Assembly (NCBI GenBank): GCA_002369235.1
Contig: DFFF01000024.1
Coordinates: 6,586 to 70,585, forward strand
DNA from: Verrucomicrobia bacterium UBA3783
GTDB taxonomy: Bacteria; Verrucomicrobiota; Kiritimatiellia; RFP12; UBA1067
Reading direction: 5' to 3'
Length of the DNA: 64,000 nucleotides
Positions within the stretch are counted from its first letter, which is position 1. Every line of letters starts with the position of its first letter. The translations under genes were made by a program, and so were the position numbers. The notes beneath the pieces are model-generated. The model was not told the DNA's origin, searched no databases, and worked only from the letters and a program-made list of their open reading frames with translations. Shown one piece after another: positions 1 through 64,000 of the stretch.

Positions 1-208
1 CGTCCAGGACCGTAGAATCGGCGTTGATCGCGTTCATCTTGACTACGCTCTGCGCCTCGTACGCCGCCGCCGACCGGATCGACACGGCGATCACGAGCTG
101 CCCGAGCGTCAGATTCGAGCCGCCCTCCAGCCCGGTCGCGTACAGATTTATCGCCTCGCTCCCGCTGGGCGCGTATCGGTTGGTCGCGATCTCGATCGTC
201 GAAATCAT
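1..208 (-). CDS. Partial CDS (first 69 codons; C-terminus lies left of the window): small helical protein, third paralogue at the distal end of the T3SS translocon operon
   Basis: Minus-strand ATG at 206-208 with a GGAAGGGA Shine-Dalgarno upstream. My translation MISTIEIATNRYAPSGSEAINLYATGLEGGSNLTLGQLVIAVSIRSAAAYEAQSVVKMNAINADS stays open to nt 1. It is absent from the ORF track because no stop lies in the window. It sits 20 nt downstream of the 229-771 gene on the same strand. Confidence 0.5.
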   Translation of the reverse strand, partial: MISTIEIATNRYAPSGSEAINLYATGLEGGSNLTLGQLVIAVSIRSAAAYEAQSVVKMNAINADSTVLD

Positions 209-228
209 TTATGTCCCTTCCTTCTACC

Positions 229-771
229 TTACAGATTCCGGATGAGGTTGCCTCTCGTGTCGCTGATCGCGGTCATCAGATTGGTGGCCGTCGAGTACGA
301 CTCGTCGCGGCGGTCCACCAGCGACTGCAGGCGCGTCATGTCGGTCTGCGCCTGGTTGTTGAGTCCGTCGATCTTCGACTTGCACCGTTGTATCCACTCC
401 TCCACTTCGCGCTTGAGCATCTTGCGGTTGTCGAAATTGATGCCGCCGATAATGTTGGATAACGTATCGTAAGTGGAGTTGGCGATCGAAATACCGCTCC
501 TTTTGTCGCCCTTGGCGTCGCTGGCGAAATCGGCCTGGACTTTCGTCAAATCCGCCAGCGCCGACCCGAGCGCGTCGAGCTGGGTGTTGCGGTTGCGGAT
601 GCGCGTGGAAAGCGGCGCCACCTCGCCCTCCACCGTCACGGCGCGCTTTTCGGCTACCGCCACCATCAGATCCTGGAAATCCACCTGCTTGCCGTCGACC
701 TTGTAGTCGCAGAAATTCGCGCCCCACGTTTGGCTGAGCTGCACCGGTTCCTGTCGTTCGATTGCCGTCAT
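229..771 (-). CDS. Small helical secreted-type protein, putative T3SS filament/tip component (EspA/Bsp22/needle-like C-terminal helix), paralogue 2
   Basis: 180-aa ORF with AAGGAG 6 nt before the ATG at 771 and no TM segment. The C-terminus ...MTRLQSLVDRRDESYSTATNLMTAISDTRGNLIRNL resembles the C-terminal polymerisation helix of T3SS needle/filament proteins (recalled PrgI ...KDIDAAIIQNFR; EspA/Bsp22 size class). Operon context supports the call. Confidence 0.6.
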   Translation of the reverse strand: MTAIERQEPVQLSQTWGANFCDYKVDGKQVDFQDLMVAVAEKRAVTVEGEVAPLSTRIRNRNTQLDALGSALADLTKVQADFASDAKGDKRSGISIANSTYDTLSNIIGGINFDNRKMLKREVEEWIQRCKSKIDGLNNQAQTDMTRLQSLVDRRDESYSTATNLMTAISDTRGNLIRNL

Positions 772-788
772 GACCTGCTCCTTTCCTT

Positions 789-1349
789 TTAATCGCCGAT
801 ATTGCCGATCGTCTTCGACGCGGCCTTGTTGGCCTTGTCGACGATCCTCGCGGCCATCGAGTAGGCGTTGTCGCGCTTGGTGATGTACGACCTTAACGTG
901 ATCAGATCCTGCTGGAGGGTGTTGTCCTCCTTGTCGATCGCGTACTGCACGTTGGTCTGGGCGGTTTGCGCGTTCTTGAACGTGATCTTGTTGCCGTCCG
1001 TGAGGCTGAGCGAGAGGCCGTATTTCGCGCAGACGGACTGGGCCGTGACGAGCCGGCTGTCGCCGTCGCTCTTCTTGTCGGTGTTGTTGGACTTGGGGTC
1101 CATGGTGGATACGGCCTTGGCCAGAACCGCCAAAACGTCGCCGAGTTCGCTTACCTTCTTCTCCCTCTGGCGCACCACTTCCATATAAGCCGAGGCCGAC
1201 GCTTCGATGGCGACCGACTCCTTGAACGCCGCCGCCGCGATCGACGATCCGTAATCCTGCCCGGAAACGCCATCGACGGTGTAAGACATTTGCCTTACAC
1301 CGTAGACGGCTCCTCCCGCGATTTCGGTCGGTATTATCAGTTCTGCCAT
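789..1349 (-). CDS. Small helical secreted-type protein, putative T3SS filament/tip component, paralogue 1
   Basis: The ORF track gives 789-1355 from a GTG. The ATG at 1347-1349 has AGGAAAGG 8 nt upstream and is preferred (186 aa). The C-terminus ...LQQDLITLRSYITKRDNAYSMAARIVDKANKAASKTIGNIGD parallels that of the 229-771 protein. Confidence 0.6.
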   Translation of the reverse strand: MAELIIPTEIAGGAVYGVRQMSYTVDGVSGQDYGSSIAAAAFKESVAIEASASAYMEVVRQREKKVSELGDVLAVLAKAVSTMDPKSNNTDKKSDGDSRLVTAQSVCAKYGLSLSLTDGNKITFKNAQTAQTNVQYAIDKEDNTLQQDLITLRSYITKRDNAYSMAARIVDKANKAASKTIGNIGD

Positions 1350-1364
1350 CGGCACCGCCTTTCC

Positions 1365-3167
1365 TTACGCCTGGATCGCGTCGCGGATCGAGGCGGTTTC
1401 CGCCTGCAGCACGGCCTGCATCAGCTGCACCACGGCGTCGATCACCTTCTGGTCCTGCGCGAACAGGTCCTTGGTCTGGTCGAGCATTTCGTTCTCGCGC
1501 TGCTGTTCGGCGCCCTCGCGGGTCGCCTCCGCCTGCTGGAGCGCGGAAAGGTTCTGGCTCATCGACTGGAGCGTGCCGCCGATCGCCTGGACGATTCCGT
1601 TCATGCCCATCAGGTACTGGATGCGCAATCCCGCCTGCTTGTAGTCCTCGCTCGAGTTGAGACGTTGCAGCGAGAGGTCGTTCTCCGCCTTGGCGGCGCT
1701 AACGAGCTGCTTCTGCTCGGCAGGCGAGAGGAGCCCCGGCTCGGAAAGCGCCTTGGCCTCGAGCGCCCGGGCCATCATCATCTCGTTCTTGGCGGTCTTG
1801 ACTTCGGCGGCAAGCGTAGACTTGCTCACGCCCTCCGGCGGGTTTTTCTGGCGGTCGAGCGCCACTTGGTACTTCTCTGCGTACTCGTCGCCCACGCTCT
1901 TGAGCGTCGTGATGTAGTCGTTCTTTGCCTTCGCGAGGTCGGCCTTGGCGGTGTCGATGGCCGACTTGGCGAGGGTAACGTCGTTCTGGGCGTTGGCCAC
2001 GTTGCCCTGCGCGTCTGCGACCTCGAGCTTGGCGTTGGCGAGCCGCGTCTCGAACGGCTGGAGCGTCTGCTTCGCCTCGTCAAGCGTGGCCTTGGCCTGC
2101 ACGGTGGCGTTGTCGAGTTCCGTGAGCCGCTCCTGCGACGGCGATCTGCCCGCGCTCATCTCCTCGCGGATGTACCTCTGCTTGGCTCCTACTGCCTGGT
2201 CGAACGCCGCCTGCTTGTCGGCGAGACCAACCTCGGCGGCCTTGGCGTCGTACGCCTGCTGGGCGGTGTTCTGGACGCCGACTTTCTCGCCATGCACGGC
2301 TCTGGCGCCTTCGAGATTGAGGTTCTTGGCCTCGAGCGTCAGCTTGGCGGCCTCCAGCTTCTGGGTCGCCTCGTCGAACTTGCCCTTGAGACTGCCCGCC
2401 TCGCCGCCGTTGACCTTGGTGTTGAACTCGTTCATGACCCGGTTGGACGTCTCCCCGCCCACCTTGTTCTGGATTGTCGCCAGCTGCTGGTCGGCGTGGA
2501 TCGTCGTATCGCTCATCTTGAGCATGTCCACCTTGGTGCTCGTGACTTCGAGTCCGGCGTTGTTCGCGAGATTCGACTGCTTGGTGGCGGCGCTCGATTG
2601 GCCTACCATCATGCCGAGCGAGATGCCCGCGGAGATGAGCCCGCAGGTCACGCCGACGACCAGCCCCAGCCACGCCGCGTCGCGCTGCTGGTCGGCCTGG
2701 TTCTGGATCGCCTTCTGGATGAGCTGGTTCTCGGTGTTGCGCATCTCGCGCTGCGCGTCGCGCTGCTTCTGCGCCACCTCGACCATCAGCTTCATGAGGG
2801 CGTAGAGGTCGAACATCGTGTTGCCCTTGGAGTTCGCCTTGACGTCGGCGAGCGCCTTGGTCGCCGCGGAATACACCTGGGCGGCGGCATCCTTGAAGGC
2901 GGCGACCTCTTCGGGCGTCATTTCGAGCCCAAGGCCCGCCAACTTGGCGACGAGCGAGTCGAGCGCGGCGGAATCGGCCGTCGCCGGCAGCTCCAGGTCG
3001 TCAGGAACCATGGTTACGGTCCGTGCAGACTCGCCCTCGCCGATGGTGATGGTGAGAGCGTCCTTGCCCTCCGCGGTCGTGGTCTTCTGGACGTCGCCGA
3101 CCGAAGCGAGGACCGTCTCCCACATCTTCATCGCGTCGACGGGATTGTTGTTTACTTGCATGCTCAT
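1365..3167 (-). CDS. T3SS translocator, second hydrophobic translocator (YopD/PopD/IpaC position), unusually long at 600 aa
   Basis: GGGAGGTG RBS. The sequence is Ala/Gln/Lys/Glu-rich and coiled-coil-prone, with one central hydrophobic segment (AAWLGLVVGVTCGLISAGISLGMMVG) and an amphipathic C-terminal helix. It follows the chaperone and first translocator, as in lcrH-yopB-yopD. Confidence 0.65.
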   Translation of the reverse strand: MSMQVNNNPVDAMKMWETVLASVGDVQKTTTAEGKDALTITIGEGESARTVTMVPDDLELPATADSAALDSLVAKLAGLGLEMTPEEVAAFKDAAAQVYSAATKALADVKANSKGNTMFDLYALMKLMVEVAQKQRDAQREMRNTENQLIQKAIQNQADQQRDAAWLGLVVGVTCGLISAGISLGMMVGQSSAATKQSNLANNAGLEVTSTKVDMLKMSDTTIHADQQLATIQNKVGGETSNRVMNEFNTKVNGGEAGSLKGKFDEATQKLEAAKLTLEAKNLNLEGARAVHGEKVGVQNTAQQAYDAKAAEVGLADKQAAFDQAVGAKQRYIREEMSAGRSPSQERLTELDNATVQAKATLDEAKQTLQPFETRLANAKLEVADAQGNVANAQNDVTLAKSAIDTAKADLAKAKNDYITTLKSVGDEYAEKYQVALDRQKNPPEGVSKSTLAAEVKTAKNEMMMARALEAKALSEPGLLSPAEQKQLVSAAKAENDLSLQRLNSSEDYKQAGLRIQYLMGMNGIVQAIGGTLQSMSQNLSALQQAEATREGAEQQRENEMLDQTKDLFAQDQKVIDAVVQLMQAVLQAETASIRDAIQA

Positions 3168-3186
3168 TTCACACCTCCCGTTCCTT

Positions 3187-4245
3187 TTAGGCCATCTGGC
3201 CGATGTTGTAGGCGATTTCCGCGCTCTGGTCGGTCGCGGACGAGATCAGGTCGGCGATGCCGCCGATGGCGCTCTGGATCTGCTCGATGATGATCTGCAA
3301 TTCCTCCTCGCTCTCCTCGAGCCGCTGCTGGAGCATCGCGATGAACTTCTGGAGCTCCGAAACGTCGGCCTTGGCGTCTTCCGAGCGATAGGTGAATGCC
3401 GAGGTTGCCGCGCCCGAAGCGAGCCCGCCCACGCCAACCGCGGTATTGGCGATCGTCGAGATGTTCTGCACCGTCTTCATCGTGGCGGAGACCGTGTCCG
3501 CCACCGCCTTGGCCGCGCCGACGGCCGATCCGATCGAACAGCCGAGCTGCGCCACCATGATCGAAATGTTGATGATGAGCGAGGCCGCCAGCTGCGCCTG
3601 CGACTTGCTCATGCCGTACTTTTCCTGCAGATGCTCCGACAGCTTGGTGGTCAGCGCCTCCATCGCGCCAGTCTCGTTCATGATGAGCGCCGAAACCGCC
3701 AGCGCCGCGCCCGCGATGGCGAATCCCGCCGCCGCGCCGCCGGTCACGATCGTAACGACTACCGCCGCGACCACCGCCGCGATTGCGCCGAGCCAGCCGA
3801 AGATCCGGCTCGCCAGCCGCGACTTTTCGGCGTCCTCCATCTTCTTGAACGACTTTTCGAGCTCCTTCATGCGGCCCTGGTGCTCGGTCTCGAGATTGTC
3901 CTTCTGGATCTCGATGCGCTCCTTGGCCATCTGCGTCTGGCGCTCTTCGTTATCGAGCTGCAGATAGGCGAGGAGCTTCTCGAGATTGGCCTCGAGCTGC
4001 TTGACGTCGCCGGGATTGTCGAGCGCGGGCACGTTGGTGGCGCCCGTCGTCTTTTTCTCCCCGACTCCCGTAACCGAAGTGTCGTCGCTGCGCGTGACCT
4101 TGACATTGGCCCCGGCCAGGATTTCCAGCGCCTTGCCGACAATCTCGTTGGCCTTGGTCGAATCGCCCGCGATCTTCGCCGCCTGTTCGAACGCCGGATT
4201 CTGGATTTGCGTCCGGGTCGTGTTGATGTTGATTTCGTTTGCCAT
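3187..4245 (-). CDS. T3SS major hydrophobic translocator (YopB/PopB/EspD/SseC-like architecture)
   Basis: 352 aa with a GGAGGG RBS. It has a TM hairpin (IFGWLGAIAAVVAAVVVTIVTGG / AAAGFAIAGAALAVSALIM), a third hydrophobic stretch, and flanking coiled coils including a C-terminal ELQKFIAMLQQRLEESEEELQIIIEQIQ. It lies immediately downstream of the class II chaperone. Confidence 0.7.
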   Translation of the reverse strand: MANEININTTRTQIQNPAFEQAAKIAGDSTKANEIVGKALEILAGANVKVTRSDDTSVTGVGEKKTTGATNVPALDNPGDVKQLEANLEKLLAYLQLDNEERQTQMAKERIEIQKDNLETEHQGRMKELEKSFKKMEDAEKSRLASRIFGWLGAIAAVVAAVVVTIVTGGAAAGFAIAGAALAVSALIMNETGAMEALTTKLSEHLQEKYGMSKSQAQLAASLIINISIMVAQLGCSIGSAVGAAKAVADTVSATMKTVQNISTIANTAVGVGGLASGAATSAFTYRSEDAKADVSELQKFIAMLQQRLEESEEELQIIIEQIQSAIGGIADLISSATDQSAEIAYNIGQMA

Positions 4246-4290
4246 GGTGTTTCCCTCCTTCGCCCTGTATACACGCGAACCGGAAAAAGG

Positions 4291-4800
4291 TTACGCCTTT
4301 TTTTCGTCTTCCTTGGCAAGCGCCTCGAACGCCTCCTCGCCGATGGCCTCGCGGAGCTTCGCGGCCTTGGCGCGATACTCGCGGCCGACCTCGGTGCCGG
4401 CGGGGCAATACGCCTCGAGGGCGTAGATCGCACTGGCGGCGCTGCGCTTGTCGCCCAGCGCGAGGAAGCACTCCGCCGCGTGGAGCTGCGGCTTGGGATT
4501 CTCGAGATTCAAGAACGAGCAGTAGCCGTAGGATACGGTTGCGTTCTGGAAATCCTTGAGCGCCTGCTGCACCGCTCCGAGCCCGAACCAGAACTTCGCG
4601 TTCAGGTGGTCGAAGAGCACGAGGAACTGGAACAATTTGTGCGCTTCTTCGAACTTGCCAGTCTGGTAGTAGCCGAACGCCAGCGAATAGACGGCTTCGA
4701 GTTCGTCGTTGGTCACGCCTTTGAGCTGCTTGAGCGTCGCCTGGTCCTGAATGAGCGTTTTGACGTTCTCCGCAATCTTGGCCGTATCGATCTTCTGCAT
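4291..4800 (-). CDS. lcrH: Class II type III secretion chaperone, LcrH/SycD/IpgC/SicA (TPR) family
   Basis: 169 aa from the ATG at 4798-4800 (AAGGAG RBS); the ORF-track extension to 4914 is Arg/Pro-rich and unlikely. LEAVYSLAFGYYQTGKFEEAHKLFQFLVLFDHLNAKFWFGLGAVQQALKDFQNATVSYGYCSFLNLENPKPQLHAAECFLALGDK matches, position for position, my recollection of Yersinia LcrH (LEQLYSLAFNQYQSGKYEDAHKVFQALCVLDHYDSRFFLGLGACRQAMGQYDLAIHSYSYGAIMDIKEPRFPFHAAECLLQKGE). Confidence 0.9.
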   Translation of the reverse strand: MQKIDTAKIAENVKTLIQDQATLKQLKGVTNDELEAVYSLAFGYYQTGKFEEAHKLFQFLVLFDHLNAKFWFGLGAVQQALKDFQNATVSYGYCSFLNLENPKPQLHAAECFLALGDKRSAASAIYALEAYCPAGTEVGREYRAKAAKLREAIGEEAFEALAKEDEKKA

Positions 4801-4832
4801 GGTTGGTTCTCCTTGGATTGTTGTTTGAAATT

Positions 4833-5645
4833 TCACCCTTCGACCTTCATCTGGGTCTCGTCGAGCGCCTGGCGGATCTGGGCGTCGATCTTGTCCAGCG
4901 ACTCGCGGATGCACTTGGCGATGTCGGTTGCCTCGATCTTCGCTTCGGCTTTCTTGCGCTCGGCGTCGCTTTCGGGACGTTCGACTTCAGGATTGTATTC
5001 GCTGGCGGCCGCACGCAACGCCGCCGAAACCTCGCTTAGCGTGACCGCGCCGATCGTATCGGTGCACTTGGCGATCTTGCCGTCGACCTCGGCGATCTTC
5101 GCGGCCGTCGAATCGATCGCGACGTTTATCTGATCGAGCTTCGCCTGCTCCTCGGCCCGCTGCGCCTTGAGCTTGGCCACCTGCTCGCGATGGTCGGCGC
5201 CATCCTCCACGGCCTGTTCGATCTGCTTTTCGAGCGCGGCGATCTGCTCGTCGAGCAAGGCGATACGCCCTTCGCCGGCCGTCTTGGCAGCGTTCAAATC
5301 GACCAGCCCCCGATCCAGCTCCGCCTTCTCGGCGTTGAGGGTCTCGATATCCAAAATCGCATTGCGCTGGGCTTCGGTGATGCGGTTGTTCATCGAGTCG
5401 AGCACCGTCTGCAGAATGGAGATCCGGCGCTGGGAGACGGACATCTTCGCGTTTTCGTTCTCGTTCTTGAGCATTGCGACTAGTTTTTCGAGGTCGGTCA
5501 TCGCGCCGTCGGTGACGGTCAGGGATTTGCCGCCCAGAATGGGCGCCTGCGTCTTCTGCGTCTGTGCATCCGCGAGCGTGAGGCCTACGCCCTGCTCGGC
5601 GATCTGCTGACCTTGTATCTTGCTGGTTACGCTTTCAATTGCCAT
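4833..5645 (-). CDS. Coiled-coil protein at the LcrV/PcrV (tip-protein) position of the translocon operon; function inferred from synteny only
   Basis: 270-aa ORF with an AAAGGAAC RBS. Long heptad-like stretches are present (AEKAELDRGLVDLNAAKTAGEGRIALLDEQIAALEKQIEQAVEDG...) and there is no TM segment. It sits between the LcrG-like gene and the chaperone. Confidence 0.55.
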   Translation of the reverse strand: MAIESVTSKIQGQQIAEQGVGLTLADAQTQKTQAPILGGKSLTVTDGAMTDLEKLVAMLKNENENAKMSVSQRRISILQTVLDSMNNRITEAQRNAILDIETLNAEKAELDRGLVDLNAAKTAGEGRIALLDEQIAALEKQIEQAVEDGADHREQVAKLKAQRAEEQAKLDQINVAIDSTAAKIAEVDGKIAKCTDTIGAVTLSEVSAALRAAASEYNPEVERPESDAERKKAEAKIEATDIAKCIRESLDKIDAQIRQALDETQMKVEG

Positions 5646-5678
5646 GTTGGTGTTCCTTTCTTCCGCCTTGTATACACC

Positions 5679-6059
5679 TCAGATCTGAAAAGGTTTCATC
5701 ATCATGCCAAATTTTCTCTGCCGGTATGCAACTTCGTCGTCCATCCCGGAGGCGGGTTCGAGATTCACCGTGCGTGGCGTTTCGAAGGCGTGCGCGTCTC
5801 CCGCGCGCGCACGCTCCAATTCATCCCAGCGCTCCAGCGGATCGAGTCCGCGACGCTTCAACTCCGCGTCCACGGCCTCCAGCTGCGCCTCGGTGAAGTG
5901 CATACTCATCACCTGTTCGCGCGTAAGACCCTGTTTTTCCAGCATTCTGTCGGTCTCCGCCATGCGCAATTGCGCCTGCGAGACAACACTCTTGCTGTCC
6001 GCAATCGTCTTGCGGATTCGCGCTAGATATGACTGAATATCTTTTTCGTCTCCGTTCAT
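5679..6059 (-). CDS. Small T3SS-associated protein, LcrG/PcrG-like (tentative)
   Basis: 126 aa and first gene of the operon. TIADSK...QGLTREQVMSMHF...RKFGMMMKPFQI resembles recalled LcrG (AIADSD...IGLTPEAVMKIF...KPTMMRGQII). The gene order matches lcrG-lcrV-lcrH-yopB-yopD. Confidence 0.45.
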   Translation of the reverse strand: MNGDEKDIQSYLARIRKTIADSKSVVSQAQLRMAETDRMLEKQGLTREQVMSMHFTEAQLEAVDAELKRRGLDPLERWDELERARAGDAHAFETPRTVNLEPASGMDDEVAYRQRKFGMMMKPFQI

Positions 6060-6087
6060 ACTCTAGTATTCTGCCATTTTCACTATG

Positions 6088-6096
6088 ATTATATCA
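6088..6096 (-). promoter_or_regulatory. Extended -10 promoter element TGATATAAT (A-tract upstream) for the T3SS translocon operon
   Basis: The minus strand reads AAAAAATGATATAATC about 29 nt upstream of the ATG at 6059. The same A/T-run + TGnTATAAT motif recurs upstream of at least eight other transcription units in this window. Confidence 0.5.
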
Positions 6097-6191
6097 TTTT
6101 TTCGTCTGTCTGTCTACTGGAAATGAAATTTTTCCGCTTTCCGCCAGAGAGAAGGGAGGTGGGCAAAAGTATGAGAGAAGCGGCAGGGCGC

Positions 6192-7208
6192 TTATGCCCT
6201 ATTCAGAGCAACTTCCCTGATGGCGTTTTCCCAGTTATCTAAAATGTGTTCGCGGGAATAGTGCTCCGCGCAAAATTCCCGCGCTCGCTCGCCCAGCCGC
6301 CGACGCAACTCCGCATCCGCCATCAGCCGCTTCAGTCCATCCGCATACGCGCCGACCGTCGGCGGCGTCACGATTCCGCCGCCCGACGCGGCGGTGCCGA
6401 TCCAGTCCTCGACCATCACGCACGGCTTCCCGAACGCCGCCGCATCGGCAATGACGAGTCCAAAGCCCTCGTCGAGCGACGGAAACGCCACAAATGCGCA
6501 CTGCGCGTATTCACTTGCCATGTCATTCGAATATCCGGCGAATTCAATCCGGCCTTCGGTGCCTGCCACACTGGTAGGGCGGCATGCCCCCATGCCGCCG
6601 CATGCCGCCGCGAGACGCCTGCATTCGTCGGCATACGATCCTTCAGCACGACCGAGCAAGCGCAGTTTCCAATCGGGGAAATCGTTGGCAACCACGCCGA
6701 ATGCCCTTATCAGCAGAGACTGGTTCTTTCCCTTCGCAAACGCCGCCGGATAAATTATCGTCTTTTTCCATTCCCCGTTCCCCATTCCCGCATTCCCATA
6801 CGCGCTCCAATTGCCGATGATATGCACTTTTGCGCCGTATTTCGCAACTTGCGGCGCAAAGCGTTCGTTCAACACCTGGATGGCGCTCACATGGCGCAAC
6901 GCCCGCCTTATCTTCCAGTTCCGCACCAGCCGCTTCCACTTGAACTGGCTTTGCGGGTTCGTGTGGAACTGCTGGATGACGGGCCATGGCAGGGCGGCAT
7001 GACCCCATGCCGCCGTAATGTCCAAGAGTTCGTTTGTGCCGGTGGAGATTACAACATCCCACGGCTCCTTGATGCGCTTCTCGAAATCCTTCTTTTCGAA
7101 AAGAACGGCATCGTGCCCGCGTTCGCGCAAGCCCTCCGCAAGCGCGATTACCGCCTTGTCAGCCCCGCGCATGTTCGCAAGCGTATCCTTGTATATCCCG
7201 ATTCTCAT
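6192..7208 (-). CDS. Glycosyltransferase, GT-B fold, family 1/4
   Basis: 338 aa. The C-terminal signature EGFGLVIADAAAFGKPCVMVEDW and the N-terminal MRIGIY...ADKAVIALAEGLRERGHD are typical of GT4 enzymes. Confidence 0.8.
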   Translation of the reverse strand: MRIGIYKDTLANMRGADKAVIALAEGLRERGHDAVLFEKKDFEKRIKEPWDVVISTGTNELLDITAAWGHAALPWPVIQQFHTNPQSQFKWKRLVRNWKIRRALRHVSAIQVLNERFAPQVAKYGAKVHIIGNWSAYGNAGMGNGEWKKTIIYPAAFAKGKNQSLLIRAFGVVANDFPDWKLRLLGRAEGSYADECRRLAAACGGMGACRPTSVAGTEGRIEFAGYSNDMASEYAQCAFVAFPSLDEGFGLVIADAAAFGKPCVMVEDWIGTAASGGGIVTPPTVGAYADGLKRLMADAELRRRLGERAREFCAEHYSREHILDNWENAIREVALNRA

Positions 7209-7239
7209 TATGCGGACTCTGAATCCCCGCCGTGTATAT

Positions 7240-7749
7240 TCACTTCTTGATTCGCTTTGTGCGTGTAATTTTTCCGCCTATTCTGGCAAGGAGCCCCGTC
7301 TGCTCCGGGCTGCCGTCCTTCTTGGTCTGAAGCGCTTCCATATCGCTTACCATTGCACGCAATTTTGCATAAGCCTCGATTATGGCAAGCGTGGCCCGCG
7401 TGGCAACCGCACCTTTCAGTATCGTCGCAAGCATGTACAAACCCCGCTCGGTGAATGCGTATGGCGCATGACGCACACCCATCTTTACTCGCTGCTTCTC
7501 GTCATCCGGCAAATTGGAAGTCAAAATTTTTGATCTCCAATCTCTGAACTCGTCATTGCTCAGTTGGATGACATACCCTTCCGGGAACTTGTCAGGATTG
7601 TTGCGCACGGCCTGATTTATCTCACGTGTCTCGACTTGATACGCCGCAGCGACATCCCGGTCGAGCAATACGGCTTGATTGCGCAGGACTAGCATGCGCG
7701 ATTTGATGTCGCTAGGATCGATCGGCTCTATATTGCACTTGTTTCTCAT
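7240..7749 (-). CDS. ORF6N-domain (KilA-N-related, phage/mobile-element-associated DNA-binding) protein
   Basis: 169 aa from the ATG at 7747-7749; the ORF-track extension to 8082 runs inside the aminotransferase gene. IKSRMLVLRNQAVLLDRDVAAAYQVETREINQAVRNNPDKFPEGYVIQLSNDEF...APYAFTERGLYMLATILK matches the ORF6N domain pattern. The region is locally AT-richer. Confidence 0.65.
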   Translation of the reverse strand: MRNKCNIEPIDPSDIKSRMLVLRNQAVLLDRDVAAAYQVETREINQAVRNNPDKFPEGYVIQLSNDEFRDWRSKILTSNLPDDEKQRVKMGVRHAPYAFTERGLYMLATILKGAVATRATLAIIEAYAKLRAMVSDMEALQTKKDGSPEQTGLLARIGGKITRTKRIKK

Positions 7750-8899
7750 TTTTCTGCCTTGGAATGGCGGCGAATTCCCTGATGGCGGCAATAACTTCCT
7801 CGACCGGCAACTCGTAATACATAGGCAGCCGGAGCAATGTGTCCGAGTAGCGGTCGCTCTCCGGCAGCGCACGGCCATCGTGCTTCTCCGCGTAAAACGG
7901 CGAGGAATGCAGCGAAAGATAATGGAAAACGCACAGTATACTGCGTTCGCGCATGAACTCCACAAACTTGGTGCGGTGCTCGAGCGAATCGAAAACCACA
8001 TAAAACATGTGCGCATTGTTGCACTGCGGAATGTCCGGGAGCCGGCAATGGAGCTTTTCCTGCAAAGGCTCGATGGCCGCACGGTATTTGTTCCAATGCT
8101 CGATGCGCTTGCTCTGGATGCGCTCGATATTCTCGATTTGCGCCCAGAGAAACGCCGACTGCAATTCTGAAGGCAAGAACGACGACCCGATGTCGACCCA
8201 GCCGTATTTATTCACCTCGCCGCGGAAGAATTGCGACCGGTTGGTGCCTTTTTCCCAGATGATCTCAGAACGGGCCATGAAGCGCTCGTCGTTGATTGTG
8301 AGCATTCCGCCCTCGCCTGCGATGATGTTTTTCGTCTCGTGGAACGAGAAGCATCCAAGATGGCCAATAGAGCCGAGCGGACGCCGCACACCGTCTTTGC
8401 CGGTGTAATAGGAATCTATGGCCTGGGCCGCATCCTCGACAACCAGAAGATTGTGGCGCTTGGCGATGTCCATTATCTCGTCCATCTCGCATGCGACACC
8501 GGCATAATGCACCGGCACGATCACTTTGGTGCGCGGAGTGACGAGCGCCTCGATTTTCGCCGTGTCGATATTGGGATTGTCGGCTCGGGAATCGGCAAAG
8601 ACGATTGTCGCGCCTTGGCGCACGAAAGCAAGCGCCGTGGAAACGAACGTGTATGACGGGATGATTACTTCATCCCCGGGACCAACGCCGGTCAATATTG
8701 CCGCCATCTCCAGCGCGTCGGTGCACGAAGATGTCAAAAGCGCTTTCTTGAAACCATACTTCTTCTCGAAAAACGCCTGGCATTTTTTGGTGAATATGCC
8801 ATTGCCGCAAATCTTGCCGCTCGCCACCGCCTCGGCGATGTACTCGGTCTCCCGACCGGACATATATGGTTTATTGAAAGGAATTCTGCTCTCGCCCAT
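7712..8899 (-). CDS. wecE: DegT/DnrJ/EryC1 aminotransferase, WecE-type dTDP-4-keto-6-deoxyhexose 4-aminotransferase
   Basis: 395 aa from the ATG at 8897-8899. PSYTFVSTALAFVRQGATIVFAD...VIVPVHYAGVACEMDEIMDIAKRHNLLVVEDAAQA...GCFSFHETKNIIAGEGG...EKGTNRSQFFRGEVNKYGWVDIGSSFLPSELQSAFLWAQ is near-colinear with recalled E. coli WecE. The 3' end overlaps the ORF6N start by 38 nt. Confidence 0.8.
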   Translation of the reverse strand: MGESRIPFNKPYMSGRETEYIAEAVASGKICGNGIFTKKCQAFFEKKYGFKKALLTSSCTDALEMAAILTGVGPGDEVIIPSYTFVSTALAFVRQGATIVFADSRADNPNIDTAKIEALVTPRTKVIVPVHYAGVACEMDEIMDIAKRHNLLVVEDAAQAIDSYYTGKDGVRRPLGSIGHLGCFSFHETKNIIAGEGGMLTINDERFMARSEIIWEKGTNRSQFFRGEVNKYGWVDIGSSFLPSELQSAFLWAQIENIERIQSKRIEHWNKYRAAIEPLQEKLHCRLPDIPQCNNAHMFYVVFDSLEHRTKFVEFMRERSILCVFHYLSLHSSPFYAEKHDGRALPESDRYSDTLLRLPMYYELPVEEVIAAIREFAAIPRQKNEKQVQYRADRS

Positions 8900-8928
8900 G
8901 ATTTTACCCTTTCGGATTGCCTGCGATT

Positions 8929-9732
8929 TCAATATTCTTTCCACACCCTGAAGCGCATGTTGGCGCAACCGGCATTTGCCGCCTCCAGCCTGTTTCCCAG
9001 CCAACGCCAGAGTTTGTACATCCATTTTATCTTGAGATTTTTCTTGCGCACTTCGCGCACCGGCAATACGCCCTTGACTGTGATGCCGTCCATGAAACTC
9101 CACTCATGCGTAGTGAGCTGGTTGTCATAGACCTGGTTTAGCTGCCGTTCGAATTTCGCCACGTGCACTTGTCCGCCGCAGATATCGTACATCGCACAGT
9201 GATCGGAAGCGAACTGGATATTTACGATTTCGATATCCGTCTTCGGGAAAACCTCAGTGAACGCGCGGTATATCGCCTCTATGTCCTTGTCTTCGCAAGT
9301 GAATCCGGTCGCCAGCACCAGCAAAACGTGTTCGGCATTTTCAATCGCCTTGTACATTCTGTCGATTCTGCGCCTGATGACTTTGTTTCCCCGTTCAAAG
9401 GTCGCACGGTCCGAGAAAGGCGGATTGAACGAATGGATATGCCGGTATCCTGTGGCCTTATCTTCAAGATTGAGCATCCATTCCTTGTATTCCGGATGCG
9501 GCGGCGCAAATTCAAACATGTTTTCATACCGGCAATGGTTCGCAAAACGCGTCCGCACAAGTTCCGGCAGCGCCAGCACCGGGCGAGTGTCCGTCATCCA
9601 AGTCCAATCAAGCGGATACGAGCATTTCCGCTTCCCGCGATGTTTCAGTTGCGACGCGGCGCTGCACGAACCGCCAAGGCTGATTACTTCATCATAATCC
9701 TTACGGTTGATCTTTATGACTTTATCGATCAT
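8929..9732 (-). CDS. DUF1796-like protein (putative papain-like peptidase family common in glycan loci)
   Basis: 267 aa from the ATG at 9730-9732, in an ATGA overlap with the upstream stop. VISLGGSCSAASQLKHRGKRKCSYPLDW fits the SLG-x-C...PFDW signature I recall for DUF1796. Confidence 0.5.
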   Translation of the reverse strand: MIDKVIKINRKDYDEVISLGGSCSAASQLKHRGKRKCSYPLDWTWMTDTRPVLALPELVRTRFANHCRYENMFEFAPPHPEYKEWMLNLEDKATGYRHIHSFNPPFSDRATFERGNKVIRRRIDRMYKAIENAEHVLLVLATGFTCEDKDIEAIYRAFTEVFPKTDIEIVNIQFASDHCAMYDICGGQVHVAKFERQLNQVYDNQLTTHEWSFMDGITVKGVLPVREVRKKNLKIKWMYKLWRWLGNRLEAANAGCANMRFRVWKEY

Positions 9733-10733
9733 TTCGCCCCGCCTCCGAAAAATACGGCAAAGAAGAGATATTCGATGTAATGCTTTGTGCCGATTATCTT
9801 TGCAGGCACCTTGCGGCAAAAGAGAAAATCACGGGCCATGTCGCCAAACTCCCGCCACACCGCACGGCGCGTCTTCCGGTCGTTAAGTTTGTTCAGCCGC
9901 TTGATCATGTGGAAAATGACTTTGATATGCGGCACGATCTGTTTCTCGAGAATCCGGGAAAATATCGCTTGTCCGCGCGCATCAACGGCTTTGCCGGCAT
10001 ACAAATCATAGACCTTGTCCCAACCGGCGTGCAATTCGTCTATCCATCCTTTGGGAATCGCTCTATGGATCATGGATCCTGCGATGTCGCCGTGGTAATA
10101 ATAAAGCGGAACTTCCTCCACGCCCCACCGCTTTGCTTTATTTACGAGATGGAAAACCCTTGAAACGTCATAGACGGTGCAGGGATACTCCCGCAGCAAC
10201 TCGCGCTTGCCGAATTGCGCCCATGCATCCGTATGGAGCTTCCCGGCCGCATCTCCAATCTCCGCGCCGGAATTTGTCTCGTTGTCGATCACCACGAGCG
10301 GCACGGAAGCAAAATCGCCAAGCGGCGCCAAACGCTCTTTGGCGTTTATCGAACCAAACTCGTGGAGTATCTTGAGATAGTCGAGGTTGTGCGTCTTGCA
10401 CGCCCAAAGTGCATACTCCAGAAATTGCGGATGCAGATAATCGTCCTGGTCGCATACGTAAACATACTCGCCTTGAGCCTGCTCAATACCGACTTCGCGC
10501 GTTTTCATCACGCCTTGGTTGGCCTTGTGGATTACCCTTATGCGCTTGTCGGCGGCGGCATATTCGTCAGCCAATCTCGCAGTGACTCCCCCATCGGTAG
10601 AACCGTCGTCCATGAGAATCAACTCGAAATCCTTCTCGGTTTGGGCGAGTATCGAGTCCACGGCTATCCGCAACAATTCTCCGGCATTGTAGACCGGGAT
10701 GACAATCGAAACCTTAGGCATGGATACCTCCAT
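9729..10733 (-). CDS. Glycosyltransferase family 2 (GT-A)
   Basis: VSIVIPVYNAGELLRIAVDSILAQTEKDFELILMDDGSTDG is the GT2 signature. The ATG at 10719-10721 (GGAGG 5 nt upstream) may be the true start rather than 10733. Confidence 0.85.
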   Translation of the reverse strand: MEVSMPKVSIVIPVYNAGELLRIAVDSILAQTEKDFELILMDDGSTDGGVTARLADEYAAADKRIRVIHKANQGVMKTREVGIEQAQGEYVYVCDQDDYLHPQFLEYALWACKTHNLDYLKILHEFGSINAKERLAPLGDFASVPLVVIDNETNSGAEIGDAAGKLHTDAWAQFGKRELLREYPCTVYDVSRVFHLVNKAKRWGVEEVPLYYYHGDIAGSMIHRAIPKGWIDELHAGWDKVYDLYAGKAVDARGQAIFSRILEKQIVPHIKVIFHMIKRLNKLNDRKTRRAVWREFGDMARDFLFCRKVPAKIIGTKHYIEYLFFAVFFGGGAK

Positions 10734-13218
10734 TTCCTGTTATATTGTTGATGTCGTCATCATTGAGCTGCGAAACCGACATATTGGTTCCATCCCGGTC
10801 CAGCACCTTGATGCGGCTGTATACAAATTCACAGAACGCGCGAACATCTTTCCTTTCCGGAACAAGCGCGACGAATTCTGCAACCCGTTGGCGGATATCG
10901 CCGGTCGCGGGAATCTCATCTCCTTCTTTGTGAATTTTGGTCGACGAGACAACGCGCGGGTCGGCCGCAACTTCGTCGAACCCTTCAAAGGTTGCAATCG
11001 TCCCCGGATGCGATGCGATCGAAAGTATGACGCATGTTTTTCCGGCATAATCGTACACTTTCTCTGGCGATGAAAAAGTTGTTGCGGCATCGCCGGTAAG
11101 GGCAAAACGAATGCAAGAGGAAATACTGTCGAATCCAGTCGCTTTCTCGAGCGCCAAGTCAAAATCGCTGCCGGGGAAGCGAAGACCGGGGTCGTAAAGA
11201 TAAATTCTTCCATCCTCCCAAAAGCCCTGGCAAAAGACGGCCCCAAAACGTATCCCAAGTGTTTTGATCATCGCCTTGATCTTTATATCGGAATACGTCA
11301 GGAATTTCCCGGTGTTGACCGAAGGCAAGACGGTTGATATTTGCTGCCGGTCGAGATTGTCGCAAGCCTTGCCCAGATACCTATCGCCGATTTTGACAAG
11401 ATACGGTTCGCCAGCAACAACAATATATGCTAGCGCCATATCCTGACAACCTCCCATGTGACGCTCTATGATGATGTTGCCGTCAACCGATGTCTCCCTC
11501 GCCAACGGAATGGCGGCAAGGACTTCGTCTTTGTTCCGGCAAACGCTCTGTCCGCGCGATCCGCGACTCATCGACGGTTTTACCACAACGGGGTAGCGCA
11601 CCTTGCCGCTTTCCAAGTCTTCCTTGGTGTATTCTGGGATTACGTCCACATCGCACTTGCGGCAAAAATCCTTGAACTTGCGCTTGTCCGTGAGTATCTC
11701 GAATTGTTCGCGCGTTCCGAAGCACGGCAATCCCAGACTCTCGGCTACTTGTTGATATGGATGCTGCGCGGTATCTATGCAATAGTTGAGAACGCCATCT
11801 ATATGCTCTGCTTTGCATTTCTCCACCACGGCGTCAATATCCATCGTACTGACCATCCACGCCTCGTCGGCGATTTTCTTGGCTGGAGCGTCATCAAACG
11901 AAAGAAAGTCCGTAACGATTGCGTGCACACCCAATTTCCTTGCGGCACGAACAACCTTTTGATGCAAAGCGACCCCGGAGATTATCAAAAGCCGCTTGCC
12001 GGTCAAATCCATAGGGCATGGCGTTGTCGCATCGCCCATTCCCATTTCCTTTTCCAGATTGCAAATGCGATGGTCTGCTTTGTAGATGACATACCCGTCG
12101 CGATCGGCAGAGCAGAGCAACTCAGGCTTTATTTCGTTTCCGGTTATTTCCGCACGCACGCACCAAGGCTCCTTCTCCGCCTTGCCGGACTCCAGAATCT
12201 TGCGCACTTCCGGCGTGACGACCGAGGAGAAAAGCACGCCCGAACATCCGGCATCTCTTAGAATCGGCTCATCGAATTCGCCCAGCGCACACTGGATCAC
12301 ACCATGCACAAAATCATATCCTGTAGAAAGTTTCACCAAATCAGAACCGATAAAATCGCCGCCCATTCGCGCACCTACTTCCGTAATGAACAATCTTCCT
12401 TCCCGGTCGATCATCATTTCTGTATGGGTAGCCCCGATCGTCACGCCCAACGCCGATACCGCTCTGCGTGCGCAGTCGATCGCCCTAGTCTTCATCTCCC
12501 CGTCCCAATCCGCCGGTTCATGGTGCGCCAATTCCACAAAATGCGGGTTTCTGGTAGTAACTTTGTCAGTAATGGCCAACGGGTAATACTTACCGGCGAA
12601 AGAAATCCCTTCTACAGAAATTTCCCTCGCATCTTCTATGAACTCTTCCACCACCGCCGAACCTGAAAGAGAGCACTCCAGCGCCGTTTTTATTGCCGCT
12701 TCAAGTTCCGCCCGGGTTTCGCATTTGGTCACGCCAAGGCTGCCGGATCTGTCGCTCGGTTTGGCGATCAAGGGAAACCGCATTCTAGACAGTTTTCTTT
12801 TTATCGCCTCTACATCGTCGCTCAAACATATCTCCGCCGACGCCGGAATATCCAGCCCGCCAACTTTCAGCGCCTGGCGCATCGCATTTTTGTTGGTGCA
12901 CCTGAAGGCCGTTTCCTCCGTATTGCCCGGCAATCCCATTGCCTTGGCCACATAGGCGATGGTAGGAACCGCAACATCCGAAGCGATCGAGGTTATGCCG
13001 TCAATCTTCTCAGCTTGGCATGCCGCCAGGATTTTTTCTTTCTCGACAATCGAAAAAGGATAAAACCTGTCGCAAACATCCTTGCATACCGCCCCTTCCG
13101 GCCATGAAAAACAGACCGTGCGGAGACCCATCGCTTTCGCCCGCTTCACCAGCGGCAGTTGCAGATAACTGGCGCCGACTATCGCCAATGTCCGCTTTTC
13201 CTTATCACTTTCCTTCAT
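10714..13218 (-). CDS. Fusion of two ATP-grasp ligase modules (tandem ATP-grasp protein)
   Basis: About 834 aa from the ATG at 13216-13218 (the ORF track starts at TTG 13227). There are two successive pre-ATP-grasp + ATP-grasp units. Each opens with a Rossmann-like K(R)xLxI(V/I)G... segment (KRTLAIVGASYLQLPLVKRAKAMG and GKRLLIISGVALHQKVVRAARKLG) followed by substrate/ATP-grasp regions. Confidence 0.7.
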   Translation of the reverse strand: MKESDKEKRTLAIVGASYLQLPLVKRAKAMGLRTVCFSWPEGAVCKDVCDRFYPFSIVEKEKILAACQAEKIDGITSIASDVAVPTIAYVAKAMGLPGNTEETAFRCTNKNAMRQALKVGGLDIPASAEICLSDDVEAIKRKLSRMRFPLIAKPSDRSGSLGVTKCETRAELEAAIKTALECSLSGSAVVEEFIEDAREISVEGISFAGKYYPLAITDKVTTRNPHFVELAHHEPADWDGEMKTRAIDCARRAVSALGVTIGATHTEMMIDREGRLFITEVGARMGGDFIGSDLVKLSTGYDFVHGVIQCALGEFDEPILRDAGCSGVLFSSVVTPEVRKILESGKAEKEPWCVRAEITGNEIKPELLCSADRDGYVIYKADHRICNLEKEMGMGDATTPCPMDLTGKRLLIISGVALHQKVVRAARKLGVHAIVTDFLSFDDAPAKKIADEAWMVSTMDIDAVVEKCKAEHIDGVLNYCIDTAQHPYQQVAESLGLPCFGTREQFEILTDKRKFKDFCRKCDVDVIPEYTKEDLESGKVRYPVVVKPSMSRGSRGQSVCRNKDEVLAAIPLARETSVDGNIIIERHMGGCQDMALAYIVVAGEPYLVKIGDRYLGKACDNLDRQQISTVLPSVNTGKFLTYSDIKIKAMIKTLGIRFGAVFCQGFWEDGRIYLYDPGLRFPGSDFDLALEKATGFDSISSCIRFALTGDAATTFSSPEKVYDYAGKTCVILSIASHPGTIATFEGFDEVAADPRVVSSTKIHKEGDEIPATGDIRQRVAEFVALVPERKDVRAFCEFVYSRIKVLDRDGTNMSVSQLNDDDINNITGNGGIHA

Positions 13219-13320
13219 GGAAAACAATCTCTTTGCGCTTCCACACCCTTATCCCGCATACAAGAAATCTGCATGTTTCCGCTCGCCCTCTCCCGCGGCT
13301 CATTTTGCCGCCCGGCCAAA
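13205..13320 (-). pseudogene. Gene-remnant scar: start region of an acetyltransferase-like gene joined to the 3' end of a GT8-like gene (32-codon chimeric mini-ORF)
   Basis: 13299-13320 is identical to 14206-14227 (the RBS/ATG region of the 13362-14210 gene). 13231-13265 equals 14409-14443 with one mismatch (the last codons of the GT8 gene, ...LVCGIRVWKRK). The mini-ORF MSRGRGRAETCRFLVCGIRVWKRKEIVFHEGK runs from 13303 to 13205. Confidence 0.45.
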
Positions 13321-13361
13321 TTCGCTTTTCAATTCTTCGGTCAGGTATCCGTCGCTCATGC

Positions 13362-14210
13362 CTAGACACTCCGCTCCGAATCATGACGCACGCGCCTTTT
13401 ATGCATCACCCAGACACCGAGGATCTTCACCCGGAAAAACCGCTTCGAGAATTCGAAATGAAAGAGCCGTCCAAAGGCATAGGGGGCGAGGTCCGCCGCC
13501 ACGATCTTTCTCGGCAGGTAGGGCCGCACCACGCCGCCTGCGATCCTAGCCCTTATTGCCGCTATCGCGCCTTTCGCGTCGCTCCAATCGACTTTGCCGA
13601 AGTCTGCAATATCGTACCGCCACCACCGAAGATCAAGAAGTTCTTTTACCGTCTCTTCGTCGAAACGGTATTTGATGATGCGTGCGGGTACGCCGCCCAC
13701 GATTGCATATGGTGGCACGTCTTTCACGACCACCGCCCCCGCCGCGACAATGGCGCCGTCGCCGATCTTTACGCCCGACATAATGATTGTGCGGTCGCCC
13801 ACCCATACGTCATTGCCAATCTCGACATGGCCGGATTCGCCTGTCCAAGGGATGGTAGAAACTCCTTTTCCGTTCCCGGCAAAATATTTTGGAAAATACT
13901 GGCGCGGCGTAATTGAAAGCCAATTGATCGGGTGGTTGGGCAGGCCTATGTCAACATGCTTCGCAATTGAACAATATCGGCCGACTGTCGCATTTCTAAT
14001 CCGCCCATCGCCTATATCGCCGTCGAATGAAGTGAACGCACCGACCTTTATCTCCGTTTTGCAGTTGACGGCCCCGGTGATCTTGCATGGCGGCTCGAAC
14101 TCGCATGACTTGGATATGCGCGTCTTGCCTTTAGGAAACCATACGCCAAGACCGCGCTTCAACAAATCGACGGCCCTGCCGCTCAACCGCAATACAACAT
14201 ATTTGCTCAT
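13362..14210 (-). CDS. Hexapeptide-repeat (left-handed beta-helix) acetyltransferase, XAT/CatB/Vat class
   Basis: The signature [56 protein letters not shown] is present; 282 aa. Confidence 0.8.
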
Positions 14211-14343
14211 TTTGCCGCCCGGCCAAAGGCGAATTCCAGTTCTCTATTGCTATCTACCACCTTGCCTCGCGCTTTTGCGTCAGGCAAGTGCATGTTGGCA
14301 TCAATCCCAGAACCCGCTTGCAATTTACTCATTCCACCCGCGC

Positions 14344-14352
14344 ATTATACCA
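14344..14352 (-). promoter_or_regulatory. Extended -10 element TGGTATAAT upstream of the acetyltransferase gene
   Basis: The minus strand reads GAAAATATGGTATAATGCG, about 134 nt upstream of the ATG at 14210. It matches the recurrent motif. Confidence 0.4.
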
Positions 14353-14400
14353 TATTTTCAACTGTTTTGTCTACACAAAAAACCAGCCCGAAAGGGAAAG

Positions 14401-15324
14401 TCAAGCCGCTTTGCGCTTCCACACCCTTATCCCGCACACAAGATACCTTGTCATGCGGTTTTTAGTGTATTTGAAAAAGAAAAAGCCTTTGATGTGCCCC
14501 CAGACAAAGCGCAGAGCGTTTCCTTTGTAGGGCGTCTTCAGGAGATACTTCAGATATGGAATCCAGGTGATGTTTTTCCAGAGGTTGCACCACGGTTTCT
14601 GCGTCTGGCATACAAAATGCCATATCCTCACATCCCGGCGCAGCGGATTGTAGCCGGTCACACCGTTCCAGATTTCGCTTATCTCCTTGATCCGCCCCTC
14701 GCACACCAGATTTATGACATCCAGATCCGGGAAAGCAAGCTTGCCGCCGGTCGCCAATGTCGTTTCCCGGCACTTGCGGACGAAATCGAATTCTCTCAGG
14801 CCTTCCAGATCCATCACCAAAAAGCCGTTGAAGTAGTATGGCGAGGAAGGATTGAAGCCAAATTGCGCAAGCACCTCCTCACGATACGCGGTTTTTTCGC
14901 CTGCGTAGTTGCGCACCATCCCGATCAACTTGCCATCAAGATCAAGTTCTTTGAGACCTTTAAGCGGCATCCGGCAGAGAACATCCACATCCGAATAGAC
15001 GGTGCGCTTTTCATCCTTCAAAATATCCGGCAGGAAATACCTGAGAAACGCATCCACCGTGACATGCGCCAAAGTGGGCGGCATCTTGAATCCGGCAATC
15101 GCCGACTCGTCGACCTTGTGAAAGACAAGGCGGTGATTCTTGTACATCTGCTCCAAACGGCGCAATCTCGCCTCGGTCCCGGACGTTATATTGCGGTGGA
15201 CGACATGAAAGACGAACTTTTCATCGGGATTGTTGACGAGTATCGACGCGATCACCACCGCCAAATGCTGCGCGTAGTTGTCGGAAATGCAGAAAGAGAA
15301 CGAGAACTCGCCGTTCATTGCCAT
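14401..15324 (-). CDS. Glycosyltransferase family 8 (LPS/glycan alpha-hexosyltransferase type)
   Basis: FCISDNYAQHLAVVIASILVNN..., a DxD in YSDVDVLC, and ...FNGFLVMDL are typical GT8 blocks; 307 aa. Confidence 0.8.
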   Translation of the reverse strand: MAMNGEFSFSFCISDNYAQHLAVVIASILVNNPDEKFVFHVVHRNITSGTEARLRRLEQMYKNHRLVFHKVDESAIAGFKMPPTLAHVTVDAFLRYFLPDILKDEKRTVYSDVDVLCRMPLKGLKELDLDGKLIGMVRNYAGEKTAYREEVLAQFGFNPSSPYYFNGFLVMDLEGLREFDFVRKCRETTLATGGKLAFPDLDVINLVCEGRIKEISEIWNGVTGYNPLRRDVRIWHFVCQTQKPWCNLWKNITWIPYLKYLLKTPYKGNALRFVWGHIKGFFFFKYTKNRMTRYLVCGIRVWKRKAA

Positions 15325-15328
15325 CCCT

Positions 15329-16165
15329 TCATACCTTGCCTGTCCGCCTTGAAAGCCGCCCCAGGCGGCGGTTTATGGTCTCGCGCTTCGCGCCACCGGC
15401 GAAAAGCCGCTGAATGCGCAAACTCGCCTTGTAGCATCCCAGCGTCAGCCGCTCGCGCAAATCCGGCGGCAGCCGCGCCACCGTCTTTCCGCGCATCTCC
15501 GCCAGCCGCTGCTCCGCGCAGTCGCGCTCCGGCGACGGCGGCAAACACGCAAGCGCCTTCAAAAACGCCCCCGCATCGTCCCAGGCGCCAAGCCCGGCTT
15601 CGTCCTCAATGCCGAATGTGCAATAGTGGTATTTGGGATTGTTCTTCAAATACTTGTCCCGCTGCGGTCTTGCGGCATCTACGGCAAACTGGAAATCGAA
15701 AAGCCGCAAATGTCCGTCCGCCCCGCAAGTCATGTTCCAGATGCTCACGTCGCGATGCGCAATCCCGGCTTTCCCCAGGGCTTCCGCCATGCGAACCATG
15801 TCGGCGGCAAACCATGGCCGCGATTTTCCCTCCGGAAGCAGCTGTTTAAGCTCCGGTCCCGGCAGCAGTTCCTGTATCTGGAAAGCTTTTGTCCCGTCTG
15901 GCGACATCCAGAATCCCAGCGGCCTCGGACAGACATCCGGATCTGCGGCACGGCACCGCTCCAGCATCTTATGCTCGTTTACCAGCGAATCCGGCGCGAC
16001 CGATGAACACTTCACCAGCACCGCCACGCCATTCTGCTTGCCAACGTAGAAGGCGTCGTTTATGAGTTTGTTGAAGTCCTGCCAGCGCAAATCCGCAAGC
16101 CCGAATTTCCCGCCCTCGCGCGCCAGAATCGCGTCCCATCCGTCTTTGGACATGCGCCGGGTCAT
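15329..16165 (-). CDS. Protein-kinase-fold enzyme, LPS/sugar kinase-like
   Basis: It has a catalytic-loop-like IAHRDVSIWNM and a DFG-like LRLFDFQFA. It is 278 aa and lies within the glycan locus. Confidence 0.6.
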   Translation of the reverse strand: MTRRMSKDGWDAILAREGGKFGLADLRWQDFNKLINDAFYVGKQNGVAVLVKCSSVAPDSLVNEHKMLERCRAADPDVCPRPLGFWMSPDGTKAFQIQELLPGPELKQLLPEGKSRPWFAADMVRMAEALGKAGIAHRDVSIWNMTCGADGHLRLFDFQFAVDAARPQRDKYLKNNPKYHYCTFGIEDEAGLGAWDDAGAFLKALACLPPSPERDCAEQRLAEMRGKTVARLPPDLRERLTLGCYKASLRIQRLFAGGAKRETINRRLGRLSRRTGKV

Positions 16166-16173
16166 GCGAGGTC

Positions 16174-16863
16174 CTATTCCCGTTCAATGCCGCAATCGCG
16201 CATGAAGCGGAGGAAGCGGCGGCGGACCTTGGATCTGGTGAACGCGGGAATCGAGTCGATCGGGATGAGCATTCGGGTCGCCGGCTCGAAATCGGTGATG
16301 CGCAGCCGGAAATCGCCGTCCGGCAGATCCTGCACGAGCACATTCTGGGGATCGAAGAATCTGACGGTATTCTCCACCAGCGCATCCACGAGAGAGTTCA
16401 AGGCGGCGAAAAGCCGCTCGCGCTTTGCACCGTCCGAGACCATCCACTCTTCGGCGAATCTGCGCGGCGCCGAGCCGTCGGCGTTGACCACCGCTTCTTC
16501 GATTGTCGCCCAGCCGCGCGAAGGCAGATCCACCATCTCCATCGTCGAAGGAAACGCCGCCATCAACTCTCCGGGCAGACGCGCCTTGAGCTTGAGATAG
16601 TAGCGGTATTCCTGACAGCCGGTGTTGCGCTTTTCATCGGACCGGCAACGCCGTATTTCATTCACGACCGTGGGCAAAAGCGGCTTGCTGCGCACCGTGC
16701 CCGGATATTTGCCTTCGGCTATTTCCGCTTCGCTGCGGTAGCATTTGAGGCAAAGTCCGCCGCCCGGCAGGATATAGCAAGCCCTCCGCGTACCGATCCC
16801 GATCCGCTTCAGCCCGCCCGCCGCGAGCATGCGCTCTATCGCTTCGCTATCCGGCGTCTCCAT
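16174..16863 (-). CDS. YrbL-family (PhoP-network, kinase-like fold) protein
   Basis: 229 aa from the ATG at 16861-16863; the ORF-track extension to 16896 would overlap the tRNA. GIGTRRACYILP...CLKCY, EYRYYLKLKARL, DPQNVLV and RMLIPID...RRRFLRF parallel recalled E. coli YrbL blocks. Confidence 0.55.
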   Translation of the reverse strand: METPDSEAIERMLAAGGLKRIGIGTRRACYILPGGGLCLKCYRSEAEIAEGKYPGTVRSKPLLPTVVNEIRRCRSDEKRNTGCQEYRYYLKLKARLPGELMAAFPSTMEMVDLPSRGWATIEEAVVNADGSAPRRFAEEWMVSDGAKRERLFAALNSLVDALVENTVRFFDPQNVLVQDLPDGDFRLRITDFEPATRMLIPIDSIPAFTRSKVRRRFLRFMRDCGIERE

Positions 16864-16868
16864 GAAAC

Positions 16869-16945
16869 TGGCGGTCCTGGCGGGACTCGAACCCACTACC
16901 CGCTGCTTAGAAGGCAGCTGCTCTGTCCAGATGAGCTACAGGACC
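16869..16945 (-). tRNA. tRNA-Arg (anticodon UCU)
   Basis: The reverse complement GGTCCTGTAGCTCATCTGGACAGAGCAGCTGCCTTCTAAGCAGCGGGTAGTGGGTTCGAGTCCCGCCAGGACCGCCA folds as a cloverleaf. It has a 7-bp acceptor, a GCTC/GAGC D stem, a GCTGC/GCAGC anticodon stem with loop CTTCTAA, a TTCGAGT T-loop and an encoded CCA. Confidence 0.95.
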
Positions 16946-16953
16946 ATAAAGAA

Positions 16954-16980
16954 CTCTGCCGCCGGAAAGTGGCGGCAGAG
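16954..16980 (-). terminator. Rho-independent terminator after the bS22-like gene
   Basis: A perfect 10-bp stem (CTCTGCCGCC / GGCGGCAGAG) with a 7-nt loop is followed on the minus strand by TTCTTTAT. It starts 17 nt after the TAA at 16997-16999. Confidence 0.7.
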
Positions 16981-16996
16981 TATTGCTGCAAGCTGC

Positions 16997-17086
16997 TTAC
17001 TTGTTCTTGTGGCGCTGCGCCTTCATACGCTTGTCGTATTTGTGCTTGGACATTTTTTTGCGCCGTTTCTTCTTGATGGATCCCAT
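16997..17086 (-). CDS. 29-aa highly basic micro-protein, bS22 / AURKAIP1-COX24-domain-like ribosomal protein
   Basis: My translation is MGSIKKKRRKKMSKHKYDKRMKAQRHKNK, with an AAGGAAAAAA RBS region. It closely resembles recalled mycobacterial bS22 ([21 protein letters not shown]...). It is below the ORF-track size cutoff. Confidence 0.7.
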   Translation of the reverse strand: MGSIKKKRRKKMSKHKYDKRMKAQRHKNK

Positions 17087-17137
17087 TTTGTTTTTTCCTT
17101 GTTGTGTATTGCCAGGTTAGCTAGACCTGTTTTCCGA

Positions 17138-18007
17138 TCAGAAAATTATCTTGTTGAGCGGCAGTTCGATTATCCCGGTCGCGCCGGCGGCGGTGAGCGC
17201 GGGAATTATGTCGCGCACCGTCTTCTCCTCGACAACCGCCTCCACCGCATACCACCCCTCGCCATGGAGCTTGTTGACGGTAGGCGCGTGCAGCCCGGGC
17301 AGCACCTTCGTCACCTTGGCGAGCGACTTCTCCGGCGCATTGCACTTCAAAAGTACGCGGCGCTGCGCCTCCAGCGCCCCGACAAGCAGCATCTTGAGCT
17401 GCTCGAGCTTGGCGCGCTTGGCCTTGTCCTTCCAGCTCGCCTTGTTGGCGATGAAACGCGTGGTGGAGGTGAGGATCGTATCGACGATGCGCAGGTTGTT
17501 GGCTCTGAGCGAACTGCCAGTCTCCGTGAGATCGACAATCGCATCCACGAGTTCCGGCGCCTTCACTTCCGTCGCGCCCCAGCTGAACTCCACTTCCGCC
17601 TTGACGCCGTTCTTCTTGAGATAGCGCTTCACGAGACCCACCGCCTCCGTGGAAATGCGCTTGCCCTCGAGATCCTTCACCGTCTTGATCTTGGAGTCGT
17701 TCGGCACCGCAAGCACCCAGCGCACCGGATTGGACGTGGCCTTGGAGTAGTTGAGCTCGCAGATTTCATGCACGTCCGACCCGTTTTCATACACCCAGTC
17801 GTAGCCGCATATCCCCGCGTCGAGCAGCCCCAGCTCCACATAGCGGCTCATCTCCTGCGGCCGCAAAAGACGGCACTTTATCTCCTCGTCGTCGATCGAC
17901 GGAATATAGCTGCGCGAAGAGCACGATACGTTGAACCCGGCGCGCTTGAAGAGCGCGAAGGTGGAATCCTGCAGCGAGCCTTTGGGCAGACCTAGAACAA
18001 TTGCCAT
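17138..18007 (-). CDS. hisG: ATP phosphoribosyltransferase, long form
   Basis: 289 aa. [25 protein letters not shown]..., ...[26 protein letters not shown], ...[14 protein letters not shown]... and a C-terminal regulatory domain are present. Confidence 0.9.
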
Positions 18008-18042
18008 TTCGAAATCACCCTGTTTTTATACATTAGGCGCGT

Positions 18043-18051
18043 ATTATATCA
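18043..18051 (-). promoter_or_regulatory. Extended -10 element TGATATAAT upstream of hisG
   Basis: The minus strand reads GGGAAAAATGATATAATACG, 36 nt upstream of the hisG ATG. It overlaps the TGA stop of the efflux outer-membrane factor gene. Confidence 0.45.
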
Positions 18052-19527
18052 TTTTTCCCGCGGATTTGCAAGACCGCCGCCCAAAGTTTTGTAAAGCTCG
18101 ATGAGGTTGAGCGTGATCTGGCCGCGGCTCACCACAAACTGCTCCTCCAGCGACAGGCGGCTGCGCTGCGCATCAAGCACGTTGTTGAAGTCCCGGAGCC
18201 CGTTGCGGTAGAGATCCCGCGAAATGGACACCGCGTCGTTCGCCGCCCTGACCGCATCCTCGAGCGCACTGTAGGTGTGGTATTCATGCGAGTAGGCGCT
18301 GTAGGCGTTGCGCACCTCGGCGTAGGCCTGGTCGATCGCAAGTTCGTATTCAAGCGCCGCCTGCTCGGTGCGGGCTTCCTCCGCCTTCACCGTGGAATAG
18401 ATCGCCCCCGCGCTGAAGATCGACCACGTGGCGCTCGGCCCGAAGCTCGACATGAGCGCACCCTTGGTGATGAGACGGCTCGTCTGCACCGACTGATAAC
18501 CGACCGACCCGGTGATGTGGAGCTTGGGATACCAGGCCGACTTGGCAACGCCGATCCTCGCGCACTGCGCGGCGAGTTTGCGCTCCGCGCTCTGGACGTC
18601 CGGGCGCGAACGGATCATGTCGAGCGGCAGCTCGCCCAGTTTCTGCGGCGCCAGCAGCCAGTCGCGCTTCAATTCCACCGGCGCGAGTTTGTCGTGCAAG
18701 GCTCCGGGCATCTCGCCCGCGAGAATCGCAAGCGCGTTCTTGAGCTCCTCTTCCTGCGTCTTGAGCGCCGGAATCCGCGCGCGCGTCTGCTCCACGACAT
18801 ACGCGCACTGGTTCACGGCAAGCTCGTCGCCGATGCCGGAATCGAGACGCGACTTCAAGATGTCGTAGGTCTCGGTCTGCAGCATGAGATTCGCCTCCGC
18901 CACGGCGATGCGCTCCTGGCAGGTGCGCAGCGAAATGTACTGCTCGCCGATCTGGGCGGAAAGCTGCAGCCACGCATTGTCCAGATCGCTCGCCGCCCCT
19001 TCCATGAGCGCGAGCGCGGCTTCGGTGGCGCGGCGGCTGCCGCCGAAAATATCGATCTCCCAGTCCGCCCCGACCCCGAGATCCGCAATCTGGCTGTGGC
19101 GCTTCTTGTTGCCGGTCTGCCGGTAGACCGACGCCAAAGACGAATTGCGGCGGCGGTTTACATTGTCGTACCAGTCGCCGCTGGCATTCACCTTGGGCAG
19201 GAACTCGGAATACGTTCCCATGAGCACCCAGCTTGCTTCCTCCAGACGCTTCTGCGCGACCTTGTAGGAGAGATTGCTCGCGAAGGCGCTCTCGATGAGC
19301 GAATCGAGCACGGGATCGTTGAACTGCTTCCACCAGAGATGCATCGTCTCTCCCGAAATCTCGACGCGCTCGTCGCCGTTCGTCATCTGCGGCGGTTCGC
19401 CGGCGTCGGGGAGCGAGGCGTCGATCGCCTTGACTTCCGGCTCGACATAGTCCGGTCCCACGCTGGGCAGATCCATGCATCCGCAAACCGCCGCCGCGGC
19501 GGCAAATCCGATGATCGCTTTCTTCAT
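18049..19527 (-). CDS. RND efflux outer-membrane factor lipoprotein (NodT/OprM family)
   Basis: It has the lipoprotein signal MKKAIIGFAAAAAVCGC and is 492 aa with two repeated TolC-like halves. It is the last gene of the MFP-RND-OMF operon. Confidence 0.85.
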   Translation of the reverse strand: MKKAIIGFAAAAAVCGCMDLPSVGPDYVEPEVKAIDASLPDAGEPPQMTNGDERVEISGETMHLWWKQFNDPVLDSLIESAFASNLSYKVAQKRLEEASWVLMGTYSEFLPKVNASGDWYDNVNRRRNSSLASVYRQTGNKKRHSQIADLGVGADWEIDIFGGSRRATEAALALMEGAASDLDNAWLQLSAQIGEQYISLRTCQERIAVAEANLMLQTETYDILKSRLDSGIGDELAVNQCAYVVEQTRARIPALKTQEEELKNALAILAGEMPGALHDKLAPVELKRDWLLAPQKLGELPLDMIRSRPDVQSAERKLAAQCARIGVAKSAWYPKLHITGSVGYQSVQTSRLITKGALMSSFGPSATWSIFSAGAIYSTVKAEEARTEQAALEYELAIDQAYAEVRNAYSAYSHEYHTYSALEDAVRAANDAVSISRDLYRNGLRDFNNVLDAQRSRLSLEEQFVVSRGQITLNLIELYKTLGGGLANPREK

Positions 19528-19528
19528 G

Positions 19529-22500
19529 TCACTTCTCCTTTGAGAAAATCCCTTTTACGTATTCGCGCCACGTCTGGAAGAGCGCGTAAAGCCCCGGCAC
19601 CAGGAGAATGCCGAAAGCGACCGATGCGGCCATGCCGTAGAATTCCGTCGTCCCCAGATGGTTGCGGCTCGCGGCGCCGGCGCCGGTCGCAATCATCATC
19701 GGAAGCGTGCCCAGAAGCGTGGTCAACGCCGTCATCAACAGCGCGCGCAGGCGTTCGCCCGCCGCGAGACCCGCCGCCTCCGCAATCCCCATGCCCTCGA
19801 TCTCGCGCTTGTCCTTCGCGAACTCCACGATCAAAATCGCGTTCTTGGAAGCGAGACCGATCAGCAGCACGAGCCCGAGCTGCGCATAGATCGAAAGCGA
19901 GAAACCATAGACTTTAAGCCCGAACAAGGCGCCGCACACCGCCACGAAAATCGACAGCATCACCGGCAGCGGAATCGTCCAGCTCTCATACTGCGCCACC
20001 AGGAAGAGATAGCCGAAGAGAATCGCCAGCGCAATGAGCGGCGCGGCCGATCCGGCGTTGCGCTCCTCCTGGTAGGTGAGACCCGACCACTCGAATCCAT
20101 AGTCCTGCGGAAGCTCTTCCCTGAGCAGCCGCTTGATTTCCGCCATCACCTCGCCCGACGCGACGCCGGGCTTGGGCATGACCGTGATCGACGCGGCGAG
20201 GAACTGCTGGTAGCGGCTCACCGCGCGCGGCCCGATCTCGCGGGTGATCGTCCCCAACGACCCCATCGGCACCATGTCGCCGGTGGAACTGCGCACGTAA
20301 AGCCGCTCGATCGCCTCCGGCGTGGAACGCCCTTCCCAGTCGGACTGCACCGTAACGCGGTTGACCTGCGTGCCGAGGTTCACGTCGTTGACATAGCGCG
20401 AACCAAGGTAGTTCTGCAGCGTCGTGTAGACGGTGGAAACCGGCACGCGGTACATCTCCGCCTTGGTGCGGTCGAGATGGAACCTGAGGTGCGGCGTCTC
20501 GGCGGTGTAGCCGGAGAACGCGACCATGACGCCGGGCAGCGCGTTGAGCTTGCCCAGAATCTTTTTCTTCACGGCGTCCAGGCGCATGGCGTCGGTATCG
20601 CCCTTGGACTGCAGCCTGAGGTCGATGCCGCTGTTGGTGCCGAGACCCGGAATGGCCGGCGGCACGAACACCTTGACCGCAGGCTCGGGAATCTGCGCGA
20701 GCACCTTGGCGATCCTGGGAATCATCGCCACCGCATGCTGATCCGGACGCTTGCGCTCGTCCCACGGCTTGAGCATGATGATGACCATGTTCTGGTTCTC
20801 GCCGCGCCCGCCGACCATCGAAAATCCGCTCACCGTCAGGACGCTGTCGATCTCCGGCACCTGCTCGCGCAGCACCTTCGTGGCGCGCTCGATCATGTCC
20901 ATGGAACGCTGGCGCGTCGAGCCTTCCGGCATCTCCAGCGACGCGAACACCACCTTCTGGTCTTCCTCCGGGAGGAAGCTCGACTGGGTGTCCAGATACA
21001 TCTTCACCGTGAGGATCATCGTGAACACGAGGAGCATGAGCGCGATGAAAATGCGGCTCGCGAGCCACTTGGCGAGCATGATGAAGAAGCTCTTGAACTT
21101 GTCGAGCGCCCAGTTGAACCACGCGAACGGCCCGTGCCTGTAGGGATTGGCCTCGCGCAGCAGCAGCGAGCACAGCGCCGGCGCCAGCGTGAGCGCGCAC
21201 ACCGTCGAGAAGCACACCGCCGCCGACAGCGTGACCGAGAACTGCTGGTAGATGCGCCCGGTGATGCCGGTCAAAAACCCTACCGGCACGAAGATGCCCA
21301 GCAGGACGAGCGTCGTCGCGATGACCGCGCTCGTCACGTCCTTCATCGCCTGGATCGACGCCTCCTTGGAGTTGAGTCCGCGCGTCTCGATGAGATACTG
21401 CACGCGCTCGACGACGACGATGCAGTCGTCCACCACCACCCCGATCGCCAGCACCAGCCCGAAGAGCGTGAGGATGTTGATCGAGTAGTCCAGAATCGCC
21501 ATCAGGATGAAGGTGGAGGTGAGCGACACCGGGATCGTGAGGCACGGGATCAACGTCGCGCGCCAGTCCTGCAGGAAGAGATAGCAGACGAACACCACGA
21601 GAAGGAAGGTGATGATCAGCGTCGCCACGATTTCGCGGATGCACATCCTCACATATTCCGTGGCGTCGTAGGCGAGGACATACTCCATGTCCTCCGGGAA
21701 CGATTCGCTGAGCTCCTCGAACGCCCTGCGCACGGCGTTCATGGCGGCGATGGCATTGGCGCCGGGCTTCTGCTGCAGCGCGATCGAAACCGCGTTGGCG
21801 CCGTTGTAGAGGCCGGCGAAGGCGTAGCTCTGCTCGCCAACCTCCGTGCGAGCCACGTCCTTGAGCTTGACGATGCCGCCGTTCTCGTCGCGGCGGACGA
21901 CGATTTCATCGAACTCCGCCGGCGTCATCAGCCGCCCCTTGGCCAGCAGCGAATAGCTGAACGCCGCATGTTCGCCGGTGGGCGACGCGCCCACCGTGCC
22001 CAGCGACGCCTGGATGTTCTGCTTGGAAATGGCGCCGATGACCTCTTCGGAGTTCATCCCCTGCGCCGCCATGCGCGCCGGATCGAGCCATACGCGCATC
22101 GAAAGCTTCGGCCCGTAGATCGTGCACTCGCCAACGCCCGCCACGCGCAAAAGCACCGGCTGGATGTTCGCATAGCAGTAGTCGCTCAACTCCATGCGCG
22201 AGAACGTGCCATTGGGGCTCCGGAGCGCGAAGAACCCGAGGAAGTCCGTGGACTGGGCGCGCACCCTGCCGCCAAGCTGCTTCACCTCCGAAGGCAGCTT
22301 CGCCTCCGCCTGCGAAAGGCGGTTCTGCACCTTCACGAGATCCATGTCGCGGTCGCTGCCCACCTCGAACGACACGGTGAGCGTATACTGCCCGTCGTCC
22401 GAGCACTGGCTCGTCATGTAGATCATGTCGTCCACGCCGTTGACTTCGTCTTCGATGGGCGTGGCGACGGTGTTGAGCACCTCCGAGGCGTTCGCGCCGG

Positions 22501-22690
22501 GATAGGAGTAGTTCACCTGGATTTCCGGCGGCGTGAGCTGCGGATACTGGGCGATCGGCAGCTTGGTGATGCTCAGCGCGCCCGCGAGCGTCAGCACGAT
22601 TGCGATGACCATCGCGAAACGCGGACGCTCGATGAAGACCCTCGAAAAGGTCTTGATCTGGTCGATGCTTGCGCGGATCGAAAGTTTCAC
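19529..22690 (-). CDS. RND multidrug efflux permease (AcrB/HAE1 family)
   Basis: 1053 aa with a 12-TM architecture and two large periplasmic loops. The typical N-terminus FIERPRFAMVIAIVLTLAGALSI is present. Confidence 0.9.
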   Translation of the reverse strand: MKLSIRASIDQIKTFSRVFIERPRFAMVIAIVLTLAGALSITKLPIAQYPQLTPPEIQVNYSYPGANASEVLNTVATPIEDEVNGVDDMIYMTSQCSDDGQYTLTVSFEVGSDRDMDLVKVQNRLSQAEAKLPSEVKQLGGRVRAQSTDFLGFFALRSPNGTFSRMELSDYCYANIQPVLLRVAGVGECTIYGPKLSMRVWLDPARMAAQGMNSEEVIGAISKQNIQASLGTVGASPTGEHAAFSYSLLAKGRLMTPAEFDEIVVRRDENGGIVKLKDVARTEVGEQSYAFAGLYNGANAVSIALQQKPGANAIAAMNAVRRAFEELSESFPEDMEYVLAYDATEYVRMCIREIVATLIITFLLVVFVCYLFLQDWRATLIPCLTIPVSLTSTFILMAILDYSINILTLFGLVLAIGVVVDDCIVVVERVQYLIETRGLNSKEASIQAMKDVTSAVIATTLVLLGIFVPVGFLTGITGRIYQQFSVTLSAAVCFSTVCALTLAPALCSLLLREANPYRHGPFAWFNWALDKFKSFFIMLAKWLASRIFIALMLLVFTMILTVKMYLDTQSSFLPEEDQKVVFASLEMPEGSTRQRSMDMIERATKVLREQVPEIDSVLTVSGFSMVGGRGENQNMVIIMLKPWDERKRPDQHAVAMIPRIAKVLAQIPEPAVKVFVPPAIPGLGTNSGIDLRLQSKGDTDAMRLDAVKKKILGKLNALPGVMVAFSGYTAETPHLRFHLDRTKAEMYRVPVSTVYTTLQNYLGSRYVNDVNLGTQVNRVTVQSDWEGRSTPEAIERLYVRSSTGDMVPMGSLGTITREIGPRAVSRYQQFLAASITVMPKPGVASGEVMAEIKRLLREELPQDYGFEWSGLTYQEERNAGSAAPLIALAILFGYLFLVAQYESWTIPLPVMLSIFVAVCGALFGLKVYGFSLSIYAQLGLVLLIGLASKNAILIVEFAKDKREIEGMGIAEAAGLAAGERLRALLMTALTTLLGTLPMMIATGAGAASRNHLGTTEFYGMAASVAFGILLVPGLYALFQTWREYVKGIFSKEK

Positions 22691-23880
22691 AGCTTGAATC
22701 CTTCGTAGTCGGCGGAGTTTTCTTCCGTCTTGGTGGGTTCCACTTCAATCACCTTGGCGCCGTCGGCAAGCTTGCGCGTCCCGGCGATCACATACTTCTG
22801 GCCCACCGAAAGCCCGCTCACCACCGGCACGAAGCCGTCATGCCCCGGCAAAGTCTCCACCGGCACCGCATGTGCGCAGCCGTCCTCGGTCACCGTCCAC
22901 ACCCCGAGCCCGCCGGAAGGCAGGTCGAAAATCGCCGACTGCTGGACCATGGGGTACTTCGGCGGCTGGGCGCGGTCGTAAAGGAGCGTCACGAAGCTGT
23001 TCGGAATGAGCATCCGGTCGGGATTCGGGAACAGCAGCCGCAGCATGATCGACGCCGTTTCGCGGCTCATCTGGTTGTCGTCGAAATCGAACTTGCCGTC
23101 GTATTCGTATTCCGAGCCGTCCGCGAGGATGATGCGCATGCGCTGCTCGTAGGTCTCGCCGCGCTTCTGGAGCTGGCGCCACTGGATGTAGAGGCGGTCC
23201 GGGAGCGGGAACGAAACGCGGATCGGATCCACCTGGACGATCCGCGCCAGCGCCCCCTTGGACGGCGCCACATAGTCGCCCACATACGCGTTGGACTTGC
23301 CGATCTGACCGCTTATCGGCGCGATTACGCGCGTTTTCTTGAGGTCGTACTGCGCCACGATGAGATTCGCCTCCGCCTGCAAGACCAGGGCTTTCGCCGT
23401 CTCCACCTGGGCTTCGGCGTTGTCGCGCTCAAGCTGGGTGATGCCGCGCTCGTCCACGCTGTTGAGACGCTGGAAGTGGCGGTTCGCGCGGCGCTGTTCG
23501 GCCTGCGCCGCCTCCAAGTCCGCCAGACGCTGGTTCACCACCGCCTGGTAGCGCTCGTCGTCGAGGATGTAGAGCACCTGCCCTACCGACACGATGTCGC
23601 CCTCCTTGAACTTGATTTCCTTTATATATCCGTCCACCTGCGGCAGCAGATCCACTTCCTGCGCGGCTTCCGCGTGCGCCACGTAGCGTTCAGGGAGATT
23701 GTATTCCATCTCCCTTACTTCATCGACGCCGATCGTCACCGGCGCCGCCTGCATCATCGCCGCCGCCGCGCCGCCCTTGCCGGCATGCGTCTTCTGCCAA
23801 ATGCCGCAAAGCAGCCAGCCCGACACGATGCAAATCGCCGCCAATACGGTCGGCCCCACCGTTTTCTTCAGAAAATCCAT
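22687..23880 (-). CDS. RND efflux periplasmic adaptor (membrane fusion protein, AcrA/HlyD family)
   Basis: 397 aa with an N-terminal anchor, a coiled-coil hairpin (QAVVNQRLADLEAAQAEQRRANRHFQRL...) and barrel domains. Its stop overlaps the permease start. Confidence 0.85.
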   Translation of the reverse strand: MDFLKKTVGPTVLAAICIVSGWLLCGIWQKTHAGKGGAAAAMMQAAPVTIGVDEVREMEYNLPERYVAHAEAAQEVDLLPQVDGYIKEIKFKEGDIVSVGQVLYILDDERYQAVVNQRLADLEAAQAEQRRANRHFQRLNSVDERGITQLERDNAEAQVETAKALVLQAEANLIVAQYDLKKTRVIAPISGQIGKSNAYVGDYVAPSKGALARIVQVDPIRVSFPLPDRLYIQWRQLQKRGETYEQRMRIILADGSEYEYDGKFDFDDNQMSRETASIMLRLLFPNPDRMLIPNSFVTLLYDRAQPPKYPMVQQSAIFDLPSGGLGVWTVTEDGCAHAVPVETLPGHDGFVPVVSGLSVGQKYVIAGTRKLADGAKVIEVEPTKTEENSADYEGFKL

Positions 23881-23922
23881 TTTCCACGAATCCTTTCCGC
23901 CTTGTTTTGGGTATTGTCTTGT

Positions 23923-23931
23923 ATTATACCA
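23923..23931 (-). promoter_or_regulatory. Extended -10 element TGGTATAAT upstream of the RND operon
   Basis: The minus strand reads GGCGATTTTTGGTATAATACAAG, 43 nt upstream of the ATG at 23880. Confidence 0.45.
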
Positions 23932-23986
23932 AAAATCGCCGGAAAAGGCAAGCCCGCCGCGGCCCCGCCCTTATCCGCCCCGCGTG

Positions 23987-24124
23987 TCAGTTTTCGGCGT
24001 TTGTGAGCACCGCCGTGCCGTAGAGCGGATACATTCGCATATCCTCGCCTTTGAATTCGGCCTTGCCGATGTAGCATCCGGCGAGCATTGCCGCCATCGC
24101 CGCGCCAATTGCGATTTTCACCAT
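23987..24124 (-). CDS. Small lipoprotein (45 aa), function unknown
   Basis: The internal ATG at 24122-24124 is preceded by AGGAAGGAAG. MVKIAIGAAMAAMLAGC carries a lipobox; the ORF-track 5' extension lacks an RBS. Confidence 0.45.
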   Translation of the reverse strand: MVKIAIGAAMAAMLAGCYIGKAEFKGEDMRMYPLYGTAVLTNAEN

Positions 24125-24227
24125 TCTTTGCTTCCTTCCTTTTTGCCGGATTGTCCGCACAATGACCCGCGCAAAGTCCGCGAAGGGATTTCCTTGCGGA
24201 CCTTGCGCAGGCACGGTTATCCGCTCG

Positions 24228-24965
24228 TTATGGAGCCACGATCGACACGACCTTGCTGTTCACCTGCGCGTAGTTGCCGTCGATGCCGGCGCGGGAGGTG
24301 ATGACCACCTTCGCCTCCGCTCCCGCCTCCGGTGCGCGCTCGGGCCACGCGAACTTCATATGATTGTAGTCGCTCTCGGTGCAGGTCAGCGCCTGGGACT
24401 GCATAGTCCCGCTGCCGTCCTCCCACTCCATGACCGCGGAGTCGCCGAGCGCGGCGGCATACTGCATGTTGGTGCCGTAGGCCGCGAACGGCTCGCCCAC
24501 CTTGAGCACGTTGCCGTCGTCGGCGCCGATCCAGCTGATGCGGTCGAGCCGCACTCTCGTTCCCGTATGTTCGTTCACGAACGTCACTTTGTCCATGTCG
24601 ATCGTGCTCGGGATGCCGGAAAGAATGCGCGCGGTGATATGCGTGCCGTTGTTCTTTCCGGTGCCGAACGCGCTGTAGGGACCGTCGATCTTGCCGTGCA
24701 GACGCGGCACGAACTGGATGTAGTTGCCGATCTTGCGCGCATTGCAGTCGGTGGCGATTTTCTTCGCGACCGTCCTCAAAACGCACTTGAACGCGAATTC
24801 GAGCATCTCCGCCGTGAACGGCAGACGCTCGGAATCCACCACCTCGTCGAACACCGTCGCCTCGTCGTAGATTTGGCGGTCGGTGAGCTGCATGCGGCAG
24901 CCGCCCGACGGATCGACTTCCGGATTGACCGGGATTGCCTTGAACTTGGCCAGTACTTTAGCCAT
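24228..24965 (-). CDS. Hypothetical protein, possibly an HU-like DNA-binding N-domain plus an Ig-like C-domain (Bacteroidota HU-HIG/DUF4469-type architecture); tentative
   Basis: 245-aa ORF with an AAAGGAAC RBS. The N-terminal pattern (...FTAEMLEFAFKCVLRTVAKKIATDCNARKIGNYIQFVPRLHGKIDGP) resembles HU-type arms. The C-terminal beta-rich part contains ...LDRISWIGADDGNVLKVGEPFAAYGTNM. Confidence 0.35.
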   Translation of the reverse strand: MAKVLAKFKAIPVNPEVDPSGGCRMQLTDRQIYDEATVFDEVVDSERLPFTAEMLEFAFKCVLRTVAKKIATDCNARKIGNYIQFVPRLHGKIDGPYSAFGTGKNNGTHITARILSGIPSTIDMDKVTFVNEHTGTRVRLDRISWIGADDGNVLKVGEPFAAYGTNMQYAAALGDSAVMEWEDGSGTMQSQALTCTESDYNHMKFAWPERAPEAGAEAKVVITSRAGIDGNYAQVNSKVVSIVAP

Positions 24966-25133
24966 TGTCTTGTTCCTTTTTGTTCCGGCGCTGCCTTATT
25001 CAAAAGACGCGTCCCGCCAACCGCCGGTGGAAGGTTTTCCGCGTACCGGAGGCGCTTGCCGCCGGCAGCGGGTTTATTCATTCATTCAAGGCGAAATTGT
25101 GTGGAGAAATTTTTCTATCCGGAAAAACTGCGG

Positions 25134-25640
25134 CTATTCCACGGCGATATATCGCTCGCCGCAGAAGGTGCAGACCGCTCCCGGATGAAGCAATGCGCCG
25201 CAATTCGGACACTTTCTCTCCAGTATCTCGCCGCAAAGCGCACAAAATCTGCCGCCGGCAGGATCGCACTTTTCCGGAACCGGACGCAAAAACCGCCGCC
25301 CCTCCACAAAATACTCCTCGTTCCCCGGACACGCCGGATTGGGACAAAAAGCCGAAATCCCCGCCACACGGTCTCTGCCCGGTTCACCGCCGCCTGCCGC
25401 ACCGCCGCCCTGCAATGTCGCAGCCGGATTTTCCTTCTCCCTGGGCGCCAAATCCACATTCAACCGGCGCGAGAGCTTTTCCACCACCTCGTCATTGAGC
25501 TTCGTCGGATCGCCCTGCTCGAACATCGACAGCGCCGACTGCTTGCAGCCAACCTCGGCCGCCAGCTCGCTCTGCGATATCCCCAGCCCCCGACGGGCCT
25601 CTTTCATCAACAGACAAATCGATCTATCAAGGTTTTTCAT
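25134..25640 (-). CDS. XRE-family helix-turn-helix regulator with a C-terminal double zinc-ribbon
   Basis: The HTH is LLMKEARRGLGISQSELAAEVGCKQSALSMFEQG. C-terminal Cys pairs are CPNPAC, CALCG, CPNCG and CTFCG; 168 aa. Confidence 0.75.
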   Translation of the reverse strand: MKNLDRSICLLMKEARRGLGISQSELAAEVGCKQSALSMFEQGDPTKLNDEVVEKLSRRLNVDLAPREKENPAATLQGGGAAGGGEPGRDRVAGISAFCPNPACPGNEEYFVEGRRFLRPVPEKCDPAGGRFCALCGEILERKCPNCGALLHPGAVCTFCGERYIAVE

Positions 25641-25644
25641 GGCT

Positions 25645-25718
25645 TTATCAACTCTATTATCAACAAATGTTCATAAAATCAACACACAAAATGAAAATTT
25701 ATCAACATTTGTTGATAT
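25645..25718. promoter_or_regulatory. Cluster of five TTATCAACA-type 9-mers (DnaA-box-like and/or operator sites) upstream of the XRE regulator
   Basis: The sites are TTATCAACT 25645-25653, TTATCAACA 25657-25665, AAATCAACA 25676-25684 and TTATCAACA 25699-25707. An inverted TGTTGATAT at 25710-25718 forms a dyad with the previous box. Each is one or two mismatches from TTATCCACA. Confidence 0.45.
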
Positions 25719-25729
25719 TCTTGTTTATA

Positions 25730-26431
25730 TTAGTAGGTCCTGTTTATAATTTCGTCGAGGAGCAGGTTTTGTCCGCCTTCCCGATAGGTTATGCCATACT
25801 TTTCCAGTTCTGCAATCACCTCGCCGGTCAGCACGTTATGGTGCTCGTCCATGAATTTCAGGAAGGTATCGCGTTTTTTCTGGAGATTGCCGGACGGTTC
25901 GTTGGCCTTGAGCACGCTTTCGAGCAGCTGGGCGCGGCGGCGGCGGCCTTGCTGTTCGGCCACGTCGCGCGCTTCGGCGATTATCTCCAGAATATGGTCG
26001 CGCGTCTCGCCCGGAAAGCGGTCGGGCAGTTCCGTGTCGCGGTCGAGGAGCGCAAGCTGATTGGGATTGCGCGCCTGGATATCGCTTTCCTGCAATTCGT
26101 AGGCGGCGATTTTCCGCTCGAGTTCCGCCTCGCGCGCCTTGCCGGAGGCAATGCAATTTTCAAGCTCGGCAATCCTGCCGTTGGCGGCGGCAAGCTTTCC
26201 GCTCAAATCCGCCGCCTCGCTCTGCAGCCCGGCAAGCCGCTCCTCCAGTGCGCCCGCCTTCAGCTCCAACGCCGCTTTTTCGGCGGCGAGTTCCTCCACC
26301 ACCACCTTCTGGACGTCAAGCTCGATGTCCGCGGGAACAGCCTCTTCCGCGGCTTCCGCATTCTCCGCAGCTTCTTCCACGTTCCCCATCATTTCTTCCA
26401 CACTGACGCTGTTTTCATTCATGTTTTGCAT
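25730..26431 (-). CDS. Acidic coiled-coil protein, function unknown
   Basis: 233 aa from the ATG at 26429-26431; the alternative ATG at 26420-26422 overlaps the upstream stop. Long heptad regions are present (AAEKAALELKAGALEERLAGLQSEAADLSGKLAAANGRIAELENCIASGKAREAELERKIAAYEL). The ORF-track extension to 26650 lies inside the upstream gene. Confidence 0.55.
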   Translation of the reverse strand: MQNMNENSVSVEEMMGNVEEAAENAEAAEEAVPADIELDVQKVVVEELAAEKAALELKAGALEERLAGLQSEAADLSGKLAAANGRIAELENCIASGKAREAELERKIAAYELQESDIQARNPNQLALLDRDTELPDRFPGETRDHILEIIAEARDVAEQQGRRRRAQLLESVLKANEPSGNLQKKRDTFLKFMDEHHNVLTGEVIAELEKYGITYREGGQNLLLDEIINRTY

Positions 26432-27650
26432 ACTCCTTGAGTTTGCAGCCATCGTAGATGAAGAGCCGGCAATCGATCGGCCCGTTGAAAAACGGCACCC
26501 GGTTGCGGTAGACAAGCGGAATCTCCTGCGCAAGTTTGGGATTGCCGGTGATGACTCCTCCCATATAGCCCGCGCATTTCTCCGCCATGAATTCTCCCAT
26601 CCGGCGATATACGGGAGCGAGTTCCTCCTCGGTTCCCAGACGGATTCCATACTCCGGATTGAAGAAAATCATGCCTTTTTCTTCCGGAATCTTCGTTTCC
26701 GCAAAATCGCAGGCGGCAAAATCGATGTATGGCGCCACTCCGGCGGCGATGGCGTTGGTGTGCGCGTTTTCGATCGCATCGGGCGAAATGTCGGTCGCGA
26801 TGATTTTGGGGAGATTCTCCGTCTTCTCCTGCTCGCGCGCCTCGATCAGCTTCTCTCTCCACAACTGCTCGGGCGAGGCGCCCGCCGTCTGGCGCGGCGC
26901 GATGCGCGGCGCCTTCCTGCCGGGGATTATCCGCGTATAGCCCTTGATCGACTGGAACGCAAAATGCCCCTTCAAAAGTCCAGGCGCACGGTTCATGGCC
27001 ATCATCACCGCCTCGATCGCCGGCGTCCCGGAGCCGCACATCGGAAATACGAACGGACTTTTCCCGTCCCATCCCATCGCCATGATGCAGGCCGCCGCCA
27101 GCGTCTCTTGCATTGGCGCGCTCCCGGGTATCTTGCGGTAGCCGCGCTTAGACAAGGGTTCGCCGGTGGTATCGATATACACGATTATCTCATTTCGTTC
27201 CCAATACACGAAAACCGCCGCCCCGATGTTCATCCCGCCGGAGTCCGGACGGCGCTGACACTTGTCGCGCATGCGGTCGGCAATCGCGTCTTTCGCGTAA
27301 AGCGACGGAATGCGCGTGTCGCGGATCGTATCGTTGTGGACAATCGAACTCACGCTGAAATAGCCGTCGGCATCGAGTATGTTCTCCCAGTCGATGGAAT
27401 ACACGAGCTCGTACAAATCCTTGATTTTGCGGCAATCCGCCCGCAAAAGCGGCACGAGCACGCGATGCGCGGTGCGGAGATTGAGATTCAGACGCATTAC
27501 GTCGTCGAACTCTCCCCTCACCACGACCGTGTTCTCGGTCCGCTCCACAATCTTGTACCCCATCGCTTTGAGCTCAATCTCGGTCCAGCGCGAAAGTTCC
27601 TTCGCGCAGCTGACGATTATGGGGTAGTTTTTATCGGTGAAAAGTTTCAT
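26415..27650 (-). CDS. THUMP-domain class I SAM-dependent RNA methyltransferase (RlmL/YpsC-like)
   Basis: 411 aa with an N-terminal THUMP region (...RGEFDDVMRLNLNLRTAHRVLVPL...). It also has ...RGYRKIPGSAPMQETLAAACIMAMGW and the SAM motif FVFPMCGSGTPAIEA. Confidence 0.75.
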   Translation of the reverse strand: MKLFTDKNYPIIVSCAKELSRWTEIELKAMGYKIVERTENTVVVRGEFDDVMRLNLNLRTAHRVLVPLLRADCRKIKDLYELVYSIDWENILDADGYFSVSSIVHNDTIRDTRIPSLYAKDAIADRMRDKCQRRPDSGGMNIGAAVFVYWERNEIIVYIDTTGEPLSKRGYRKIPGSAPMQETLAAACIMAMGWDGKSPFVFPMCGSGTPAIEAVMMAMNRAPGLLKGHFAFQSIKGYTRIIPGRKAPRIAPRQTAGASPEQLWREKLIEAREQEKTENLPKIIATDISPDAIENAHTNAIAAGVAPYIDFAACDFAETKIPEEKGMIFFNPEYGIRLGTEEELAPVYRRMGEFMAEKCAGYMGGVITGNPKLAQEIPLVYRNRVPFFNGPIDCRLFIYDGCKLKEYAKHE

Positions 27651-27652
27651 CT

Positions 27653-28744
27653 TCAGCCAATCGTCCTGAGCGGCATGATCACGTAAATGAACGGAATGCT
27701 GCAGGTTATCACGGCGGCGGTGCTGCCATCGAGCATCTTGATCGTGATTTCATCGTCGTCGATCGCCTTGAGCGGATCGAGCAGATAGGCGGGATCGAAA
27801 CTCACCTCGATCTTCTCGCCGAGATACTTGATCGGCAGTTCGTCGTTCAGTTCCCCGATGTCGCTCGAGGACGAGCGCACGAAGAGCGTGTTGCCTTCAA
27901 ATGTAAGCGACGCCGAGCGGTCGTTTCCGAATACGCTCACGCGCTCGATCGCGCTGATGAACTCCTGGCGGTCGAGCTTTACTTCATTGGGGAGGTTGGT
28001 CGGAATTACGAGGCGGTAGTTGGGGTATTTGTCGTCGATGAGTTTGGAATAGATCGTTATGCCTTCAAGTTCGAAGGCGATGTTCGTGTTGCGCAGCACG
28101 ATCTTCACCTCGCCTTCTCCCTCAAGCGACTTGTTGATCTCGTTGATCGCCTTGGACGGAACGATCACATCGCGGTCGGTTCCCGCCGGAAATTCGAGTT
28201 CCTGCTCCACCATCGCCATGCGCTTGCCGTTGGTGGCGACCATCGTGAGCTTCTGATCCTTGAAACTGAAGAGCACTCCGCGGAGCGGACGGCGGGTCTC
28301 ATCCTGGGAAACGGCGTAGGCGACCTTGCGGATCATTTCGTGGAGAACCGCCTTTTCCACCGTGTATTGATAGTTTTCATCCTCAAGCGCGATGCGCGGA
28401 AAGTTCACCATGGGCTTGCCGGTGAATCTGTAGCGCGACCGGGCGGCGTTCACTACCGCAATGTCGTTTTCATCCACGCTCACGTTTACGATTCCATCCG
28501 TGGCTTTTGCAATCGCGGAAAAGAGCGTCTTGGCGGGAAGCGTGGTCGCGCCCGGCTCCTCTACTTCGCACTTCACCTCGCGCCGCACGGTCATGTCCAG
28601 ATCCGTGGTGGTCAAAACGAGCTTCCCGTCAGCCGCTTCAAGCAGCACGTTCTGCATCATCTGGTTTACCGCCTTCGCGGGAATGACGCTCTGTACATCC
28701 TTAAGTCCGTCGAGAAATGTTCCTTTGGTGATTGAAAGTTTCAT
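27653..28744 (-). CDS. dnaN: DNA polymerase III beta sliding clamp
   Basis: 363 aa. MKLSITKGTFLDGLKDVQSVIPAKAVNQMMQNVLLEAADGKLVLTTTDLDM and a three-domain repeat pattern are present, and it lies directly downstream of dnaA. Confidence 0.92.
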   Translation of the reverse strand: MKLSITKGTFLDGLKDVQSVIPAKAVNQMMQNVLLEAADGKLVLTTTDLDMTVRREVKCEVEEPGATTLPAKTLFSAIAKATDGIVNVSVDENDIAVVNAARSRYRFTGKPMVNFPRIALEDENYQYTVEKAVLHEMIRKVAYAVSQDETRRPLRGVLFSFKDQKLTMVATNGKRMAMVEQELEFPAGTDRDVIVPSKAINEINKSLEGEGEVKIVLRNTNIAFELEGITIYSKLIDDKYPNYRLVIPTNLPNEVKLDRQEFISAIERVSVFGNDRSASLTFEGNTLFVRSSSSDIGELNDELPIKYLGEKIEVSFDPAYLLDPLKAIDDDEITIKMLDGSTAAVITCSIPFIYVIMPLRTIG

Positions 28745-28865
28745 TGTTTACATTCCTTCTATTTTTTATTTGTTTTTCTCTTTAAATCATATTAGTATTA
28801 TCAGGACGGTTGAGAAGTTGACAATTCGCTTTTCTCCAATGTTTTCAGGCATGAAGACAGCATTT

Positions 28866-28874
28866 TTATCAACT
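28866..28874. promoter_or_regulatory. DnaA-box-like 9-mer TTATCAACT in the AT-rich dnaA-dnaN spacer
   Basis: Seen in the 197-bp AT-rich spacer 28745-28941. It is a single site, two mismatches from TTATCCACA. Confidence 0.3.
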
Positions 28875-28941
28875 TTAGAATGTCTGCAAATTGTAGAGTG
28901 CTGTTCATATTTTTTACAATTGGCCGGATGTCTACAAGTTG

Positions 28942-30351
28942 TCAGTCCCTCATGTCCTTCATCGAGAAGCCAAGTTTGTTGATAACTTCATTGAGTTTCT
29001 CCACAATCTGCGGTTCGGTGTCCAGATGGTTCTTGAACTTCTTTACGCCGCTGAGAATGGTGGCATGGGTCTTCTTGAAGTGCATTTCAAGCTGCTTGTA
29101 GCCAAGCTGGGTGAAGTTGTAGGAGATGAACATCGCCATCTGGCGCGGCAAAACAAGTTCCTGCGTCCGCTCCGACGACTGGATCTGTTCAAGCGTGATG
29201 TTGAAATGGCTGCAAACGGTGTCGATTATATCCTGGCAGGTTATCGCCTTTATCTTCTTTTCCTTGTCGATCTGGTCTTTCAGGATTATATTCAGAACCG
29301 TATTTGAAATATTGTCCTTGAAGTTGGGATCGTTTTCGGCGAGGACTTTGATCTTATTGAGAGCCCCTTCCATCGCGCGCACCTGGCTGCGGATGTTTTC
29401 GGCAATAAAGACGAGCGCCATTTCCGGAATGAGCGAAGCAAAGCTTTCCGCTTTCTTCTTCAAAATGGCGAGGCGGGTCTCGAATTGCGGAGCTTCAATC
29501 GACTGGACGATGCCGCCTTCGAAGCGGCTCATCAGTCTAGGCTCCAGCGCCGGCAGATTCTTTGGCGCGACATCGCTCGTCATCACAATCTGCTTGCCGT
29601 TGTTCTGGAGCGTGTAGAAAGTATTGAAAAATTCTTCCTGAAGATTGTTTTTCGACGCCATGAACTGCACATCGTCCATCAAGAGAACATCCAAAGTGCG
29701 GTAGCGCTGTCGGAAATTGTCCAGCGTATGCTTTTGCAGCGCATTCATGTATTCGTTCATGAACGCTTCGGCATTGATGTAGCAAATCTTCAGATCTGGC
29801 CGGTTGGCCTTGAGTTCGTTGCCGATCGCCTGCATGAGGTGGGTCTTGCCAAGCCCCGTGCCGCCATGGATGAAAAACGGATTGTAGGCCTTGTTGCCGG
29901 GGTCTTTCGATATGCCCTTCGCGGTGTTCAACGCCCAGCGGTTGGACATGCCCTCGACAAACTCCGAAAATACATACTCCGGCTTCAGGCTGAGTCCCAG
30001 CGGCTCCTCGGCGGCGGCGGCGCTATCCTGAAATTGAGAATGAAGCGGCTGCGCTTTCGGCGGCGCAATGGTAATATGCTTAGGCTCGGCAACGACATAT
30101 TTGAGCGAAAATGATTCCGGCGCCCCGGCAAGACGCAAAGCGTCCAAAAGTCTGTCCGACATCTTGTTTTCGAAAATCGACTTCGTTTGCTCGCTGTTGA
30201 GCGAAACCACCAAAGTGTCGCCATCCGTGCGCAAGTCCTCGACATTTGAAAAATGCCTCTCCGCCAGAGAACGATCCGCCTCCGAGTTCGTAAGCCTCAG
30301 ATATACTTCCCTCGCCCGCTTCCAGAGGTTATTCATCTCTTTGTCTTCCAT
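28942..30351 (-). CDS. dnaA: Chromosomal replication initiator protein DnaA
   Basis: 469 aa. It has the Walker A GGTGLGKTHLMQAIGNE and ...LLMDDVQFMASKNNLQEEFFNTFYTLQNNGKQIVMTSD, plus a C-terminal DNA-binding domain (...LPRQMAMFISYNFTQLGYKQLEMHFKKTHATILSGVKKF). Confidence 0.95.
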   Translation of the reverse strand: MEDKEMNNLWKRAREVYLRLTNSEADRSLAERHFSNVEDLRTDGDTLVVSLNSEQTKSIFENKMSDRLLDALRLAGAPESFSLKYVVAEPKHITIAPPKAQPLHSQFQDSAAAAEEPLGLSLKPEYVFSEFVEGMSNRWALNTAKGISKDPGNKAYNPFFIHGGTGLGKTHLMQAIGNELKANRPDLKICYINAEAFMNEYMNALQKHTLDNFRQRYRTLDVLLMDDVQFMASKNNLQEEFFNTFYTLQNNGKQIVMTSDVAPKNLPALEPRLMSRFEGGIVQSIEAPQFETRLAILKKKAESFASLIPEMALVFIAENIRSQVRAMEGALNKIKVLAENDPNFKDNISNTVLNIILKDQIDKEKKIKAITCQDIIDTVCSHFNITLEQIQSSERTQELVLPRQMAMFISYNFTQLGYKQLEMHFKKTHATILSGVKKFKNHLDTEPQIVEKLNEVINKLGFSMKDMRD

Positions 30352-30770
30352 TGCTGCCGCCTTTTCTGCTTGCCGTTTGCCGCCATTGCCCTTTTTTTCT
30401 GCTTGCCGTTTGCCGCCGTTGCGTTTGCTCTTTGCTGTTGTTCTGTTTTGCGCTTGCCGCCGTTGTGCTTGCTGTTGTTCTGTTGTTGCGCTTGCCTGCC
30501 GTTGCGCTTTTTGTTGCTACCGTTGTGCTCTTTGCTGTTGTTCTGTTTTGCTTGTCTGCCGTTGAGTTGCGTTCAGTTGCTCTCTTGTCTGTTTTAGTCT
30601 TGCGTTGCCATTACTGTAGTTCTGCGGCAGCCTTTACTGCTCGCGTTATCGCCTTTCATCCTCTGCTTGCGCTGTTTGTTGCTGCATTGTTGCTGGCATT
30701 GCCGTTCTTGTAGTTTATTGGTTTTCGTTGCTTTTGCTGCCGCACTGCTTTGAGTTGCTCTTTTCAACTG
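30352..30770. repeat. A-depleted (plus strand) imperfect-repeat tract forming the putative T/U-free leader of dnaA
   Basis: My count gives only 2 A residues on the plus strand in 30352-30564 (positions 30385 and 30519) and about 20 in 30352-30770. Internal direct repeats include CTGCTTGCCGTTTGCCGCC (x2) and CTCTTTGCTGTTGTTCTGTTTTGC (x2). Confidence 0.8.
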
Positions 30771-30795
30771 TAGACAGTGCGCCCTTTCAGCGTGT

Positions 30796-30804
30796 ATAAT
30801 ATCA
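30796..30804 (-). promoter_or_regulatory. Candidate dnaA promoter -10 (TGATATTAT, minus strand); a plus-strand TAGACA-18 bp-TATAAT (30771-30800) overlaps it divergently
   Basis: The minus strand reads ACAAAATATGATATTATACAC, one mismatch from the window's recurrent A-run + TGnTATAAT motif. It would give a leader of about 440 nt. The plus strand carries TAGACA at 30771-30776 and TATAAT at 30795-30800. Confidence 0.35.
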
Positions 30805-30851
30805 TATTTTGTCGCAATAAATCAATGAAATCTTATGATAAGTTATAAACG

Positions 30852-30876
30852 GTTATCAACAAATTTTGTTGATAAC
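30852..30876. promoter_or_regulatory. Perfect palindrome of two DnaA-box-like 9-mers (GTTATCAACAAA-T-TTTGTTGATAAC)
   Basis: Two 12-nt perfect inverted arms flank a single central T. They contain TTATCAACA (30853-30861) and TGTTGATAA (30867-30875), each one mismatch from TTATCCACA. The palindrome lies in the only AT-rich patch of the dnaA upstream region. Confidence 0.6.
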
Positions 30877-30900
30877 TCTGGTTGACAATGCTGTGGCATC

Positions 30901-31314
30901 TTCTAGCCTAGCAGGGCTAGCTGGGCTAGACGGGCTAGCTTTCTAGCTTTGCTAGCTTTTCTAGCCCTGCTAGCCCCTCTAGCTCTGCTAGCTTTTCTAG
31001 CCCCGCTAGACTAGCTAGCCCTTCTAGCTCCTCTAGCCCTTCTAGCCCCTCTAGCTGCGCTAGCCCCGCTAGCTTTTCTAGCTCTTCTAGCTTTTCTAGC
31101 TCTTCTGGCCCTGCTAGCTCTGCTAGTTCCTCTAGCCCTTCTGGCCCCGCTAGCTTTTCTAGCTCTTCTAGCTTTTCTAGCTCTTCTGGCCCTGCTAGCT
31201 CTTCTAGCCCTGCTAGCTTTTCTAGATCTCCTAGCCCCGCTAGCCCTGCTAGCTCTGCTAGTTTCTCTAGCTCTTCTAGCTCTTCTAGCCCCGCTAGACT
31301 AGCTAGCCCCGCTA
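30901..31314. repeat. Phase-locked 9-bp tandem array, unit CTAGC + 4 pyrimidine-rich nt (about 47 units)
   Basis: CTAG (CTGG in 3 units) starts at 30943 + 9k for k = 0..41, up to 31312. Four more units at 30908-30935 are in a register shifted by 1 bp. A 58-bp block at 31064-31121 is repeated exactly at 31145-31202 (offset 81 bp). Confidence 0.95.
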
Positions 31315-31446
31315 GAAGTCTAGCCTTCTAGACTACGAAGTCCAGCCTTCTAGACTACGAAGTCCAGCATCCTGGACTACGAAGTCTAGCCCCTTAGACT
31401 GCGAAGTCCAGACTTCTAGACTACGAAGTCCAGCCTTCTAGGCTAC
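31315..31446. repeat. Six tandem 22-bp repeats, each with a 16-bp dyad GTCYAG-N4-CTRGAC (iteron/centromere-like)
   Basis: Units start at 31315, 31337, 31359, 31381, 31403 and 31425, with consensus GAAGTCCAGCCTTCTAGACTAC. The dyad is perfect in unit 1 (GTCTAGCCTTCTAGAC) and unit 3 (GTCCAGCATCCTGGAC), and the spacer is TACGAA. Confidence 0.95.
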
Positions 31447-31461
31447 TAGGCGGACGGGCTT

Positions 31462-33939
31462 TTAGATATGACCGCGCTTGATGATGATTGCCAATACCGC
31501 GACGTCGGCCGGGTTGACGCCGGGGATCCGGGCGGCTTGGGCGAGAGTTTCGGGGCGGTGCTTTTTAAGCTTTTCCCGCGATTCATAACGCACCATATTG
31601 AGTTTGTCGTAATCAAGCCACCGCGGAATCGCGATCTGCTCGTCCTTCTTCGCCCGCTCCGACGCCTTTTTCTCCTGCTCGATATAAGGTAGATAATGAC
31701 GCATAATAGAAACCTGTTTTGCCGCCTCGTTGTGGATATATCCGCCATCACCGGATTCGACCGCTTCGCCCGATTCCATCATCCGCGCAATCTCCGAGAT
31801 TATGGCGCGGGTTTCGGTGCGGAATTGCTCCGATTTGATTTTCGCGGCGTCCGCGGCGTCCGCCAAGCGGTATCTGGCGTTGTCCTGTCGCAGGATAAGC
31901 CGGCGCTCGGCGCGGCTGGTGAACATCCGGTAGGGTTCATCGGTGCCCTTGGTGACCAGGTCGTCGATCATTACCCCAATGTAGGCGTCTTGTCGGCTCA
32001 ACACGAGCGGCGGCAGGTTGTCGGCTTTTCTGGCGGCATTGATGCCGGCCATGATTCCTTGTGCCGCCGCTTCCTCGTATCCGGTCGTGCCGTTGATTTG
32101 TCCGGCAAAGAAGAGATTGTCGATCCGTTTTGCCTCCAATGAATGCTTGAGTTCGCGGGAATCGATAGCGTCATACTCGATGGCATACGCATATGCCAGG
32201 AACTCCGCGTGTTCGAGCCCCGGAACCGAGCGCACCATTTTTTCCTGCACTTCGCGTGGCAGCGAGCAGCTTAGACCGTTAGGGTAGATGATTTTGCCGT
32301 CGGAGTCCTCCGGCTCCAGCATGACATGATGGCCTTGGGCATCGGGGAAGCGGACGATTTTATCTTCGATGCTGGGGCAATATCTGACCCCAGTCCCTAC
32401 AATTGCGCCGCCATAGAGCGAGGATTTTGCCAGATTTTGGCGGATTATGGCGTGCGTTTCGGGGGTCGTGTGGGTGAGATAACAGGGCAATTCTTTAAAA
32501 ATGTTCCACGTGGAACAGTCGGGTGGGGGCGGCAGTCCGGGACTTTTTACCCCAACCTCTGGACTTTGCGCCGCACTTTCCAGCTCTTGCGCCGCACTTT
32601 CCAGCTTTTGCGCCGCGCCTTCTGGCTTTTGCACCGTGCCTTCCGCCGCATTTACCGCGCTTTCCGCCGCATTTACCGCGCTTTCCGGCTTTTGCACCGT
32701 GCCTTCCGGCGCATTTACCGCACTCTCCGGCGCATTTACCGCGCCTTCCGGCCGATTGCCACCCTCTGTGGCAGTCGACCCGAAAGTCTCTCTGCGCACT
32801 CTGCGACTCTGCGACTCTGCGTTTAAAAAGCCAATGGCAGGCGCAAGCGCGTCTGGCGGTTCGCAATCCGGCCATTGATGTTCCACGTGGAACAATGTGG
32901 TTTGTGGATTGCAAGACCGGGGGTTGTTAGCCGGGAGATTGCGGTGTTCCACGTGGAACAATGGGCGCGGTTGCTCGCCGGACTGTGGGTTGGTAGCCGG
33001 GAGACTACGGTGTTCCACGTGGAACAATGGGCGCGGTTGCTCGCCCGGCTGGGGCTCGCACTTTGCGAAATCGCAGGATGCGGCGGTGAGCCGGGGCGGA
33101 GTGCCGGTCTTGAGTCGGATCAGTTCAAACCCAAGATCCGACAATGATTTGCTGAGTTCATTGACGGCCGGGCGTCCATCGCCGCCCGATTCGATACACT
33201 CTTGCCCTATCCATACCCTGCCGCGCAGGCTGGTTCCGGCGGTGATGACAATCGATTTTGCATGGATTTCGCCGTTTTTCGCGGTCAGAATCCCGGCAGC
33301 GACCGGATTTTCCGGTGTCATTTCCGGCTCTGCGGCGCAGGCGGCGAGGCTTGCGGCGTTGGTTTCGGGACTGGAAACTTGGGTTTCATTTGATGTTGCG
33401 GCGCAGGATCCGCCGGTGCTTGCGCGGGTTTCCGGGGCTGGAACTTGCGGCGGATTGGCGTCAAAACCGGTGATGCCGCCGCTCTCGGTGGCGGTCGACT
33501 CGTCACCCGGAAGCGGGAATTCCCGATCCTTCTGTCCGTTTGGGCTGCCGGAGGTCAGGATCGCGATGGCGGCGTCTTCAAGGACGGTGAGGTTCGGTTC
33601 GGCGTCGATTACCGCCTGCATGCGCTTGGCGTAGGCAAGCTTGTCGCACTGGGTGCGGGTGGCGTGGACGGCACAGCCTTTGGAGCGGTTCAGAATCTTG
33701 CTCTGGAGCGCGGTCGCGTCGGCGTTTTTCCCCATTTCGCCGCCCAAGGCATCGAGCTCGTGGACGAGGTGGCTTTTGGCGAGTCCGCCGATCGACGGGT
33801 TGCACGGCATCCTGCCGATTGCGTCGCGTCTGGCGGTGACGAGCAGGGTCTTTTTGCCCATTCTGGCCGACGCCAGGGACGCTTCGCACCCCGCGTGGCC
33901 GCCGCCAACCACAATAACATCAAAATCTGTCGCTTTCAT
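31462..33939 (-). CDS. mnmG: tRNA uridine-5-carboxymethylaminomethyl modification enzyme MnmG (GidA), expanded to 825 aa by two in-frame low-complexity insertions
   Basis: It has the FAD motif [22 protein letters not shown], then [39 protein letters not shown]..., and the C-terminal [26 protein letters not shown]. Insertions lie at about aa 128-216 and about aa 311-483 relative to recalled E. coli MnmG (~630 aa). Confidence 0.9.
32502..32517. other. parS-type centromere site, perfect 16-bp palindrome TGTTCCACGTGGAACA
   Basis: It is an exact palindrome whose half-site TGTTCCAC matches the canonical ParB/Spo0J site TGTTNCACGTGAAACA. Within mnmG it is read as ...CSTWN... Confidence 0.75.
32549..32758. 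repeat. About ten tandem 21-bp coding repeats (heptapeptide PE[GS]A[VA][NQ][AK] units) inside mnmG
   Basis: Nine full units run from 32570 to 32758 at exact 21-bp steps, plus a degenerate unit at 32549-32569. On the minus strand they translate as [63 protein letters not shown]. Confidence 0.9.
32879..32894. other. parS-type site TGTTCCACGTGGAACA (copy 2)
   Basis: Exact 16-bp palindrome, encoded in mnmG as LFHVEH. Confidence 0.75.
32945..32960. other. parS-type site TGTTCCACGTGGAACA (copy 3)
   Basis: Exact 16-bp palindrome, encoded as LFHVEH. Confidence 0.75.
33011..33026. other. parS-type site TGTTCCACGTGGAACA (copy 4)
   Basis: Exact 16-bp palindrome, encoded as LFHVEH. This copy coincides with the conserved MnmG P-x-F-S-F loop position. 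Confidence 0.75.
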
Positions 33940-34130
33940 TCGTTTATCTACAATTTTTTCTCTGTGTGTTATGCGATATTACAAAATGTGAAATATTCAA
34001 AAATCCCAATAAATACGCATATTTCACACACATTTTGCAGTTGTCAAGATGAAAAATATTAACGGATGTAAACATTTGTCAACGAGTTGTCAACGGGGTT
34101 GAAAAGCGCTTTTCGGGCGGCAAAAAATGC
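33940..34130. other. AT-rich 190-bp spacer upstream of mnmG with DnaA-box-like sites and a long inverted repeat (candidate unwinding/oriC module)
   Basis: TTATCTACA lies at 33944-33952. TTGTCAACG occurs twice, 11 bp apart (34076-34084 and 34087-34095). The inverted repeat TGTGAAATAT (33987-33996) / ATATTTCACA (34019-34028) has extended A-rich flanks. Confidence 0.4.
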
Positions 34131-34988
34131 TCATTTGCCGTCGAAAATCCGCAGAATCGCCGGGGTGACGTCGGCGAGGGAGGCTACTTGGTCGCGGAGC
34201 TCCTGTTCCTTGGGCCCGAAGGCGATAAAAGGAACCTCATTCAGGGTATGGCTTCGCGAGAGCATATCCTCGATATTGCCGTGGTCGGCGGTCATTACCA
34301 GGGTAATGCCGGAGACGGCGACGTAGCGCACGAGGGTGGTGAGGAACTGGTCGTAGACTCTCAAGACCTCGCAGGCGCGGGCGTAGTCCATGGAGTGGCC
34401 GCAGACGTCGGTCTGGAAAAACTCGAACAGGGTGAAGTCGTTTTCCTGGGCGATGGCGATAAGGTTTTCGGCGGCGCGCTGGGGGGAGACGACGGGGATG
34501 TCCGGGAAGCGGTCCTGGATGGTCTCGCGCGTGAGGTCCTGGTAGACGGCCTTGCCGGCGGCCAGATCGTCGGAGGTGGCGATGGACTTAGGCAGCGTGA
34601 GGGCCATGACGGTAGTCACGCTTTTGAAGCGGTGGAGGGCGAGTTCGTCTACCGAGCTCACGAGATAGCCGTCGGCGAAGCGGACTTTTTTGCCGCGCCG
34701 GTCGAGTTGGAGGAAGATGTTGTTCTGCTCCACGATATCGCGCAGGGCGGGACCCGGGAAGCCTTCGCAGTGTTTGCCCATTGCGGCGGCGCAATTGACG
34801 CCGGTGAACATGGTGGCCTGGCCGGTTGCGCTTTGGGGGATGCCGTCGACGCCGAGGCATGCGTCGATGGGCTTGGAGTGCGCCGCGATCAGCCGGCACA
34901 GCGCAGGGCAGACCTCCGGGTTCACGGGGTTGTCGGCGGACGCTGGGGCGAGCCCCACGCCGTCGATGAACAGAAATATCATCCTCAT
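34131..34988 (-). CDS. Alkaline-phosphatase-superfamily metalloenzyme (phosphomutase-like core; iPGM/phosphopentomutase-related)
   Basis: 285 aa. N-terminal MIFLFIDGVGLA and C-terminal LVMTADHGNIEDM are the metal-binding blocks of the Metalloenzyme family. Confidence 0.6.
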   Translation of the reverse strand: MRMIFLFIDGVGLAPASADNPVNPEVCPALCRLIAAHSKPIDACLGVDGIPQSATGQATMFTGVNCAAAMGKHCEGFPGPALRDIVEQNNIFLQLDRRGKKVRFADGYLVSSVDELALHRFKSVTTVMALTLPKSIATSDDLAAGKAVYQDLTRETIQDRFPDIPVVSPQRAAENLIAIAQENDFTLFEFFQTDVCGHSMDYARACEVLRVYDQFLTTLVRYVAVSGITLVMTADHGNIEDMLSRSHTLNEVPFIAFGPKEQELRDQVASLADVTPAILRIFDGK

Positions 34989-34996
34989 TAAGAGGT

Positions 34997-35005
34997 ATTA
35001 TACCA
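34997..35005 (-). promoter_or_regulatory. Extended -10 element TGGTATAAT only 8 nt upstream of the ATG at 34988 (probable leaderless mRNA)
   Basis: The minus strand reads CAATTTTTGGTATAATACCTCTTAATGAGG. There is no room for a Shine-Dalgarno sequence. Confidence 0.45.
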
Positions 35006-35123
35006 AAAATTGCGCTGAAAGACAAGAGGCGGCGGGCGGGGTGCGGGCGGTGTGCGCGGCCTGGCGGGACGGCTGGCGGCGGGAACTGGCGGCGGGAAAT
35101 CGCTTGCAATCAAAGGTGATTTT

Positions 35124-35132
35124 TGCTATAAT
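35124..35132 (+). promoter_or_regulatory. Extended -10 element TGCTATAAT for the gspF-pilin-polA transcription unit
   Basis: The plus strand reads GTGATTTTTGCTATAATACA, 32 nt upstream of the gspF ATG (AAGGTGGA RBS). It is divergent from the 34997-35005 element. Confidence 0.5.
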
Positions 35133-35164
35133 ACAATCAAACTTGTCAATAAGGTGGACACAAA

Positions 35165-36478
35165 ATGGCGACATTCCAATATATCGCGAAGGATGCATCT
35201 GGACAGGAGACCCGCGGGGTGGTGGAGGCTGGCGACCGCGCCGGGGCGATTGCGTCGGTTCGCGCGATGGGGCTTATTCCGACCGCGCTTGGCGAAGTGA
35301 AGGGCGGCGGCGCACCGGCGCCGGCGAAGAAGGGCGCGAAGGCGCCGGCTCCCGCGAAGAAGAAGGGCAGTGCGCTCAACAAGGACATCAAGATCAACAT
35401 CAAGATGCCCAAGTTCCTTCAGGGCAAGATCAAGACTCCGGTGCTGACGCAGTTTACGCGCCAGCTGGCGACGCTGGTGAACGCGGGGCTGCCGCTGATG
35501 CGCGGCATCGACGTCTTGAAGCGCCAGATGAAAGATCCGCAGATGCTCGACGCGCTGGGCGGCATTTCCGAGAATATCGCCGCCGGCGGCACGTTCTCGG
35601 AAGCGCTCACGCTCTATCCGAAGATTTTCGACAAGCTCTACGTCAACATGGTGAAGGCGGGCGAAGCGGGCGGCGTTCTGGAAGTGGTGCTCGGCCGCCT
35701 TGCCGAATTCGCCGAAAAGAGCGAGAAGATCAAGAACAAGGTCAAGGGCGCGATGATCTATCCGATCGTCGTCTTGTTCGCCGCCGTGGGCATTACCGGG
35801 TTTTTGCTGGTCGCGGTCATCCCGAAGTTCAAGCAGGTGTTCGCGGACATGCTCGGCGGCGCGTCGCTCCCGGCGATCACCGAGGCGGTGATCCAGGCTT
35901 CGGAGTGGGTGCAGCACAACGGGCTTACGATCGTCGTCGCGGTCGTGGCGCTCACCGTCATCAAGAAGGTGATCGGCAAGACCGAGAAGGGCGCCTACCT
36001 CTACGACGTGTTGGCGCTCAAGATGCCGGTCACGGGAACTTTGGTGCAGCGCACGGCGGTTTCGCGGGTGACGCGCACTCTGGGCACGCTCCTTTCCTCC
36101 GGCGTGCCGATCCTCCAGTCGCTCGTGATCGTGCGCGACACGACGGGCAACCGCGTCGTCTCCAAGGCCTTGCAGGACGTGCATGACGCGGTGAAGGAAG
36201 GCGAAGGCATGACCGGTCCGCTCTCGCAGTGCAAGGTGTTTCCGCCGATGGTCGTTTCGATGGTGGAGGTCGGCGAAGAGACGGGTGCGCTGGCGGACAT
36301 GCTCACGCGCATCGCCAATACCTACGACGACGAGGTGGACAACGCCGTCGCGGGCATGACGGCGGCGATCGAGCCGGCGCTCATCATCGTCCTCGCGGTG
36401 GTCGTGGGCACGATCGTGATCGCCATGTTCCTGCCGATGATCAAGATCATTTCGTCCGTATCGGGAGCCGGCGCCTAA
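35165..36478 (+). CDS. gspF: Type II secretion / type IV pilus platform protein (GspF/PilC family)
   Basis: 437 aa with two GspF-type repeats (...LTQFTRQLATLVNAGLPLMRGIDVL... and ...VSRVTRTLGTLLSSGVPILQSLVIV...) and 3 TM segments. A Lys/Ala/Pro-rich insertion lies near the N-terminus. Confidence 0.85.
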   Translation: MATFQYIAKDASGQETRGVVEAGDRAGAIASVRAMGLIPTALGEVKGGGAPAPAKKGAKAPAPAKKKGSALNKDIKINIKMPKFLQGKIKTPVLTQFTRQLATLVNAGLPLMRGIDVLKRQMKDPQMLDALGGISENIAAGGTFSEALTLYPKIFDKLYVNMVKAGEAGGVLEVVLGRLAEFAEKSEKIKNKVKGAMIYPIVVLFAAVGITGFLLVAVIPKFKQVFADMLGGASLPAITEAVIQASEWVQHNGLTIVVAVVALTVIKKVIGKTEKGAYLYDVLALKMPVTGTLVQRTAVSRVTRTLGTLLSSGVPILQSLVIVRDTTGNRVVSKALQDVHDAVKEGEGMTGPLSQCKVFPPMVVSMVEVGEETGALADMLTRIANTYDDEVDNAVAGMTAAIEPALIIVLAVVVGTIVIAMFLPMIKIISSVSGAGA

Positions 36479-36479
36479 G

Positions 36480-37748
36480 ATGAAAAAAGGCTTTACGCTC
36501 ATCGAGATGCTCATCGTCGTGGCCGTCCTCGTGACGCTCATGACGATGGTGTTCCGCTTGAGTTCGGTGGGCAGCACGTCGGCCGCGAAGAATACGACGA
36601 TCGCGCGGCTGCAGCGTCTGGAGAACTGCCTTTCCGGGTATTACGCGGCGTTCGGGTCGTATCCGCCGGTGAAGCTGCACGGTACGCGCAACATTTATGC
36701 GAAGACGAGCACCCACGGCATCCAGTCGATGAACGAAGGCGACCAGGACAACTCGTCGATCTGGGGGTGGGATCCGGACAAGATGAGGGCGGGCACGGCG
36801 AGCGCGTCCGACCAGACGGCCGAGGCGGCGGCGTGGCGGCAGGTGAATGCGGCGTGCAGATCCCAGCCGGTGGACATGGCCTTCCCCTGCACCAGTCAGA
36901 TGGCCGAGATCTTCGAGGCGCTTTCGGACGGACTCAAGGAGCTGGCCAACAGCGACGAATACCGCGAGACTTTGGAGCGGCAGGGTCTTTACGAGATGTT
37001 CAACGCCGGCTTCACCGATTCCGGCAACAGCGACATCATCGGCCGCTTCAATCCCTACCGCGACGAGGCGGAGTGGTCGGACGTGCAGATTTTCAAGTTC
37101 GGGCTCATGAGCTATCTGCTGCCCCGTTATCTGGTGATGGTCAACGGCCACGACTCGTTCTACCGCTCGTATGCGCAGTGGACCGAAAACAACTCTGCCC
37201 CGCGCAGCCCGATGGACGGGCGAACCAGGCTCGATTGGGTGTCTGACGTGAAGAACCAGGTTGAGAAATACAATCGCTCGGACAATCCCAATCCTTCCGA
37301 CATCATCGAGGTCGCGAACCTGCCTTCCCAGGCGGTGTGCGCCAGGTGGATCCCGAATCTGGAATCGATGTGCGCGGTCGGCAGCGGCATGGAACTCAAG
37401 CTCTTCGGCATCAATGTGACCGACTACAGCCAGAGCGTGCTTGCGTATGTAGGCCAGGGTGAATGCCTGTGGATGATGAAGGATTTGATTTTCTCGCCTG
37501 GTTCCTACGACGACGACTCCACCTCCTACCAATACGTGCTGGACAACGTGACGGTGAAGGACGGGTGGTGGAACACCGTCTACTACTATTCGCCGCCGCC
37601 CTACCAGAGCTACGTCTTGTGGTCCGCCGGTCCCAACGGGCGGACGTTCCCGCCGTGGGTGCCGCTAGATTCTTCGGACCTCTCGTCCTCGGCGCGCAAG
37701 TGCATCGGATACTGGATCGAGGATGATATCGTCAACCTTTCCAACTAA
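36480..37748 (+). CDS. Large prepilin-type (pseudo)pilin, GspG-like core with a ~250-aa insertion
   Basis: It has the N-terminal cleavage/methylation motif MKKGFTLIEMLIVVAVLVTL. The C-terminal DGWWNTVYYYSPPPYQSYVLWSAGPNG resembles the GspG D-P-W-G...S-x-G-x-D-G block; 422 aa. Confidence 0.7.
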   Translation: MKKGFTLIEMLIVVAVLVTLMTMVFRLSSVGSTSAAKNTTIARLQRLENCLSGYYAAFGSYPPVKLHGTRNIYAKTSTHGIQSMNEGDQDNSSIWGWDPDKMRAGTASASDQTAEAAAWRQVNAACRSQPVDMAFPCTSQMAEIFEALSDGLKELANSDEYRETLERQGLYEMFNAGFTDSGNSDIIGRFNPYRDEAEWSDVQIFKFGLMSYLLPRYLVMVNGHDSFYRSYAQWTENNSAPRSPMDGRTRLDWVSDVKNQVEKYNRSDNPNPSDIIEVANLPSQAVCARWIPNLESMCAVGSGMELKLFGINVTDYSQSVLAYVGQGECLWMMKDLIFSPGSYDDDSTSYQYVLDNVTVKDGWWNTVYYYSPPPYQSYVLWSAGPNGRTFPPWVPLDSSDLSSSARKCIGYWIEDDIVNLSN

Positions 37749-37758
37749 AGGAGCAGAC

Positions 37759-38358
37759 ATGCAAAAAGGATTTACTCTTGTCGAGATGCTGGTGGTGATC
37801 GGGATCATCGCGGTTCTGACCGGTGCGTCGATCGCGGGCTTTTCGAAGATGCGCGCGACGGCGGAGCGCGCCAAGGCGCAGGAGTTGGTTTCGAACACCG
37901 CGACGGCGCTCTCGGCGATTTTGCAGGAGAAGGGTTTCTGGCCCAAGCGGCTTTTGGAGGAGGCGGCGAGCGGCGACGGCCGGCTCGAGGCGACGGCGGC
38001 GTTCGCGCTCAGAAACCATTTGTCGCTCAACAACAACGGCTCGGTGTTGATCGGACTCGACCGGCTCGGGGTTTTCGACAGCTGGGGGGCGGCGACCATA
38101 AAGGCGCGCGGCAGTTCAGCATCGCTTTCGAGCCCGGTGGGCACCGGCGGCACGCTCGAGGACCATATTCTCCATTTTGCAATCGACCTTGACGACGATG
38201 GCTTCACCGAGGCGAGCGTGGGCGGCGAAAGTCTGAAGATCCGCGCGACGGCGGCCGTGTGGTGCGCCGGCAAGGACGGCAAGCTGTCCGGCTACAAAGC
38301 GGGGCTCAAGGGCGACGACATCTATTCATGGTCGAGGGGGCAGGTGGCCAATGACTAA
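37759..38358 (+). CDS. Prepilin-type N-terminal methylation-domain (pseudo)pilin
   Basis: The ATG at 37759 has AAAGGAG upstream. MQKGFTLVEMLVVIGIIAVLTG is present; 199 aa. Confidence 0.75.
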   Translation: MQKGFTLVEMLVVIGIIAVLTGASIAGFSKMRATAERAKAQELVSNTATALSAILQEKGFWPKRLLEEAASGDGRLEATAAFALRNHLSLNNNGSVLIGLDRLGVFDSWGAATIKARGSSASLSSPVGTGGTLEDHILHFAIDLDDDGFTEASVGGESLKIRATAAVWCAGKDGKLSGYKAGLKGDDIYSWSRGQVAND

Positions 38359-38917
38359 GCGGACGCGAGCGGGCTTCACGATCGTGGAGCTGATGATGGT
38401 CGTCGGGATCATAGCGGTCCTGATGACGATCGTCACCACGGCGGCGGGCGGCGCGATCAAGTCGGCGCGCGCCCACAAGGGCGATGCGCTCGTCGCCATG
38501 ATCCAGGTGGGGCTCAACACCTACTACGCCCAGAAGGAAGAATGGCCGGGAAGCTTCGGGAACAAGGTCGCCGGCGGCATCACGAGCAACATCAACGGCG
38601 ACGACGACAACTATCTGCTATCGACTTCCGAGGCCGACGAATGCATCGCGGAGATGGTGAGGGAGTCGGTGCACGGCAATCCGCTTCTGGACGTCACCGG
38701 GCTTTTCGTGTGCCGGAGTTCGATGGCGAATTCCGACAAGGCGGTGGGGATGGACTTCATGGACGCGGTGCACGGCACGAAGCGCAGCCCCAAGAAGATG
38801 AAGCTGGCGGAGATGGCCTTCGGGTATCCGCGCGCGAGCGACGGCAGATTCCGCAGGTTCAGGATCACCTATTCGATTCCGGCGGACACGATAACGGTGG
38901 CGAAGCAAGACAACTGA
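38351..38917 (+). CDS. Prepilin-type (pseudo)pilin
   Basis: MTKRTRAGFTIVELMMVVGIIAVL is present; 188 aa. It overlaps the upstream gene by 8 nt. Confidence 0.75.
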   Translation: MTKRTRAGFTIVELMMVVGIIAVLMTIVTTAAGGAIKSARAHKGDALVAMIQVGLNTYYAQKEEWPGSFGNKVAGGITSNINGDDDNYLLSTSEADECIAEMVRESVHGNPLLDVTGLFVCRSSMANSDKAVGMDFMDAVHGTKRSPKKMKLAEMAFGYPRASDGRFRRFRITYSIPADTITVAKQDN

Positions 38918-38924
38918 ACGGAAA

Positions 38925-39800
38925 ATGAAACGCGCATTCACACTACTTGAACTTCTGGTCGTGATCGGCATCATGGGTCTCTTGGGCACGGTGTCGATCG
39001 GCGGATACAGGGCGGTGACGCGGGGCATGGAGGAGCGCGGCGCGGTGGACAATGCCAGCCGCTTCATCCATGCGGCGTTCCAGCGCGCGATGATCGACCG
39101 CGCGCCGGTGATCGTGTTCTACTGGAACGAGACGATCAAGGAAGAGGACGATGAAAATCCCGCGGTGGTCGTGGGCAAGGCGATTGCGGTCAGGCGCGCG
39201 GGCAGGATTTCGCTCGCCCGGCCGCCGTATCTCTACGACGAATTTGCGGATTTGAACCTCACCTACGCCGTCCAAGGCGAGGAGGGAGCCTCGGCCAATG
39301 CATCGACCGGCATGTACCTTTATCAGATGAGCGACATTTCCGACACCGCCAAGAAGCGCTCGCGCGTGAAAGACAGTGTATACGCGCAGGAAGTGGACGA
39401 GGTATATCTCCAGGATCCCTACGGCAACCAGGAGGCGGAGACGGCGCAGGCGAACGGGCTGCCGGTGCCGACCGATCCTGCAATCCACATGTATGGATTC
39501 GAGATCGTCGATCGCGGCGGCGTGGATTGGCGGAACGGCGATGCGTACGGATTCGAGTTCCAGACGCTCACCTTGCCGCACAACTATATCTTCGGGTCTG
39601 AGTTCAGCCGGACGATGTCCAATCCCGTGACCGGCGAAAACAAGATTGTGTTCGGCGGCGGCGCCGGCGGCTACGCCAACCGCGGCGCGAACTCCAGCAG
39701 CGGGCGCGTCCAGATAAACGTCCTGAGGCCAAACGCGACCGGCGCGCTCACTCCCAAGGCGGTTGGCCAGACGGAAGATCCAACGAGGGGAGAGAACTGA
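38925..39800 (+). CDS. Prepilin-type minor pseudopilin (GspH-like position)
   Basis: MKRAFTLLELLVVIGIMGLLG is present; 291 aa. Confidence 0.7.
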   Translation: MKRAFTLLELLVVIGIMGLLGTVSIGGYRAVTRGMEERGAVDNASRFIHAAFQRAMIDRAPVIVFYWNETIKEEDDENPAVVVGKAIAVRRAGRISLARPPYLYDEFADLNLTYAVQGEEGASANASTGMYLYQMSDISDTAKKRSRVKDSVYAQEVDEVYLQDPYGNQEAETAQANGLPVPTDPAIHMYGFEIVDRGGVDWRNGDAYGFEFQTLTLPHNYIFGSEFSRTMSNPVTGENKIVFGGGAGGYANRGANSSSGRVQINVLRPNATGALTPKAVGQTEDPTRGEN

Positions 39801-39801
39801 A

Positions 39802-40347
39802 ATGCGGCGCGGCTTTACATTGATGGAGGTGAATCTGGCGATTCTGGTGATGGCCGGCGGCATTCTCGCCATGGTTTCGCTCTATTCGTTCGGCTATCGC
39901 GAAAACCGCCAGAGCCGCGAGGATGTCGGCGGCGCGGCTCTGGCCGACGCCGTCCTCTCGCCCATGATCATGGCCGCAAGCGCCACCAACCTCAAGTGGT
40001 CGGTCTTCAAGAATGAATTCCACTATCCGTCGTCAAGCGGCTGGCTGGATTATGTGGATCAATCGAAGGGCACGGTATCGACCGACCCCAAGGGCAAGGC
40101 AGGCGGCGTGTTCAGCGACTTCATGTCCAAGATGTCAGGCGCGGCGGCCGGCGCATTGGATGTCAACACCGCCTTCCCGTCTTCGGCGTTGAACGGCACG
40201 GGGCTGACCTACGGGCTGGTCGTCAGCCATGACCAGGATTCGCCGGTCGTCTACATCGCGTTCCGCGCCACCCAGCAGGCAGGTCAGCTCCTCTCTATGC
40301 CGGTGTATGTGACGGCGGTGCGCTTTCAGGGAGACCCCGACCAATGA
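39802..40347 (+). CDS. Prepilin-type minor pseudopilin (GspI-like position)
   Basis: The ATG at 39802 follows the upstream stop by 1 nt. MRRGFTLMEVNLAILVMAGG is present; 181 aa. Confidence 0.65.
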   Translation: MRRGFTLMEVNLAILVMAGGILAMVSLYSFGYRENRQSREDVGGAALADAVLSPMIMAASATNLKWSVFKNEFHYPSSSGWLDYVDQSKGTVSTDPKGKAGGVFSDFMSKMSGAAAGALDVNTAFPSSALNGTGLTYGLVVSHDQDSPVVYIAFRATQQAGQLLSMPVYVTAVRFQGDPDQ

Positions 40348-40826
40348 GAAAAGGCTTTACCATACTCGAACTCCTGGTGGCGAGCCTCCTGCTGGGGATG
40401 CTCGTGACGATTCTCACCATGATTTTCAACCAGTCGTCGATCGCCTGGCGCACCGGCGTCGCCGGCGTCTCGCAGATGGATGAAGTGCGCGACAACATTG
40501 CCGAAGTCCGCGAGGAGGCGGACAACCTCATCGTGAGCGGCAATCTCGTCGGGCGCATCACCTCGCTTTGGGACAAAAACGGGCAGCTCAGGGAACGCGC
40601 GGTGAGCGTGAAGGGGCAGGAGGATGAAACCGAAGACCAGATCGTGCTCTTGACGACGGTTTCCGCCACCACCGCCGGGCAGGACATCCAGAGCGTTCTG
40701 GTGGGTTCGGGCGAGAGCGGCAGGAGCATGAAGACCTATACGATCGGCGTCACTTCGCTCGGTCCCGATCCCTCCCCCGATGTTGATTACGACGACATAA
40801 CCTCATGGCCGGACGAAATCGAATGA
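40344..40826 (+). CDS. Prepilin-type minor pseudopilin (GspJ-like position)
   Basis: MRKGFTILELLVASLLLGML is present; 160 aa. Its start overlaps the upstream stop. Confidence 0.65.
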   Translation: MRKGFTILELLVASLLLGMLVTILTMIFNQSSIAWRTGVAGVSQMDEVRDNIAEVREEADNLIVSGNLVGRITSLWDKNGQLRERAVSVKGQEDETEDQIVLLTTVSATTAGQDIQSVLVGSGESGRSMKTYTIGVTSLGPDPSPDVDYDDITSWPDEIE

Positions 40827-41278
40827 AAAAAGGATTTACTTTGGTCGAACTACTGGTGGTGGTGGGCATGATCGCCCTCCTCACGGGGGCGGTGGGCAAT
40901 TCGGTGAACGAGGCCCGCAAGCGGGCGAGAGTCGCCAAGGCCCATGCGGAAGTCAAGGAAATGACGAACGCCATTCTCGCCTACGAGAATTACAATCCCG
41001 GCAACCTCCCGACGATGGAGAGCACCGATGCGACCCGCGCGAATCTGGGGTTCATTCTGGGCGAAAACGCGACGGACGCCGACGGCAACGAGATACCCGT
41101 CCTCTTCAACGCCAACGTGTCGCACGACGGCAAGATCCGCGATCCGTGGGGGCGGCCATACCGGGTGACAATCCGCGAGGGCAACGCGGCATTGAACTTC
41201 AAGTCCGCTTCCAGCAATATGCAGACCGGCTACTTCCTGCCCAACTTCTACAGGCTTTCGGTAGGGGAGCGCGAATAA
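40823..41278 (+). CDS. gspG: Major pseudopilin GspG family
   Basis: The ATG at 40823 is in an ATGA overlap. MKKGFTLVELLVVVGMIALLTGAV...ARKRARVAKAHAEVKEM... and the hallmark DPWGRPY are present; 151 aa. Confidence 0.8.
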   Translation: MKKGFTLVELLVVVGMIALLTGAVGNSVNEARKRARVAKAHAEVKEMTNAILAYENYNPGNLPTMESTDATRANLGFILGENATDADGNEIPVLFNANVSHDGKIRDPWGRPYRVTIREGNAALNFKSASSNMQTGYFLPNFYRLSVGERE

Positions 41279-44200
41279 ATGAAAACGATGAAAGCACATA
41301 AAGGCTCCGCGCTGCTGATAGTCCTCGGCATGCTCTCGTTCATGGTGGTGAGCGCCGTGGCGTTCTCGGCGTACATGCGCAGTGCGCGGCTGCCCAGTTC
41401 CTATCTCCGGCGCACCGTATCCTCGCGACTGCTGGTGAAGGCGGCGCTGGCGGAGGCCATGGAGCGGCTGGACTTCGCGATCGCCGACAACCCCTACCCC
41501 GGCGCGGGCGATAAATACTGCACTTCGGAAACCCGCCGCGAAGCCTTGGATCCGGATATCGAACGGCGCAACCGCAATATCTTCTACCACAATGTATTCG
41601 TCGGCGACAACAGCTGGATGGACGCGGAGGACACCGTCTCCACCCTGACGCTCGAAGGACTCGCATACATTCCGCCGCCGCTGGTGAACGACGTGCGCCA
41701 TATTTCGCGCCTGACGCCCACCGCGACCTGGCACCAGATGTATTTCGATTCCGGCCGCTATGCATATACGGCTATCGATGTTTCCGACTGCTTTGACGTC
41801 AATCGCATCAAGGCGAACAACCGGCGCAATTCCGCGAATGATCGCATTTCGCTCGCGTATCTTTTTGAAAACGCCGACCATACCGGCTATGCCGTCCAGC
41901 CGTCGGTTTGGGATACCTTCATGAACGATTATCTCAAGGCCGACCGCAGCGAGGTAAGTCTCGCCGCCAGTCCCGGCATGGTGGATCCAGCCAAAATGCC
42001 GCTCGTGTCGGTGGCGGATCTCAACCTCGCGATTGGCCCAAGCGGCAGTTCGTTCTCGAGCCCGTTCTGCAAGTATATCGAAAACAATCTCGCCAATTTC
42101 TACGGCGTTTCCAGCAAGGATGCCACCGAAGCGGCGAAAATCCGCAACATGATGTTCGTGACGGACAGCTGGTATCCGGGCGATGCCGCGGGCGGCACTT
42201 CCGGCTCGGCCGCGGTGCTGTCGCAAAAAAGCGGCTCGAACGCCGGACAGCCGTTCACGAGCTATCCGTCGTCGGGCAGCGATATCAGCCAGTTGGACAG
42301 CAGGGGCACGGACGGGAAGGCGAAGCTCCTCAATCGTTTGAGTGTAGTGGATATGGCGACGCTCTACGACTATCTGGATGCGGACAGCGTCCCTTCGGCG
42401 CTCGCGCTGCCCACGGTCGAGGCCGCGCCGATGATCTGCGGCATCGCGCCGGAAGTGAATCTCAATATCTCCACGCGCTCGCAGGTAATCTCCACCGAGA
42501 CTACCGAAGAGAAATCGACTCGCGTGACCGGCTATTACCTCGATGATCCGGGGCTTGTTGGCGGCTTGATCAAGGTTGCCTACGTCTATCCGTTCGCCGA
42601 GCGTCCGGGCAGCTACGAACTTGACGCCCGTATCTGCTTCTTTTTCACCGATGACGGCAACAAGAGTTTCCGCGATTGGTCGGCCTTAAAGCCCGCTAAC
42701 GACGGCGACTTCTCTAGGACTGAATACGCAAACGGAATTTTCTACATTGCGAACACACAAAATCTGCCGGTTTCCGTGAATAATCCCGGTGACGATTCCC
42801 CCGCAGTGAATGAAGTCAACATCCAGCTTCAGGGCGCGTCCTCGTTCGCGGATAAATTCACCCAGCCGGTCTTCACGGTCACCGAGGAGATGGAAATAGA
42901 TCCGGAGAGCGGAGATCCAATCCCCGATACCGCAAAAATTATTGCCGCCCATTGCAACATCTGTCCGGTGGATGCGGCAGGAAATGTTATTGAGCAATAT
43001 GCCACCGACGCCCAATTCAAAGGCTTGATCGAAGGCAATTCCGGCGGACAGTTTGCGCTAAAGATGGCGGTCTGCCTCCGGATCAAGGATGGCGGCAAAA
43101 CGGTGGATCTCGTTCCGGCCACGATGGCAGACGATTCGTTCAACGGTCTCAATAATACGATGTGGGAGCAGGTATATGACGGTGCGTCCGGCGCGGCAAT
43201 GCGCTTTGATTCCGGCGCGGCGATAAAGTATACGCGCGACGATTTCAAGGACAACACGACCGCTGGCGCCTCCACCATCGCACCGGCGGCGATCATCTGC
43301 CCCGATCCGCGCTACAACTATGCGCCGGAGAACTGGATGGAGACGTCGACCGGCGGAGCGTCCGCGTGGAAGAGCTATGTGGACGGAATCCTGGGCCAAG
43401 GCGGACGCGATGCCGACATCTGGATGGCGGTCTCCGACCAGGAGCAGCTGCAGTCGATATACGAAATTGCGATGCTCCCGCGCGTCACCACCCAGCTTGA
43501 CGGCAACCGCGACCTGATGCACGGCAATTTGGAAGCCGCCGCCGATTCGCGCACCGCGTATGCTACCGGCATCGGCGGCTTGAGGCATGGCGACAAGATG
43601 TGGACCACCTACCGCGCGTTTGCGAACAATGGCGCCACACGCGACAACCTGCTTTTCGACTATCTTGAGGAAAATTTCGTTTCCGGCGATACCTCGGCGC
43701 GGGTGAATCCATACGCATCTTCGCTCACCTCGCTGCTGGCGGCGTTTGCGAACACTCCCGCCGGCTGGAGGTATGCGTGCACGAACGTAGTGCAGAACTC
43801 GACGCTTTCCGATTCCGACATCGAGGCGCGGACGTTCAACGAAAAATATGCCTACAATTCGCTTGCCGGCAATACCAACTACAACTTCGAGTGGGCGGAT
43901 CTCGAGGAAATCGCGCTCAACTTCCAGGAGGCGGCGCGGGAGCGCGCACGCGCCGGCGAAGTCTGGGAAGATGCATGGGACGGACTCGGCTGGGATGCGG
44001 GCGCTGGCGGCGCAAACGATTTCTGCGGAGTGCCGCTTTCCGGCAACACCAAGAAATTGAGCACGGTGGAGCGCAAGTTCCTCTATGGCTTCTGGCGCGA
44101 ATCGTTTGCGAACCGCCAGCAGCTCTTCCTGATTTTCGTCCGCGCCGAGCCCGCGATGATGGGCGGCGGCGCGGTCGGTGCGACGCCGCCGCAACTCGGC

Positions 44201-44296
44201 GCCCGCGCCGTCGCGCTCGTCTGGCGCGACCCCGAAACCGCAACCCCAAACAACCCGCACCGCATGAGGGTGCTATTCTACCGTCAATTGGACTAA
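41279..44296 (+). CDS. Giant GspK-like minor pseudopilin (1005 aa)
   Basis: The N-terminus KGSALLIVLGMLSFMVVSAVAF is the non-methylated GspK-type anchor (compare recalled RGVALITVLLVVALL). It is about three times the usual GspK length and sits at the end of the pseudopilin block. Confidence 0.55.
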   Translation: MKTMKAHKGSALLIVLGMLSFMVVSAVAFSAYMRSARLPSSYLRRTVSSRLLVKAALAEAMERLDFAIADNPYPGAGDKYCTSETRREALDPDIERRNRNIFYHNVFVGDNSWMDAEDTVSTLTLEGLAYIPPPLVNDVRHISRLTPTATWHQMYFDSGRYAYTAIDVSDCFDVNRIKANNRRNSANDRISLAYLFENADHTGYAVQPSVWDTFMNDYLKADRSEVSLAASPGMVDPAKMPLVSVADLNLAIGPSGSSFSSPFCKYIENNLANFYGVSSKDATEAAKIRNMMFVTDSWYPGDAAGGTSGSAAVLSQKSGSNAGQPFTSYPSSGSDISQLDSRGTDGKAKLLNRLSVVDMATLYDYLDADSVPSALALPTVEAAPMICGIAPEVNLNISTRSQVISTETTEEKSTRVTGYYLDDPGLVGGLIKVAYVYPFAERPGSYELDARICFFFTDDGNKSFRDWSALKPANDGDFSRTEYANGIFYIANTQNLPVSVNNPGDDSPAVNEVNIQLQGASSFADKFTQPVFTVTEEMEIDPESGDPIPDTAKIIAAHCNICPVDAAGNVIEQYATDAQFKGLIEGNSGGQFALKMAVCLRIKDGGKTVDLVPATMADDSFNGLNNTMWEQVYDGASGAAMRFDSGAAIKYTRDDFKDNTTAGASTIAPAAIICPDPRYNYAPENWMETSTGGASAWKSYVDGILGQGGRDADIWMAVSDQEQLQSIYEIAMLPRVTTQLDGNRDLMHGNLEAAADSRTAYATGIGGLRHGDKMWTTYRAFANNGATRDNLLFDYLEENFVSGDTSARVNPYASSLTSLLAAFANTPAGWRYACTNVVQNSTLSDSDIEARTFNEKYAYNSLAGNTNYNFEWADLEEIALNFQEAARERARAGEVWEDAWDGLGWDAGAGGANDFCGVPLSGNTKKLSTVERKFLYGFWRESFANRQQLFLIFVRAEPAMMGGGAVGATPPQLGARAVALVWRDPETATPNNPHRMRVLFYRQLD

Positions 44297-44302
44297 AGAA
44301 AA

Positions 44303-45127
44303 ATGAAACGCGCATTTACTCTCGTCGAACTGCTCGTCGTCATCGGCATCCTCGGAGTGCTCATGGGCACGCTCATCGTTTCCGTCGCCGGCTCCACGGA
44401 GTCCGCGCGCTCGGCAAAGTGCCTCTCCAACATGCGTTCGCTGGCGACCGGCTGCTACAACCGCGCGATGGAGGGCGGACACTATCCGCTCGCCGCCTCG
44501 TCCGAGACGCTGTCGATCGACGCCCACAAGCTTCGCCAGGGCAAGGCTTCGACCTACAAGCAGCACCAGCCCGGATGGATCAGCCGCACCGAATCCGGCT
44601 CGCGGCCTTCCGCCTACGGCGAAAACTTCGAGGAGCAGTACTACTGCATCACCAACGGCTCGATCTGGAAGGCGGTGGGCGAGAATACCGAGGTCTACGT
44701 CTGTCCGTCGCATATCAAGGCCGGCGGCAGGCGTCCCTCGTGGAGCTATCAGATGAACGGCTTTTTCGGCGGCGACGTCAATTGGGACGGCAAGCACGCA
44801 AGCTCCAAGAGCATGGGCAACAAGGGCGTCCGGCCCGACAAGCGGTTGCTGTTCGCCGAGATGCCGTTCGGAGATACGAACCAGCCGTATGACGATACCG
44901 CCATCCAGTACAAGGATTTGGCGAATGCCTCCGCAAGCGAAGAGCTCGCCTTCAACCACAAAAGCGGCAAGCGCGCCTGCGCCCATGTCGTCTTCGCCGA
45001 TTGCCATGTCGAGAAACTCCTCGCCCCGCGCGGCGGCGACGGCGACCTGGCCGAAATCATGAGCTGGCTTTGTCAGGGACTCGATATCTCATTCAACGGG
45101 AGCGACTATGAAAAGCTTGACAACTAG
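44303..45127 (+). CDS. Prepilin-type protein of the DUF1559 / H-X9-DG class common in Planctomycetota, Lentisphaerota and Verrucomicrobiota
   Basis: MKRAFTLVELLVVIGILGVLMG is present. A C-terminal HVVFADCHVEKL lies where the DGHV motif normally sits; 274 aa. Confidence 0.7.
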   Translation: MKRAFTLVELLVVIGILGVLMGTLIVSVAGSTESARSAKCLSNMRSLATGCYNRAMEGGHYPLAASSETLSIDAHKLRQGKASTYKQHQPGWISRTESGSRPSAYGENFEEQYYCITNGSIWKAVGENTEVYVCPSHIKAGGRRPSWSYQMNGFFGGDVNWDGKHASSKSMGNKGVRPDKRLLFAEMPFGDTNQPYDDTAIQYKDLANASASEELAFNHKSGKRACAHVVFADCHVEKLLAPRGGDGDLAEIMSWLCQGLDISFNGSDYEKLDN

Positions 45128-47231
45128 TCTTTTGCCGATCGTGTCGCTGTGCGCGTCGGTGGCGCTCGCCGCGGACGAATTCACTAAGCCCGTCAGTTTC
45201 GAGACGGAGAGCGAGCAGGCGGTCTCCGACACGATCAACACCGAAGGCGCCGCCTGGTGGTCCACCTCCGGCGGCGAAAACATTGGCGTCGGCGAGGCCA
45301 AGGAGTACACTACCGACGAACTGAACGCCCTTGCCGCGCTCACCCGTTCCGACGCCTTCACCGGCGGCAACGCCGTCCATTTCGCCGTCGACGCCGGAAA
45401 TGAAATCGTGTTTCGCTCCATTCTTCCGCTCGTTGCGGACGGCGATACGATGGTGATGCAGGGCTATGCGCTCTCCAACGGCACGGTCTATGCCGACGCG
45501 CTTGTCAAGTTCGTCCCCTCGACCGCGCCCTACACCGACGGCAACGAAGAGGACAAGATCATTCTCTGGATGAACGCCGCGAGCAATATTTGCGTGGAGG
45601 CCGGGTACTTCGAGAAGTCGCTCGGCAAGAGCGGTCTCGTCACCAAGACCTACACGACCGGGAAACAGATTCTTGACGGCTCGTGGCATCGCATCGTCTT
45701 CGAGGTTTCGATTCCGCTCGAGATGCAAACCTACAATGCCGCCTGCCGGATCTGGATCGATGGCGAAGTCCTCGCCGTTGCCGACGGCGACACGATCGTG
45801 AACGACGAGCTCAAATCGCTCTTCGAGAGCTACCTGACCGGCGAGGCGAAGAATGCGTATCTTTTGGGGACGCTCTTTCCGGCGCGCGCCTCCAAGCCGG
45901 CGACGGCGCTTTTCCGCGGCCTCGGCTTCAGCGGCGCGGACGGCGCGATCGACGATATCGCCTATCAGACCGCGGAGCCCAATGGCATACCAGCCGATCC
46001 AGGCAGCCGCTATTTCACGATCGCCGTCGATCCGGGGATCGAATCGCTTGAATATTCGGTCGATGGCGCCGAAGCGTTCGCCGTCGACCTTGGCGGCAAG
46101 CGCGCGGATATCGCGATAAAGATTCCCACCAATTATGGAACCGGCAATCAGGTCGATGTGACGATTACCAATGTCGTGCTGGCATCCGACTATGGTTCGT
46201 GGGATATATCGCTTTCCGCCGATGACGGCGGCACATCGACATCGACGAGCGGTGATGCCAAGACTTTCTCGATCAAAGAAGGCGTGGAACTCGTGAGCGG
46301 CGCGATCTACACTGGCGAGGAAGTAGGATATTCGGTGTGCAAGGTTTCCTGCGCGTCCATGGAGGACCCCCAGACGATGGTCACGCTCAAGGCGGCGCTT
46401 GAGGCGATCGACAAAGCCGACGATCCTTCCGATGCGCTCATCCGGCTTACGCGCGATGTCAATGAAAATATCGTCATCGTTGGCGGCATTGCCGTGACGC
46501 TCGATCTCGCCGGGCGGACGATGGTTTGCGAGCATGGCGACAAACCTGCATCCGCCATTACCGTCATGCCGGACGGCATCCTTACGGTTATCGACAGTCA
46601 ATCCACCGGCGTGATTGAAGTGGAATCGGATTCGGATGATTGGGCGGTCGAGGTGCGCACGGGCGCGAATGTCGAGATTCAGGCCGGATTGTTCAAGGGG
46701 AAAGTCGATGTCATCGATTCTGGCGATGCGTCCGTTTCCGGCGGCAGATTCTACGCCAACGGCACCGCCGAAAAATTCGATGGGCTTGCGGATTGCGTCG
46801 CGGACGGCTATGCGGCGACATGGGATTCGTCGGAAAGATGCTGGCGCGTGCGCAGCGCAGCGCTCACCTCGGCGCGACTCTCCGCAATCTCGCTCGCAAG
46901 CACGGCGATCGGCCTTTCCGCGTCCAGCACCGAGCAGCTCGAGGACAGCGCGTCGCTGCCGGTCATCAATATCCTCGATATGCAGACCGCGTTTGGCGAC
47001 GAAACTTCGTCGATAAGCTGTTTCGTGCAGGTGACCGACTCCGAAGGCGCGGTCATGGAGGCGAGCGCACTGTCGCTCTCGTCGCTGGTGCTGGTGAGCA
47101 AGGATCTTTCCAAGTGGGAGAAGCCTTCCAAGATCACCTACGCCAACACTGAAGAGTTCGGCGTCTATGAAGTGGAGATGACGATGCCGTCCAATGGCGC
47201 ATACTTCATCAAGCTGTCCACGGGAGAATGA
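45108..47231 (+). CDS. Secreted 707-aa protein with a probable concanavalin-A/LamG-like N-terminal domain; candidate cargo or tip adhesin
   Basis: It has the signal peptide MKSLTTSLLPIVSLCASVALAADE. A beta-rich segment ...ILDGSWHRIVFEVS...CRIWIDGEVLAV is typical of LamG folds. It overlaps the upstream gene by 20 nt. Confidence 0.5.
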   Translation: MKSLTTSLLPIVSLCASVALAADEFTKPVSFETESEQAVSDTINTEGAAWWSTSGGENIGVGEAKEYTTDELNALAALTRSDAFTGGNAVHFAVDAGNEIVFRSILPLVADGDTMVMQGYALSNGTVYADALVKFVPSTAPYTDGNEEDKIILWMNAASNICVEAGYFEKSLGKSGLVTKTYTTGKQILDGSWHRIVFEVSIPLEMQTYNAACRIWIDGEVLAVADGDTIVNDELKSLFESYLTGEAKNAYLLGTLFPARASKPATALFRGLGFSGADGAIDDIAYQTAEPNGIPADPGSRYFTIAVDPGIESLEYSVDGAEAFAVDLGGKRADIAIKIPTNYGTGNQVDVTITNVVLASDYGSWDISLSADDGGTSTSTSGDAKTFSIKEGVELVSGAIYTGEEVGYSVCKVSCASMEDPQTMVTLKAALEAIDKADDPSDALIRLTRDVNENIVIVGGIAVTLDLAGRTMVCEHGDKPASAITVMPDGILTVIDSQSTGVIEVESDSDDWAVEVRTGANVEIQAGLFKGKVDVIDSGDASVSGGRFYANGTAEKFDGLADCVADGYAATWDSSERCWRVRSAALTSARLSAISLASTAIGLSASSTEQLEDSASLPVINILDMQTAFGDETSSISCFVQVTDSEGAVMEASALSLSSLVLVSKDLSKWEKPSKITYANTEEFGVYEVEMTMPSNGAYFIKLSTGE

Positions 47232-47995
47232 CGATGAAGAGCGGCAAATTCCTTTTCGCGCCGGTGCTGTGGTTTCTTTGCGTCTTCGCGCTCCTTGCGA
47301 CCTGGGCGATCATGGAGCCCGACGCGCTCGTCCGGGCGTTCGATGCCGACGGCCGTTCGCCGTTCGAGCTGGCGACGCTGCCGTTCTACGCGGCGATAGT
47401 CCCGGCGGTGTGGATATTCTGTCCGTTCGCGGGCTCGCGCAGGCGCCGCATCGTCCTTCAGCTGATGGTCACCATCGTCGCATTGATGGCGATCGTCAAG
47501 GAGCTCGATCTCCACTATCTGGCGCTCGAATACTTCTATCCGGACTTTGTCACCGGCGAGGGCTTGAAGCCCGGCGTGCTGGTGCGTCCCGACGGGCGGC
47601 CGCTGTCGGGCACGCCGTTCAAACTGCGCGTCCTCACCAATGCCGCCGCGCCGCTCGGCATGAAGGCGATCATCGTCGCCTACTTCACACTCTTCTTCGG
47701 GCTCTTCGCCGCCGGCTTTGCGTATCTTGGCTTCGGCTGGATCAAAGGCGTCTTTACGCTCGATCCCGCGGCGTGGGCGTTCGGGTGCTTTGGCGCGAGC
47801 GGCGTGATGGTGCAGTGCGCCGACCGCCTGCCGTCGTGGCTTGGGCATCGCTTCGGCCTCTCGCACGGTCCGGGCGTGACGCCGCTCAAGTCGTTGATGA
47901 CGGCGGTGGAAGAGGGCGGCGAAATGATGATCGCGATCTTCGCGATCCTCACCATCATCCTCGCCTGGCGCCGCCTCAAGGTCTCGCGCCGATGA
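47228..47995 (+). CDS. Integral membrane protein, function unknown
   Basis: 255 aa with about 6 hydrophobic helices. ATGA overlaps occur at both ends (47228-47231 and 47992-47995). Confidence 0.6.
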   Translation: MTMKSGKFLFAPVLWFLCVFALLATWAIMEPDALVRAFDADGRSPFELATLPFYAAIVPAVWIFCPFAGSRRRRIVLQLMVTIVALMAIVKELDLHYLALEYFYPDFVTGEGLKPGVLVRPDGRPLSGTPFKLRVLTNAAAPLGMKAIIVAYFTLFFGLFAAGFAYLGFGWIKGVFTLDPAAWAFGCFGASGVMVQCADRLPSWLGHRFGLSHGPGVTPLKSLMTAVEEGGEMMIAIFAILTIILAWRRLKVSRR

Positions 47996-50742
47996 ACCGG
48001 CTGTTCATCATCGACCTCATGCCCTTTCTCTACCGGGGGCATTTCGTCTTTCTGCATTCGCCGCGGATGACCAAGTCGGGCATCAACACCTCCGCGCTCA
48101 TCGGGCTGGTCTCCGGCATCCAGTCCATCTTCAAGCGCGGCAAGCCCACCCATGCCGTCTTCGCGATGGATCCCGCCGGGCCAACCTTCCGCCACTTGGC
48201 CTATCCCGCCTACAAGGCGCAGCGCGAAAAGATGCCCGAGGACATCGCCGCATCGATCGGCTACGCGCAGGAACTCGCGGCGGCGATGAAGATCCCCGTG
48301 CTCCGGCGGGAGGGATTCGAGGCCGACGACATAATGGGCACTTTGGCGGTCAAGGGCGCCGCGGCCGGATTCGACGTCTACATGGTCACGCCCGACAAAG
48401 ACGCCGCCCAGCTCGTGCGCGAGCGCATCCATCTCTTCCGGCCCGGTAAAAACGGAGCCGAGGCGGATGTCTTCGGCGTCAAGGAAGTGTGCGAGCATTG
48501 GAAGCTCGCTTCGCCCGGACAGATGATCGACTACCTCGCGCTTGCCGGCGACACCGCCGACAACATTCCCGGCATCCGCGGCGTGGGTGAAAAGACCGCC
48601 CAGCAGCTCCTCGCGCAATTCGGATCGGTGGAAGGCATCATCGCCGGACAGGCGCAGCTCAAAGGCAAGCTGGCCGAGAAAGTCGCCGCCGGCGCCGAGG
48701 ATGCGAAAATCTCCAAGTTCCTCACCGCCATCAAGACGGACGTCCCGATGGAGGTGGATTTCGATTCCTTCCAACTCGGCGAGGTCGACCGCGAGGCGTT
48801 CACCGCAGCGTGCATGAAGTTCGAGCTCAACCGGTTTTGCGCGCAGGTTCTGGGATCGCCGGTTTTGGGCGGGCAGGGAACGGGGAGCGGCGAACCGTTG
48901 ACGGCCCCTGATCCCGCGCCGGCGGCTTCAAGCCCCGATCGGCAGCTCGCAACCATCCGCACCGTTCCGCACGAATATACGCTCGTGAAGACCGTGGCGG
49001 CGGCGGAAGCGCTGCTCGCTGAACTTAAAGCCGCGCCGCTCATCGCCTTCGACACCGAGACCAGCGGACTCGACCAGCGCACCTGCCGGCTGGTGGGCTT
49101 TTCCTTCGCCACGCGGCCCGGCAGCGCCTGGTATGTTGCCGGAGATTTGATCGACATCTTCCGCCCGCTCTTCAACGATCCCGGAAAGACGTTCGTCGGC
49201 CACAACGTGAAGTTCGACTGCTCGGTGCTGCGGCGCTACGGGATAGGCTTCGCCAAGCCTCCGCACGATACGATGCTCGCGCACTATTGCATCGACGCCG
49301 CCGCGCGCCATGGCATGGATGCGCTCGCCGAACGGTATCTAGGCTACTCCCCCATCCCGATCACCGCGCTCATCGGAGTGAAAGCGCGCGGCAAAAGCCA
49401 GCTCTCCATGGAGTCGCTGAGGCCCGAGGAAATCTGCGACTACGCGGCCGAAGATGCAGATGTCACGCTCCGGCTCTACGAGGCGCTCATGCCGGAGGTG
49501 GACCGGCTGGGCGTCCGCAAGGTCTTGGAGGAAGTGGAAGAGCCGCTCGCCCAGATATTGATTTCCATGGAAGAAGAGGGCGTCAAGCTCGACACCAAGG
49601 CGCTCAAGGATTTCGGCTGGGAACTCGACGGCGAGATCCTCAAACTCCTGCAGACCATAAACCGGTATTCAGATCCCGGACTCAATGTGGACAGTCCCCG
49701 CCAGCTGGGCGAGCTGCTTTTCGACAAACTGAAGCTCGACACCTCCGTCACCAAGCGCACCATTTCCGGGCAGTGGTCGACCGGCGAAGAAGTCCTCCAG
49801 CGACTCGTCGACGCCCATCCCGTGGTGGCGGCGATTCTCGAGTATCGCGCGTGCGCCAAGTTGAAGTCCACCTATGCCGACAAGCTGCCCGCGCTTATCG
49901 ATCGCGAATCGCGCGTCCACACGACCTACGCCCAGAGCCTCACCGAGACCGGGCGGCTGTCGTCGTCGGATCCCAATCTCCAGAACATCCCCATCCGCAC
50001 CGAGCGCGGCAAGATGATCCGCAAGGCATTTGTCGCGCGCGATGAAAACCATGTGATCGTCTCCGCCGACTACTCACAGATCGAGCTTAGGCTAATGGCG
50101 GCGTTTTCGCAGGACGAGGCGATGCTGGGCGCATTCCGGCGCGGCGAGGACATCCATCGCGACACGGCGTCGCGCGTCTACGATTGCATGCCGGCGCTGG
50201 TCACGCCGGAAATGCGCTCCAGATGCAAGATGGTGAACTTCGGGATCATCTACGGAATTTCGTCGTTCGGGCTGTCGCAGCGGCTCAAAGTCCCGCGCCG
50301 CGAGGCGGCGGAGCTCATCGATACCTACTTCCGGCTCTATCCGCGCGTCAAGGATTTCATGAACCAGGCGATTGCCGAAGCCCGCGCCGCCGGCGGCGCC
50401 AAGACGGCAACCAACCGCCGCCGGACGCTGCGCGACATCAATTCGCGCAACGCCACCGCGCGCCAGGCCGCCGAGCGCGACGCCATCAACACCCCGATCC
50501 AAGGCTCCGCCGCCGACCTCATCAAGGTCGCGATGGTCAAAGTCGACCGCGCTCTCCGCGCCGAAGGGCTCAAAACGCGCATGGTCCTCCAGATTCACGA
50601 CGAACTTGTCTTCGACGCTCCCAGGGAAGAGGCGGAGAGGGTTTGCGAAATCGTCCGGAGGGAAATGGCGAACGCGATGGACTTCGGCGTTCCGCTGGAA
50701 GTCTCGGTGGGCGTCGGCGACAACTGGCTCGCAGCGCACTGA
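47992..50742 (+). CDS. polA: DNA polymerase I
   Basis: 916 aa from the ATG at 47992; the ORF-track start at 47194 is an out-of-context extension. It has a 5' nuclease domain (FRHLAYPAYKAQREKMPEDI...GFEADDIMGTLA) and a 3'-5' exo region (IAFDTETSGLD). Pol motifs are RRTLRDINSRNATARQAAERDAINTPIQGSAADLIK and LQIHDELVF. Confidence 0.92.
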   Translation: MNRLFIIDLMPFLYRGHFVFLHSPRMTKSGINTSALIGLVSGIQSIFKRGKPTHAVFAMDPAGPTFRHLAYPAYKAQREKMPEDIAASIGYAQELAAAMKIPVLRREGFEADDIMGTLAVKGAAAGFDVYMVTPDKDAAQLVRERIHLFRPGKNGAEADVFGVKEVCEHWKLASPGQMIDYLALAGDTADNIPGIRGVGEKTAQQLLAQFGSVEGIIAGQAQLKGKLAEKVAAGAEDAKISKFLTAIKTDVPMEVDFDSFQLGEVDREAFTAACMKFELNRFCAQVLGSPVLGGQGTGSGEPLTAPDPAPAASSPDRQLATIRTVPHEYTLVKTVAAAEALLAELKAAPLIAFDTETSGLDQRTCRLVGFSFATRPGSAWYVAGDLIDIFRPLFNDPGKTFVGHNVKFDCSVLRRYGIGFAKPPHDTMLAHYCIDAAARHGMDALAERYLGYSPIPITALIGVKARGKSQLSMESLRPEEICDYAAEDADVTLRLYEALMPEVDRLGVRKVLEEVEEPLAQILISMEEEGVKLDTKALKDFGWELDGEILKLLQTINRYSDPGLNVDSPRQLGELLFDKLKLDTSVTKRTISGQWSTGEEVLQRLVDAHPVVAAILEYRACAKLKSTYADKLPALIDRESRVHTTYAQSLTETGRLSSSDPNLQNIPIRTERGKMIRKAFVARDENHVIVSADYSQIELRLMAAFSQDEAMLGAFRRGEDIHRDTASRVYDCMPALVTPEMRSRCKMVNFGIIYGISSFGLSQRLKVPRREAAELIDTYFRLYPRVKDFMNQAIAEARAAGGAKTATNRRRTLRDINSRNATARQAAERDAINTPIQGSAADLIKVAMVKVDRALRAEGLKTRMVLQIHDELVFDAPREEAERVCEIVRREMANAMDFGVPLEVSVGVGDNWLAAH

Positions 50743-50859
50743 CGGCGTGATGTCAGGGGTGCGCTCCTTGGTGCGGCATTTTTGAGGAAGAAGACAAATT
50801 GCGAGCCGCCGACGGCGGTTGCGCGGCGGCCGCCCGCCCTTGCTTTTCACTGGGATTTT

Positions 50860-50868
50860 TGGTATAAT
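50860..50868 (+). promoter_or_regulatory. Extended -10 element TGGTATAAT upstream of purA
   Basis: The plus strand reads GGGATTTTTGGTATAATACG, 42 nt upstream of the ATG at 50911. Confidence 0.5.
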
Positions 50869-50910
50869 ACGAACTGATTTCCAATTAATAAGACAGGAAA
50901 AACCCGCAAA

Positions 50911-52188
50911 ATGAACACAGTGCTTGTTGGCGCCCAGTGGGGCGACGAAGGAAAAGGCAAGGTTATAGATTTTCTGACCGAAGAGTCGGATGTGGTGGTG
51001 AGATTCCAGGGCGGCTCCAACGCCGGTCACACCGTTGTCGTCGGCGACAAAAAGTATGTGCTCCATCTGGTGCCGTCGGGCGTGCTGCACGAAGGCAAGC
51101 ATTGCATCATCGGCAATGGCGTGGTGATGGATCCGTTCGATCTCATGAAGGAGCTCGATCAGGTCAAGAGCTGGGGTTTCAATCTTTTGGGACGATTCCA
51201 TATCTCCGAGCGCGCGCAGATGGTGATGCAGTGGCACCGTGCGCTGGACAAGGCGGACGAGGCGGCAAGATCCGAAGGCAGGAAAATCGGCACCACCGGG
51301 CGCGGAATCGGTCCGGCGTATGCGGACAAGGTGGGGCGTTCCGGGGTGCGCGTAGGCGATATCCTCAAGCCCAATTTCGAGGACATAGTCCGCGAGCATG
51401 TCGAAGACGCGAACCGCAAATTGCGTTCGCTCGGGGCGCAGGAACTGGATCCGGAGGAGATGGTGCGCCTCTACATGCCGGTCAAGCCCGCGCTGATGCC
51501 TTATGTGACCGACACGATCCAGTTCATCCACGAGCAGCTGGAAAGCGACAAATCGATTCTTTTCGAGGGCGCCCAGGCGACGATGCTCGATATCGATTTC
51601 GGCACCTATCCCTTCGTGACGAGCTCCAATCCCACGGCTGGCGGCGCGTGCACGGGATCGGGCGTGAGCCCCCGTTGCATCGACCGCGTGATCGGCGTGC
51701 TCAAGCTCTACACGACGCGCGTTGGCGAAGGGCCGTTCCCGACGGAACTTTTCGATGAGGACGGCGAGACGCTGCGCAAGCGCGGCGGCGAATATGGCGC
51801 CACGACCGGGCGTCCGCGCCGGTGCGGCTGGTTCGACGCATGCGTAGCGCGTTTTGCACGGCGCATCAATGGCGTCGATTTCTGGGCCATGACCAAGCTC
51901 GACGTGCTCGACACTTTCCCGGTCGTCAAGATCTGCACCGGCTACCGCCGCCCCGACGGTTTCGTCTACCAGACGTTTCCGATGGATCTCGACGCGCTTG
52001 CGACATGCGAACCGGTGTATGAGGAAATGCCCGGCTGGATGTGCGATACGAGCCACACGACCGATTACGCCGAGCTTCCTGAGAACGCCAAGCGCTACAT
52101 CGAGCGCATACTCGAAATCTGCGGCGGCAAACTGGGGGTCTTGTCGGTTGGTCCGGCGCGCGAGACGACGCTGCGCATCAACATCTGA
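50911..52188 (+). CDS. purA: Adenylosuccinate synthetase
   Basis: VLVGAQWGDEGKGKVIDFLTEESDVVVRFQGGSNAGHTVV and GTTGRGIGPAYADK are present; 425 aa. Confidence 0.95.
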   Translation: MNTVLVGAQWGDEGKGKVIDFLTEESDVVVRFQGGSNAGHTVVVGDKKYVLHLVPSGVLHEGKHCIIGNGVVMDPFDLMKELDQVKSWGFNLLGRFHISERAQMVMQWHRALDKADEAARSEGRKIGTTGRGIGPAYADKVGRSGVRVGDILKPNFEDIVREHVEDANRKLRSLGAQELDPEEMVRLYMPVKPALMPYVTDTIQFIHEQLESDKSILFEGAQATMLDIDFGTYPFVTSSNPTAGGACTGSGVSPRCIDRVIGVLKLYTTRVGEGPFPTELFDEDGETLRKRGGEYGATTGRPRRCGWFDACVARFARRINGVDFWAMTKLDVLDTFPVVKICTGYRRPDGFVYQTFPMDLDALATCEPVYEEMPGWMCDTSHTTDYAELPENAKRYIERILEICGGKLGVLSVGPARETTLRINI

Positions 52189-52847
52189 TGGAGCACCTCG
52201 CGGTTATCATGGACGGAAACGGCAGGTGGGCCGAAAGGCGCCATCTGCCGCGGTTGATGGGTCATCGCGCGGGCGCTGAAGCACTTGACCGCTGCATGCA
52301 CTATTGCAAGGCGGCGGGCGTCAAATATCTCACGGTATACGCATTTTCTACGGAAAACTGGAAACGCAGCGAAGAGGAAGTTTCAGGGCTCATGAAGCTC
52401 TTGTCGTCGTTCATCGCATCGAAGGAAAAGACGCTTGTCAAAGAGGGCGTCAGATTCCGGGTAATCGGGCGGCGGACGGATTTGAGCGAGAAGCTCCAGA
52501 GCGAGATTGCGGCGCTGGAGGAGAAGACCAAAGACGGCGATTTCACGCTGGTGGTGGCGCTTTCGTACGGCGGTCGCGATGAAATCGTGCGCGCCGCGAT
52601 GAAGTTCAAAGGCGCGACGGAAGAAGAGTTCGCCGCGTGTCTGGACACTGCGGGCATCCCCGACCCGGACTTGATCGTCCGCACCTCGGGCGAACAGCGC
52701 ACGAGCAATTTCCTTTTGTGGCAAAGCGCCTACAGCGAGTATTATTTCACGCCGGTATTGTGGCCGGATTTCGACCAGGCGGAATTCGACAAGGCGCTCG
52801 ACGCCTTCGCGCACCGGGAAAGAAGAATGGGGGGAAGACTCAAATGA
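52188..52847 (+). CDS. uppS: Undecaprenyl-diphosphate synthase (cis-isoprenyl transferase)
   Basis: HLAVIMDGNGRWA..., YLTVYAFSTENWKRSEEEV and RTSGEQRTSNFLLWQSAYSEYYF are present; 219 aa. Confidence 0.92.
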   Translation: MEHLAVIMDGNGRWAERRHLPRLMGHRAGAEALDRCMHYCKAAGVKYLTVYAFSTENWKRSEEEVSGLMKLLSSFIASKEKTLVKEGVRFRVIGRRTDLSEKLQSEIAALEEKTKDGDFTLVVALSYGGRDEIVRAAMKFKGATEEEFAACLDTAGIPDPDLIVRTSGEQRTSNFLLWQSAYSEYYFTPVLWPDFDQAEFDKALDAFAHRERRMGGRLK

Positions 52848-53623
52848 ATCCAATCGCCAAGCGGACCATAGTCGCGCTTTCGGTGGCGGCATTGGTGGTC
52901 GCGGGGCTCGTTTACGCTCCGCTTTGCGCAGTGAAGCCGGTCGTCATCGCGCTCATCATTCTCGCGCAGCTTGAACTCCTGCAGATCGTCTCGCGCAAGT
53001 ATCCGGCGATGGTCGTGCCCGGCGTTCTCGCCGGTGCGGCGTATCTCGTCTCTCGGTTCTATTTTCCGAGCTCGGCGATTTCGCTCATAATCTTCGCGCT
53101 TGCGGCCTTCGCCGCCTTTCGCGTCAAGGAACGCCCGGTGGCGGCGCTGGCGACGACCGTCTTCTCGCTCGTGTATCTCCCGGTGATGCTGGGCGCGATA
53201 ATCGACATCGCGCGTCTCCAGAGCGCGACGGGAACCCTGTATCTCCTTTACACGATCGCGATCGTGAAGATTTCCGACATGGGCGGCTTTGCCTTCGGGC
53301 TGGCGTTCGGGAAGCACAAGATGTGTCCCGCGATCAGTCCCAACAAGAGTTGGGAGGGGCTAGCCGGAAGCGTCTTCGCGAGCTGTGTGATCAGCTGCTC
53401 GCTGATGGCGCTCACCGGCTTTGGCTGGGGCAAGTCGCTCGCGCTGGGCGTGGTGGCGGCATTGGTCGGCACGGCCGGCGACCTCGTCGAAAGCCGCATC
53501 AAACGCGAATGCGAAGTGAAGGATTCGGCGACCTTCATGCCCGCCGGAATGGGCGGCTTTCTCGACATGCTCGATTCGCTCGTCTTCGCTCCCGCGCTCC
53601 TCTATCCGCTTTTGACCGCATGA
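52844..53623 (+). CDS. cdsA: Phosphatidate cytidylyltransferase
   Basis: The ATG at 52844 is in an ATGA overlap with uppS. The signature is SDMGGFAFGLAFGKHKMCPAISPNKSWEGLAGS...GDLVESRIKR; 259 aa and multi-TM. Confidence 0.88.
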   Translation: MNPIAKRTIVALSVAALVVAGLVYAPLCAVKPVVIALIILAQLELLQIVSRKYPAMVVPGVLAGAAYLVSRFYFPSSAISLIIFALAAFAAFRVKERPVAALATTVFSLVYLPVMLGAIIDIARLQSATGTLYLLYTIAIVKISDMGGFAFGLAFGKHKMCPAISPNKSWEGLAGSVFASCVISCSLMALTGFGWGKSLALGVVAALVGTAGDLVESRIKRECEVKDSATFMPAGMGGFLDMLDSLVFAPALLYPLLTA

Positions 53624-53907
53624 AGCGAAAAATAAAGACCCTGGCTCTCGCGGCGCTGATCGCGGCGCTTTCCGGCGGCGCGTGGTATGTCTGCAACCGC
53701 GGTGTCACCAACGAAGATCTGCGCGAAGACATCCATGGCGCGGAAAACCGGCTGGAGCTGCGCTTCGACTATTCCGACGCGAAAATGGAGGGCGTCGAGG
53801 CGAGGCTTTCGGAGATGGACGGCAAGCTCGACCGCATCGAAGCGAAGCTCGACCGGATTCTTGACATCGCCACGCGCCCCATGCCCGACGACATGACTTT
53901 GAAATAA
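53620..53907 (+). CDS. Small membrane-anchored coiled-coil protein (95 aa), unknown function
   Basis: The ATG at 53620 is in an ATGA overlap with cdsA. It has the N-terminal anchor KTLALAALIAALSGGAWYV followed by ...MEGVEARLSEMDGKLDRIEAKLDRILD. Confidence 0.5.
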   Translation: MKRKIKTLALAALIAALSGGAWYVCNRGVTNEDLREDIHGAENRLELRFDYSDAKMEGVEARLSEMDGKLDRIEAKLDRILDIATRPMPDDMTLK

Positions 53908-53944
53908 AAACGAAACAACAACCACCTAAAGAACTGGAAAAGAA

Positions 53945-55531
53945 ATGAGACCTGTAGTTTTCATCATCCGCGACGGCTGGGGCGTCAATCCCCGCAAGGA
54001 AGGCAACTCCGTATACGGCGCCAAGACGCCGGTCATCGACCAGATCCGCGCGCGCTATCCGCATTGTCTTCTGGATTGCTGCGGCGAGGCCGTCGGCCTC
54101 CCCGACGGCTACCAGGGCAGCTCGGAAGTGGGCCACCTCAACATGGGCGCCGGCAGGATTGTAATCCAGGAATTGAAGCGCATCGACGACGGGCTTTCCT
54201 CCGGCGAGCTCTTCAAGAGCCCCAAATGGCAGAAGCTGGTCGCCGACTGGAAGGCGAACAATTCGCAGTTCCATTTCTTCGGTCTGCTGCAGGACGAGGG
54301 AGTGCATGCGCATCAGGAGCATCTCTTCAAGCTGATGCGCCGGGCGCGTGCGGAGTTCCCCGAAGGCCGCATCGTCGTGCATCCTTTCCTGGACGGGCGC
54401 GATACGCCGCCGCGATCCACGCTTGAATACATTGCGCGTCTCAAAACCGAGCTCGCCGCCGTCGGCAACGCGACGATCGGCACCGCGATGGGCCGCTACT
54501 ACGGCATGGACCGCGTGAAAAACTGGAAGCTCACGAGCGAAGCCTACGACTGCATAGTCTCGGCGAAGGGCAAGAAGGCGGCGACGATCGAGGAGTGCGT
54601 CAAGGCCGAATACGAGACCGGCGTCACGCCCGACGGCACGCCCATGACCGACGAATACATTCCGTGCTACACGATCGGCGGCTACGACGGCATGAAAGAC
54701 GGCGATGTCGTCATGCACACGAACTACCGTCAGGACCGTGCGATCCAGCTTACGCAGGCGTTCGTCTGCGACGACTATCCCGGCGAACGCAGCGCACGCC
54801 CGAAGGTGACGTATCTGGGCTTCACGCGCTATTGGGACGAGTTCGAGGATTATCTCCTTGGCGCCATGGGCGCAGGCGGCGGAATGGACAATCTCCTCGG
54901 CGAGGTCGTCTCCCGCGCCGGAATCCGTCAGCTCCGCCTCGCAGAGACACAGAAGTTCCGCCATGTCACGAGTTTCTTCAACGGCAAATCCACGACGCCC
55001 AGCGAAGGCGAGGATCAGGTGGAGGTCAAGAGCCGCTTCGACCCCGCGACGTTCGCTTCGCATCCAGAGATGGACGCCTACAACGTCACCGAAGAACTTT
55101 TGAAGCGTCTCGAGAACAATCCATACGGCTTCATCGTCGTCAACTACGCCAACTGCGACATGGTAGGCCACACTGGAGACGAGGCGGCGGCGACCAAGGC
55201 CGTGGAAGTGACCGACGAGTGCATCGGCAGAATCCTGCCGCGCCTCATGGAGCTTGACGCCCATGTGCTCATCTTCGCCGACCACGGCAACGCCGAGCAG
55301 ATGGTGGACTACAAGAGCGGCTTGACCAAGACTTCGCACACGCTCAACCTCGTGGATTGCTTCTACGTGGCCAACGATGCCGCGGGCGTGAAGCTCACGC
55401 CGCTGGCGAAGCTTTCGGCCGTGGCGCCCACCGCGTTGCAGATGCTGGGCATTCCGGTGCCGCCGGAGATGACGACTCCTTCGCTCCTCGCGACGAAAGA
55501 GCCGTGGAGCAAGACTTCGCTAAACGTCTAA
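53945..55531 (+). CDS. gpmI: 2,3-bisphosphoglycerate-independent phosphoglycerate mutase
   Basis: VVFIIRDGWG..., GSSEVGHLNMGAGRIV and ...ANCDMVGHTG...ADHGNAE are present; 528 aa. Confidence 0.9.
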   Translation: MRPVVFIIRDGWGVNPRKEGNSVYGAKTPVIDQIRARYPHCLLDCCGEAVGLPDGYQGSSEVGHLNMGAGRIVIQELKRIDDGLSSGELFKSPKWQKLVADWKANNSQFHFFGLLQDEGVHAHQEHLFKLMRRARAEFPEGRIVVHPFLDGRDTPPRSTLEYIARLKTELAAVGNATIGTAMGRYYGMDRVKNWKLTSEAYDCIVSAKGKKAATIEECVKAEYETGVTPDGTPMTDEYIPCYTIGGYDGMKDGDVVMHTNYRQDRAIQLTQAFVCDDYPGERSARPKVTYLGFTRYWDEFEDYLLGAMGAGGGMDNLLGEVVSRAGIRQLRLAETQKFRHVTSFFNGKSTTPSEGEDQVEVKSRFDPATFASHPEMDAYNVTEELLKRLENNPYGFIVVNYANCDMVGHTGDEAAATKAVEVTDECIGRILPRLMELDAHVLIFADHGNAEQMVDYKSGLTKTSHTLNLVDCFYVANDAAGVKLTPLAKLSAVAPTALQMLGIPVPPEMTTPSLLATKEPWSKTSLNV

Positions 55532-55552
55532 GGGACCTTCCGGAATCTCAAG

Positions 55553-56590
55553 ATGTCGAAGGCGCTGGGTATCGCTTTGTTGGCGTGCCTCGCGCCTTTC
55601 GCTTTGCTGGCGCTGGACATTTCCAACCGCTACCGATCGCCGCGCAATCCGGAGCGCAAGGTGCGCAAATCGACCGAACTCATCGTCCTGCACACGACGG
55701 AGGCTCCCGCGCAATCTTCACTGAACAAACTCTCCGAGCGCGGCGAGGCGCATTTCTGCATTGCCGAGGACGGCTCCATCTACCGCATCGTCGACCGCGA
55801 CCGCGAGGCCTTCCACGCCGGACGCTCGATGTGGAACGGCAAAGAGGATGTCGACAAGTTTTCAGTGGGGATCGAGTGCGTGGGCTATCACGACAAGCCC
55901 ATGCCGCCGGCCCAGCTTAAGGCGATCGCGGCGCTCGTGGCCGAGCTCAAGAAGATGTACCGGCTCCAGGATGCACAGGTCGTCTGCCACAGTCACGTGG
56001 CGTACGGCGCGCCGAACAAATGGCAGAAGCGCAACCACCGCGGACGCAAACGATGCGGAATGCTTTTTGCGATGCCGAGCGTGCGCAGGGAACTGGGGCT
56101 CAAGGCGAAACCGAAGGTCGACCGCGACGTGCAGGCGCGGCGGCTTGCCGTGGGCGACGAATATCTGCGCAAGGTGCTCTACGGGAATGTGGACACGATG
56201 CGCTCGCACTACGCGAGTCTCGCAAAACCCCGGCAGGAGGCGAAGCCCAAGCAAGACTCCGGCGGCATATTCAGCTGGTTCAGATATTCGCAGGACAAGG
56301 GCGCGAAGACCGCCGCCAGGCCGTCTGCGACCGTCAAGAGCGCAAAGCTGCAACCGCCGCCGAAAGCCGTGATATCCGCGCAGGCGCCGCCGCAGTCGAT
56401 CGCCGAGCTCAAGGCGCGCGGATACCGCATCGCCGGCTACGTCACGCCGGAAAAGAGTGCGTCGAAAATCGCCGGCGGACGGTGGAACAGCCCCGATACC
56501 TATTACACCATACGCAACAAAGTCATATCCGGCGACAAGGTGAACCCCGCAAAAATGGAAATAGGTATGGCAATTTGGCTGAAAATGTGA
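55553..56590 (+). CDS. N-acetylmuramoyl-L-alanine amidase (Amidase_2/AmpD fold) with a signal/anchor and a basic C-terminal extension
   Basis: LIVLHTTEA..., AHFCIAEDGSIYRIVDRDREAFHAG and FSVGIECVGYHD...VVCHSHV are present; 345 aa. Confidence 0.75.
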   Translation: MSKALGIALLACLAPFALLALDISNRYRSPRNPERKVRKSTELIVLHTTEAPAQSSLNKLSERGEAHFCIAEDGSIYRIVDRDREAFHAGRSMWNGKEDVDKFSVGIECVGYHDKPMPPAQLKAIAALVAELKKMYRLQDAQVVCHSHVAYGAPNKWQKRNHRGRKRCGMLFAMPSVRRELGLKAKPKVDRDVQARRLAVGDEYLRKVLYGNVDTMRSHYASLAKPRQEAKPKQDSGGIFSWFRYSQDKGAKTAARPSATVKSAKLQPPPKAVISAQAPPQSIAELKARGYRIAGYVTPEKSASKIAGGRWNSPDTYYTIRNKVISGDKVNPAKMEIGMAIWLKM

Positions 56591-56596
56591 TATAAT
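56588..56596 (+). promoter_or_regulatory. Extended -10 element TGATATAAT 7 nt upstream of the ntpD ATG (probable leaderless mRNA)
   Basis: The plus strand reads AAAATGTGATATAATATATACGATGGCC. The element overlaps the amidase TGA stop. Confidence 0.45.
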
Positions 56597-56603
56597 ATAT
56601 ACG

Positions 56604-57209
56604 ATGGCCAAGATAAAACTCACCAAGACGGAGCTCAAAGCGCAGACCGACGCCCTTAAGCGGTTTCGGCGCTTTCTGCCTATGTTGCAGCTCAAGAAGC
56701 AGCAGCTTCAGAGCGAAATCGCAGGCATAACGGCTAAGGCCGAGGCGGTAGCCGCGAAGGAACGGGCTGTGCGTGACGCGCTCGACCGATGGGTCGGGCT
56801 CTTCGCGACTGACGAGCGGCTCGTCGAAGGGCTGGTGAAGGTCAAAAGCGTCAATACGGGTTCGGCGAACATTGCCGGTGTCGCCATCCCTACTTTCCTG
56901 TCGATTGAAACCGATGTCCGCAAGGTGGATCTGTGGGCTACTCCCGCGTGGGTGGACGATGCCGTGAAGGCGACGGTGGAGATTCTTTCGTTGCAGTGCG
57001 AGCGCGCCGTATACGAAGAACAGCGCAGGCTGGTGACAATCGAACTCCAGACAACTTCGCAGCGTGTCAACCTTTTCGAGAAGGTGAAGATTCCTGAGTG
57101 CAAAGAGGCGATCCGGGTCATTAAGATCGCGATCGGCGACGAGCAGACTTCGGCCGTGACGCGAGGCAAGATCGCCAAGGGGCGCAGCGTGAAGGAGGAA
57201 GAGGAATGA
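56604..57209 (+). CDS. ntpD: V-type ATP synthase subunit D
   Basis: IKLTKTELKAQTDALKRFRRFLPMLQLKKQQLQSEI parallels recalled chlamydial AtpD (IKLTKN...YLPTLKLKKALLQVE); 201 aa. Confidence 0.8.
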   Translation: MAKIKLTKTELKAQTDALKRFRRFLPMLQLKKQQLQSEIAGITAKAEAVAAKERAVRDALDRWVGLFATDERLVEGLVKVKSVNTGSANIAGVAIPTFLSIETDVRKVDLWATPAWVDDAVKATVEILSLQCERAVYEEQRRLVTIELQTTSQRVNLFEKVKIPECKEAIRVIKIAIGDEQTSAVTRGKIAKGRSVKEEEE

Positions 57210-58861
57210 TCGTCAAGATGAAACATCTCGACCTCCTGTGCCTCGCGGCCGAGGAGGAAGCGACGCTCAAGGCGCTGCGCGGGCTTGGCGCGGTGCATCT
57301 CGATTTCGCAGCCGCCGGCGGCGTTGCGGTTGCCGCCGCGAAGGGCGAAGCTGCCGATGCCGAAAAAGCGGTGAATCTCATCCTCAAGGCGCGCGAGGCT
57401 TCTGAAATGGTCGAGCGCAGGGCGCATTCGGCGAAGGAGGTGCTTGAATTCGATTCCGAGCGCACCGAAATCAGGAGCGAGCTCGAGGCGGTCGAAAAGG
57501 AAATCCGCGCCTACGAACCCTACGGAGATTTCGATCCCGCGCTCGCGCAGAAACTCATTGACAAGGGGATAGATCTCGCGTCGGTCGCGACGCTCCCGGA
57601 GAAGCTTCCCGCGCGTCGCCTGAGCGTCATGATGCGCGAGCGCGAGAGGTTAGTCAACCGCATCAATATTCTCACCGACCGCATCGCCGGCACTGATGAA
57701 AAGGCGATCTTGAAGAATTTTCCGAAGCTGGCCGACAAGATCGAATTCGAGTGCGCCAAGGAACTGATGCAACGCGCCGGCAAGATTGCCGTCGTTTCCG
57801 GATGGATTCCGGCCAAGGCGGCGGACGATTTGAAGGCGAAGGCAGCAGAATGCGGCTGGGGCACGCTTCTGCGCGATGCGGAAGACGGCGAAATGCCGCC
57901 CACGCTTATCGAGCCGCCGCGCCTTTTCCGGCCGGTGAAGGCGCTTTTCGCGGGGCTCGGCATCGCCCCGGCATACAACGAGGCGGATGTATCGGTGCCG
58001 TTCATGTGCTATTTCTCCGTCTTCTTCGCGATGCTCGTGGGCGACGGCGCTTACGGCGCCATCTTCCTCGCCGCCACGATTTTCGGATGGTGGAAGACGC
58101 GCGGCGTCCGCTCGCCGCTGGCCAAGAGCTGGCTTGTCATGCTCACGGTGTTTTCGTCGGCGACGGTCGTCTGGGGTGTTCTCTCCAATACCTGGTTCGG
58201 CGCGGGCATTCCGTGCTGCAAGTCGTGGCCCACGGTCGAGTGGCTTGCCGATCCCAGTTATCGCCACATGATGCTGCTCTGTTTCACGATCGGCGTTTCG
58301 CACCTCATGCTGGCGCGCATCTGGAACGGAATCTGCATGTTTCCGGATTCCACCGCCGTGGCGCAGTTCGGTTGGGCGGGCGTGCTCCTTTTCATGTATA
58401 TGGTGACGAATTCCATAGTCGGCATCTTTTCCGGGATTCCGGTCTGGGGCTATGCGGTCTTCGGCGTGTCGCTAGTCGCGGTCTTCGGGTTCTCCGTGAA
58501 GCCGTCGGAGCTTAAAGTGAAGGGCGCGGAACTGGGGATGCTGCCCTTGAACATCATGTCGGCTCTGGGCGACATCATCTCATACGTGCGCCTTTTCGCG
58601 GTCGGCCTTGCGTCGGTGAAGGTGGCGGAGAACTTCAACTCCATGGCGACCGGGCTTTTGAGTTCTGAAAACGCCATTTGGGTCAACTGCATAATGGCGG
58701 TGGCGATGGTGCTCATTCTCGTGCTCGGCCATGCGCTCAACCTTGCGATGGCGGGGCTTTCGATTCTCGTGCACGCGGTGCGCCTCAATACGCTCGAGTT
58801 CTCCAACCACAAGGGCGTCTCGTGGTCTGGCTACGCGTTCAAACCTTTCCGTAAACATTAA
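57206..58861 (+). CDS. ntpI: V-type ATP synthase subunit I
   Basis: 551 aa with a soluble coiled N-half and a C-half of about 7 TM segments. The conserved ...ISYVRLFAVGLAS... and LSILVHAVRLNTLEF are present. Confidence 0.8.
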   Translation: MIVKMKHLDLLCLAAEEEATLKALRGLGAVHLDFAAAGGVAVAAAKGEAADAEKAVNLILKAREASEMVERRAHSAKEVLEFDSERTEIRSELEAVEKEIRAYEPYGDFDPALAQKLIDKGIDLASVATLPEKLPARRLSVMMRERERLVNRINILTDRIAGTDEKAILKNFPKLADKIEFECAKELMQRAGKIAVVSGWIPAKAADDLKAKAAECGWGTLLRDAEDGEMPPTLIEPPRLFRPVKALFAGLGIAPAYNEADVSVPFMCYFSVFFAMLVGDGAYGAIFLAATIFGWWKTRGVRSPLAKSWLVMLTVFSSATVVWGVLSNTWFGAGIPCCKSWPTVEWLADPSYRHMMLLCFTIGVSHLMLARIWNGICMFPDSTAVAQFGWAGVLLFMYMVTNSIVGIFSGIPVWGYAVFGVSLVAVFGFSVKPSELKVKGAELGMLPLNIMSALGDIISYVRLFAVGLASVKVAENFNSMATGLLSSENAIWVNCIMAVAMVLILVLGHALNLAMAGLSILVHAVRLNTLEFSNHKGVSWSGYAFKPFRKH

Positions 58862-58880
58862 TCCACAAGGAGAAAAACAA

Positions 58881-59333
58881 ATGAGTGATGCAGCAATGAT
58901 TGTCGCGGGCGCGATCGCCTGCTTGGGTCTAGCCGGCGCCGGTAGCGCGTTCGGCACCGGTCTTGCCGCGGCGGCAGCCGTAGGCGCCTGGAAGAAGTGC
59001 TATGCGGCGGGCAAGCCTGCTCCCTTCCTCCTCCTCTCGTTTGTGGGCGCTCCGATTACCCAGACGCTTTATGGAATGATTTTGATGTTCATCATGCTCG
59101 GCAAGACCGAGGTCGCAGGCGCAGGCATCCCCTGCCTCGTCGCGGGTATCTTCGCGGGGCTCGCGATCGGTCTTTCCGCGCTCTTCCAGGGCCGCGCCGG
59201 AGCCGCCGCATGCGATGCGCAGGCCGAGACCAACCAGGGCTTCACCAACTACCTAGCCGCGCTCGGCATCGTCGAGACGGTCGCCATCTTCGCGATGGTG
59301 TTCGCCCTGATCGCGCTCTCCAGCGTCAAGTGA
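58881..59333 (+). CDS. ntpK: V-type ATP synthase subunit K (proteolipid)
   Basis: The ATG at 58881 has an AAGGAG RBS. It is 150 aa with 4 Gly/Ala-rich TM helices and a conserved Glu in GIVETVAIFAMV. Confidence 0.8.
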   Translation: MSDAAMIVAGAIACLGLAGAGSAFGTGLAAAAAVGAWKKCYAAGKPAPFLLLSFVGAPITQTLYGMILMFIMLGKTEVAGAGIPCLVAGIFAGLAIGLSALFQGRAGAAACDAQAETNQGFTNYLAALGIVETVAIFAMVFALIALSSVK

Positions 59334-61150
59334 TCGGGCTCAAGCCCAAAACGGCTTGGTTCCTCGCCTTTACCGCGGCCTTTGCGGTATTGGCGGGGTT
59401 CGTCTTTTGGGGAACATGGAGTTTGTCGGCGTGCCCCGTCATGCCGGACGCTCAAATGTATTTCCCCGTCCAGGGTTGTTTGCGCAAGTTTATATACGGA
59501 TTTCTAAAGACCGGCAAGTTCAACCCCTATGAGCTTAAATACTTCCTCGGCAGTCCCTATTTTTGGCAGGAGCTTCAATATGTTTTAGGCGGGTATTGCG
59601 CCGCGCTCGGACTGGCGTATTATCTGCGCGGCAGGGGCGTCTCGAGGCCGGCGAGCTACGGCGCAGGATTGCTGCTCGGCTTTTGCGGATATTGGTTTTC
59701 GCTGTTTTCGGCAGGGCATGCCGGATGGTTCCACTGGATGCTTTACGGCGTCTTTGTCTTTGGTCTTGCCGACAGGGCCGTCAGAAAAAACAAGACGAAG
59801 AACTGGGTGCTGCTGGGCGCGTGTCTGGCGTGGGCGAGTCCGTTCCAGCCCGACCTTTTCCTCCTCTTTTCTATCCTTTCAGCCGCCTATTTCGCATGGT
59901 GCTGTTTTCGCGAGCGCAAGTTGCCGGACTGGAAAGGGTGTCTCATCGCCGCTGCGGCTTTGTTCGTCATCGGCACGCCTAGTTTTATAAATGCACTATT
60001 CGTGGATCTCGCCTTGCGCGACGCCCAGATCGAGGAATCGAAAGACTCGGCGCTTTCGGGCGGCGGACAACAGGACGACAGCGAGGCTAGATGGATATTC
60101 GTGACCAACTGGTCGCTGCCGCCGTCGGAGTCGCTGGAGTTTTTCATTCCCAGAATCAACGGGGACACGAGTTGCCGCATGGTGCTGGCGCTGGGAGGGC
60201 GGCAGAAAACCGGCGTCCGGCCTTATACTGGCGCATTGGGCCGACCCATAAACGCCAAGCGCGGCAACTATCGTCAGCACTCGCTCTATGTAGGATGGAT
60301 TACCTGCCTGCTTGCGGTTTTTGCGGTCGGGCTTGCATTCGCACGTAGGCGCGGAGCTTCCGGTCATTCGCCCGGCAAGTCCGGGCCGTCGGATGTCTGG
60401 TTCTTTTCGTGCGCGGCCGTTATCTGCTGGCTGCTGTCGCTAGGCAGATATTGCGAGCCGGTCTACCGGGTCGTGTTCGCGCTGCCTTTCGGCGACTATC
60501 TGCGTGCGCCGGTCAAGTGGCATCACCTCACCGAATTGTGTCTGTGTGCGCTTGCGGGATATGGATTGGATGGCTTGCGCCGCCTTCTGTCCGCGCACAG
60601 GAATATTGGCGGCGGCATTGCGGTTGCGGTCGTCGCGGCGATCGCCGTAGTCGGTGCCGTGGATCTGGCTAGAATCGACAAGCTTTATTGCGCGGCGATT
60701 GACTTGCGCGCGGTCAAAGCCCGCAATCCGGCGGCAGAAGCAATCCTGCGGCAGGGGAAGGGCAAAGTGGCCGACCTCGTAGATGGCGGCAATGGATTGA
60801 CCTCCTGGAGTTTCAGCGCGAGAGACCTTGAAATGACCGGCGATCCCGGCGAACAAGGAGTGCGGTTCGTCTGGATGCCATTGTCGGGTCTCGGGGACAA
60901 GGAGTTTTCGGGATGGCTCAAATCTCGAAACGCCAGACTGCTGGGCACTTACCTTATAACGGCAACAGGGATAAAAGAAGCGAACGGCAACAAGGCGAAT
61001 GCCGCATTGTTCCTTTTCCCCGATGTCGCGCCGCAGCCCGATGGCGGACAGACAGTGCCGCCGTTCACCATCTTGACCTTGCTTGGCGTTGTTTCCGTAT
61101 TCGGGTCTGCGGCGGCGCTTGCTTGCGCAATCAAGAAGGGGTGTGGATGA
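59330..61150 (+). CDS. Large polytopic membrane protein (YfhO / glycosyl- or acyl-transferase-like topology), function unknown
   Basis: The GTG at 59330 overlaps the ntpK stop (GTGA) and is in frame with ORF 58997-61150. About 10 TM helices are followed by a ~200-aa extracytoplasmic domain and a C-terminal TM. The start is uncertain. Confidence 0.5.
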   Translation: MIGLKPKTAWFLAFTAAFAVLAGFVFWGTWSLSACPVMPDAQMYFPVQGCLRKFIYGFLKTGKFNPYELKYFLGSPYFWQELQYVLGGYCAALGLAYYLRGRGVSRPASYGAGLLLGFCGYWFSLFSAGHAGWFHWMLYGVFVFGLADRAVRKNKTKNWVLLGACLAWASPFQPDLFLLFSILSAAYFAWCCFRERKLPDWKGCLIAAAALFVIGTPSFINALFVDLALRDAQIEESKDSALSGGGQQDDSEARWIFVTNWSLPPSESLEFFIPRINGDTSCRMVLALGGRQKTGVRPYTGALGRPINAKRGNYRQHSLYVGWITCLLAVFAVGLAFARRRGASGHSPGKSGPSDVWFFSCAAVICWLLSLGRYCEPVYRVVFALPFGDYLRAPVKWHHLTELCLCALAGYGLDGLRRLLSAHRNIGGGIAVAVVAAIAVVGAVDLARIDKLYCAAIDLRAVKARNPAAEAILRQGKGKVADLVDGGNGLTSWSFSARDLEMTGDPGEQGVRFVWMPLSGLGDKEFSGWLKSRNARLLGTYLITATGIKEANGNKANAALFLFPDVAPQPDGGQTVPPFTILTLLGVVSVFGSAAALACAIKKGCG

Positions 61151-61356
61151 AAAAGTTTCTCGATGATGTGGCATCTGTTCTTGATGTCGAAACCGTGACG
61201 CCGGACATGCGCTTTCGCGATGTCGATGGCTGGTGCAGCCTCATGGCATTTGGTTTGTTGGTCATGATGGAAAACGATTACGGAGTTGCGCTGACAATCG
61301 AGGAATTCATGCGACTCGAGACGGTCGAAGACCTCTACCGGCTAGTCGCAAGGTAG
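61147..61356 (+). CDS. Small acyl/peptidyl-carrier-protein-like protein (69 aa)
   Basis: The ATG at 61147 is in an ATGA overlap. DVDGWCSLMAFGLLVMMENDYG resembles the carrier-protein D-S-L helix II region, with Ser in CSL. Confidence 0.4.
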   Translation: MKKFLDDVASVLDVETVTPDMRFRDVDGWCSLMAFGLLVMMENDYGVALTIEEFMRLETVEDLYRLVAR

Positions 61357-61421
61357 AGCGCGACGAATTCCATCGAGCCAATTTCGCGGTGCGCAAAACG
61401 GTGGACTTTTCGCTCGGTTTT

Positions 61422-61430
61422 TGATATAAT
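61422..61430 (+). promoter_or_regulatory. Extended -10 element TGATATAAT upstream of the STAS gene
   Basis: The plus strand reads CGGTTTTTGATATAATATAT, 48 nt upstream of the ATG at 61479. Confidence 0.5.
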
Positions 61431-61478
61431 ATATTGCGAAAATCGGCAAACGACAACAGCAGAAAGCAGTCAACGACA

Positions 61479-61772
61479 ATGAATATCGATAAGAAGCTTG
61501 AGGGTGGCAAATTGATTCTCGCGCCGGCAGGCAGAATCGACACCAACACGTCGCCGGAATTGGAAGATGCGCTCGTCTATGACGGCGTGAATGAAATCGT
61601 GTTCGACTTCGCGGCGGTGGAGTATATTTCGTCGGCCGGTCTGCGCGTTCTTATGACGGCGCAGAAGGCGATGATGGCCGCTGGCGGCAAGATGACGGTG
61701 AAGAGTCCCAACACGATGGTCAGGAACGTGCTTGACATGACCGGGATGAGCTCCATCTTCACGATCGAGTAA
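61479..61772 (+). CDS. STAS-domain anti-sigma-factor antagonist (SpoIIAA/RsbV-like)
   Basis: 97 aa. ...LILAPAGRIDTNTSPELEDAL....IVFDFAAVEYISSAGLRVLMTAQK...VRNVLDMTGMSSIFTI is present, with the phosphorylatable Ser in ISSAGLR. Confidence 0.8.
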   Translation: MNIDKKLEGGKLILAPAGRIDTNTSPELEDALVYDGVNEIVFDFAAVEYISSAGLRVLMTAQKAMMAAGGKMTVKSPNTMVRNVLDMTGMSSIFTIE

Positions 61773-61782
61773 AGCGCATCCG

Positions 61783-62463
61783 ATGGCGGCGCGATCCTTC
61801 ATCCTTGCTTGGCTTTTCACTTGTCAGGCTCTCATGGCGTCGGAACTGCCGCCGCTCGTGTTGCTGACAGCAGCGGAAACCCCGCCGTTTGCGTATGTAG
61901 ACGAGCAGAACGGAGAGGTGGCAGGGCTGGAGATTGAGATCGCGCACGAGGCCGCGGAAAAGCTTGGCCGCACGCTTGAAGTGCGCAAAGCCGAGTTTTC
62001 GGAGCTTCTGCCAGCCGTAAGCGAAGGACGTGCGGACATGGCCGCGGGGATAACAATCACCGAAGGGCGGCAGAAGACGGTGGACTTTTCGATTCCCAGC
62101 AGCTGCGAAGGCGGCATGTTTTTGTATCGCTCTGGAGATCCGATGCCGACGATCGCATCGGCAGAGTTGATCAAGGTGGCCACGGCGGAGGCGTGCACCT
62201 ACGATTTTTATCTCGTCGCCCATGACATCGACCCGATTCGCTACGAATCGTATTCTGCCGCGGTGGCGGATCTCAAGGCCGGGATTGTGGATGCCGTCTT
62301 CTATGTCAGCAGCGCGGTGCGCATTTCCGCCGGCGAATCGGGCGGGGAACTTTCGTGTTCGCGGATGGAATTTCGCGAGAACATCGCCTTCGCGGTGCAA
62401 AAGGGAGACCGCGCCCTCAAAGTCGCGCTTGACGAAGCAATAGCGGCAAGGAGCGGAAAATGA
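61783..62463 (+). CDS. Periplasmic solute-binding protein, family 3 (amino-acid ABC type), copy 1
   Basis: PPFAYVDEQNGEVAGLEIEIAHEAAEKLGRTLEVRKAEFSELLPAVSEGRADMAAGITITEGRQKTVDFSIP is present; 226 aa. Confidence 0.75.
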   Translation: MAARSFILAWLFTCQALMASELPPLVLLTAAETPPFAYVDEQNGEVAGLEIEIAHEAAEKLGRTLEVRKAEFSELLPAVSEGRADMAAGITITEGRQKTVDFSIPSSCEGGMFLYRSGDPMPTIASAELIKVATAEACTYDFYLVAHDIDPIRYESYSAAVADLKAGIVDAVFYVSSAVRISAGESGGELSCSRMEFRENIAFAVQKGDRALKVALDEAIAARSGK

Positions 62464-63134
62464 ATTTTTTGGCGGCGGCATTGGTGCTTGTGACTACCGG
62501 CAGTACGCCGCCATTGTCGTATATCGACGAAACGACCGGAGAGATTGTCGGTACCGAAATCGAGATCGCGCGCGAAGCCGCCGAAAGTCTGGGGTGCACG
62601 CTCGAGGTGCGAAAAGAAACATTTCCGGAACTTTTGCCGATGGTCAGCGATGGCCATGCGGACATGGCGGCGTCTGGGATTACGATTACCGACGGTCGGC
62701 GGCAGACTGTAGATTTCACCATCCCTTATACGACCGAAGGCGGCATGTTCCTTTATCGCGCTTCGGAGGCGATGCCGTCTTTGGGCAAGAATATCAGGCG
62801 CTTTCGCATCGGCACGATGGATGCCTCGACCTACGACTTCTATCTCGTTGCGCATGGCGTCGATCCGGTGAGGTATGATGTTTACGGGAGTGCGGTTGAC
62901 GATCTTCGCGCAGGGAAGCTCGATGCGGTTTTCTACGACAGCTGTTCCGTCCGCATCACGGCGGAGGAATCCGGCGGTGAATTTGTATTTTCGCCGCTTG
63001 AGACGCGCGAAAATTTCGGGATAGCGATCGCCAAGGGCAACAGCGCGTTGAAGGCGGCGTTGGACAATGCGATATTGCGCCGGATTTCCGCCCGCGGCAC
63101 TAGACGTCATTCAGGCAAGAGGATCAAGCGATGA
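62460..63134 (+). CDS. Periplasmic solute-binding protein, family 3, tandem paralogue (copy 2)
   Basis: PPLSYIDETTGEIVGTEIEIAREAAESLGCTLEVRKETFPELLPMVSDGHADMAASGITITDGRRQTVDFTIP is present. Its start overlaps the copy 1 stop. Confidence 0.75.
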   Translation: MNFLAAALVLVTTGSTPPLSYIDETTGEIVGTEIEIAREAAESLGCTLEVRKETFPELLPMVSDGHADMAASGITITDGRRQTVDFTIPYTTEGGMFLYRASEAMPSLGKNIRRFRIGTMDASTYDFYLVAHGVDPVRYDVYGSAVDDLRAGKLDAVFYDSCSVRITAEESGGEFVFSPLETRENFGIAIAKGNSALKAALDNAILRRISARGTRRHSGKRIKR

Positions 63135-64000
63135 AAATGTCCGCACAGAAGAAATTGGTATGGCGGCTGATTGTGGCCGTTCTCGTCGCGTTTGCGGCGT
63201 CGATGGTGCTTACTTGGCTGTTGCACGAGAACATGAGCCGCAACGAAATGGACCGGCTGGTCGAAAACGTGTTCGATGACGTGGAAGTGAAAATCCGCGA
63301 GAAGGTTGATCAGCGTCTCATCCGCCAGGCGATGACCGTGCGCGACAGGCTCTACACGATGCGCACGAAAGCGTGGTGGAACGATCCCGACGAATCATCG
63401 CGCCAGCTGCGGGTGCTCGCGGATGAACTGGGCGTGGACGAGATATGCGTGGCCGATGCCAAAGGGATGCTGACGCACTCTGCGCGCCGCGAGGAAGTAG
63501 GGGCGCTCGATTTCGTGAAAGACGAAGGCCAGGCGCACGAGTTCGTCGCGCTCCTTACCGAAAAATCCGAATTGACCCAGCCGCTTTTGCCCAACTCGCT
63601 CCGCGGCGAGATGGTGAAATATGTCGGGGTATGGATTCCCGATGGCGGATTTTTGCAGATCGGATGCAGCCCGAAGTCTTTGCAGAATCTCGCCCGCACC
63701 GCCGTCACGGGGCTTACGCACGGCTGGCATGTGAGCGGCGACGACGGCGGCATTTACATAACAACCTCCAAAGGCACCATAATCTCCCATCCCGAAAATG
63801 GCGGCGAGGGCGGGCAGTGGCGGGATCCGGGCGAGGATTTCTATTGCCAGACGCGCGCGATAGAAGGCTTCCCTGTATACATCGCAATCCCCAAGAAGAC
63901 GGCGATAGTCGAACGCCGCGTGCTCGTTGCGACATCGGCGTTCCTCAACGGCATGGCGCTTGTTCTCGCCGCGTTCCTCGTGGGTATTGTTATCGCGAGC
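63131..64000 (+). CDS. Partial CDS: membrane sensor protein (TM - extracytoplasmic sensor domain - TM; output domain beyond the window)
   Basis: The ATG at 63131 is in an ATGA overlap. My translation MKMSAQKKLVWRLIVAVLVAFAASMVLTWLL...VLVATSAFLNGMALVLAAFLVGIVIAS is open for 290 codons to the window end. It is not in the ORF track because it has no stop. Confidence 0.6.
   Translation, partial: MKMSAQKKLVWRLIVAVLVAFAASMVLTWLLHENMSRNEMDRLVENVFDDVEVKIREKVDQRLIRQAMTVRDRLYTMRTKAWWNDPDESSRQLRVLADELGVDEICVADAKGMLTHSARREEVGALDFVKDEGQAHEFVALLTEKSELTQPLLPNSLRGEMVKYVGVWIPDGGFLQIGCSPKSLQNLARTAVTGLTHGWHVSGDDGGIYITTSKGTIISHPENGGEGGQWRDPGEDFYCQTRAIEGFPVYIAIPKKTAIVERRVLVATSAFLNGMALVLAAFLVGIVIAS

Follow-up and report, generated by a model that had tools for sequence, protein, structure and literature searches.

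The mnmG-dnaA spacer and its repeats

The DNA analysed here is a stretch of 64 kb (the window, to which all positions refer), in which dnaA and mnmG are separated by a spacer containing a long array of 9-bp units (Table 1), as the preliminary description of this DNA had reported. The array sits between the mnmG stop codon with six 22-bp dyad repeats on one side, and a DnaA-box palindrome with the dnaA promoter on the other; the box-like sites and the dyad repeats next to it had likewise been recognized before. DnaA boxes (TTATCAACA) are limited to the two of the palindrome, which is about 30 bp from the array, and to a few other sites in the window. The parS cluster mentioned in the preliminary description is real and comprises four perfect sites, which are located inside the mnmG coding sequence and not in the spacer, 1.2-1.7 kb from the array. 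Both TRF and repeat finding gave six copies of the 22-bp repeat, five of them with at most three mismatches to the consensus. The distance from the dnaA promoter to the ATG, which in the window spans an expanded leader, is about 70 nt in the sister species (L003) and about 30 nt in L005.

All TRF hits in the window with a score of at least 80 fall within 30432-33045, which marks a local repeat hotspot; five different tandem arrays, the 9-bp array included, are expanded in this origin-proximal stretch of 2.6 kb. AT-rich patches are found at 28700-28900, 30800-30900 and 33900-34100. The many genes for N_methyl prepilin-like proteins, together with the rumen origin of the DNA, may point to a PVC-group bacterium such as a member of the Victivallales.

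Table 1. Features of the mnmG-dnaA spacer and its flanking genes, in window positions
Feature	Position	Strand	Remarks
dnaA	28942..30351	-	
Expanded dnaA leader	30352..30760	-	Sense strand almost T-free; 37-39-bp tandem repeats; strain-variable
Divergent promoter-like site	30771..30800	+	TAGACA-18-TATAAT, 11/12 matches; faces the array; consensus match only
dnaA promoter-like site	30796..30825	-	TTGATT-18-TATTAT with TG, extended -10; -10 region kept in relatives
Palindromic DnaA-box pair	30852..30876		TTATCAACA-N6-TGTTGATAA; boxes at 30853/30875; kept in all relatives
Inverted-orientation edge	30903..30942		Three inverted units; four phased CTAG cores at 30908-30935 and an extra CTAG at 30903
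Main 9-bp array	30943..31315		42 phase-locked slots (39 CTAG, 3 CTGG); unit on the dnaA-sense (minus) strand GCTAG-M-R-R-R
Off-register CTAGACTAGCTAG insert (4+5 bp)	31006..31018		Second copy at 31294-31306, the conserved mnmG-side edge
Six 22-bp dyad repeats	31315..31446		Sense GTAGTCTAGAAGGCTGGACTTC; each with CTAG-AAGG-CTRG
mnmG (825 aa)	31462..33939	-	Two low-complexity in-frame insertions with tandem repeats; four parS sites

The 42 consecutive slots of the main array follow each other at exactly 9-bp spacing from 30943 to 31312, in agreement with the earlier count; CTGG replaces CTAG at 31105, 31141 and 31186. The array totals about 46 nine-base units in the window, and TRF described it as head-to-tail units of a single length (period 9, 39.6 copies). 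The positional entropy of the unit is lowest within CTAG (0-0.2 bits), intermediate for position 9 (0.7 bits) and highest for positions 5-8 (1.1-1.5 bits). Phased CTAG-N5-CTAG-N5-CTAG triples occur 33 times in the window, every one inside 30908-31315, and are absent from 100 dinucleotide-preserving shuffles of it. The word CTAG was counted 53 times in about 650 bp (30850-31500) against 27 times in the remaining 63 kb, the number expected for the whole window from mononucleotide composition being about 233. Outside the array it is a disfavoured word of this genome (Markov observed/expected ratio 0.55), and at the array it is concentrated approximately 200-fold. Strand asymmetry is extreme: the plus strand has 37% C and 17% G (GC content 53-56%) and, in agreement with the near absence of A outside CTAG noted before, only three such A's in 30943-31315 (31010, 31226 and 31298).

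Two details of the array required correction. A block that recurs at +81 does exist; its exact length is 59 bp (31063-31121), not 58 bp. The four off-register units at 30908-30940 had been described as shifted by 1 bp; they are out of register, but they are also inverted, their spacers CAGGG/CTGGG/ACGGG being the reverse complement of CCCTG-type spacers. The inverted edge units join the main array via a single 8-bp junction, and this edge is kept in all four alleles described below. Read on the sense strand as GCTAGCTAGTCTAG, the CTAGACTAGCTAG insert corresponds to TAGTCTAG in the 22-bp repeat, a match evident from the sequence itself, and the junction of the array with the 22-bp repeats also has TAGTCTAG in common with the 22-bp unit. 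The degenerate-core unit CCAGAAGAG is present twice in the window.

Several other identities were considered and rejected. The dnaA-sense frame CTA-GAA-GAG is open for 130 codons (LEELEKLAELAG...), and TAG closes only one frame per strand. The array is nonetheless non-coding and not a protein-coding tripeptide repeat, because T is confined to CTAG, which makes the start codons ATG, GTG and TTG impossible, and because 8-bp units shift the phase, and hence the frame, in the conspecific alleles L001 and L611. The statement that it is neither a gene nor a CRISPR array thus holds: the 9-mers are contiguous and lack spacers, whereas CRISPR arrays have repeats of about 24-48 bp with unique spacers of similar length. 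A known structured RNA was dismissed, the only Rfam match above the gathering score in the window being a tRNA (16872-16945), and so was a dispersed REP/BIME-like element, as both the 22-bp unit (at most three mismatches) and the phased CTAG triples occupy a single locus in the 64 kb. With its GC content and with the AT-rich patches lying elsewhere, the array does not qualify as a DNA-unwinding element; nor is it a DnaA-box cluster or a DnaA-trio, the units being GCTAGMRRR with TAG every 9 nt, not every 3. A conserved origin element was rejected, since the boxes and the promoter are kept with dnaA across relatives and the array is not. For a par locus of the RHH type the contiguous 9-bp period would fit, but an adjacent ParA-ATPase/RHH operon was not found: a search of the six frames of the window detected no deviant Walker A (ParA) or ParB motif, and no ParA or RHH families were present in Pfam scans of 17 window ORFs and in the precomputed Pfam assignments of genes called within 6 kb of dnaA, two sets that cover part of the small ORFs. 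The single nearby HTH gene is conserved in relatives that have no array.

Variation among strains and occurrence in relatives

In four independent conspecific assemblies the array has 46, 45, 24 and 50 units, the number and order of units being uncertain as they rest on short-read metagenome assemblies. A sizeable array is thus kept in all four sampled strains, with 45-50 units in three of them. The flanks are 97.6-99.2% identical and the edge units are conserved across the four alleles, while the interior order is scrambled, the longest common run being 2-5 units. Seven unit types are common to all four strains and 18 of the 37 types occur in at least two. Broken cores account for 11 of 151 units, and some degenerate-core units are common to two strains (ATAGAAGCG in L002 and L611, CTAACAGAG in L001 and L611). 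Established, that is amplified, unit types vary at positions 5-9 only and never in CTAG, their minimal tree comprising seven steps and no core change. Singleton one-step variants are divided equally between core and spacer (four each), as neutrality predicts. The difference in core changes between established (0/7) and singleton (4/8) variants has a one-sided hypergeometric p of about 0.05 by our own calculation, and hints that units with intact cores propagate better.

The sister species L003 (DnaA identity 88%, flanks about 84% identical at the nucleotide level) has the same gene order and a spacer of 432 bp without the array; 22-bp repeats are present at the corresponding place, but their sequence is different. 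The array is also missing in L005-L008 (DnaA identity 57%), L248 (53%) and L249 (50%). At 57% identity the mnmG-dnaA spacer is reduced to 114 bp, at 53% dnaA has a different upstream neighbour, and at 50% dnaA is preceded by a gap of 92 bp. All of these array-less relatives retain the palindrome of DnaA boxes and the dnaA promoter, and CTAG is rare in them too.

Short 9-bp tandem arrays of CTAG, GATC or CATG proved common in public genomes, metagenomes and viral contigs. A genome scan for (CTAG-N5)x4-CTAG yielded at least 119 loci, heavily from rumen and gut Bacteroidales with a few from Victivallales and Kiritimatiellia; among the matches listed, the arrays have 5-17 heterogeneous units, about half of them are inside long ORFs, and none adjoins dnaA or mnmG, so that no homologous origin arrays were seen. 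A metagenome scan with the purine-spacer unit, which was poorly targeted, listed only short arrays (4-13 units), most of which were perfect repeats or copies of one dispersed element, and no further alleles. Control scans of viral contigs with GATC and CATG showed that 9-bp arrays of palindromic tetramers are common and, among the matches listed, mostly coding. The longest of about 250 other CTAG-9 arrays among the matches listed has 25 units, compared with 42-50 here. Proteins encoded next to the foreign arrays include one recurrent family (23S_rRNA_IVP-like), which has no counterpart in the window; some of the rumen and gut arrays bracket a gene for a four-helix bundle. A literature search returned no report of CTAG arrays at origins.

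Origin and possible roles of the array

Being scrambled between strains and missing from the sister species, the array most probably represents a minisatellite in rapid evolution rather than an integral part of the origin. We assign a probability of about 0.58 to its being a lineage-specific, hypervariable minisatellite (VNTR) in the 2.6-kb repeat hotspot. Common unit types, conserved edges, shared runs of 2-5 units and near-identical flanks are together the classic pattern of a variant-repeat minisatellite. The array lies in dispensable DNA, with the mnmG stop on one side and the dnaA promoter, regulated by DnaA boxes, on the other. It does not belong to the conserved parts of oriC; the cis elements that are conserved are the DnaA-box palindrome and the extended -10 promoter adjacent to it. 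The 9-bp unit GCTAG-MRRR (dnaA-sense) was probably seeded from the CTAG-AAGG-CTRG dyad of the adjacent 22-bp repeats. Replication slippage and unequal sister-strand exchange would have amplified this unit, and the same processes may continue to reshuffle the copies. As whole units are copied, the 9-bp phase and the CTAG core would be inherited without selection on individual units, and the array could be selectively neutral.

Several observations count against this picture. Turnover fast enough to scramble the order might have collapsed a neutral array in some strains. The concentration of an otherwise disfavoured CTAG, the 42-50 units, far beyond the maximum of 25 among the other CTAG-9 arrays in the matches listed, and the conservation of the three inverted edge units beside the DnaA boxes also sit uneasily with a minisatellite.

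The main competing explanation, which we consider rather unlikely, is a cis-acting platform on which a dimeric protein (of the RHH type, or TrpR/Arc-like with a CTAG/TAGA core) polymerises cooperatively along the units. In this species only, the resulting filament would provide an accessory centromere or a means of sequestration or insulation, or would regulate dnaA and origin firing. At 9-bp spacing each dimer would be rotated by about -51 degrees relative to the one before it, seven units (63 bp) would make one left-handed superhelical turn, and the filament would abut the DnaA-box pair. The comparison that the preliminary description draws with RHH proteins bound to contiguous repeats of less than a helical turn is legitimate as regards geometry: pCXC100 ParB provides a precedent for an RHH dimer on contiguous 9-bp direct repeats (PMC3074162), and TP228 parH for an array of tetramer boxes (PMC3130281). 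The GCTAG core holds nearly all the information of the unit and CTAG is unaltered in the established unit types, all four strains have arrays of 24-50 units with conserved edges, and the DnaA-box palindrome and the four parS sites are close by; selection might then maintain the length while slippage scrambles functionally interchangeable units. These points have to be set against the lack of ParA/ParB signatures in the window and of RHH families among the scanned proteins and the genes called up to 6 kb away; the one HTH gene in the vicinity is kept in relatives without the array. Moreover, broken cores persist and get copied, recent mutations hit the core as frequently as the spacer, and the array is about five times as long as any characterised RHH centromere. 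The preliminary description had proposed that an origin or segregation factor is loaded on the array within an unusual oriC, and had itself named absence or free variation among close relatives as the evidence that would speak against it; the sister species has no array, and the four strains carry 24-50 units in freely scrambled order, so that this proposal is not sustained. A species-specific version, in which a small dimeric RHH- or TrpR/Arc-like protein encoded elsewhere would cover about 45 GCTAG cores in a left-handed filament of about six turns beside the DnaA-box pair, so as to supply a second centromere independent of ParB or to sequester or insulate the dnaA promoter and origin, appears unlikely.

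Roles at the level of transcription or RNA are quite improbable. A consensus scan of the minus strand between 30200 and 31700 detected no terminator-like site, so that mnmG transcripts may include the array as their 3' UTR; alternatively, it could be read as antisense from the plus-strand promoter-like site that faces it. The C-rich, G-poor antisense RNA, foreshadowed by the composition of the plus strand, could be a Rho loading region, and the purine-rich sense RNA, with GCUAG palindromes and 22-nt hairpins, could shield dnaA against read-through or make the mnmG mRNA more stable. As sense RNA the 22-nt repeats do form a strong fold (z = -4.4), which includes G-U pairs possible on that strand only, but Rfam gave no match, the scans for promoters and terminators yield no more than consensus matches, relatives with a gap of 92-114 bp upstream of dnaA manage without such an element, and the scrambled unit order speaks against a defined RNA structure. 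It is very improbable that the array acts as a structural DNA element, in which supercoiling or opening near the dnaA promoter and origin would be altered by phased flexible kinks at CTAG (TA steps), by purine/pyrimidine asymmetry, and by hairpins or slipped structures formed among inverted and direct units. As single-stranded DNA the array folds much more stably than its shuffles (z = -6.2), the inverted edge units could pair with many forward units, and the strand asymmetry is consistent with this idea; against it are a GC content unlike that of an AT-rich unwinding region, a 9-bp period that gives no additive planar curvature, and the lack of conservation in relatives. Triplex formation is unlikely, as the purine tracts are broken every 9 bp.

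An artefact or gross mis-assembly of short-read metagenome data can hardly be credited. N gaps are present here in L001 and L002, L609 and L610 break within the leader repeats, and the exact 59-bp duplicate could be a graph loop; the array, however, was recovered in four assemblies from different samples, studies and assemblers, which have the edge units and the unit vocabulary in common and strain-specific SNPs in the flanks. No more credible is an extended track of the DnaA-trio type, with TAG in every third triplet guiding a DnaA filament on single-stranded DNA from the adjacent boxes. The trio consensus is reportedly 5'-TAG-3' (3'-GAT-5'), and the array begins about 30 bp from the DnaA-box pair. 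Its period is, however, 9 and not 3, with one or two of every three triplets trio-like; it extends over about 400 bp, compared with about 10-25 nt in known trios; the units closest to the boxes are inverted; and all relatives with the same boxes are devoid of it.

If the array is a plain minisatellite, it would be useful as a marker that distinguishes strains of an uncultured rumen bacterium with high resolution, and as a warning that striking regularity beside dnaA need not mean origin machinery. The conserved origin-proximal elements of the clade are only the DnaA-box palindrome, the extended -10 promoter and the parS sites in mnmG codons. An origin-proximal hotspot also raises the question whether slippage is promoted by initiation complexes, ParB-parS complexes or head-on conflicts. 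Were a protein-binding platform to exist, it would be the first chromosomal platform of RHH-style contiguous repeats at a bacterial origin and by far the longest such array known, and the CTAG-9 arrays of Bacteroidales from rumen and gut and of PVC bacteria, where these are non-coding and have diverse spacers, could represent a broader, so far unrecognised class of protein-binding sites.

Comparison with known repeat systems

A known array of the same period is the centromere of plasmid pCXC100, where ParB, an RHH protein of type Ib partition, binds cooperatively to nine uninterrupted 9-bp direct repeats, one dimer to each (PMC3074162). Both arrays consist of uninterrupted direct repeats with a period of exactly 9 bp. 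The nine pCXC100 repeats are, however, non-palindromic (consensus AGNTGGAAA) and belong to a par locus that encodes ParA and ParB, whereas the array described here consists of 42-50 repeats on a chromosome, their core is palindromic, parA and RHH genes were not found nearby, and the array is not conserved in relatives. The parH site of TP228 is an array of tetramer boxes (PMC3130281). Like it, the array combines short 4-bp boxes, fixed short spacers, direct and inverted orientation, and tolerance of degenerate boxes (a "pliable" site in the case of parH); unlike it, the array is not a site of about 100 bp with AT-rich spacers in a plasmid segrosome with ParF and ParG, and has no cognate genes in the scanned window. 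Omega heptads and ParR-parC iterons are further arrays of short recognition boxes.

Cis elements of oriC include DnaA-box clusters and DnaA-trios and, in E. coli, clusters of GATC bound by SeqA. The array resembles them in being origin-proximal, in lying beside DnaA boxes, in a unit as long as a DnaA box, and in the concentration of a palindromic tetramer. It differs in that its units are not TTATCCACA-like, its period is 9 and not 3, and it is unconserved while the adjacent DnaA boxes are conserved. TrpR binds in tandem, with a spacing of 8 bp, to sites that have CTAG at their centre, and Arc recognises TAGA boxes. With the operators of TrpR and Arc/Mnt the array has in common a CTAG/TAGA core suited to a small dimeric repressor and a tandem sub-helical spacing, but not the ACTAGT flanks of TrpR sites, the spacing of 8 bp, or the number of sites (two or three, compared with about 45).

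In comparison with the usual bacterial VNTRs of the MLVA type, the array is long for a 9-bp unit (24-50 copies), its core is a palindrome of 4-6 bp that the genome avoids, its strand asymmetry is extreme, and it abuts the DnaA-box pair of the dnaA promoter among four other tandem arrays. In other respects it is like such VNTRs: short non-coding units are arranged head to tail, broken units persist alongside intact ones, strains differ in copy number and internal order while flanks and edges are conserved, and the locus is absent or different in sister species.

Organization of the mnmG-dnaA spacer

The preliminary description had placed an array of CTAG units, exactly 9 bp apart over 42 consecutive slots (30943-31312), between dnaA and mnmG. 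The spacing was borne out by reading of the sequence and an index of every CTAG, and the setting by Pfam identification of dnaA, dnaN and mnmG. The 42 slots comprise 39 CTAG and three CTGG (31105, 31141 and 31186); Tandem Repeats Finder (TRF) gives period 9 with 39.6 copies and a weak 45-bp higher order. The window has 33 phased CTAG triples, all of them at the array (0 in 100 shuffles), and 53 CTAG are found in 30850-31500 versus 27 in the remaining 63 kb. Outside the array, CTAG is the fifth lowest tetramer (Markov observed/expected 0.55), the value for CCAG/CTGG being 1.28. The near-absence of A outside the cores on the plus strand was also confirmed (only three such A's were counted), and the block said to recur 81 bp later does recur, but is 59 rather than 58 bp long. 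The four units at 30908-30940, thought to be shifted by 1 bp, are present but inverted: the unit is identical to that of the main array, its spacers here (CAGGG/CTGGG/ACGGG) being CCCTG-type spacers in reverse complement, and a single 8-bp junction links these units to the main array.

Start codons are absent, as claimed, but TAG shuts just one of the frames of each strand; the frame CTA-GAA-GAG of the dnaA-sense strand stays open over 130 codons (LEELEKLAELAG...). A start codon is impossible on the sense strand because T is present only inside CTAG, and 8-bp units change the phase in other conspecific alleles; the array is therefore non-coding, and a coding repeat was ruled out on these grounds.

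Features of the mnmG-dnaA spacer, in dnaA-sense order, and of the surrounding region (window coordinates)
Feature	Position	Strand	Remarks
mnmG stop	31462	minus	
Six 22-bp dyad repeats, GTAGTCTAGAAGGCTGGACTTC	31446-31315	minus	directly after mnmG stop
Conserved edge TAGCGGGG-CTAGCTAGT		minus	between 22-bp dyads and main array
Main array, ~40 units GCTAG-M-R-R-R		minus	after conserved edge
8-bp unit followed by three inverted units		minus	dnaA-side end of array
DnaA-box palindrome TTATCAACA-N6-TGTTGATAA	30876-30852	minus	~27 bp beyond inverted units
AT-rich predicted promoter, extended -10	30825-30796	minus	
Sigma-70-like consensus match	30771-30800	plus	TAGACA-18-TATAAT
dnaA leader, ~440 nt, 37-39-bp repeats		minus	between promoter and dnaA ATG; sense strand nearly T-free
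Nearly T-free stretch	30352-30760	minus	~410 of the ~440 nt of the leader
dnaA ATG	30351	minus	
AT-rich patch, dnaA-dnaN spacer	28745-28941		27-40% GC, DnaA-box-like 9-mers
AT-rich patch, upstream of mnmG	33900-34100		27-40% GC, DnaA-box-like 9-mers
2.6-kb repeat stretch	30432-33045		leader repeats, CTAG array, 22-bp dyads, two mnmG repeat blocks
Four perfect parS sites (TGTTCCACGTGGAACA)	32502, 32879, 32945, 33011		all within mnmG ORF
66-bp (22-aa) in-frame tandem repeat	32879-33045		includes three of the four parS sites

No terminator-like sites were found on the sense strand of the spacer. As sense RNA, the 22-bp dyads fold strongly (z = -4.4), with G-U pairs in the hairpins only on this strand. 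The sister species L003 has 22-bp repeats of different sequence (CGTAGTCGAGCGACTTTCACTA) at the equivalent place (5601-5715), only the ACT(A/T)CGTAGT junction being kept; the spacing is iteron-like (two helical turns) and the sequence fast-changing. The plus-strand promoter-like site is a strong match (11/12 positions), divergent from dnaA and directed across the DnaA boxes toward and into the array; the -10 of this site overlaps that of dnaA on the opposite strand. The repeat content of the dnaA leader is strain-dependent: the conspecific assemblies L001 and L002 have other units (e.g., CAGCAGAAAAGGCGGATA x3), and contigs L609 and L610 end inside the leader repeats. The promoter-to-ATG distance is ~70 nt in L003 and ~30 nt in the more distant relative L005, versus ~440 nt in the window.

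Origin region and repeats within mnmG

The cumulative GC skew has its minimum at ~30-32 kb of the window, which fits a nearby origin. Three AT-rich patches carry DnaA-box-like sites: in the dnaA-dnaN spacer, upstream of mnmG and at the dnaA promoter. There is therefore more than one candidate place for oriC, and either of the first two could be the true unwinding region. The array itself (53-56% GC) was ruled out as an unwinding element. All matches of the 64-kb window with a TRF score of at least 80 are inside the 2.6-kb stretch, which is therefore an origin-proximal repeat hotspot.

The parS cluster reported beside the array consists of genuine parS sites, but these are placed in the coding sequence of mnmG (31462-33939, minus strand), where they encode (L/M)FHVEH. 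Four relatives, with 2-3 such sites (L249, L005, L003), all have FHVE unchanged. As the sites are read as an MnmG peptide and three of them fall in an in-frame repeat, the centromere sites are codon-embedded and here amplified. The window MnmG (825 aa) exceeds that of more distant relatives (568-615 aa) by two low-complexity in-frame insertions (~90 and ~170 aa) built of 21-, 63- and 66-bp tandem repeats. The MnmG of the sister species has 826 aa, with different insert sequences.

Variation within the species and among relatives

The window allele (contig L608) was compared with those of three assemblies from other samples (L001, L002, L611), assigned to the same species by their DnaA, which falls in the window's 90% cluster; flank identity to the window, determined for L001 and L002, is 97.6-99.2%. 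The array is present in all three. Copy-number conservation, which was to be checked, was not found: writing each of the four alleles as a string of units gave counts of 46, 45, 24 and 50, the numbers and order being uncertain, as they derive from short-read metagenome assemblies. Both edges are conserved and the interiors are scrambled, the longest identical run of consecutive units for any allele pair being 2-5. Of 37 unit types, seven are common to all four alleles and 18 to at least two. The core is intact in 140/151 nine-mers; the entropy is 0-0.2 bits at CTAG, 1.1-1.5 at positions 5-8 and 0.7 at position 9.

Relatives were found through DnaA homologues and their contigs. The sister species (GCA_045132115.1; DnaA 88%, flanks ~84% nt) has a 432-bp mnmG-dnaA gap, and L005-L008 (DnaA 57%) a 114-bp gap without 22-bp repeats. 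L248 (DnaA 53%) has ~840 bp upstream of dnaA, after a 168-aa ORF for which no Pfam match is recorded, and no tandem array; mnmG was not found in the 3 kb fetched upstream. In L249 (DnaA 50%) a 92-bp gap without other features follows an RNase PH gene, mnmG being further upstream. CTAG is rare in all these relatives, and the DnaA-box palindrome and promoter are kept in all. The array, proposed as an unusual origin component, was found in none of them and is not a conserved oriC component. Absent from relatives and scrambled within the species, it is thus recent, species-specific and turning over rapidly.

Among singleton variants that differ by a single step from a common unit, core and spacer positions are affected equally (4:4), as neutrality predicts. 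Core-degenerate units (ATAGAAGCG, CTAACAGAG, CCAGAAGAG) are common to several strains or duplicated; therefore, broken cores are not purged. The three CTGG/CCAG variants of the window agree with the general CTAG-to-CCAG bias of the genome. Established unit types vary only at positions 5-9 (minimal tree of 7 steps, 0 in CTAG); 0/7 core steps against 4/8 in singletons gives a one-sided p of ~0.05 by hand calculation. This invariant CTAG, and the at least 24 units kept by all four strains, speak weakly against pure drift; both signals would also fit a bias in propagation that slippage between palindromic cores brings with it.

Origin of the array and similar arrays

Every 22-bp repeat includes CTAG-AAGG-CTRG. 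TAGTCTAG is common to the 22-bp unit and the off-register GCTAGCTAGTCTAG units, and adding one base to CTAGAAGG essentially yields the 9-mer CTAGAAGGG; the array thus resembles a product of slippage in the neighboring dyad. One GCTAGCTAGTCTAG unit makes up the conserved edge on the mnmG side, with further copies inside the array. We consider the best explanation (probability roughly 0.58) to be a lineage-specific hypervariable minisatellite in dispensable DNA of the origin-proximal repeat hotspot, for which the adjacent dyad would have supplied the unit, and slippage and unequal exchange would generate and reshuffle the copies.

The main rival, by analogy with ribbon-helix-helix (RHH) proteins on contiguous repeats, is a species-specific protein-binding platform. 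It is favored by the fact that long arrays are retained, by the high information content of the palindromic core and by the existence of a 9-bp precedent. Against it, the sister species lacks the array, broken cores persist, and no partner gene turned up in the motif and Pfam scans of the window. We regard it as unlikely. Deviant Walker A (ParA) and ParB motifs were absent from all frames of the whole window. Pfam scans and precomputed families identified T2SS/pilin-like, metalloenzyme, MnmG, DnaA, DnaN, RlmL, coiled-coil and XRE-HTH/zinc-ribbon genes around dnaA; all occur also in array-less relatives, in identical order in the sister species. A role at the level of RNA or transcription is improbable, a structural DNA element marginally more so, and an assembly artefact or a DnaA-trio-like track would each be very surprising.

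A search of 185,579 species genomes for runs of five phased CTAG gave at least 119 loci, where chance predicts ~0.5 or fewer. The matches listed are mostly from rumen/gut Bacteroidales, with three Victivallales and one Kiritimatiellia; their CTAG-9 arrays have 5-17 units, about half within long ORFs (SSS, LVR, SRx and LEx frames), and none of them adjoins dnaA or mnmG. The matches listed from a metagenome scan with a purine-spacer unit were only short, mostly perfect arrays. In control scans of viral contigs GATC and CATG arrays, like those of CTAG, were common (76-92% coding among the matches listed), so tetramer-based 9-bp arrays are not rare in themselves.

In six Bacteroidales-type loci (L054 7205-7952, L087 806-1657, L043, L045, L121, L163) short arrays adjoin a gene for a ~210-250-aa protein with weak matches to Pfam 23S_rRNA_IVP (four-helix-bundle) in 4/5 scanned, L163 being linked via tblastn only. 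L054 and L087 have arrays on both sides of the gene, its TAG stop lying within the CTAG that opens the downstream array. The arrangement resembles an [array]-[gene]-[array] cassette that was inserted between genes. A candidate class from gut/rumen Bacteroidales (L018 2586-2721, L031, L032, L056, L083, L123) has constant CTAG and all-different spacers in 8-12 units, mostly under short ORFs or no ORF; the L018 array is flanked by perfect 25-bp inverted repeats. Of the short intergenic arrays in rumen Victivallales and Kiritimatiellia MAGs, that of L086 (130-178) has a terminator hairpin on one side and a prepilin-like gene's promoter on the other, that of L044 (33-72) lies just before a start codon, and that of L057 (1096-1144) lies just behind a stop codon.

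The array is probably a bacterial VNTR with unusual features; it stands out by its position and by its length, 42-50 units versus a maximum of 25 for CTAG arrays among the matches listed. No report of CTAG arrays at origins was found in the literature. Its geometry has genuine precedents in the nine uninterrupted 9-bp repeats bound by the RHH protein ParB of pCXC100 (PMC3074162) and in TP228 parH, an array of tetramer boxes (PMC3130281).

Follow-up and report, generated by a model that had tools for sequence, protein, structure and literature searches.

Within the 64-kb stretch of DNA that was analysed (hereafter the window), the gene mnmG lies beside dnaA, to which dnaN (27653-28744) is adjacent, and the cumulative GC skew is lowest in the same part of the window, at ~30-32 kb. 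The region between dnaA and mnmG carries an inverted pair of DnaA boxes, which is kept in the relative L202, and this region is likely to be oriC. The three main features are as follows.

28942-30351, minus strand: dnaA (Pfam Bac_DnaA, 1.4e-59), the nearest parS being 2.15 kb from the dnaA start
30352-31461, no strand: dnaA-mnmG intergenic region, with the inverted DnaA-box pair (TTATCAACA) at 30853-30875 and dense tandem repeats
31462-33939, minus strand: mnmG (gidA) ORF of 825 aa with two lineage-specific inserts (Pfam GIDA, E=2e-142; SAM_GIDA_C, 5.6e-23)

An exact-match scan of the window located four perfect copies of the 16-bp palindrome TGTTCCACGTGGAACA, which are listed here in gene order.

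33011-33026, no strand: predicted parS copy 1, gene nt 914-929, translated L305-F-H-V-E-H310 and overlapping the conserved P-x-F-S motif
32945-32960, no strand: predicted parS copy 2, gene nt 980-995, translated LFHVEH
32879-32894, no strand: predicted parS copy 3, gene nt 1046-1061, translated LFHVEH
32502-32517, no strand: predicted parS copy 4, gene nt 1423-1438, translated in a different frame as C-S-T-W-N, directly before the conserved LPCYLTHT segment

These are the positions at which the initial annotation had placed four perfect palindromes. All four sites are within mnmG, where they span 525 bp at a distance of ~2.1-2.7 kb from dnaA, which agrees with the earlier estimate of about 2 kb, and the cluster is origin-proximal, being near dnaA-dnaN, the DnaA-box pair and the GC-skew minimum. 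No fifth match was present in the window at up to 2 mismatches (shuffle expectation 0.02), and a separate scan of the window allowing up to 3 mismatches again gave zero sites beyond the four already known. Each of the four palindromes matches the parS consensus tGTTNCACGTGAAACa, and the same 16-mer constitutes parS2 and parS3 of P. aeruginosa (PMC4368675 Table 1) as well as a parS of P. putida; the assignment of the palindromes to the parS type, also made earlier, is supported by this identity. The different frame reported for the fourth site agrees with the translation, and the peptide CSTWN is kept at this site in the homologues P0001, P0002 and P0003. As the 16-mer contains no stop codon in any frame, it can be carried in a protein as FHVEH, CSTWN or VPRGT.

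MnmG (GidA) is the enzyme of the carboxymethylaminomethyl modification of tRNA U34. The mnmG ORF is open and of full length, with the GIDA FAD-binding/insertion domains and the C-terminal helical domain; calls for an identical protein exist on 3 contigs, and the protein aligns with the MnmG structure PDB 2ZXH (E=1.8e-149) in four collinear blocks (HMMER). The initial annotation, although correct in the positions of the sites, had passed over the two inserts within this protein and the 21-bp repeats in the second of them. The inserts and the tandem repeats are as follows.

33310-33552, minus strand: MnmG insert 1, residues ~130-210, without a parS in this genome
32494-33021, minus strand: MnmG loop insert 2, residues ~307-482 (query 307 corresponds to 249, and query 482 to 265, of the 2ZXH chain)
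32853-33050, minus strand: three 66-bp (22-codon) tandem units (32985-33050, 32919-32984 and 32853-32918), with one parS per unit, recognised by Tandem Repeats Finder (TRF) and by a 66-bp indel relative to L201
32565-32752, minus strand: 21-bp (7-codon) and 63-bp tandem repeats, coding for a low-complexity peptide rich in A/E/N/Q/V, in the spacer between parS 3 and parS 4, recognised by TRF and by a 63-bp indel relative to L201

Insert 2 provides 175 residues in place of a loop of ~15 residues in the reference MnmG. The counterpart of insert 1 in L202 holds one parS (gene nt 649, read as CSTWN). In an AF2 model insert 2 has a pLDDT of <50 and nearly no secondary structure, and both inserts are suggested to be unstructured; however, the whole model, which was based on an alignment of 34 sequences, is poor (mean pLDDT 57.6) and lends weak support to this suggestion. 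The region of parS copy 1 aligns with PGDDPPPKFS of the Aquifex aeolicus MnmG (2ZXH) and with PPPFFS of relatives, in line with the earlier remark that the copy at 33011 falls on the conserved P-x-F-S-F loop. In this case, the canonical P-x-F-S is absent, as it has been overwritten by parS copy 1 and reads P-L-F-H, and the same is seen in 107 of the 120 best homologues. This is a deviation within the MnmG family and provides no ground for excluding the protein from it; the conserved motifs are otherwise intact, and the MnmG with its passenger loop is predicted to remain active.

The array of sites is built from direct repeats of a single unit, each with one palindrome, three such 66-bp units being present in this genome. 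TRF reports a period of 66 bp over 32879-33045, with 2.5 copies and 85% matches; units 1 and 2 are nearly identical, whereas unit 3 has the same parS with diverged flanks. Thus the spacing and the LFHVEH translation of the three-site coding tandem proposed earlier stand, but its description as a 22-aa unit repeated three times was slightly generous. An allele with 97% identity is set apart by exactly one 66-bp unit and one 63-bp block, and in the closest alleles (P0001/L201 and P0002) the tandem array is shorter by one 66-bp unit, and hence by one parS, which indicates that the array is polymorphic in copy number, although copy numbers of tandem repeats in metagenome assemblies are open to misassembly. 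The 21-bp repeats inside the 175-residue insert are also polymorphic. When this genome is compared with L201 and P0002, the 66-bp units look as if recombination or conversion had rearranged them. Tandem arrays in other relatives arose independently, some of them also with a 66-bp period, viz. L364, where 5 sites are spaced by 66-66-66-60 bp, and L363, where 6 sites are spaced by 51-69 bp.

The arrangement in this genome had been regarded as unusual. However, it is instead the rule in a large clade, as peptides encoded by parS are present in the same MnmG loop in 120/120 of the best homologues, with 1-6 of them in each. The loop varies from 77 to 233 residues among these homologues and its frame is open throughout; the residues flanking the sites are unconserved, and P0066 has a minimal loop with one site and no insert. 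The check at the DNA level covered 13 genes with 45-97% identity between their proteins, and 40 of their 43 sites are perfect (16/16), two have one mismatch and one has two. Sites were absent from the flanks of these 13 genes except in L053, where one lies immediately upstream of mnmG. In more distant relatives (L002-L006, L035, Opitutia and Puniceicoccales) the PPFFS motif is intact and a parS pair is found further down the loop in any of the three frames, which indicates that the presence of parS in this loop predates, and does not depend on, its fusion with P-x-F. Due to this, the earlier view that a coding segment which was parS-like by chance had been amplified is not the best account. 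Of that earlier interpretation, the parS type of the sites, their position at the origin and the in-frame tandem hold up, but the locus is not an oddity of a single genome. Further, in L148, a Kiritimatiellae genome, the expanded loop contains no parS and the sites lie downstream of mnmG, indicating that the placement of parS within mnmG is not obligatory.

No parA or parB gene was found in the window, either by tblastn with Bacillus-type proteins or with profile HMMs (40 ParB and 33 ParA ORFs as their input) at E<=1, which agrees with what had been noted from the sequence; by the same two approaches none was found near mnmG in 19 PVC loci, and the next 8.6 kb of the 153-kb contig on the left side encode neither ParB nor ParA. 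However, when an alignment from Verrucomicrobiota/Lentisphaeria was used as the query, ParB homologues were detected in six Kiritimatiellia genomes (MAGs) and in many Verrucomicrobiota; a 5-sequence, Planctomycetota-led ParB alignment had matched Verrucomicrobiota and no Kiritimatiellia. These ParBs contain the GERRxRA box and residues of the ParB type rather than the Noc type, and in Kiritimatiellia the canonical ParB genes are unlinked to parS. A ParABS system has been reported in another member of the Verrucomicrobia, Akkermansia muciniphila (PMC10197239). A scan of species-representative genomes showed tight pairs of the exact 16-mer to be spread over many phyla. Across the 80 analysed loci, the pairs are mostly found beside parA-parB, as in Acidobacteriota, Clostridia, Planctomycetota and others, or directly flanking mnmG/gidA, as in Bacteroidota, Pseudomonadota and Sneathiella; only in Verrucomicrobiota/Kiritimatiellia are they inside mnmG.

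The lack of parAB near any of the PVC mnmG loci that were examined, and the abundance in the origin region of other repeats which are potential sites for unknown factors, could be taken to indicate that the palindrome is an operator for a protein other than ParB, such as a regulator of mnmG/dnaA or an origin-associated factor. However, this is unlikely, as the sequence is that of an experimentally validated parS, the identical pairs stand beside parAB in the phyla noted above, and the ParBs of Kiritimatiellia have the canonical residues of parS-binding type.

It is less probable still that the palindromes act as RNA, with base pairing in the mnmG mRNA, in hairpins or over long range, tuning its translation, its stability or read-through into dnaA. 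The stretch of three units has a predicted fold of -82 kcal/mol (z=-7.1 against shuffles), and the copy at 32502, which is followed by a T-run, was flagged as terminator-like. However, a strong fold is an automatic outcome of repeated palindromes, and the stem formed by a lone site is only 6 bp long. Among genes of just 50-97% identity, neither the central ACGT nor any base of the stem varies and compensatory changes are absent, which is the signature of recognition of the DNA by a protein and not of pairing in RNA, and elsewhere the motif is present beside parAB in non-transcribed contexts. Based on the triviality of the fold, RNA structure was rejected as the primary function of these sites, and folding of the transcript may be a side effect.

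The conservation of the encoded peptide should likewise not be interpreted as showing that selection acts on the protein. In 107 of the 120 homologues the sequence L-F-H-V-E-H/Q directly follows the conserved G-E-x-P-R-P (i.e. PRPL-FHVE[HQ] at the position of copy 1), and the Phe of FHVEH aligns with the conserved Phe of P-x-F-S, as would be expected if FHVEH were a functional (e.g. metal-binding) His-rich repeat of MnmG whose likeness to parS is incidental. However, the sites of the 13 genes use three reading frames (28/8/4, the FHVE frame accounting for 28), and other copies and lineages translate the identical 16-mer as CSTWN or VPRGT, from which it follows that selection is on the DNA rather than on the peptide. 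Further, all 28 of the sites in the FHVE frame are coded as TTC-CAC-GTG-GAA, one of the 32 possible codings, without any synonymous variation, while the codon before FHVE is always NTG and that after it always CAN, as the palindrome demands. The parS is thus kept as DNA regardless of its coding context. Its copy number ranges from 1 to 6 and the motif is absent from reference MnmG enzymes, and a role at the protein level is highly improbable. An equally slight chance is given to the insert being the remnant of a mobile or selfish element (MITE-like, intein-like or intron-like) with the palindromes as its termini, which was rejected because, although the palindromes bracket ~380 bp of repeat-rich DNA between 32517 and 32879 and the insert is lineage-specific and variable, neither the palindrome nor the insert has another copy in the window, transposase, intein and intron signatures are absent and Rfam is empty there, the frame is always open, the minimal loop of P0066 has a single site and no insert, and the sites are confined to mnmG across many genomes.

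Based on these observations, the locus is best explained as an origin-proximal loading array for ParB, which is carried in frame by a permissive loop of MnmG and is resized by tandem duplication; we place the probability of this explanation at about 0.8. The four palindromes would be chromosomal parS sites, at which a CTP-dependent ParB clamp is predicted from their sequence to bind and load, and the reading frame that runs through them belongs to a long, probably disordered insertion in a MnmG surface loop. The array would gain and lose short coding units, which are of 66 bp in this genome, when strands slip or repeats recombine unequally; copies that lose the palindrome would decay, and the enzyme would tolerate the passenger sequence. 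A ParB whose gene probably lies in another part of the genome would be loaded at the four palindromes, spread by sliding across the origin region and assemble a partition complex, with or without ParA, and it may also load SMC. We infer from this that the four sites have a role in segregation, and the protein sequence of the loop appears to be dictated by DNA serving chromosome segregation.

A broader proposal, which we put forward tentatively and at somewhat less than even odds, is that in Kiritimatiellia and related Verrucomicrobiota the main, and perhaps the only, centromere lies wholly inside a housekeeping coding sequence. The MnmG loop would then be a 'centromere cassette', the FHVEH, CSTWN and VPRGT peptides and the disordered linkers between them being a by-product of selection for ParB sites, with in-frame birth and death of the tandem units, and with parB moved away and no parA adjacent to it. 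Other lineages may have similar in-frame arrays, one example being an ORF with a Wzy_C domain in Patescibacteria that contains 6-8 sites.

The ParB-array reading would provide a clean natural case of a cis-acting segregation element dictating a protein sequence, in which one DNA signal of 16 bp is kept to the base in three frames, an enzyme loop is inflated more than tenfold and copy number differs between near-identical strains. The peptides FHVEH, CSTWN and VPRGT can be searched for in MnmG, and in uncultured Verrucomicrobiota/Kiritimatiellia they would mark the origin and centromere from sequence alone. The array is also a natural test bed for how many close parS sites a cell wants, and for how ParB clamps operate alongside transcription and translation of the host gene, and it is a caution for genome annotation, as a low-complexity insert in a conserved enzyme may be a feature of the DNA. 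No account of such an arrangement was found in the literature, whose coverage here was incomplete, so that this is absence of evidence only. Intragenic parS sites are already known; what sets the present locus apart is the clade-wide, in-frame array within the MnmG loop.

In comparison with chromosomal parS sites of other ParABS systems, such as the Spo0J sites of B. subtilis and parS1-4 of P. aeruginosa near oriC, the sites described here are similarly origin-proximal 16-bp palindromes, in a cluster of four. However, they differ in being all located in a single ORF, within 525 bp and one protein loop, in that three of them form an in-frame 66-bp tandem which extends this loop from ~15 to 175 residues, and in that parAB is unlinked and the copy number varies from 1 to 6 across the clade. 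The sopC centromere of the F plasmid consists of twelve 43-bp repeats, each with a 16-bp inverted repeat to which SopB binds. Like the array in mnmG, it is made of short direct repeats with one palindrome of the ParB family in each, whose number changes via gain or loss of units; however, sopC is non-coding, whereas the units in mnmG must stay in frame, free of stop codons and translated within an enzyme. Location within a gene has precedents, as intragenic parS sites of P. aeruginosa have been mutated without an amino acid change, and centromere-like palindromes occur inside protein-coding genes of repABC replicons (PMC9040568). However, the latter are in partition or replication genes of secondary replicons and are usually single, and they are not known to form a tandem in the loop of a housekeeping enzyme. 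The closest likeness in gene neighbourhood is with the parS pairs of Bacteroidota, Pseudomonadota and Sneathiella, which share both the 16-mer and the neighbouring gene; in those groups the pairs are intergenic, immediately before or after mnmG, whereas in Verrucomicrobiota/Kiritimatiellia they are within its coding sequence, and the long-known association of mnmG and parS thus extends to the full internalisation of the sites.

The 16-mer TGTTCCACGTGGAACA has exactly four matches in the 64-kb window, at 32502, 32879, 32945 and 33011, which are the positions where the initial annotation had placed four perfect copies of the ParB-site palindrome (parS). No further match is present in the window at up to 2 mismatches (shuffles predict 0.02), and a separate scan of the window at up to 3 mismatches also gave no extra site. 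All four copies lie in one open reading frame, identified by Pfam as MnmG/GidA (GIDA E=2e-142; SAM_GIDA_C), where they start, in gene order, at nt 914, 980, 1046 and 1423, and a 66-bp period across 32879-33045 is detected by Tandem Repeats Finder. The first three are translated as L-F-H-V-E-H and the fourth as C-S-T-W-N, in agreement with the earlier reading, and three assembled contigs have an identical copy of this protein; the source sequence is an ENA metagenome scaffold of 153 kb. The main features are as follows.

Features of the mnmG-dnaN region (window coordinates)
31462-33939, minus strand: mnmG, one open reading frame of 825 aa, all four parS inside
30853-30875: inverted DnaA-box pair TTATCAACA in the dnaA-mnmG spacer
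28942-30351, minus strand: dnaA (Pfam), downstream of mnmG on the same strand
27653-28744, minus strand: dnaN (Pfam), downstream of mnmG on the same strand

The 16-mer is letter for letter that of P. aeruginosa parS2/parS3 (PMC4368675 Table 1), and a review on chromosomal ParB (PMC7022226) gives the same sequence for the P. putida parS. When species-representative genomes were scanned for two copies 20-50 bp apart, such tight pairs were found in many phyla, and most of those at the 80 loci analysed adjoin parA-parB or immediately flank mnmG, as is expected of genuine parS. Due to this adjacency to parAB in other genomes and the identity with validated parS, it is unlikely that the palindrome is recognised by a different DNA-binding protein. 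The four sites are also origin-proximal, because dnaA and dnaN are neighbours, the DnaA-box pair is present and the cumulative GC skew is lowest at 30-32 kb of the window.

Alignment of the protein to A. aeolicus MnmG (PDB 2ZXH) gives four collinear blocks and shows two inserts, viz. insert 1 (residues ~130-210), which takes the place of about two residues in the reference, and insert 2 (residues ~307-482), which stands in place of reference residues 250-264, starting at the conserved P-x-F-S motif (aligned with PGDDPPPKFS) and ending just before the conserved LPCYLTHT segment. Insert 2, referred to here as the loop, consists of three 22-codon units with one parS each, an unrelated stretch, 7-codon (21-bp) repeats rich in A/E/N/Q/V, and the fourth parS. 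In an AlphaFold2 model based on 34 homologues, which is poor overall (mean pLDDT 57.6), both inserts have pLDDT <50 and almost no secondary structure, which hints that they may be disordered surface loops. Insert 1 (33310-33552) is lineage-specific, of low complexity, located in the FAD-domain hairpin and free of parS in the window; its equivalent in the related locus L202 carries a perfect parS at gene nt 649, read CSTWN.

Thirteen mnmG genes, whose proteins are 45-97% identical to that of the window, were examined at the DNA level. They contain 40 perfect (16/16) parS, two that have one mismatch and one that has two mismatches, and all three reading frames are used (FHVE 28, CSTWN 8, VPRGT 4). 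Each of the 28 FHVE-frame sites is coded TTC-CAC-GTG-GAA, a single choice among 32 synonymous possibilities, and it is always preceded by an NTG codon (L, M or V) and followed by a CAN codon (H or Q), which is exactly what the palindrome requires. Between the sites, the loop is of low complexity and its residues are not conserved, and decayed copies (FHMEH, FLVEQ, VSRGT, VPHGT) are also seen. This clade-wide nucleotide conservation indicates that selection acts on the parS DNA and not on the peptide; the palindrome, having no stop codon in any frame, is able to ride in a coding region. If the palindromes served primarily at the RNA level, then the strong predicted fold (z=-7.1) and the terminator-like flag at 32502 would be in keeping with this; however, repeated palindromes give rise to both as a matter of course, and the palindromes are invariant, without covariation. 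An RNA role is thus rejected as their primary function, although a side effect on mnmG mRNA is possible. Selection of the repeat at the protein level is excluded by the use of all three frames and the lack of synonymous variation, and a mobile-element origin of the insert is rejected, as the 64-kb window holds no hallmark and no second copy.

The nearest species-representative genomes are MAGs of uncultured Verrucomicrobia and Kiritimatiellae (best-segment identity 48-65%), and all have perfect 16-mer copies in the same MnmG loop: four in locus L001, two each in L002, L003, L004, L006 (Opitutia) and L035, and one in L053, which has another upstream of mnmG. The paired-site scan adds Puniceicoccales, Opitutaceae and further Kiritimatiellia and Verrucomicrobiota, and among the 80 loci a pair inside mnmG is limited to these Verrucomicrobiota/Kiritimatiellia lineages. 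When the window's MnmG was searched against 5.8 billion proteins, parS-encoded peptides were present in the loop in 120/120 of the best 120 matches, with one copy in 6 proteins, two in 45, three in 39, four in 11, five in 16 and six in 3. The loop opens with PRPL-FHVE[HQ] in 107 of these 120, and some loops of normal length hold a single parS written over P-x-F-S (e.g. protein P0066). In a Kiritimatiellae MAG (L148, 791-4962), the expanded loop lacks parS and the sites, one just past the mnmG stop and a pair ~2 kb downstream, are outside the gene; the intragenic arrangement is thus common, but not obligatory. A separate intragenic parS occurs in the variable linker that precedes the C-terminal domain of MnmG, at ~nt 1565 of the gene (L052 7568; L030 7569; L043 2422), as TGTTCCACGTGGAACA read MFHVEH in an Akkermansia MAG and as TGTTTCACGTGAAACA in Desulfuromonadales and Geobacterales. 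Two Patescibacteria MAGs (Parcubacteria, Moraniibacteriota) have 6-8 perfect parS (L094 7008-7813; L092 6877-7758) in a long open frame with a Wzy_C (O-antigen ligase) domain, which may be a second in-frame parS array in another host gene.

The array is polymorphic. The closest allele, P0001 (locus L201), is 97% identical in aligned columns, P0002 being similar, and both have two tandem units versus three in the window; the loop DNA of the window and L201 differs by exactly two indels, one of 66 bp and one of 63 bp, the second of which comprises three 21-bp repeats. P0003 (L202), which shares the window's gene order (T2SS - metalloenzyme - mnmG - dnaA - dnaN - rlmL), has three perfect parS, one of them in insert 1. 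Independent tandem arrays are present in L364 (five parS, spacings 66-66-66-60 bp) and L363 (six parS, spacings 51-69 bp), and the flanks of the 66-bp units appear reshuffled. In-frame tandem amplification, which the initial annotation considered unusual, is, based on these copy-number differences and independent arrays, instead the loop's normal mode of evolution in this clade.

Several other features of this region may be described here. The spacer contains ~40 tandem copies of the 9-bp unit CTAGCTCTT (30935-31289; super-period 45 bp), with an extraordinary local CTAG density; this array is absent from L202. Six copies of the 22-bp unit GAAGTCCAGCCTTCTAGACTAC (31315-31446) directly follow the mnmG stop, and the equivalent place in L202 (12505-12625) is occupied by ~five units of 22/23 bp that share the core ACTACGTAG. 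These iteron-like repeats are beside the DnaA-box pair and may be an origin element. An A-poor stretch immediately upstream of the dnaA start (30360-30720) has only T/G/C-rich short repeats of periods 16-37; the AT skew for 30-32 kb is ~-0.33, a strong strand asymmetry, and all tandem repeats of the window scoring at least 150 are within 30.9-33.05 kb (spacer and mnmG loop). While mnmG is co-oriented with and upstream of dnaA in the window, L202, L363 and L365, the two genes are divergent in L364 (8132-12073; GCA_002395905.1); mnmG underwent inversion beside the origin. A cluster at 35165-39800, in which the gene for T2SS protein F precedes several whose products have N-terminal methylation (pilin-like) motifs, is conserved beside mnmG in L201 and L202. 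Past the window's left end, the source contig (L366, 14093-21803) has a gene for a 3839-residue protein with no Pfam hit, preceded by a run of small unannotated genes.

No ParA or ParB genes were found in the window, as noted initially, nor in 19 mnmG loci of the PVC group or in a further 8.6 kb of the source contig. Canonical ParB is, however, present in six Kiritimatiellia MAGs (including Pontiella), in Lentisphaeria and in many Verrucomicrobiia. These proteins have the GERRxRA box and, in the alignment, the ParB-type residues at two Spo0J-vs-Noc positions (R in GK-x-R, G in x-G-H), which we take to be linked to parS specificity. In the 15 PVC parB loci examined (among L283-L302; Kiritimatiellia, Lentisphaeria, Verrucomicrobiia), neither parS nor parA is found within ~3 kb. 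In these lineages, the classic linkage of parA, parB and parS is disrupted, which is in keeping with a centromere at another locus, viz. mnmG. A Hi-C study (PMC10197239) described ParABS homologues in each of the 12 genomes of a set of mouse gut strains that includes Akkermansia muciniphila.

Sites of the parS type are already known, intragenic ones included, e.g. in repABC replicons (PMC9040568), and the mnmG/gidA-parS neighbourhood is also known; our literature search did not turn up any account of an MnmG loop that carries in-frame parS arrays, nor of the conservation of such arrays across the clade or their in-frame turnover by tandem units. As an example it is unusually clean, and it lends itself to immediate testing. 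Judging from the sequences, ParB is predicted to bind the mnmG sites, which would have a role in segregation, and MnmG is predicted to be active although P-L-F-H replaces P-x-F-S. In the proposed mechanism, a permissive MnmG loop would carry the parS array, whose copy number would shift via slippage or unequal recombination between units, with the 16-bp palindromes themselves supplying homology; the four sites would serve for the loading of ParB-CTP clamps, which would then slide across the origin region and build the partition complex. The presence of several close-set parS would raise the rate of ParB loading, and for this gain from multi-site loading the mnmG array may be likened to origins with multiple parS and to the tandem-repeat centromeres of plasmids.
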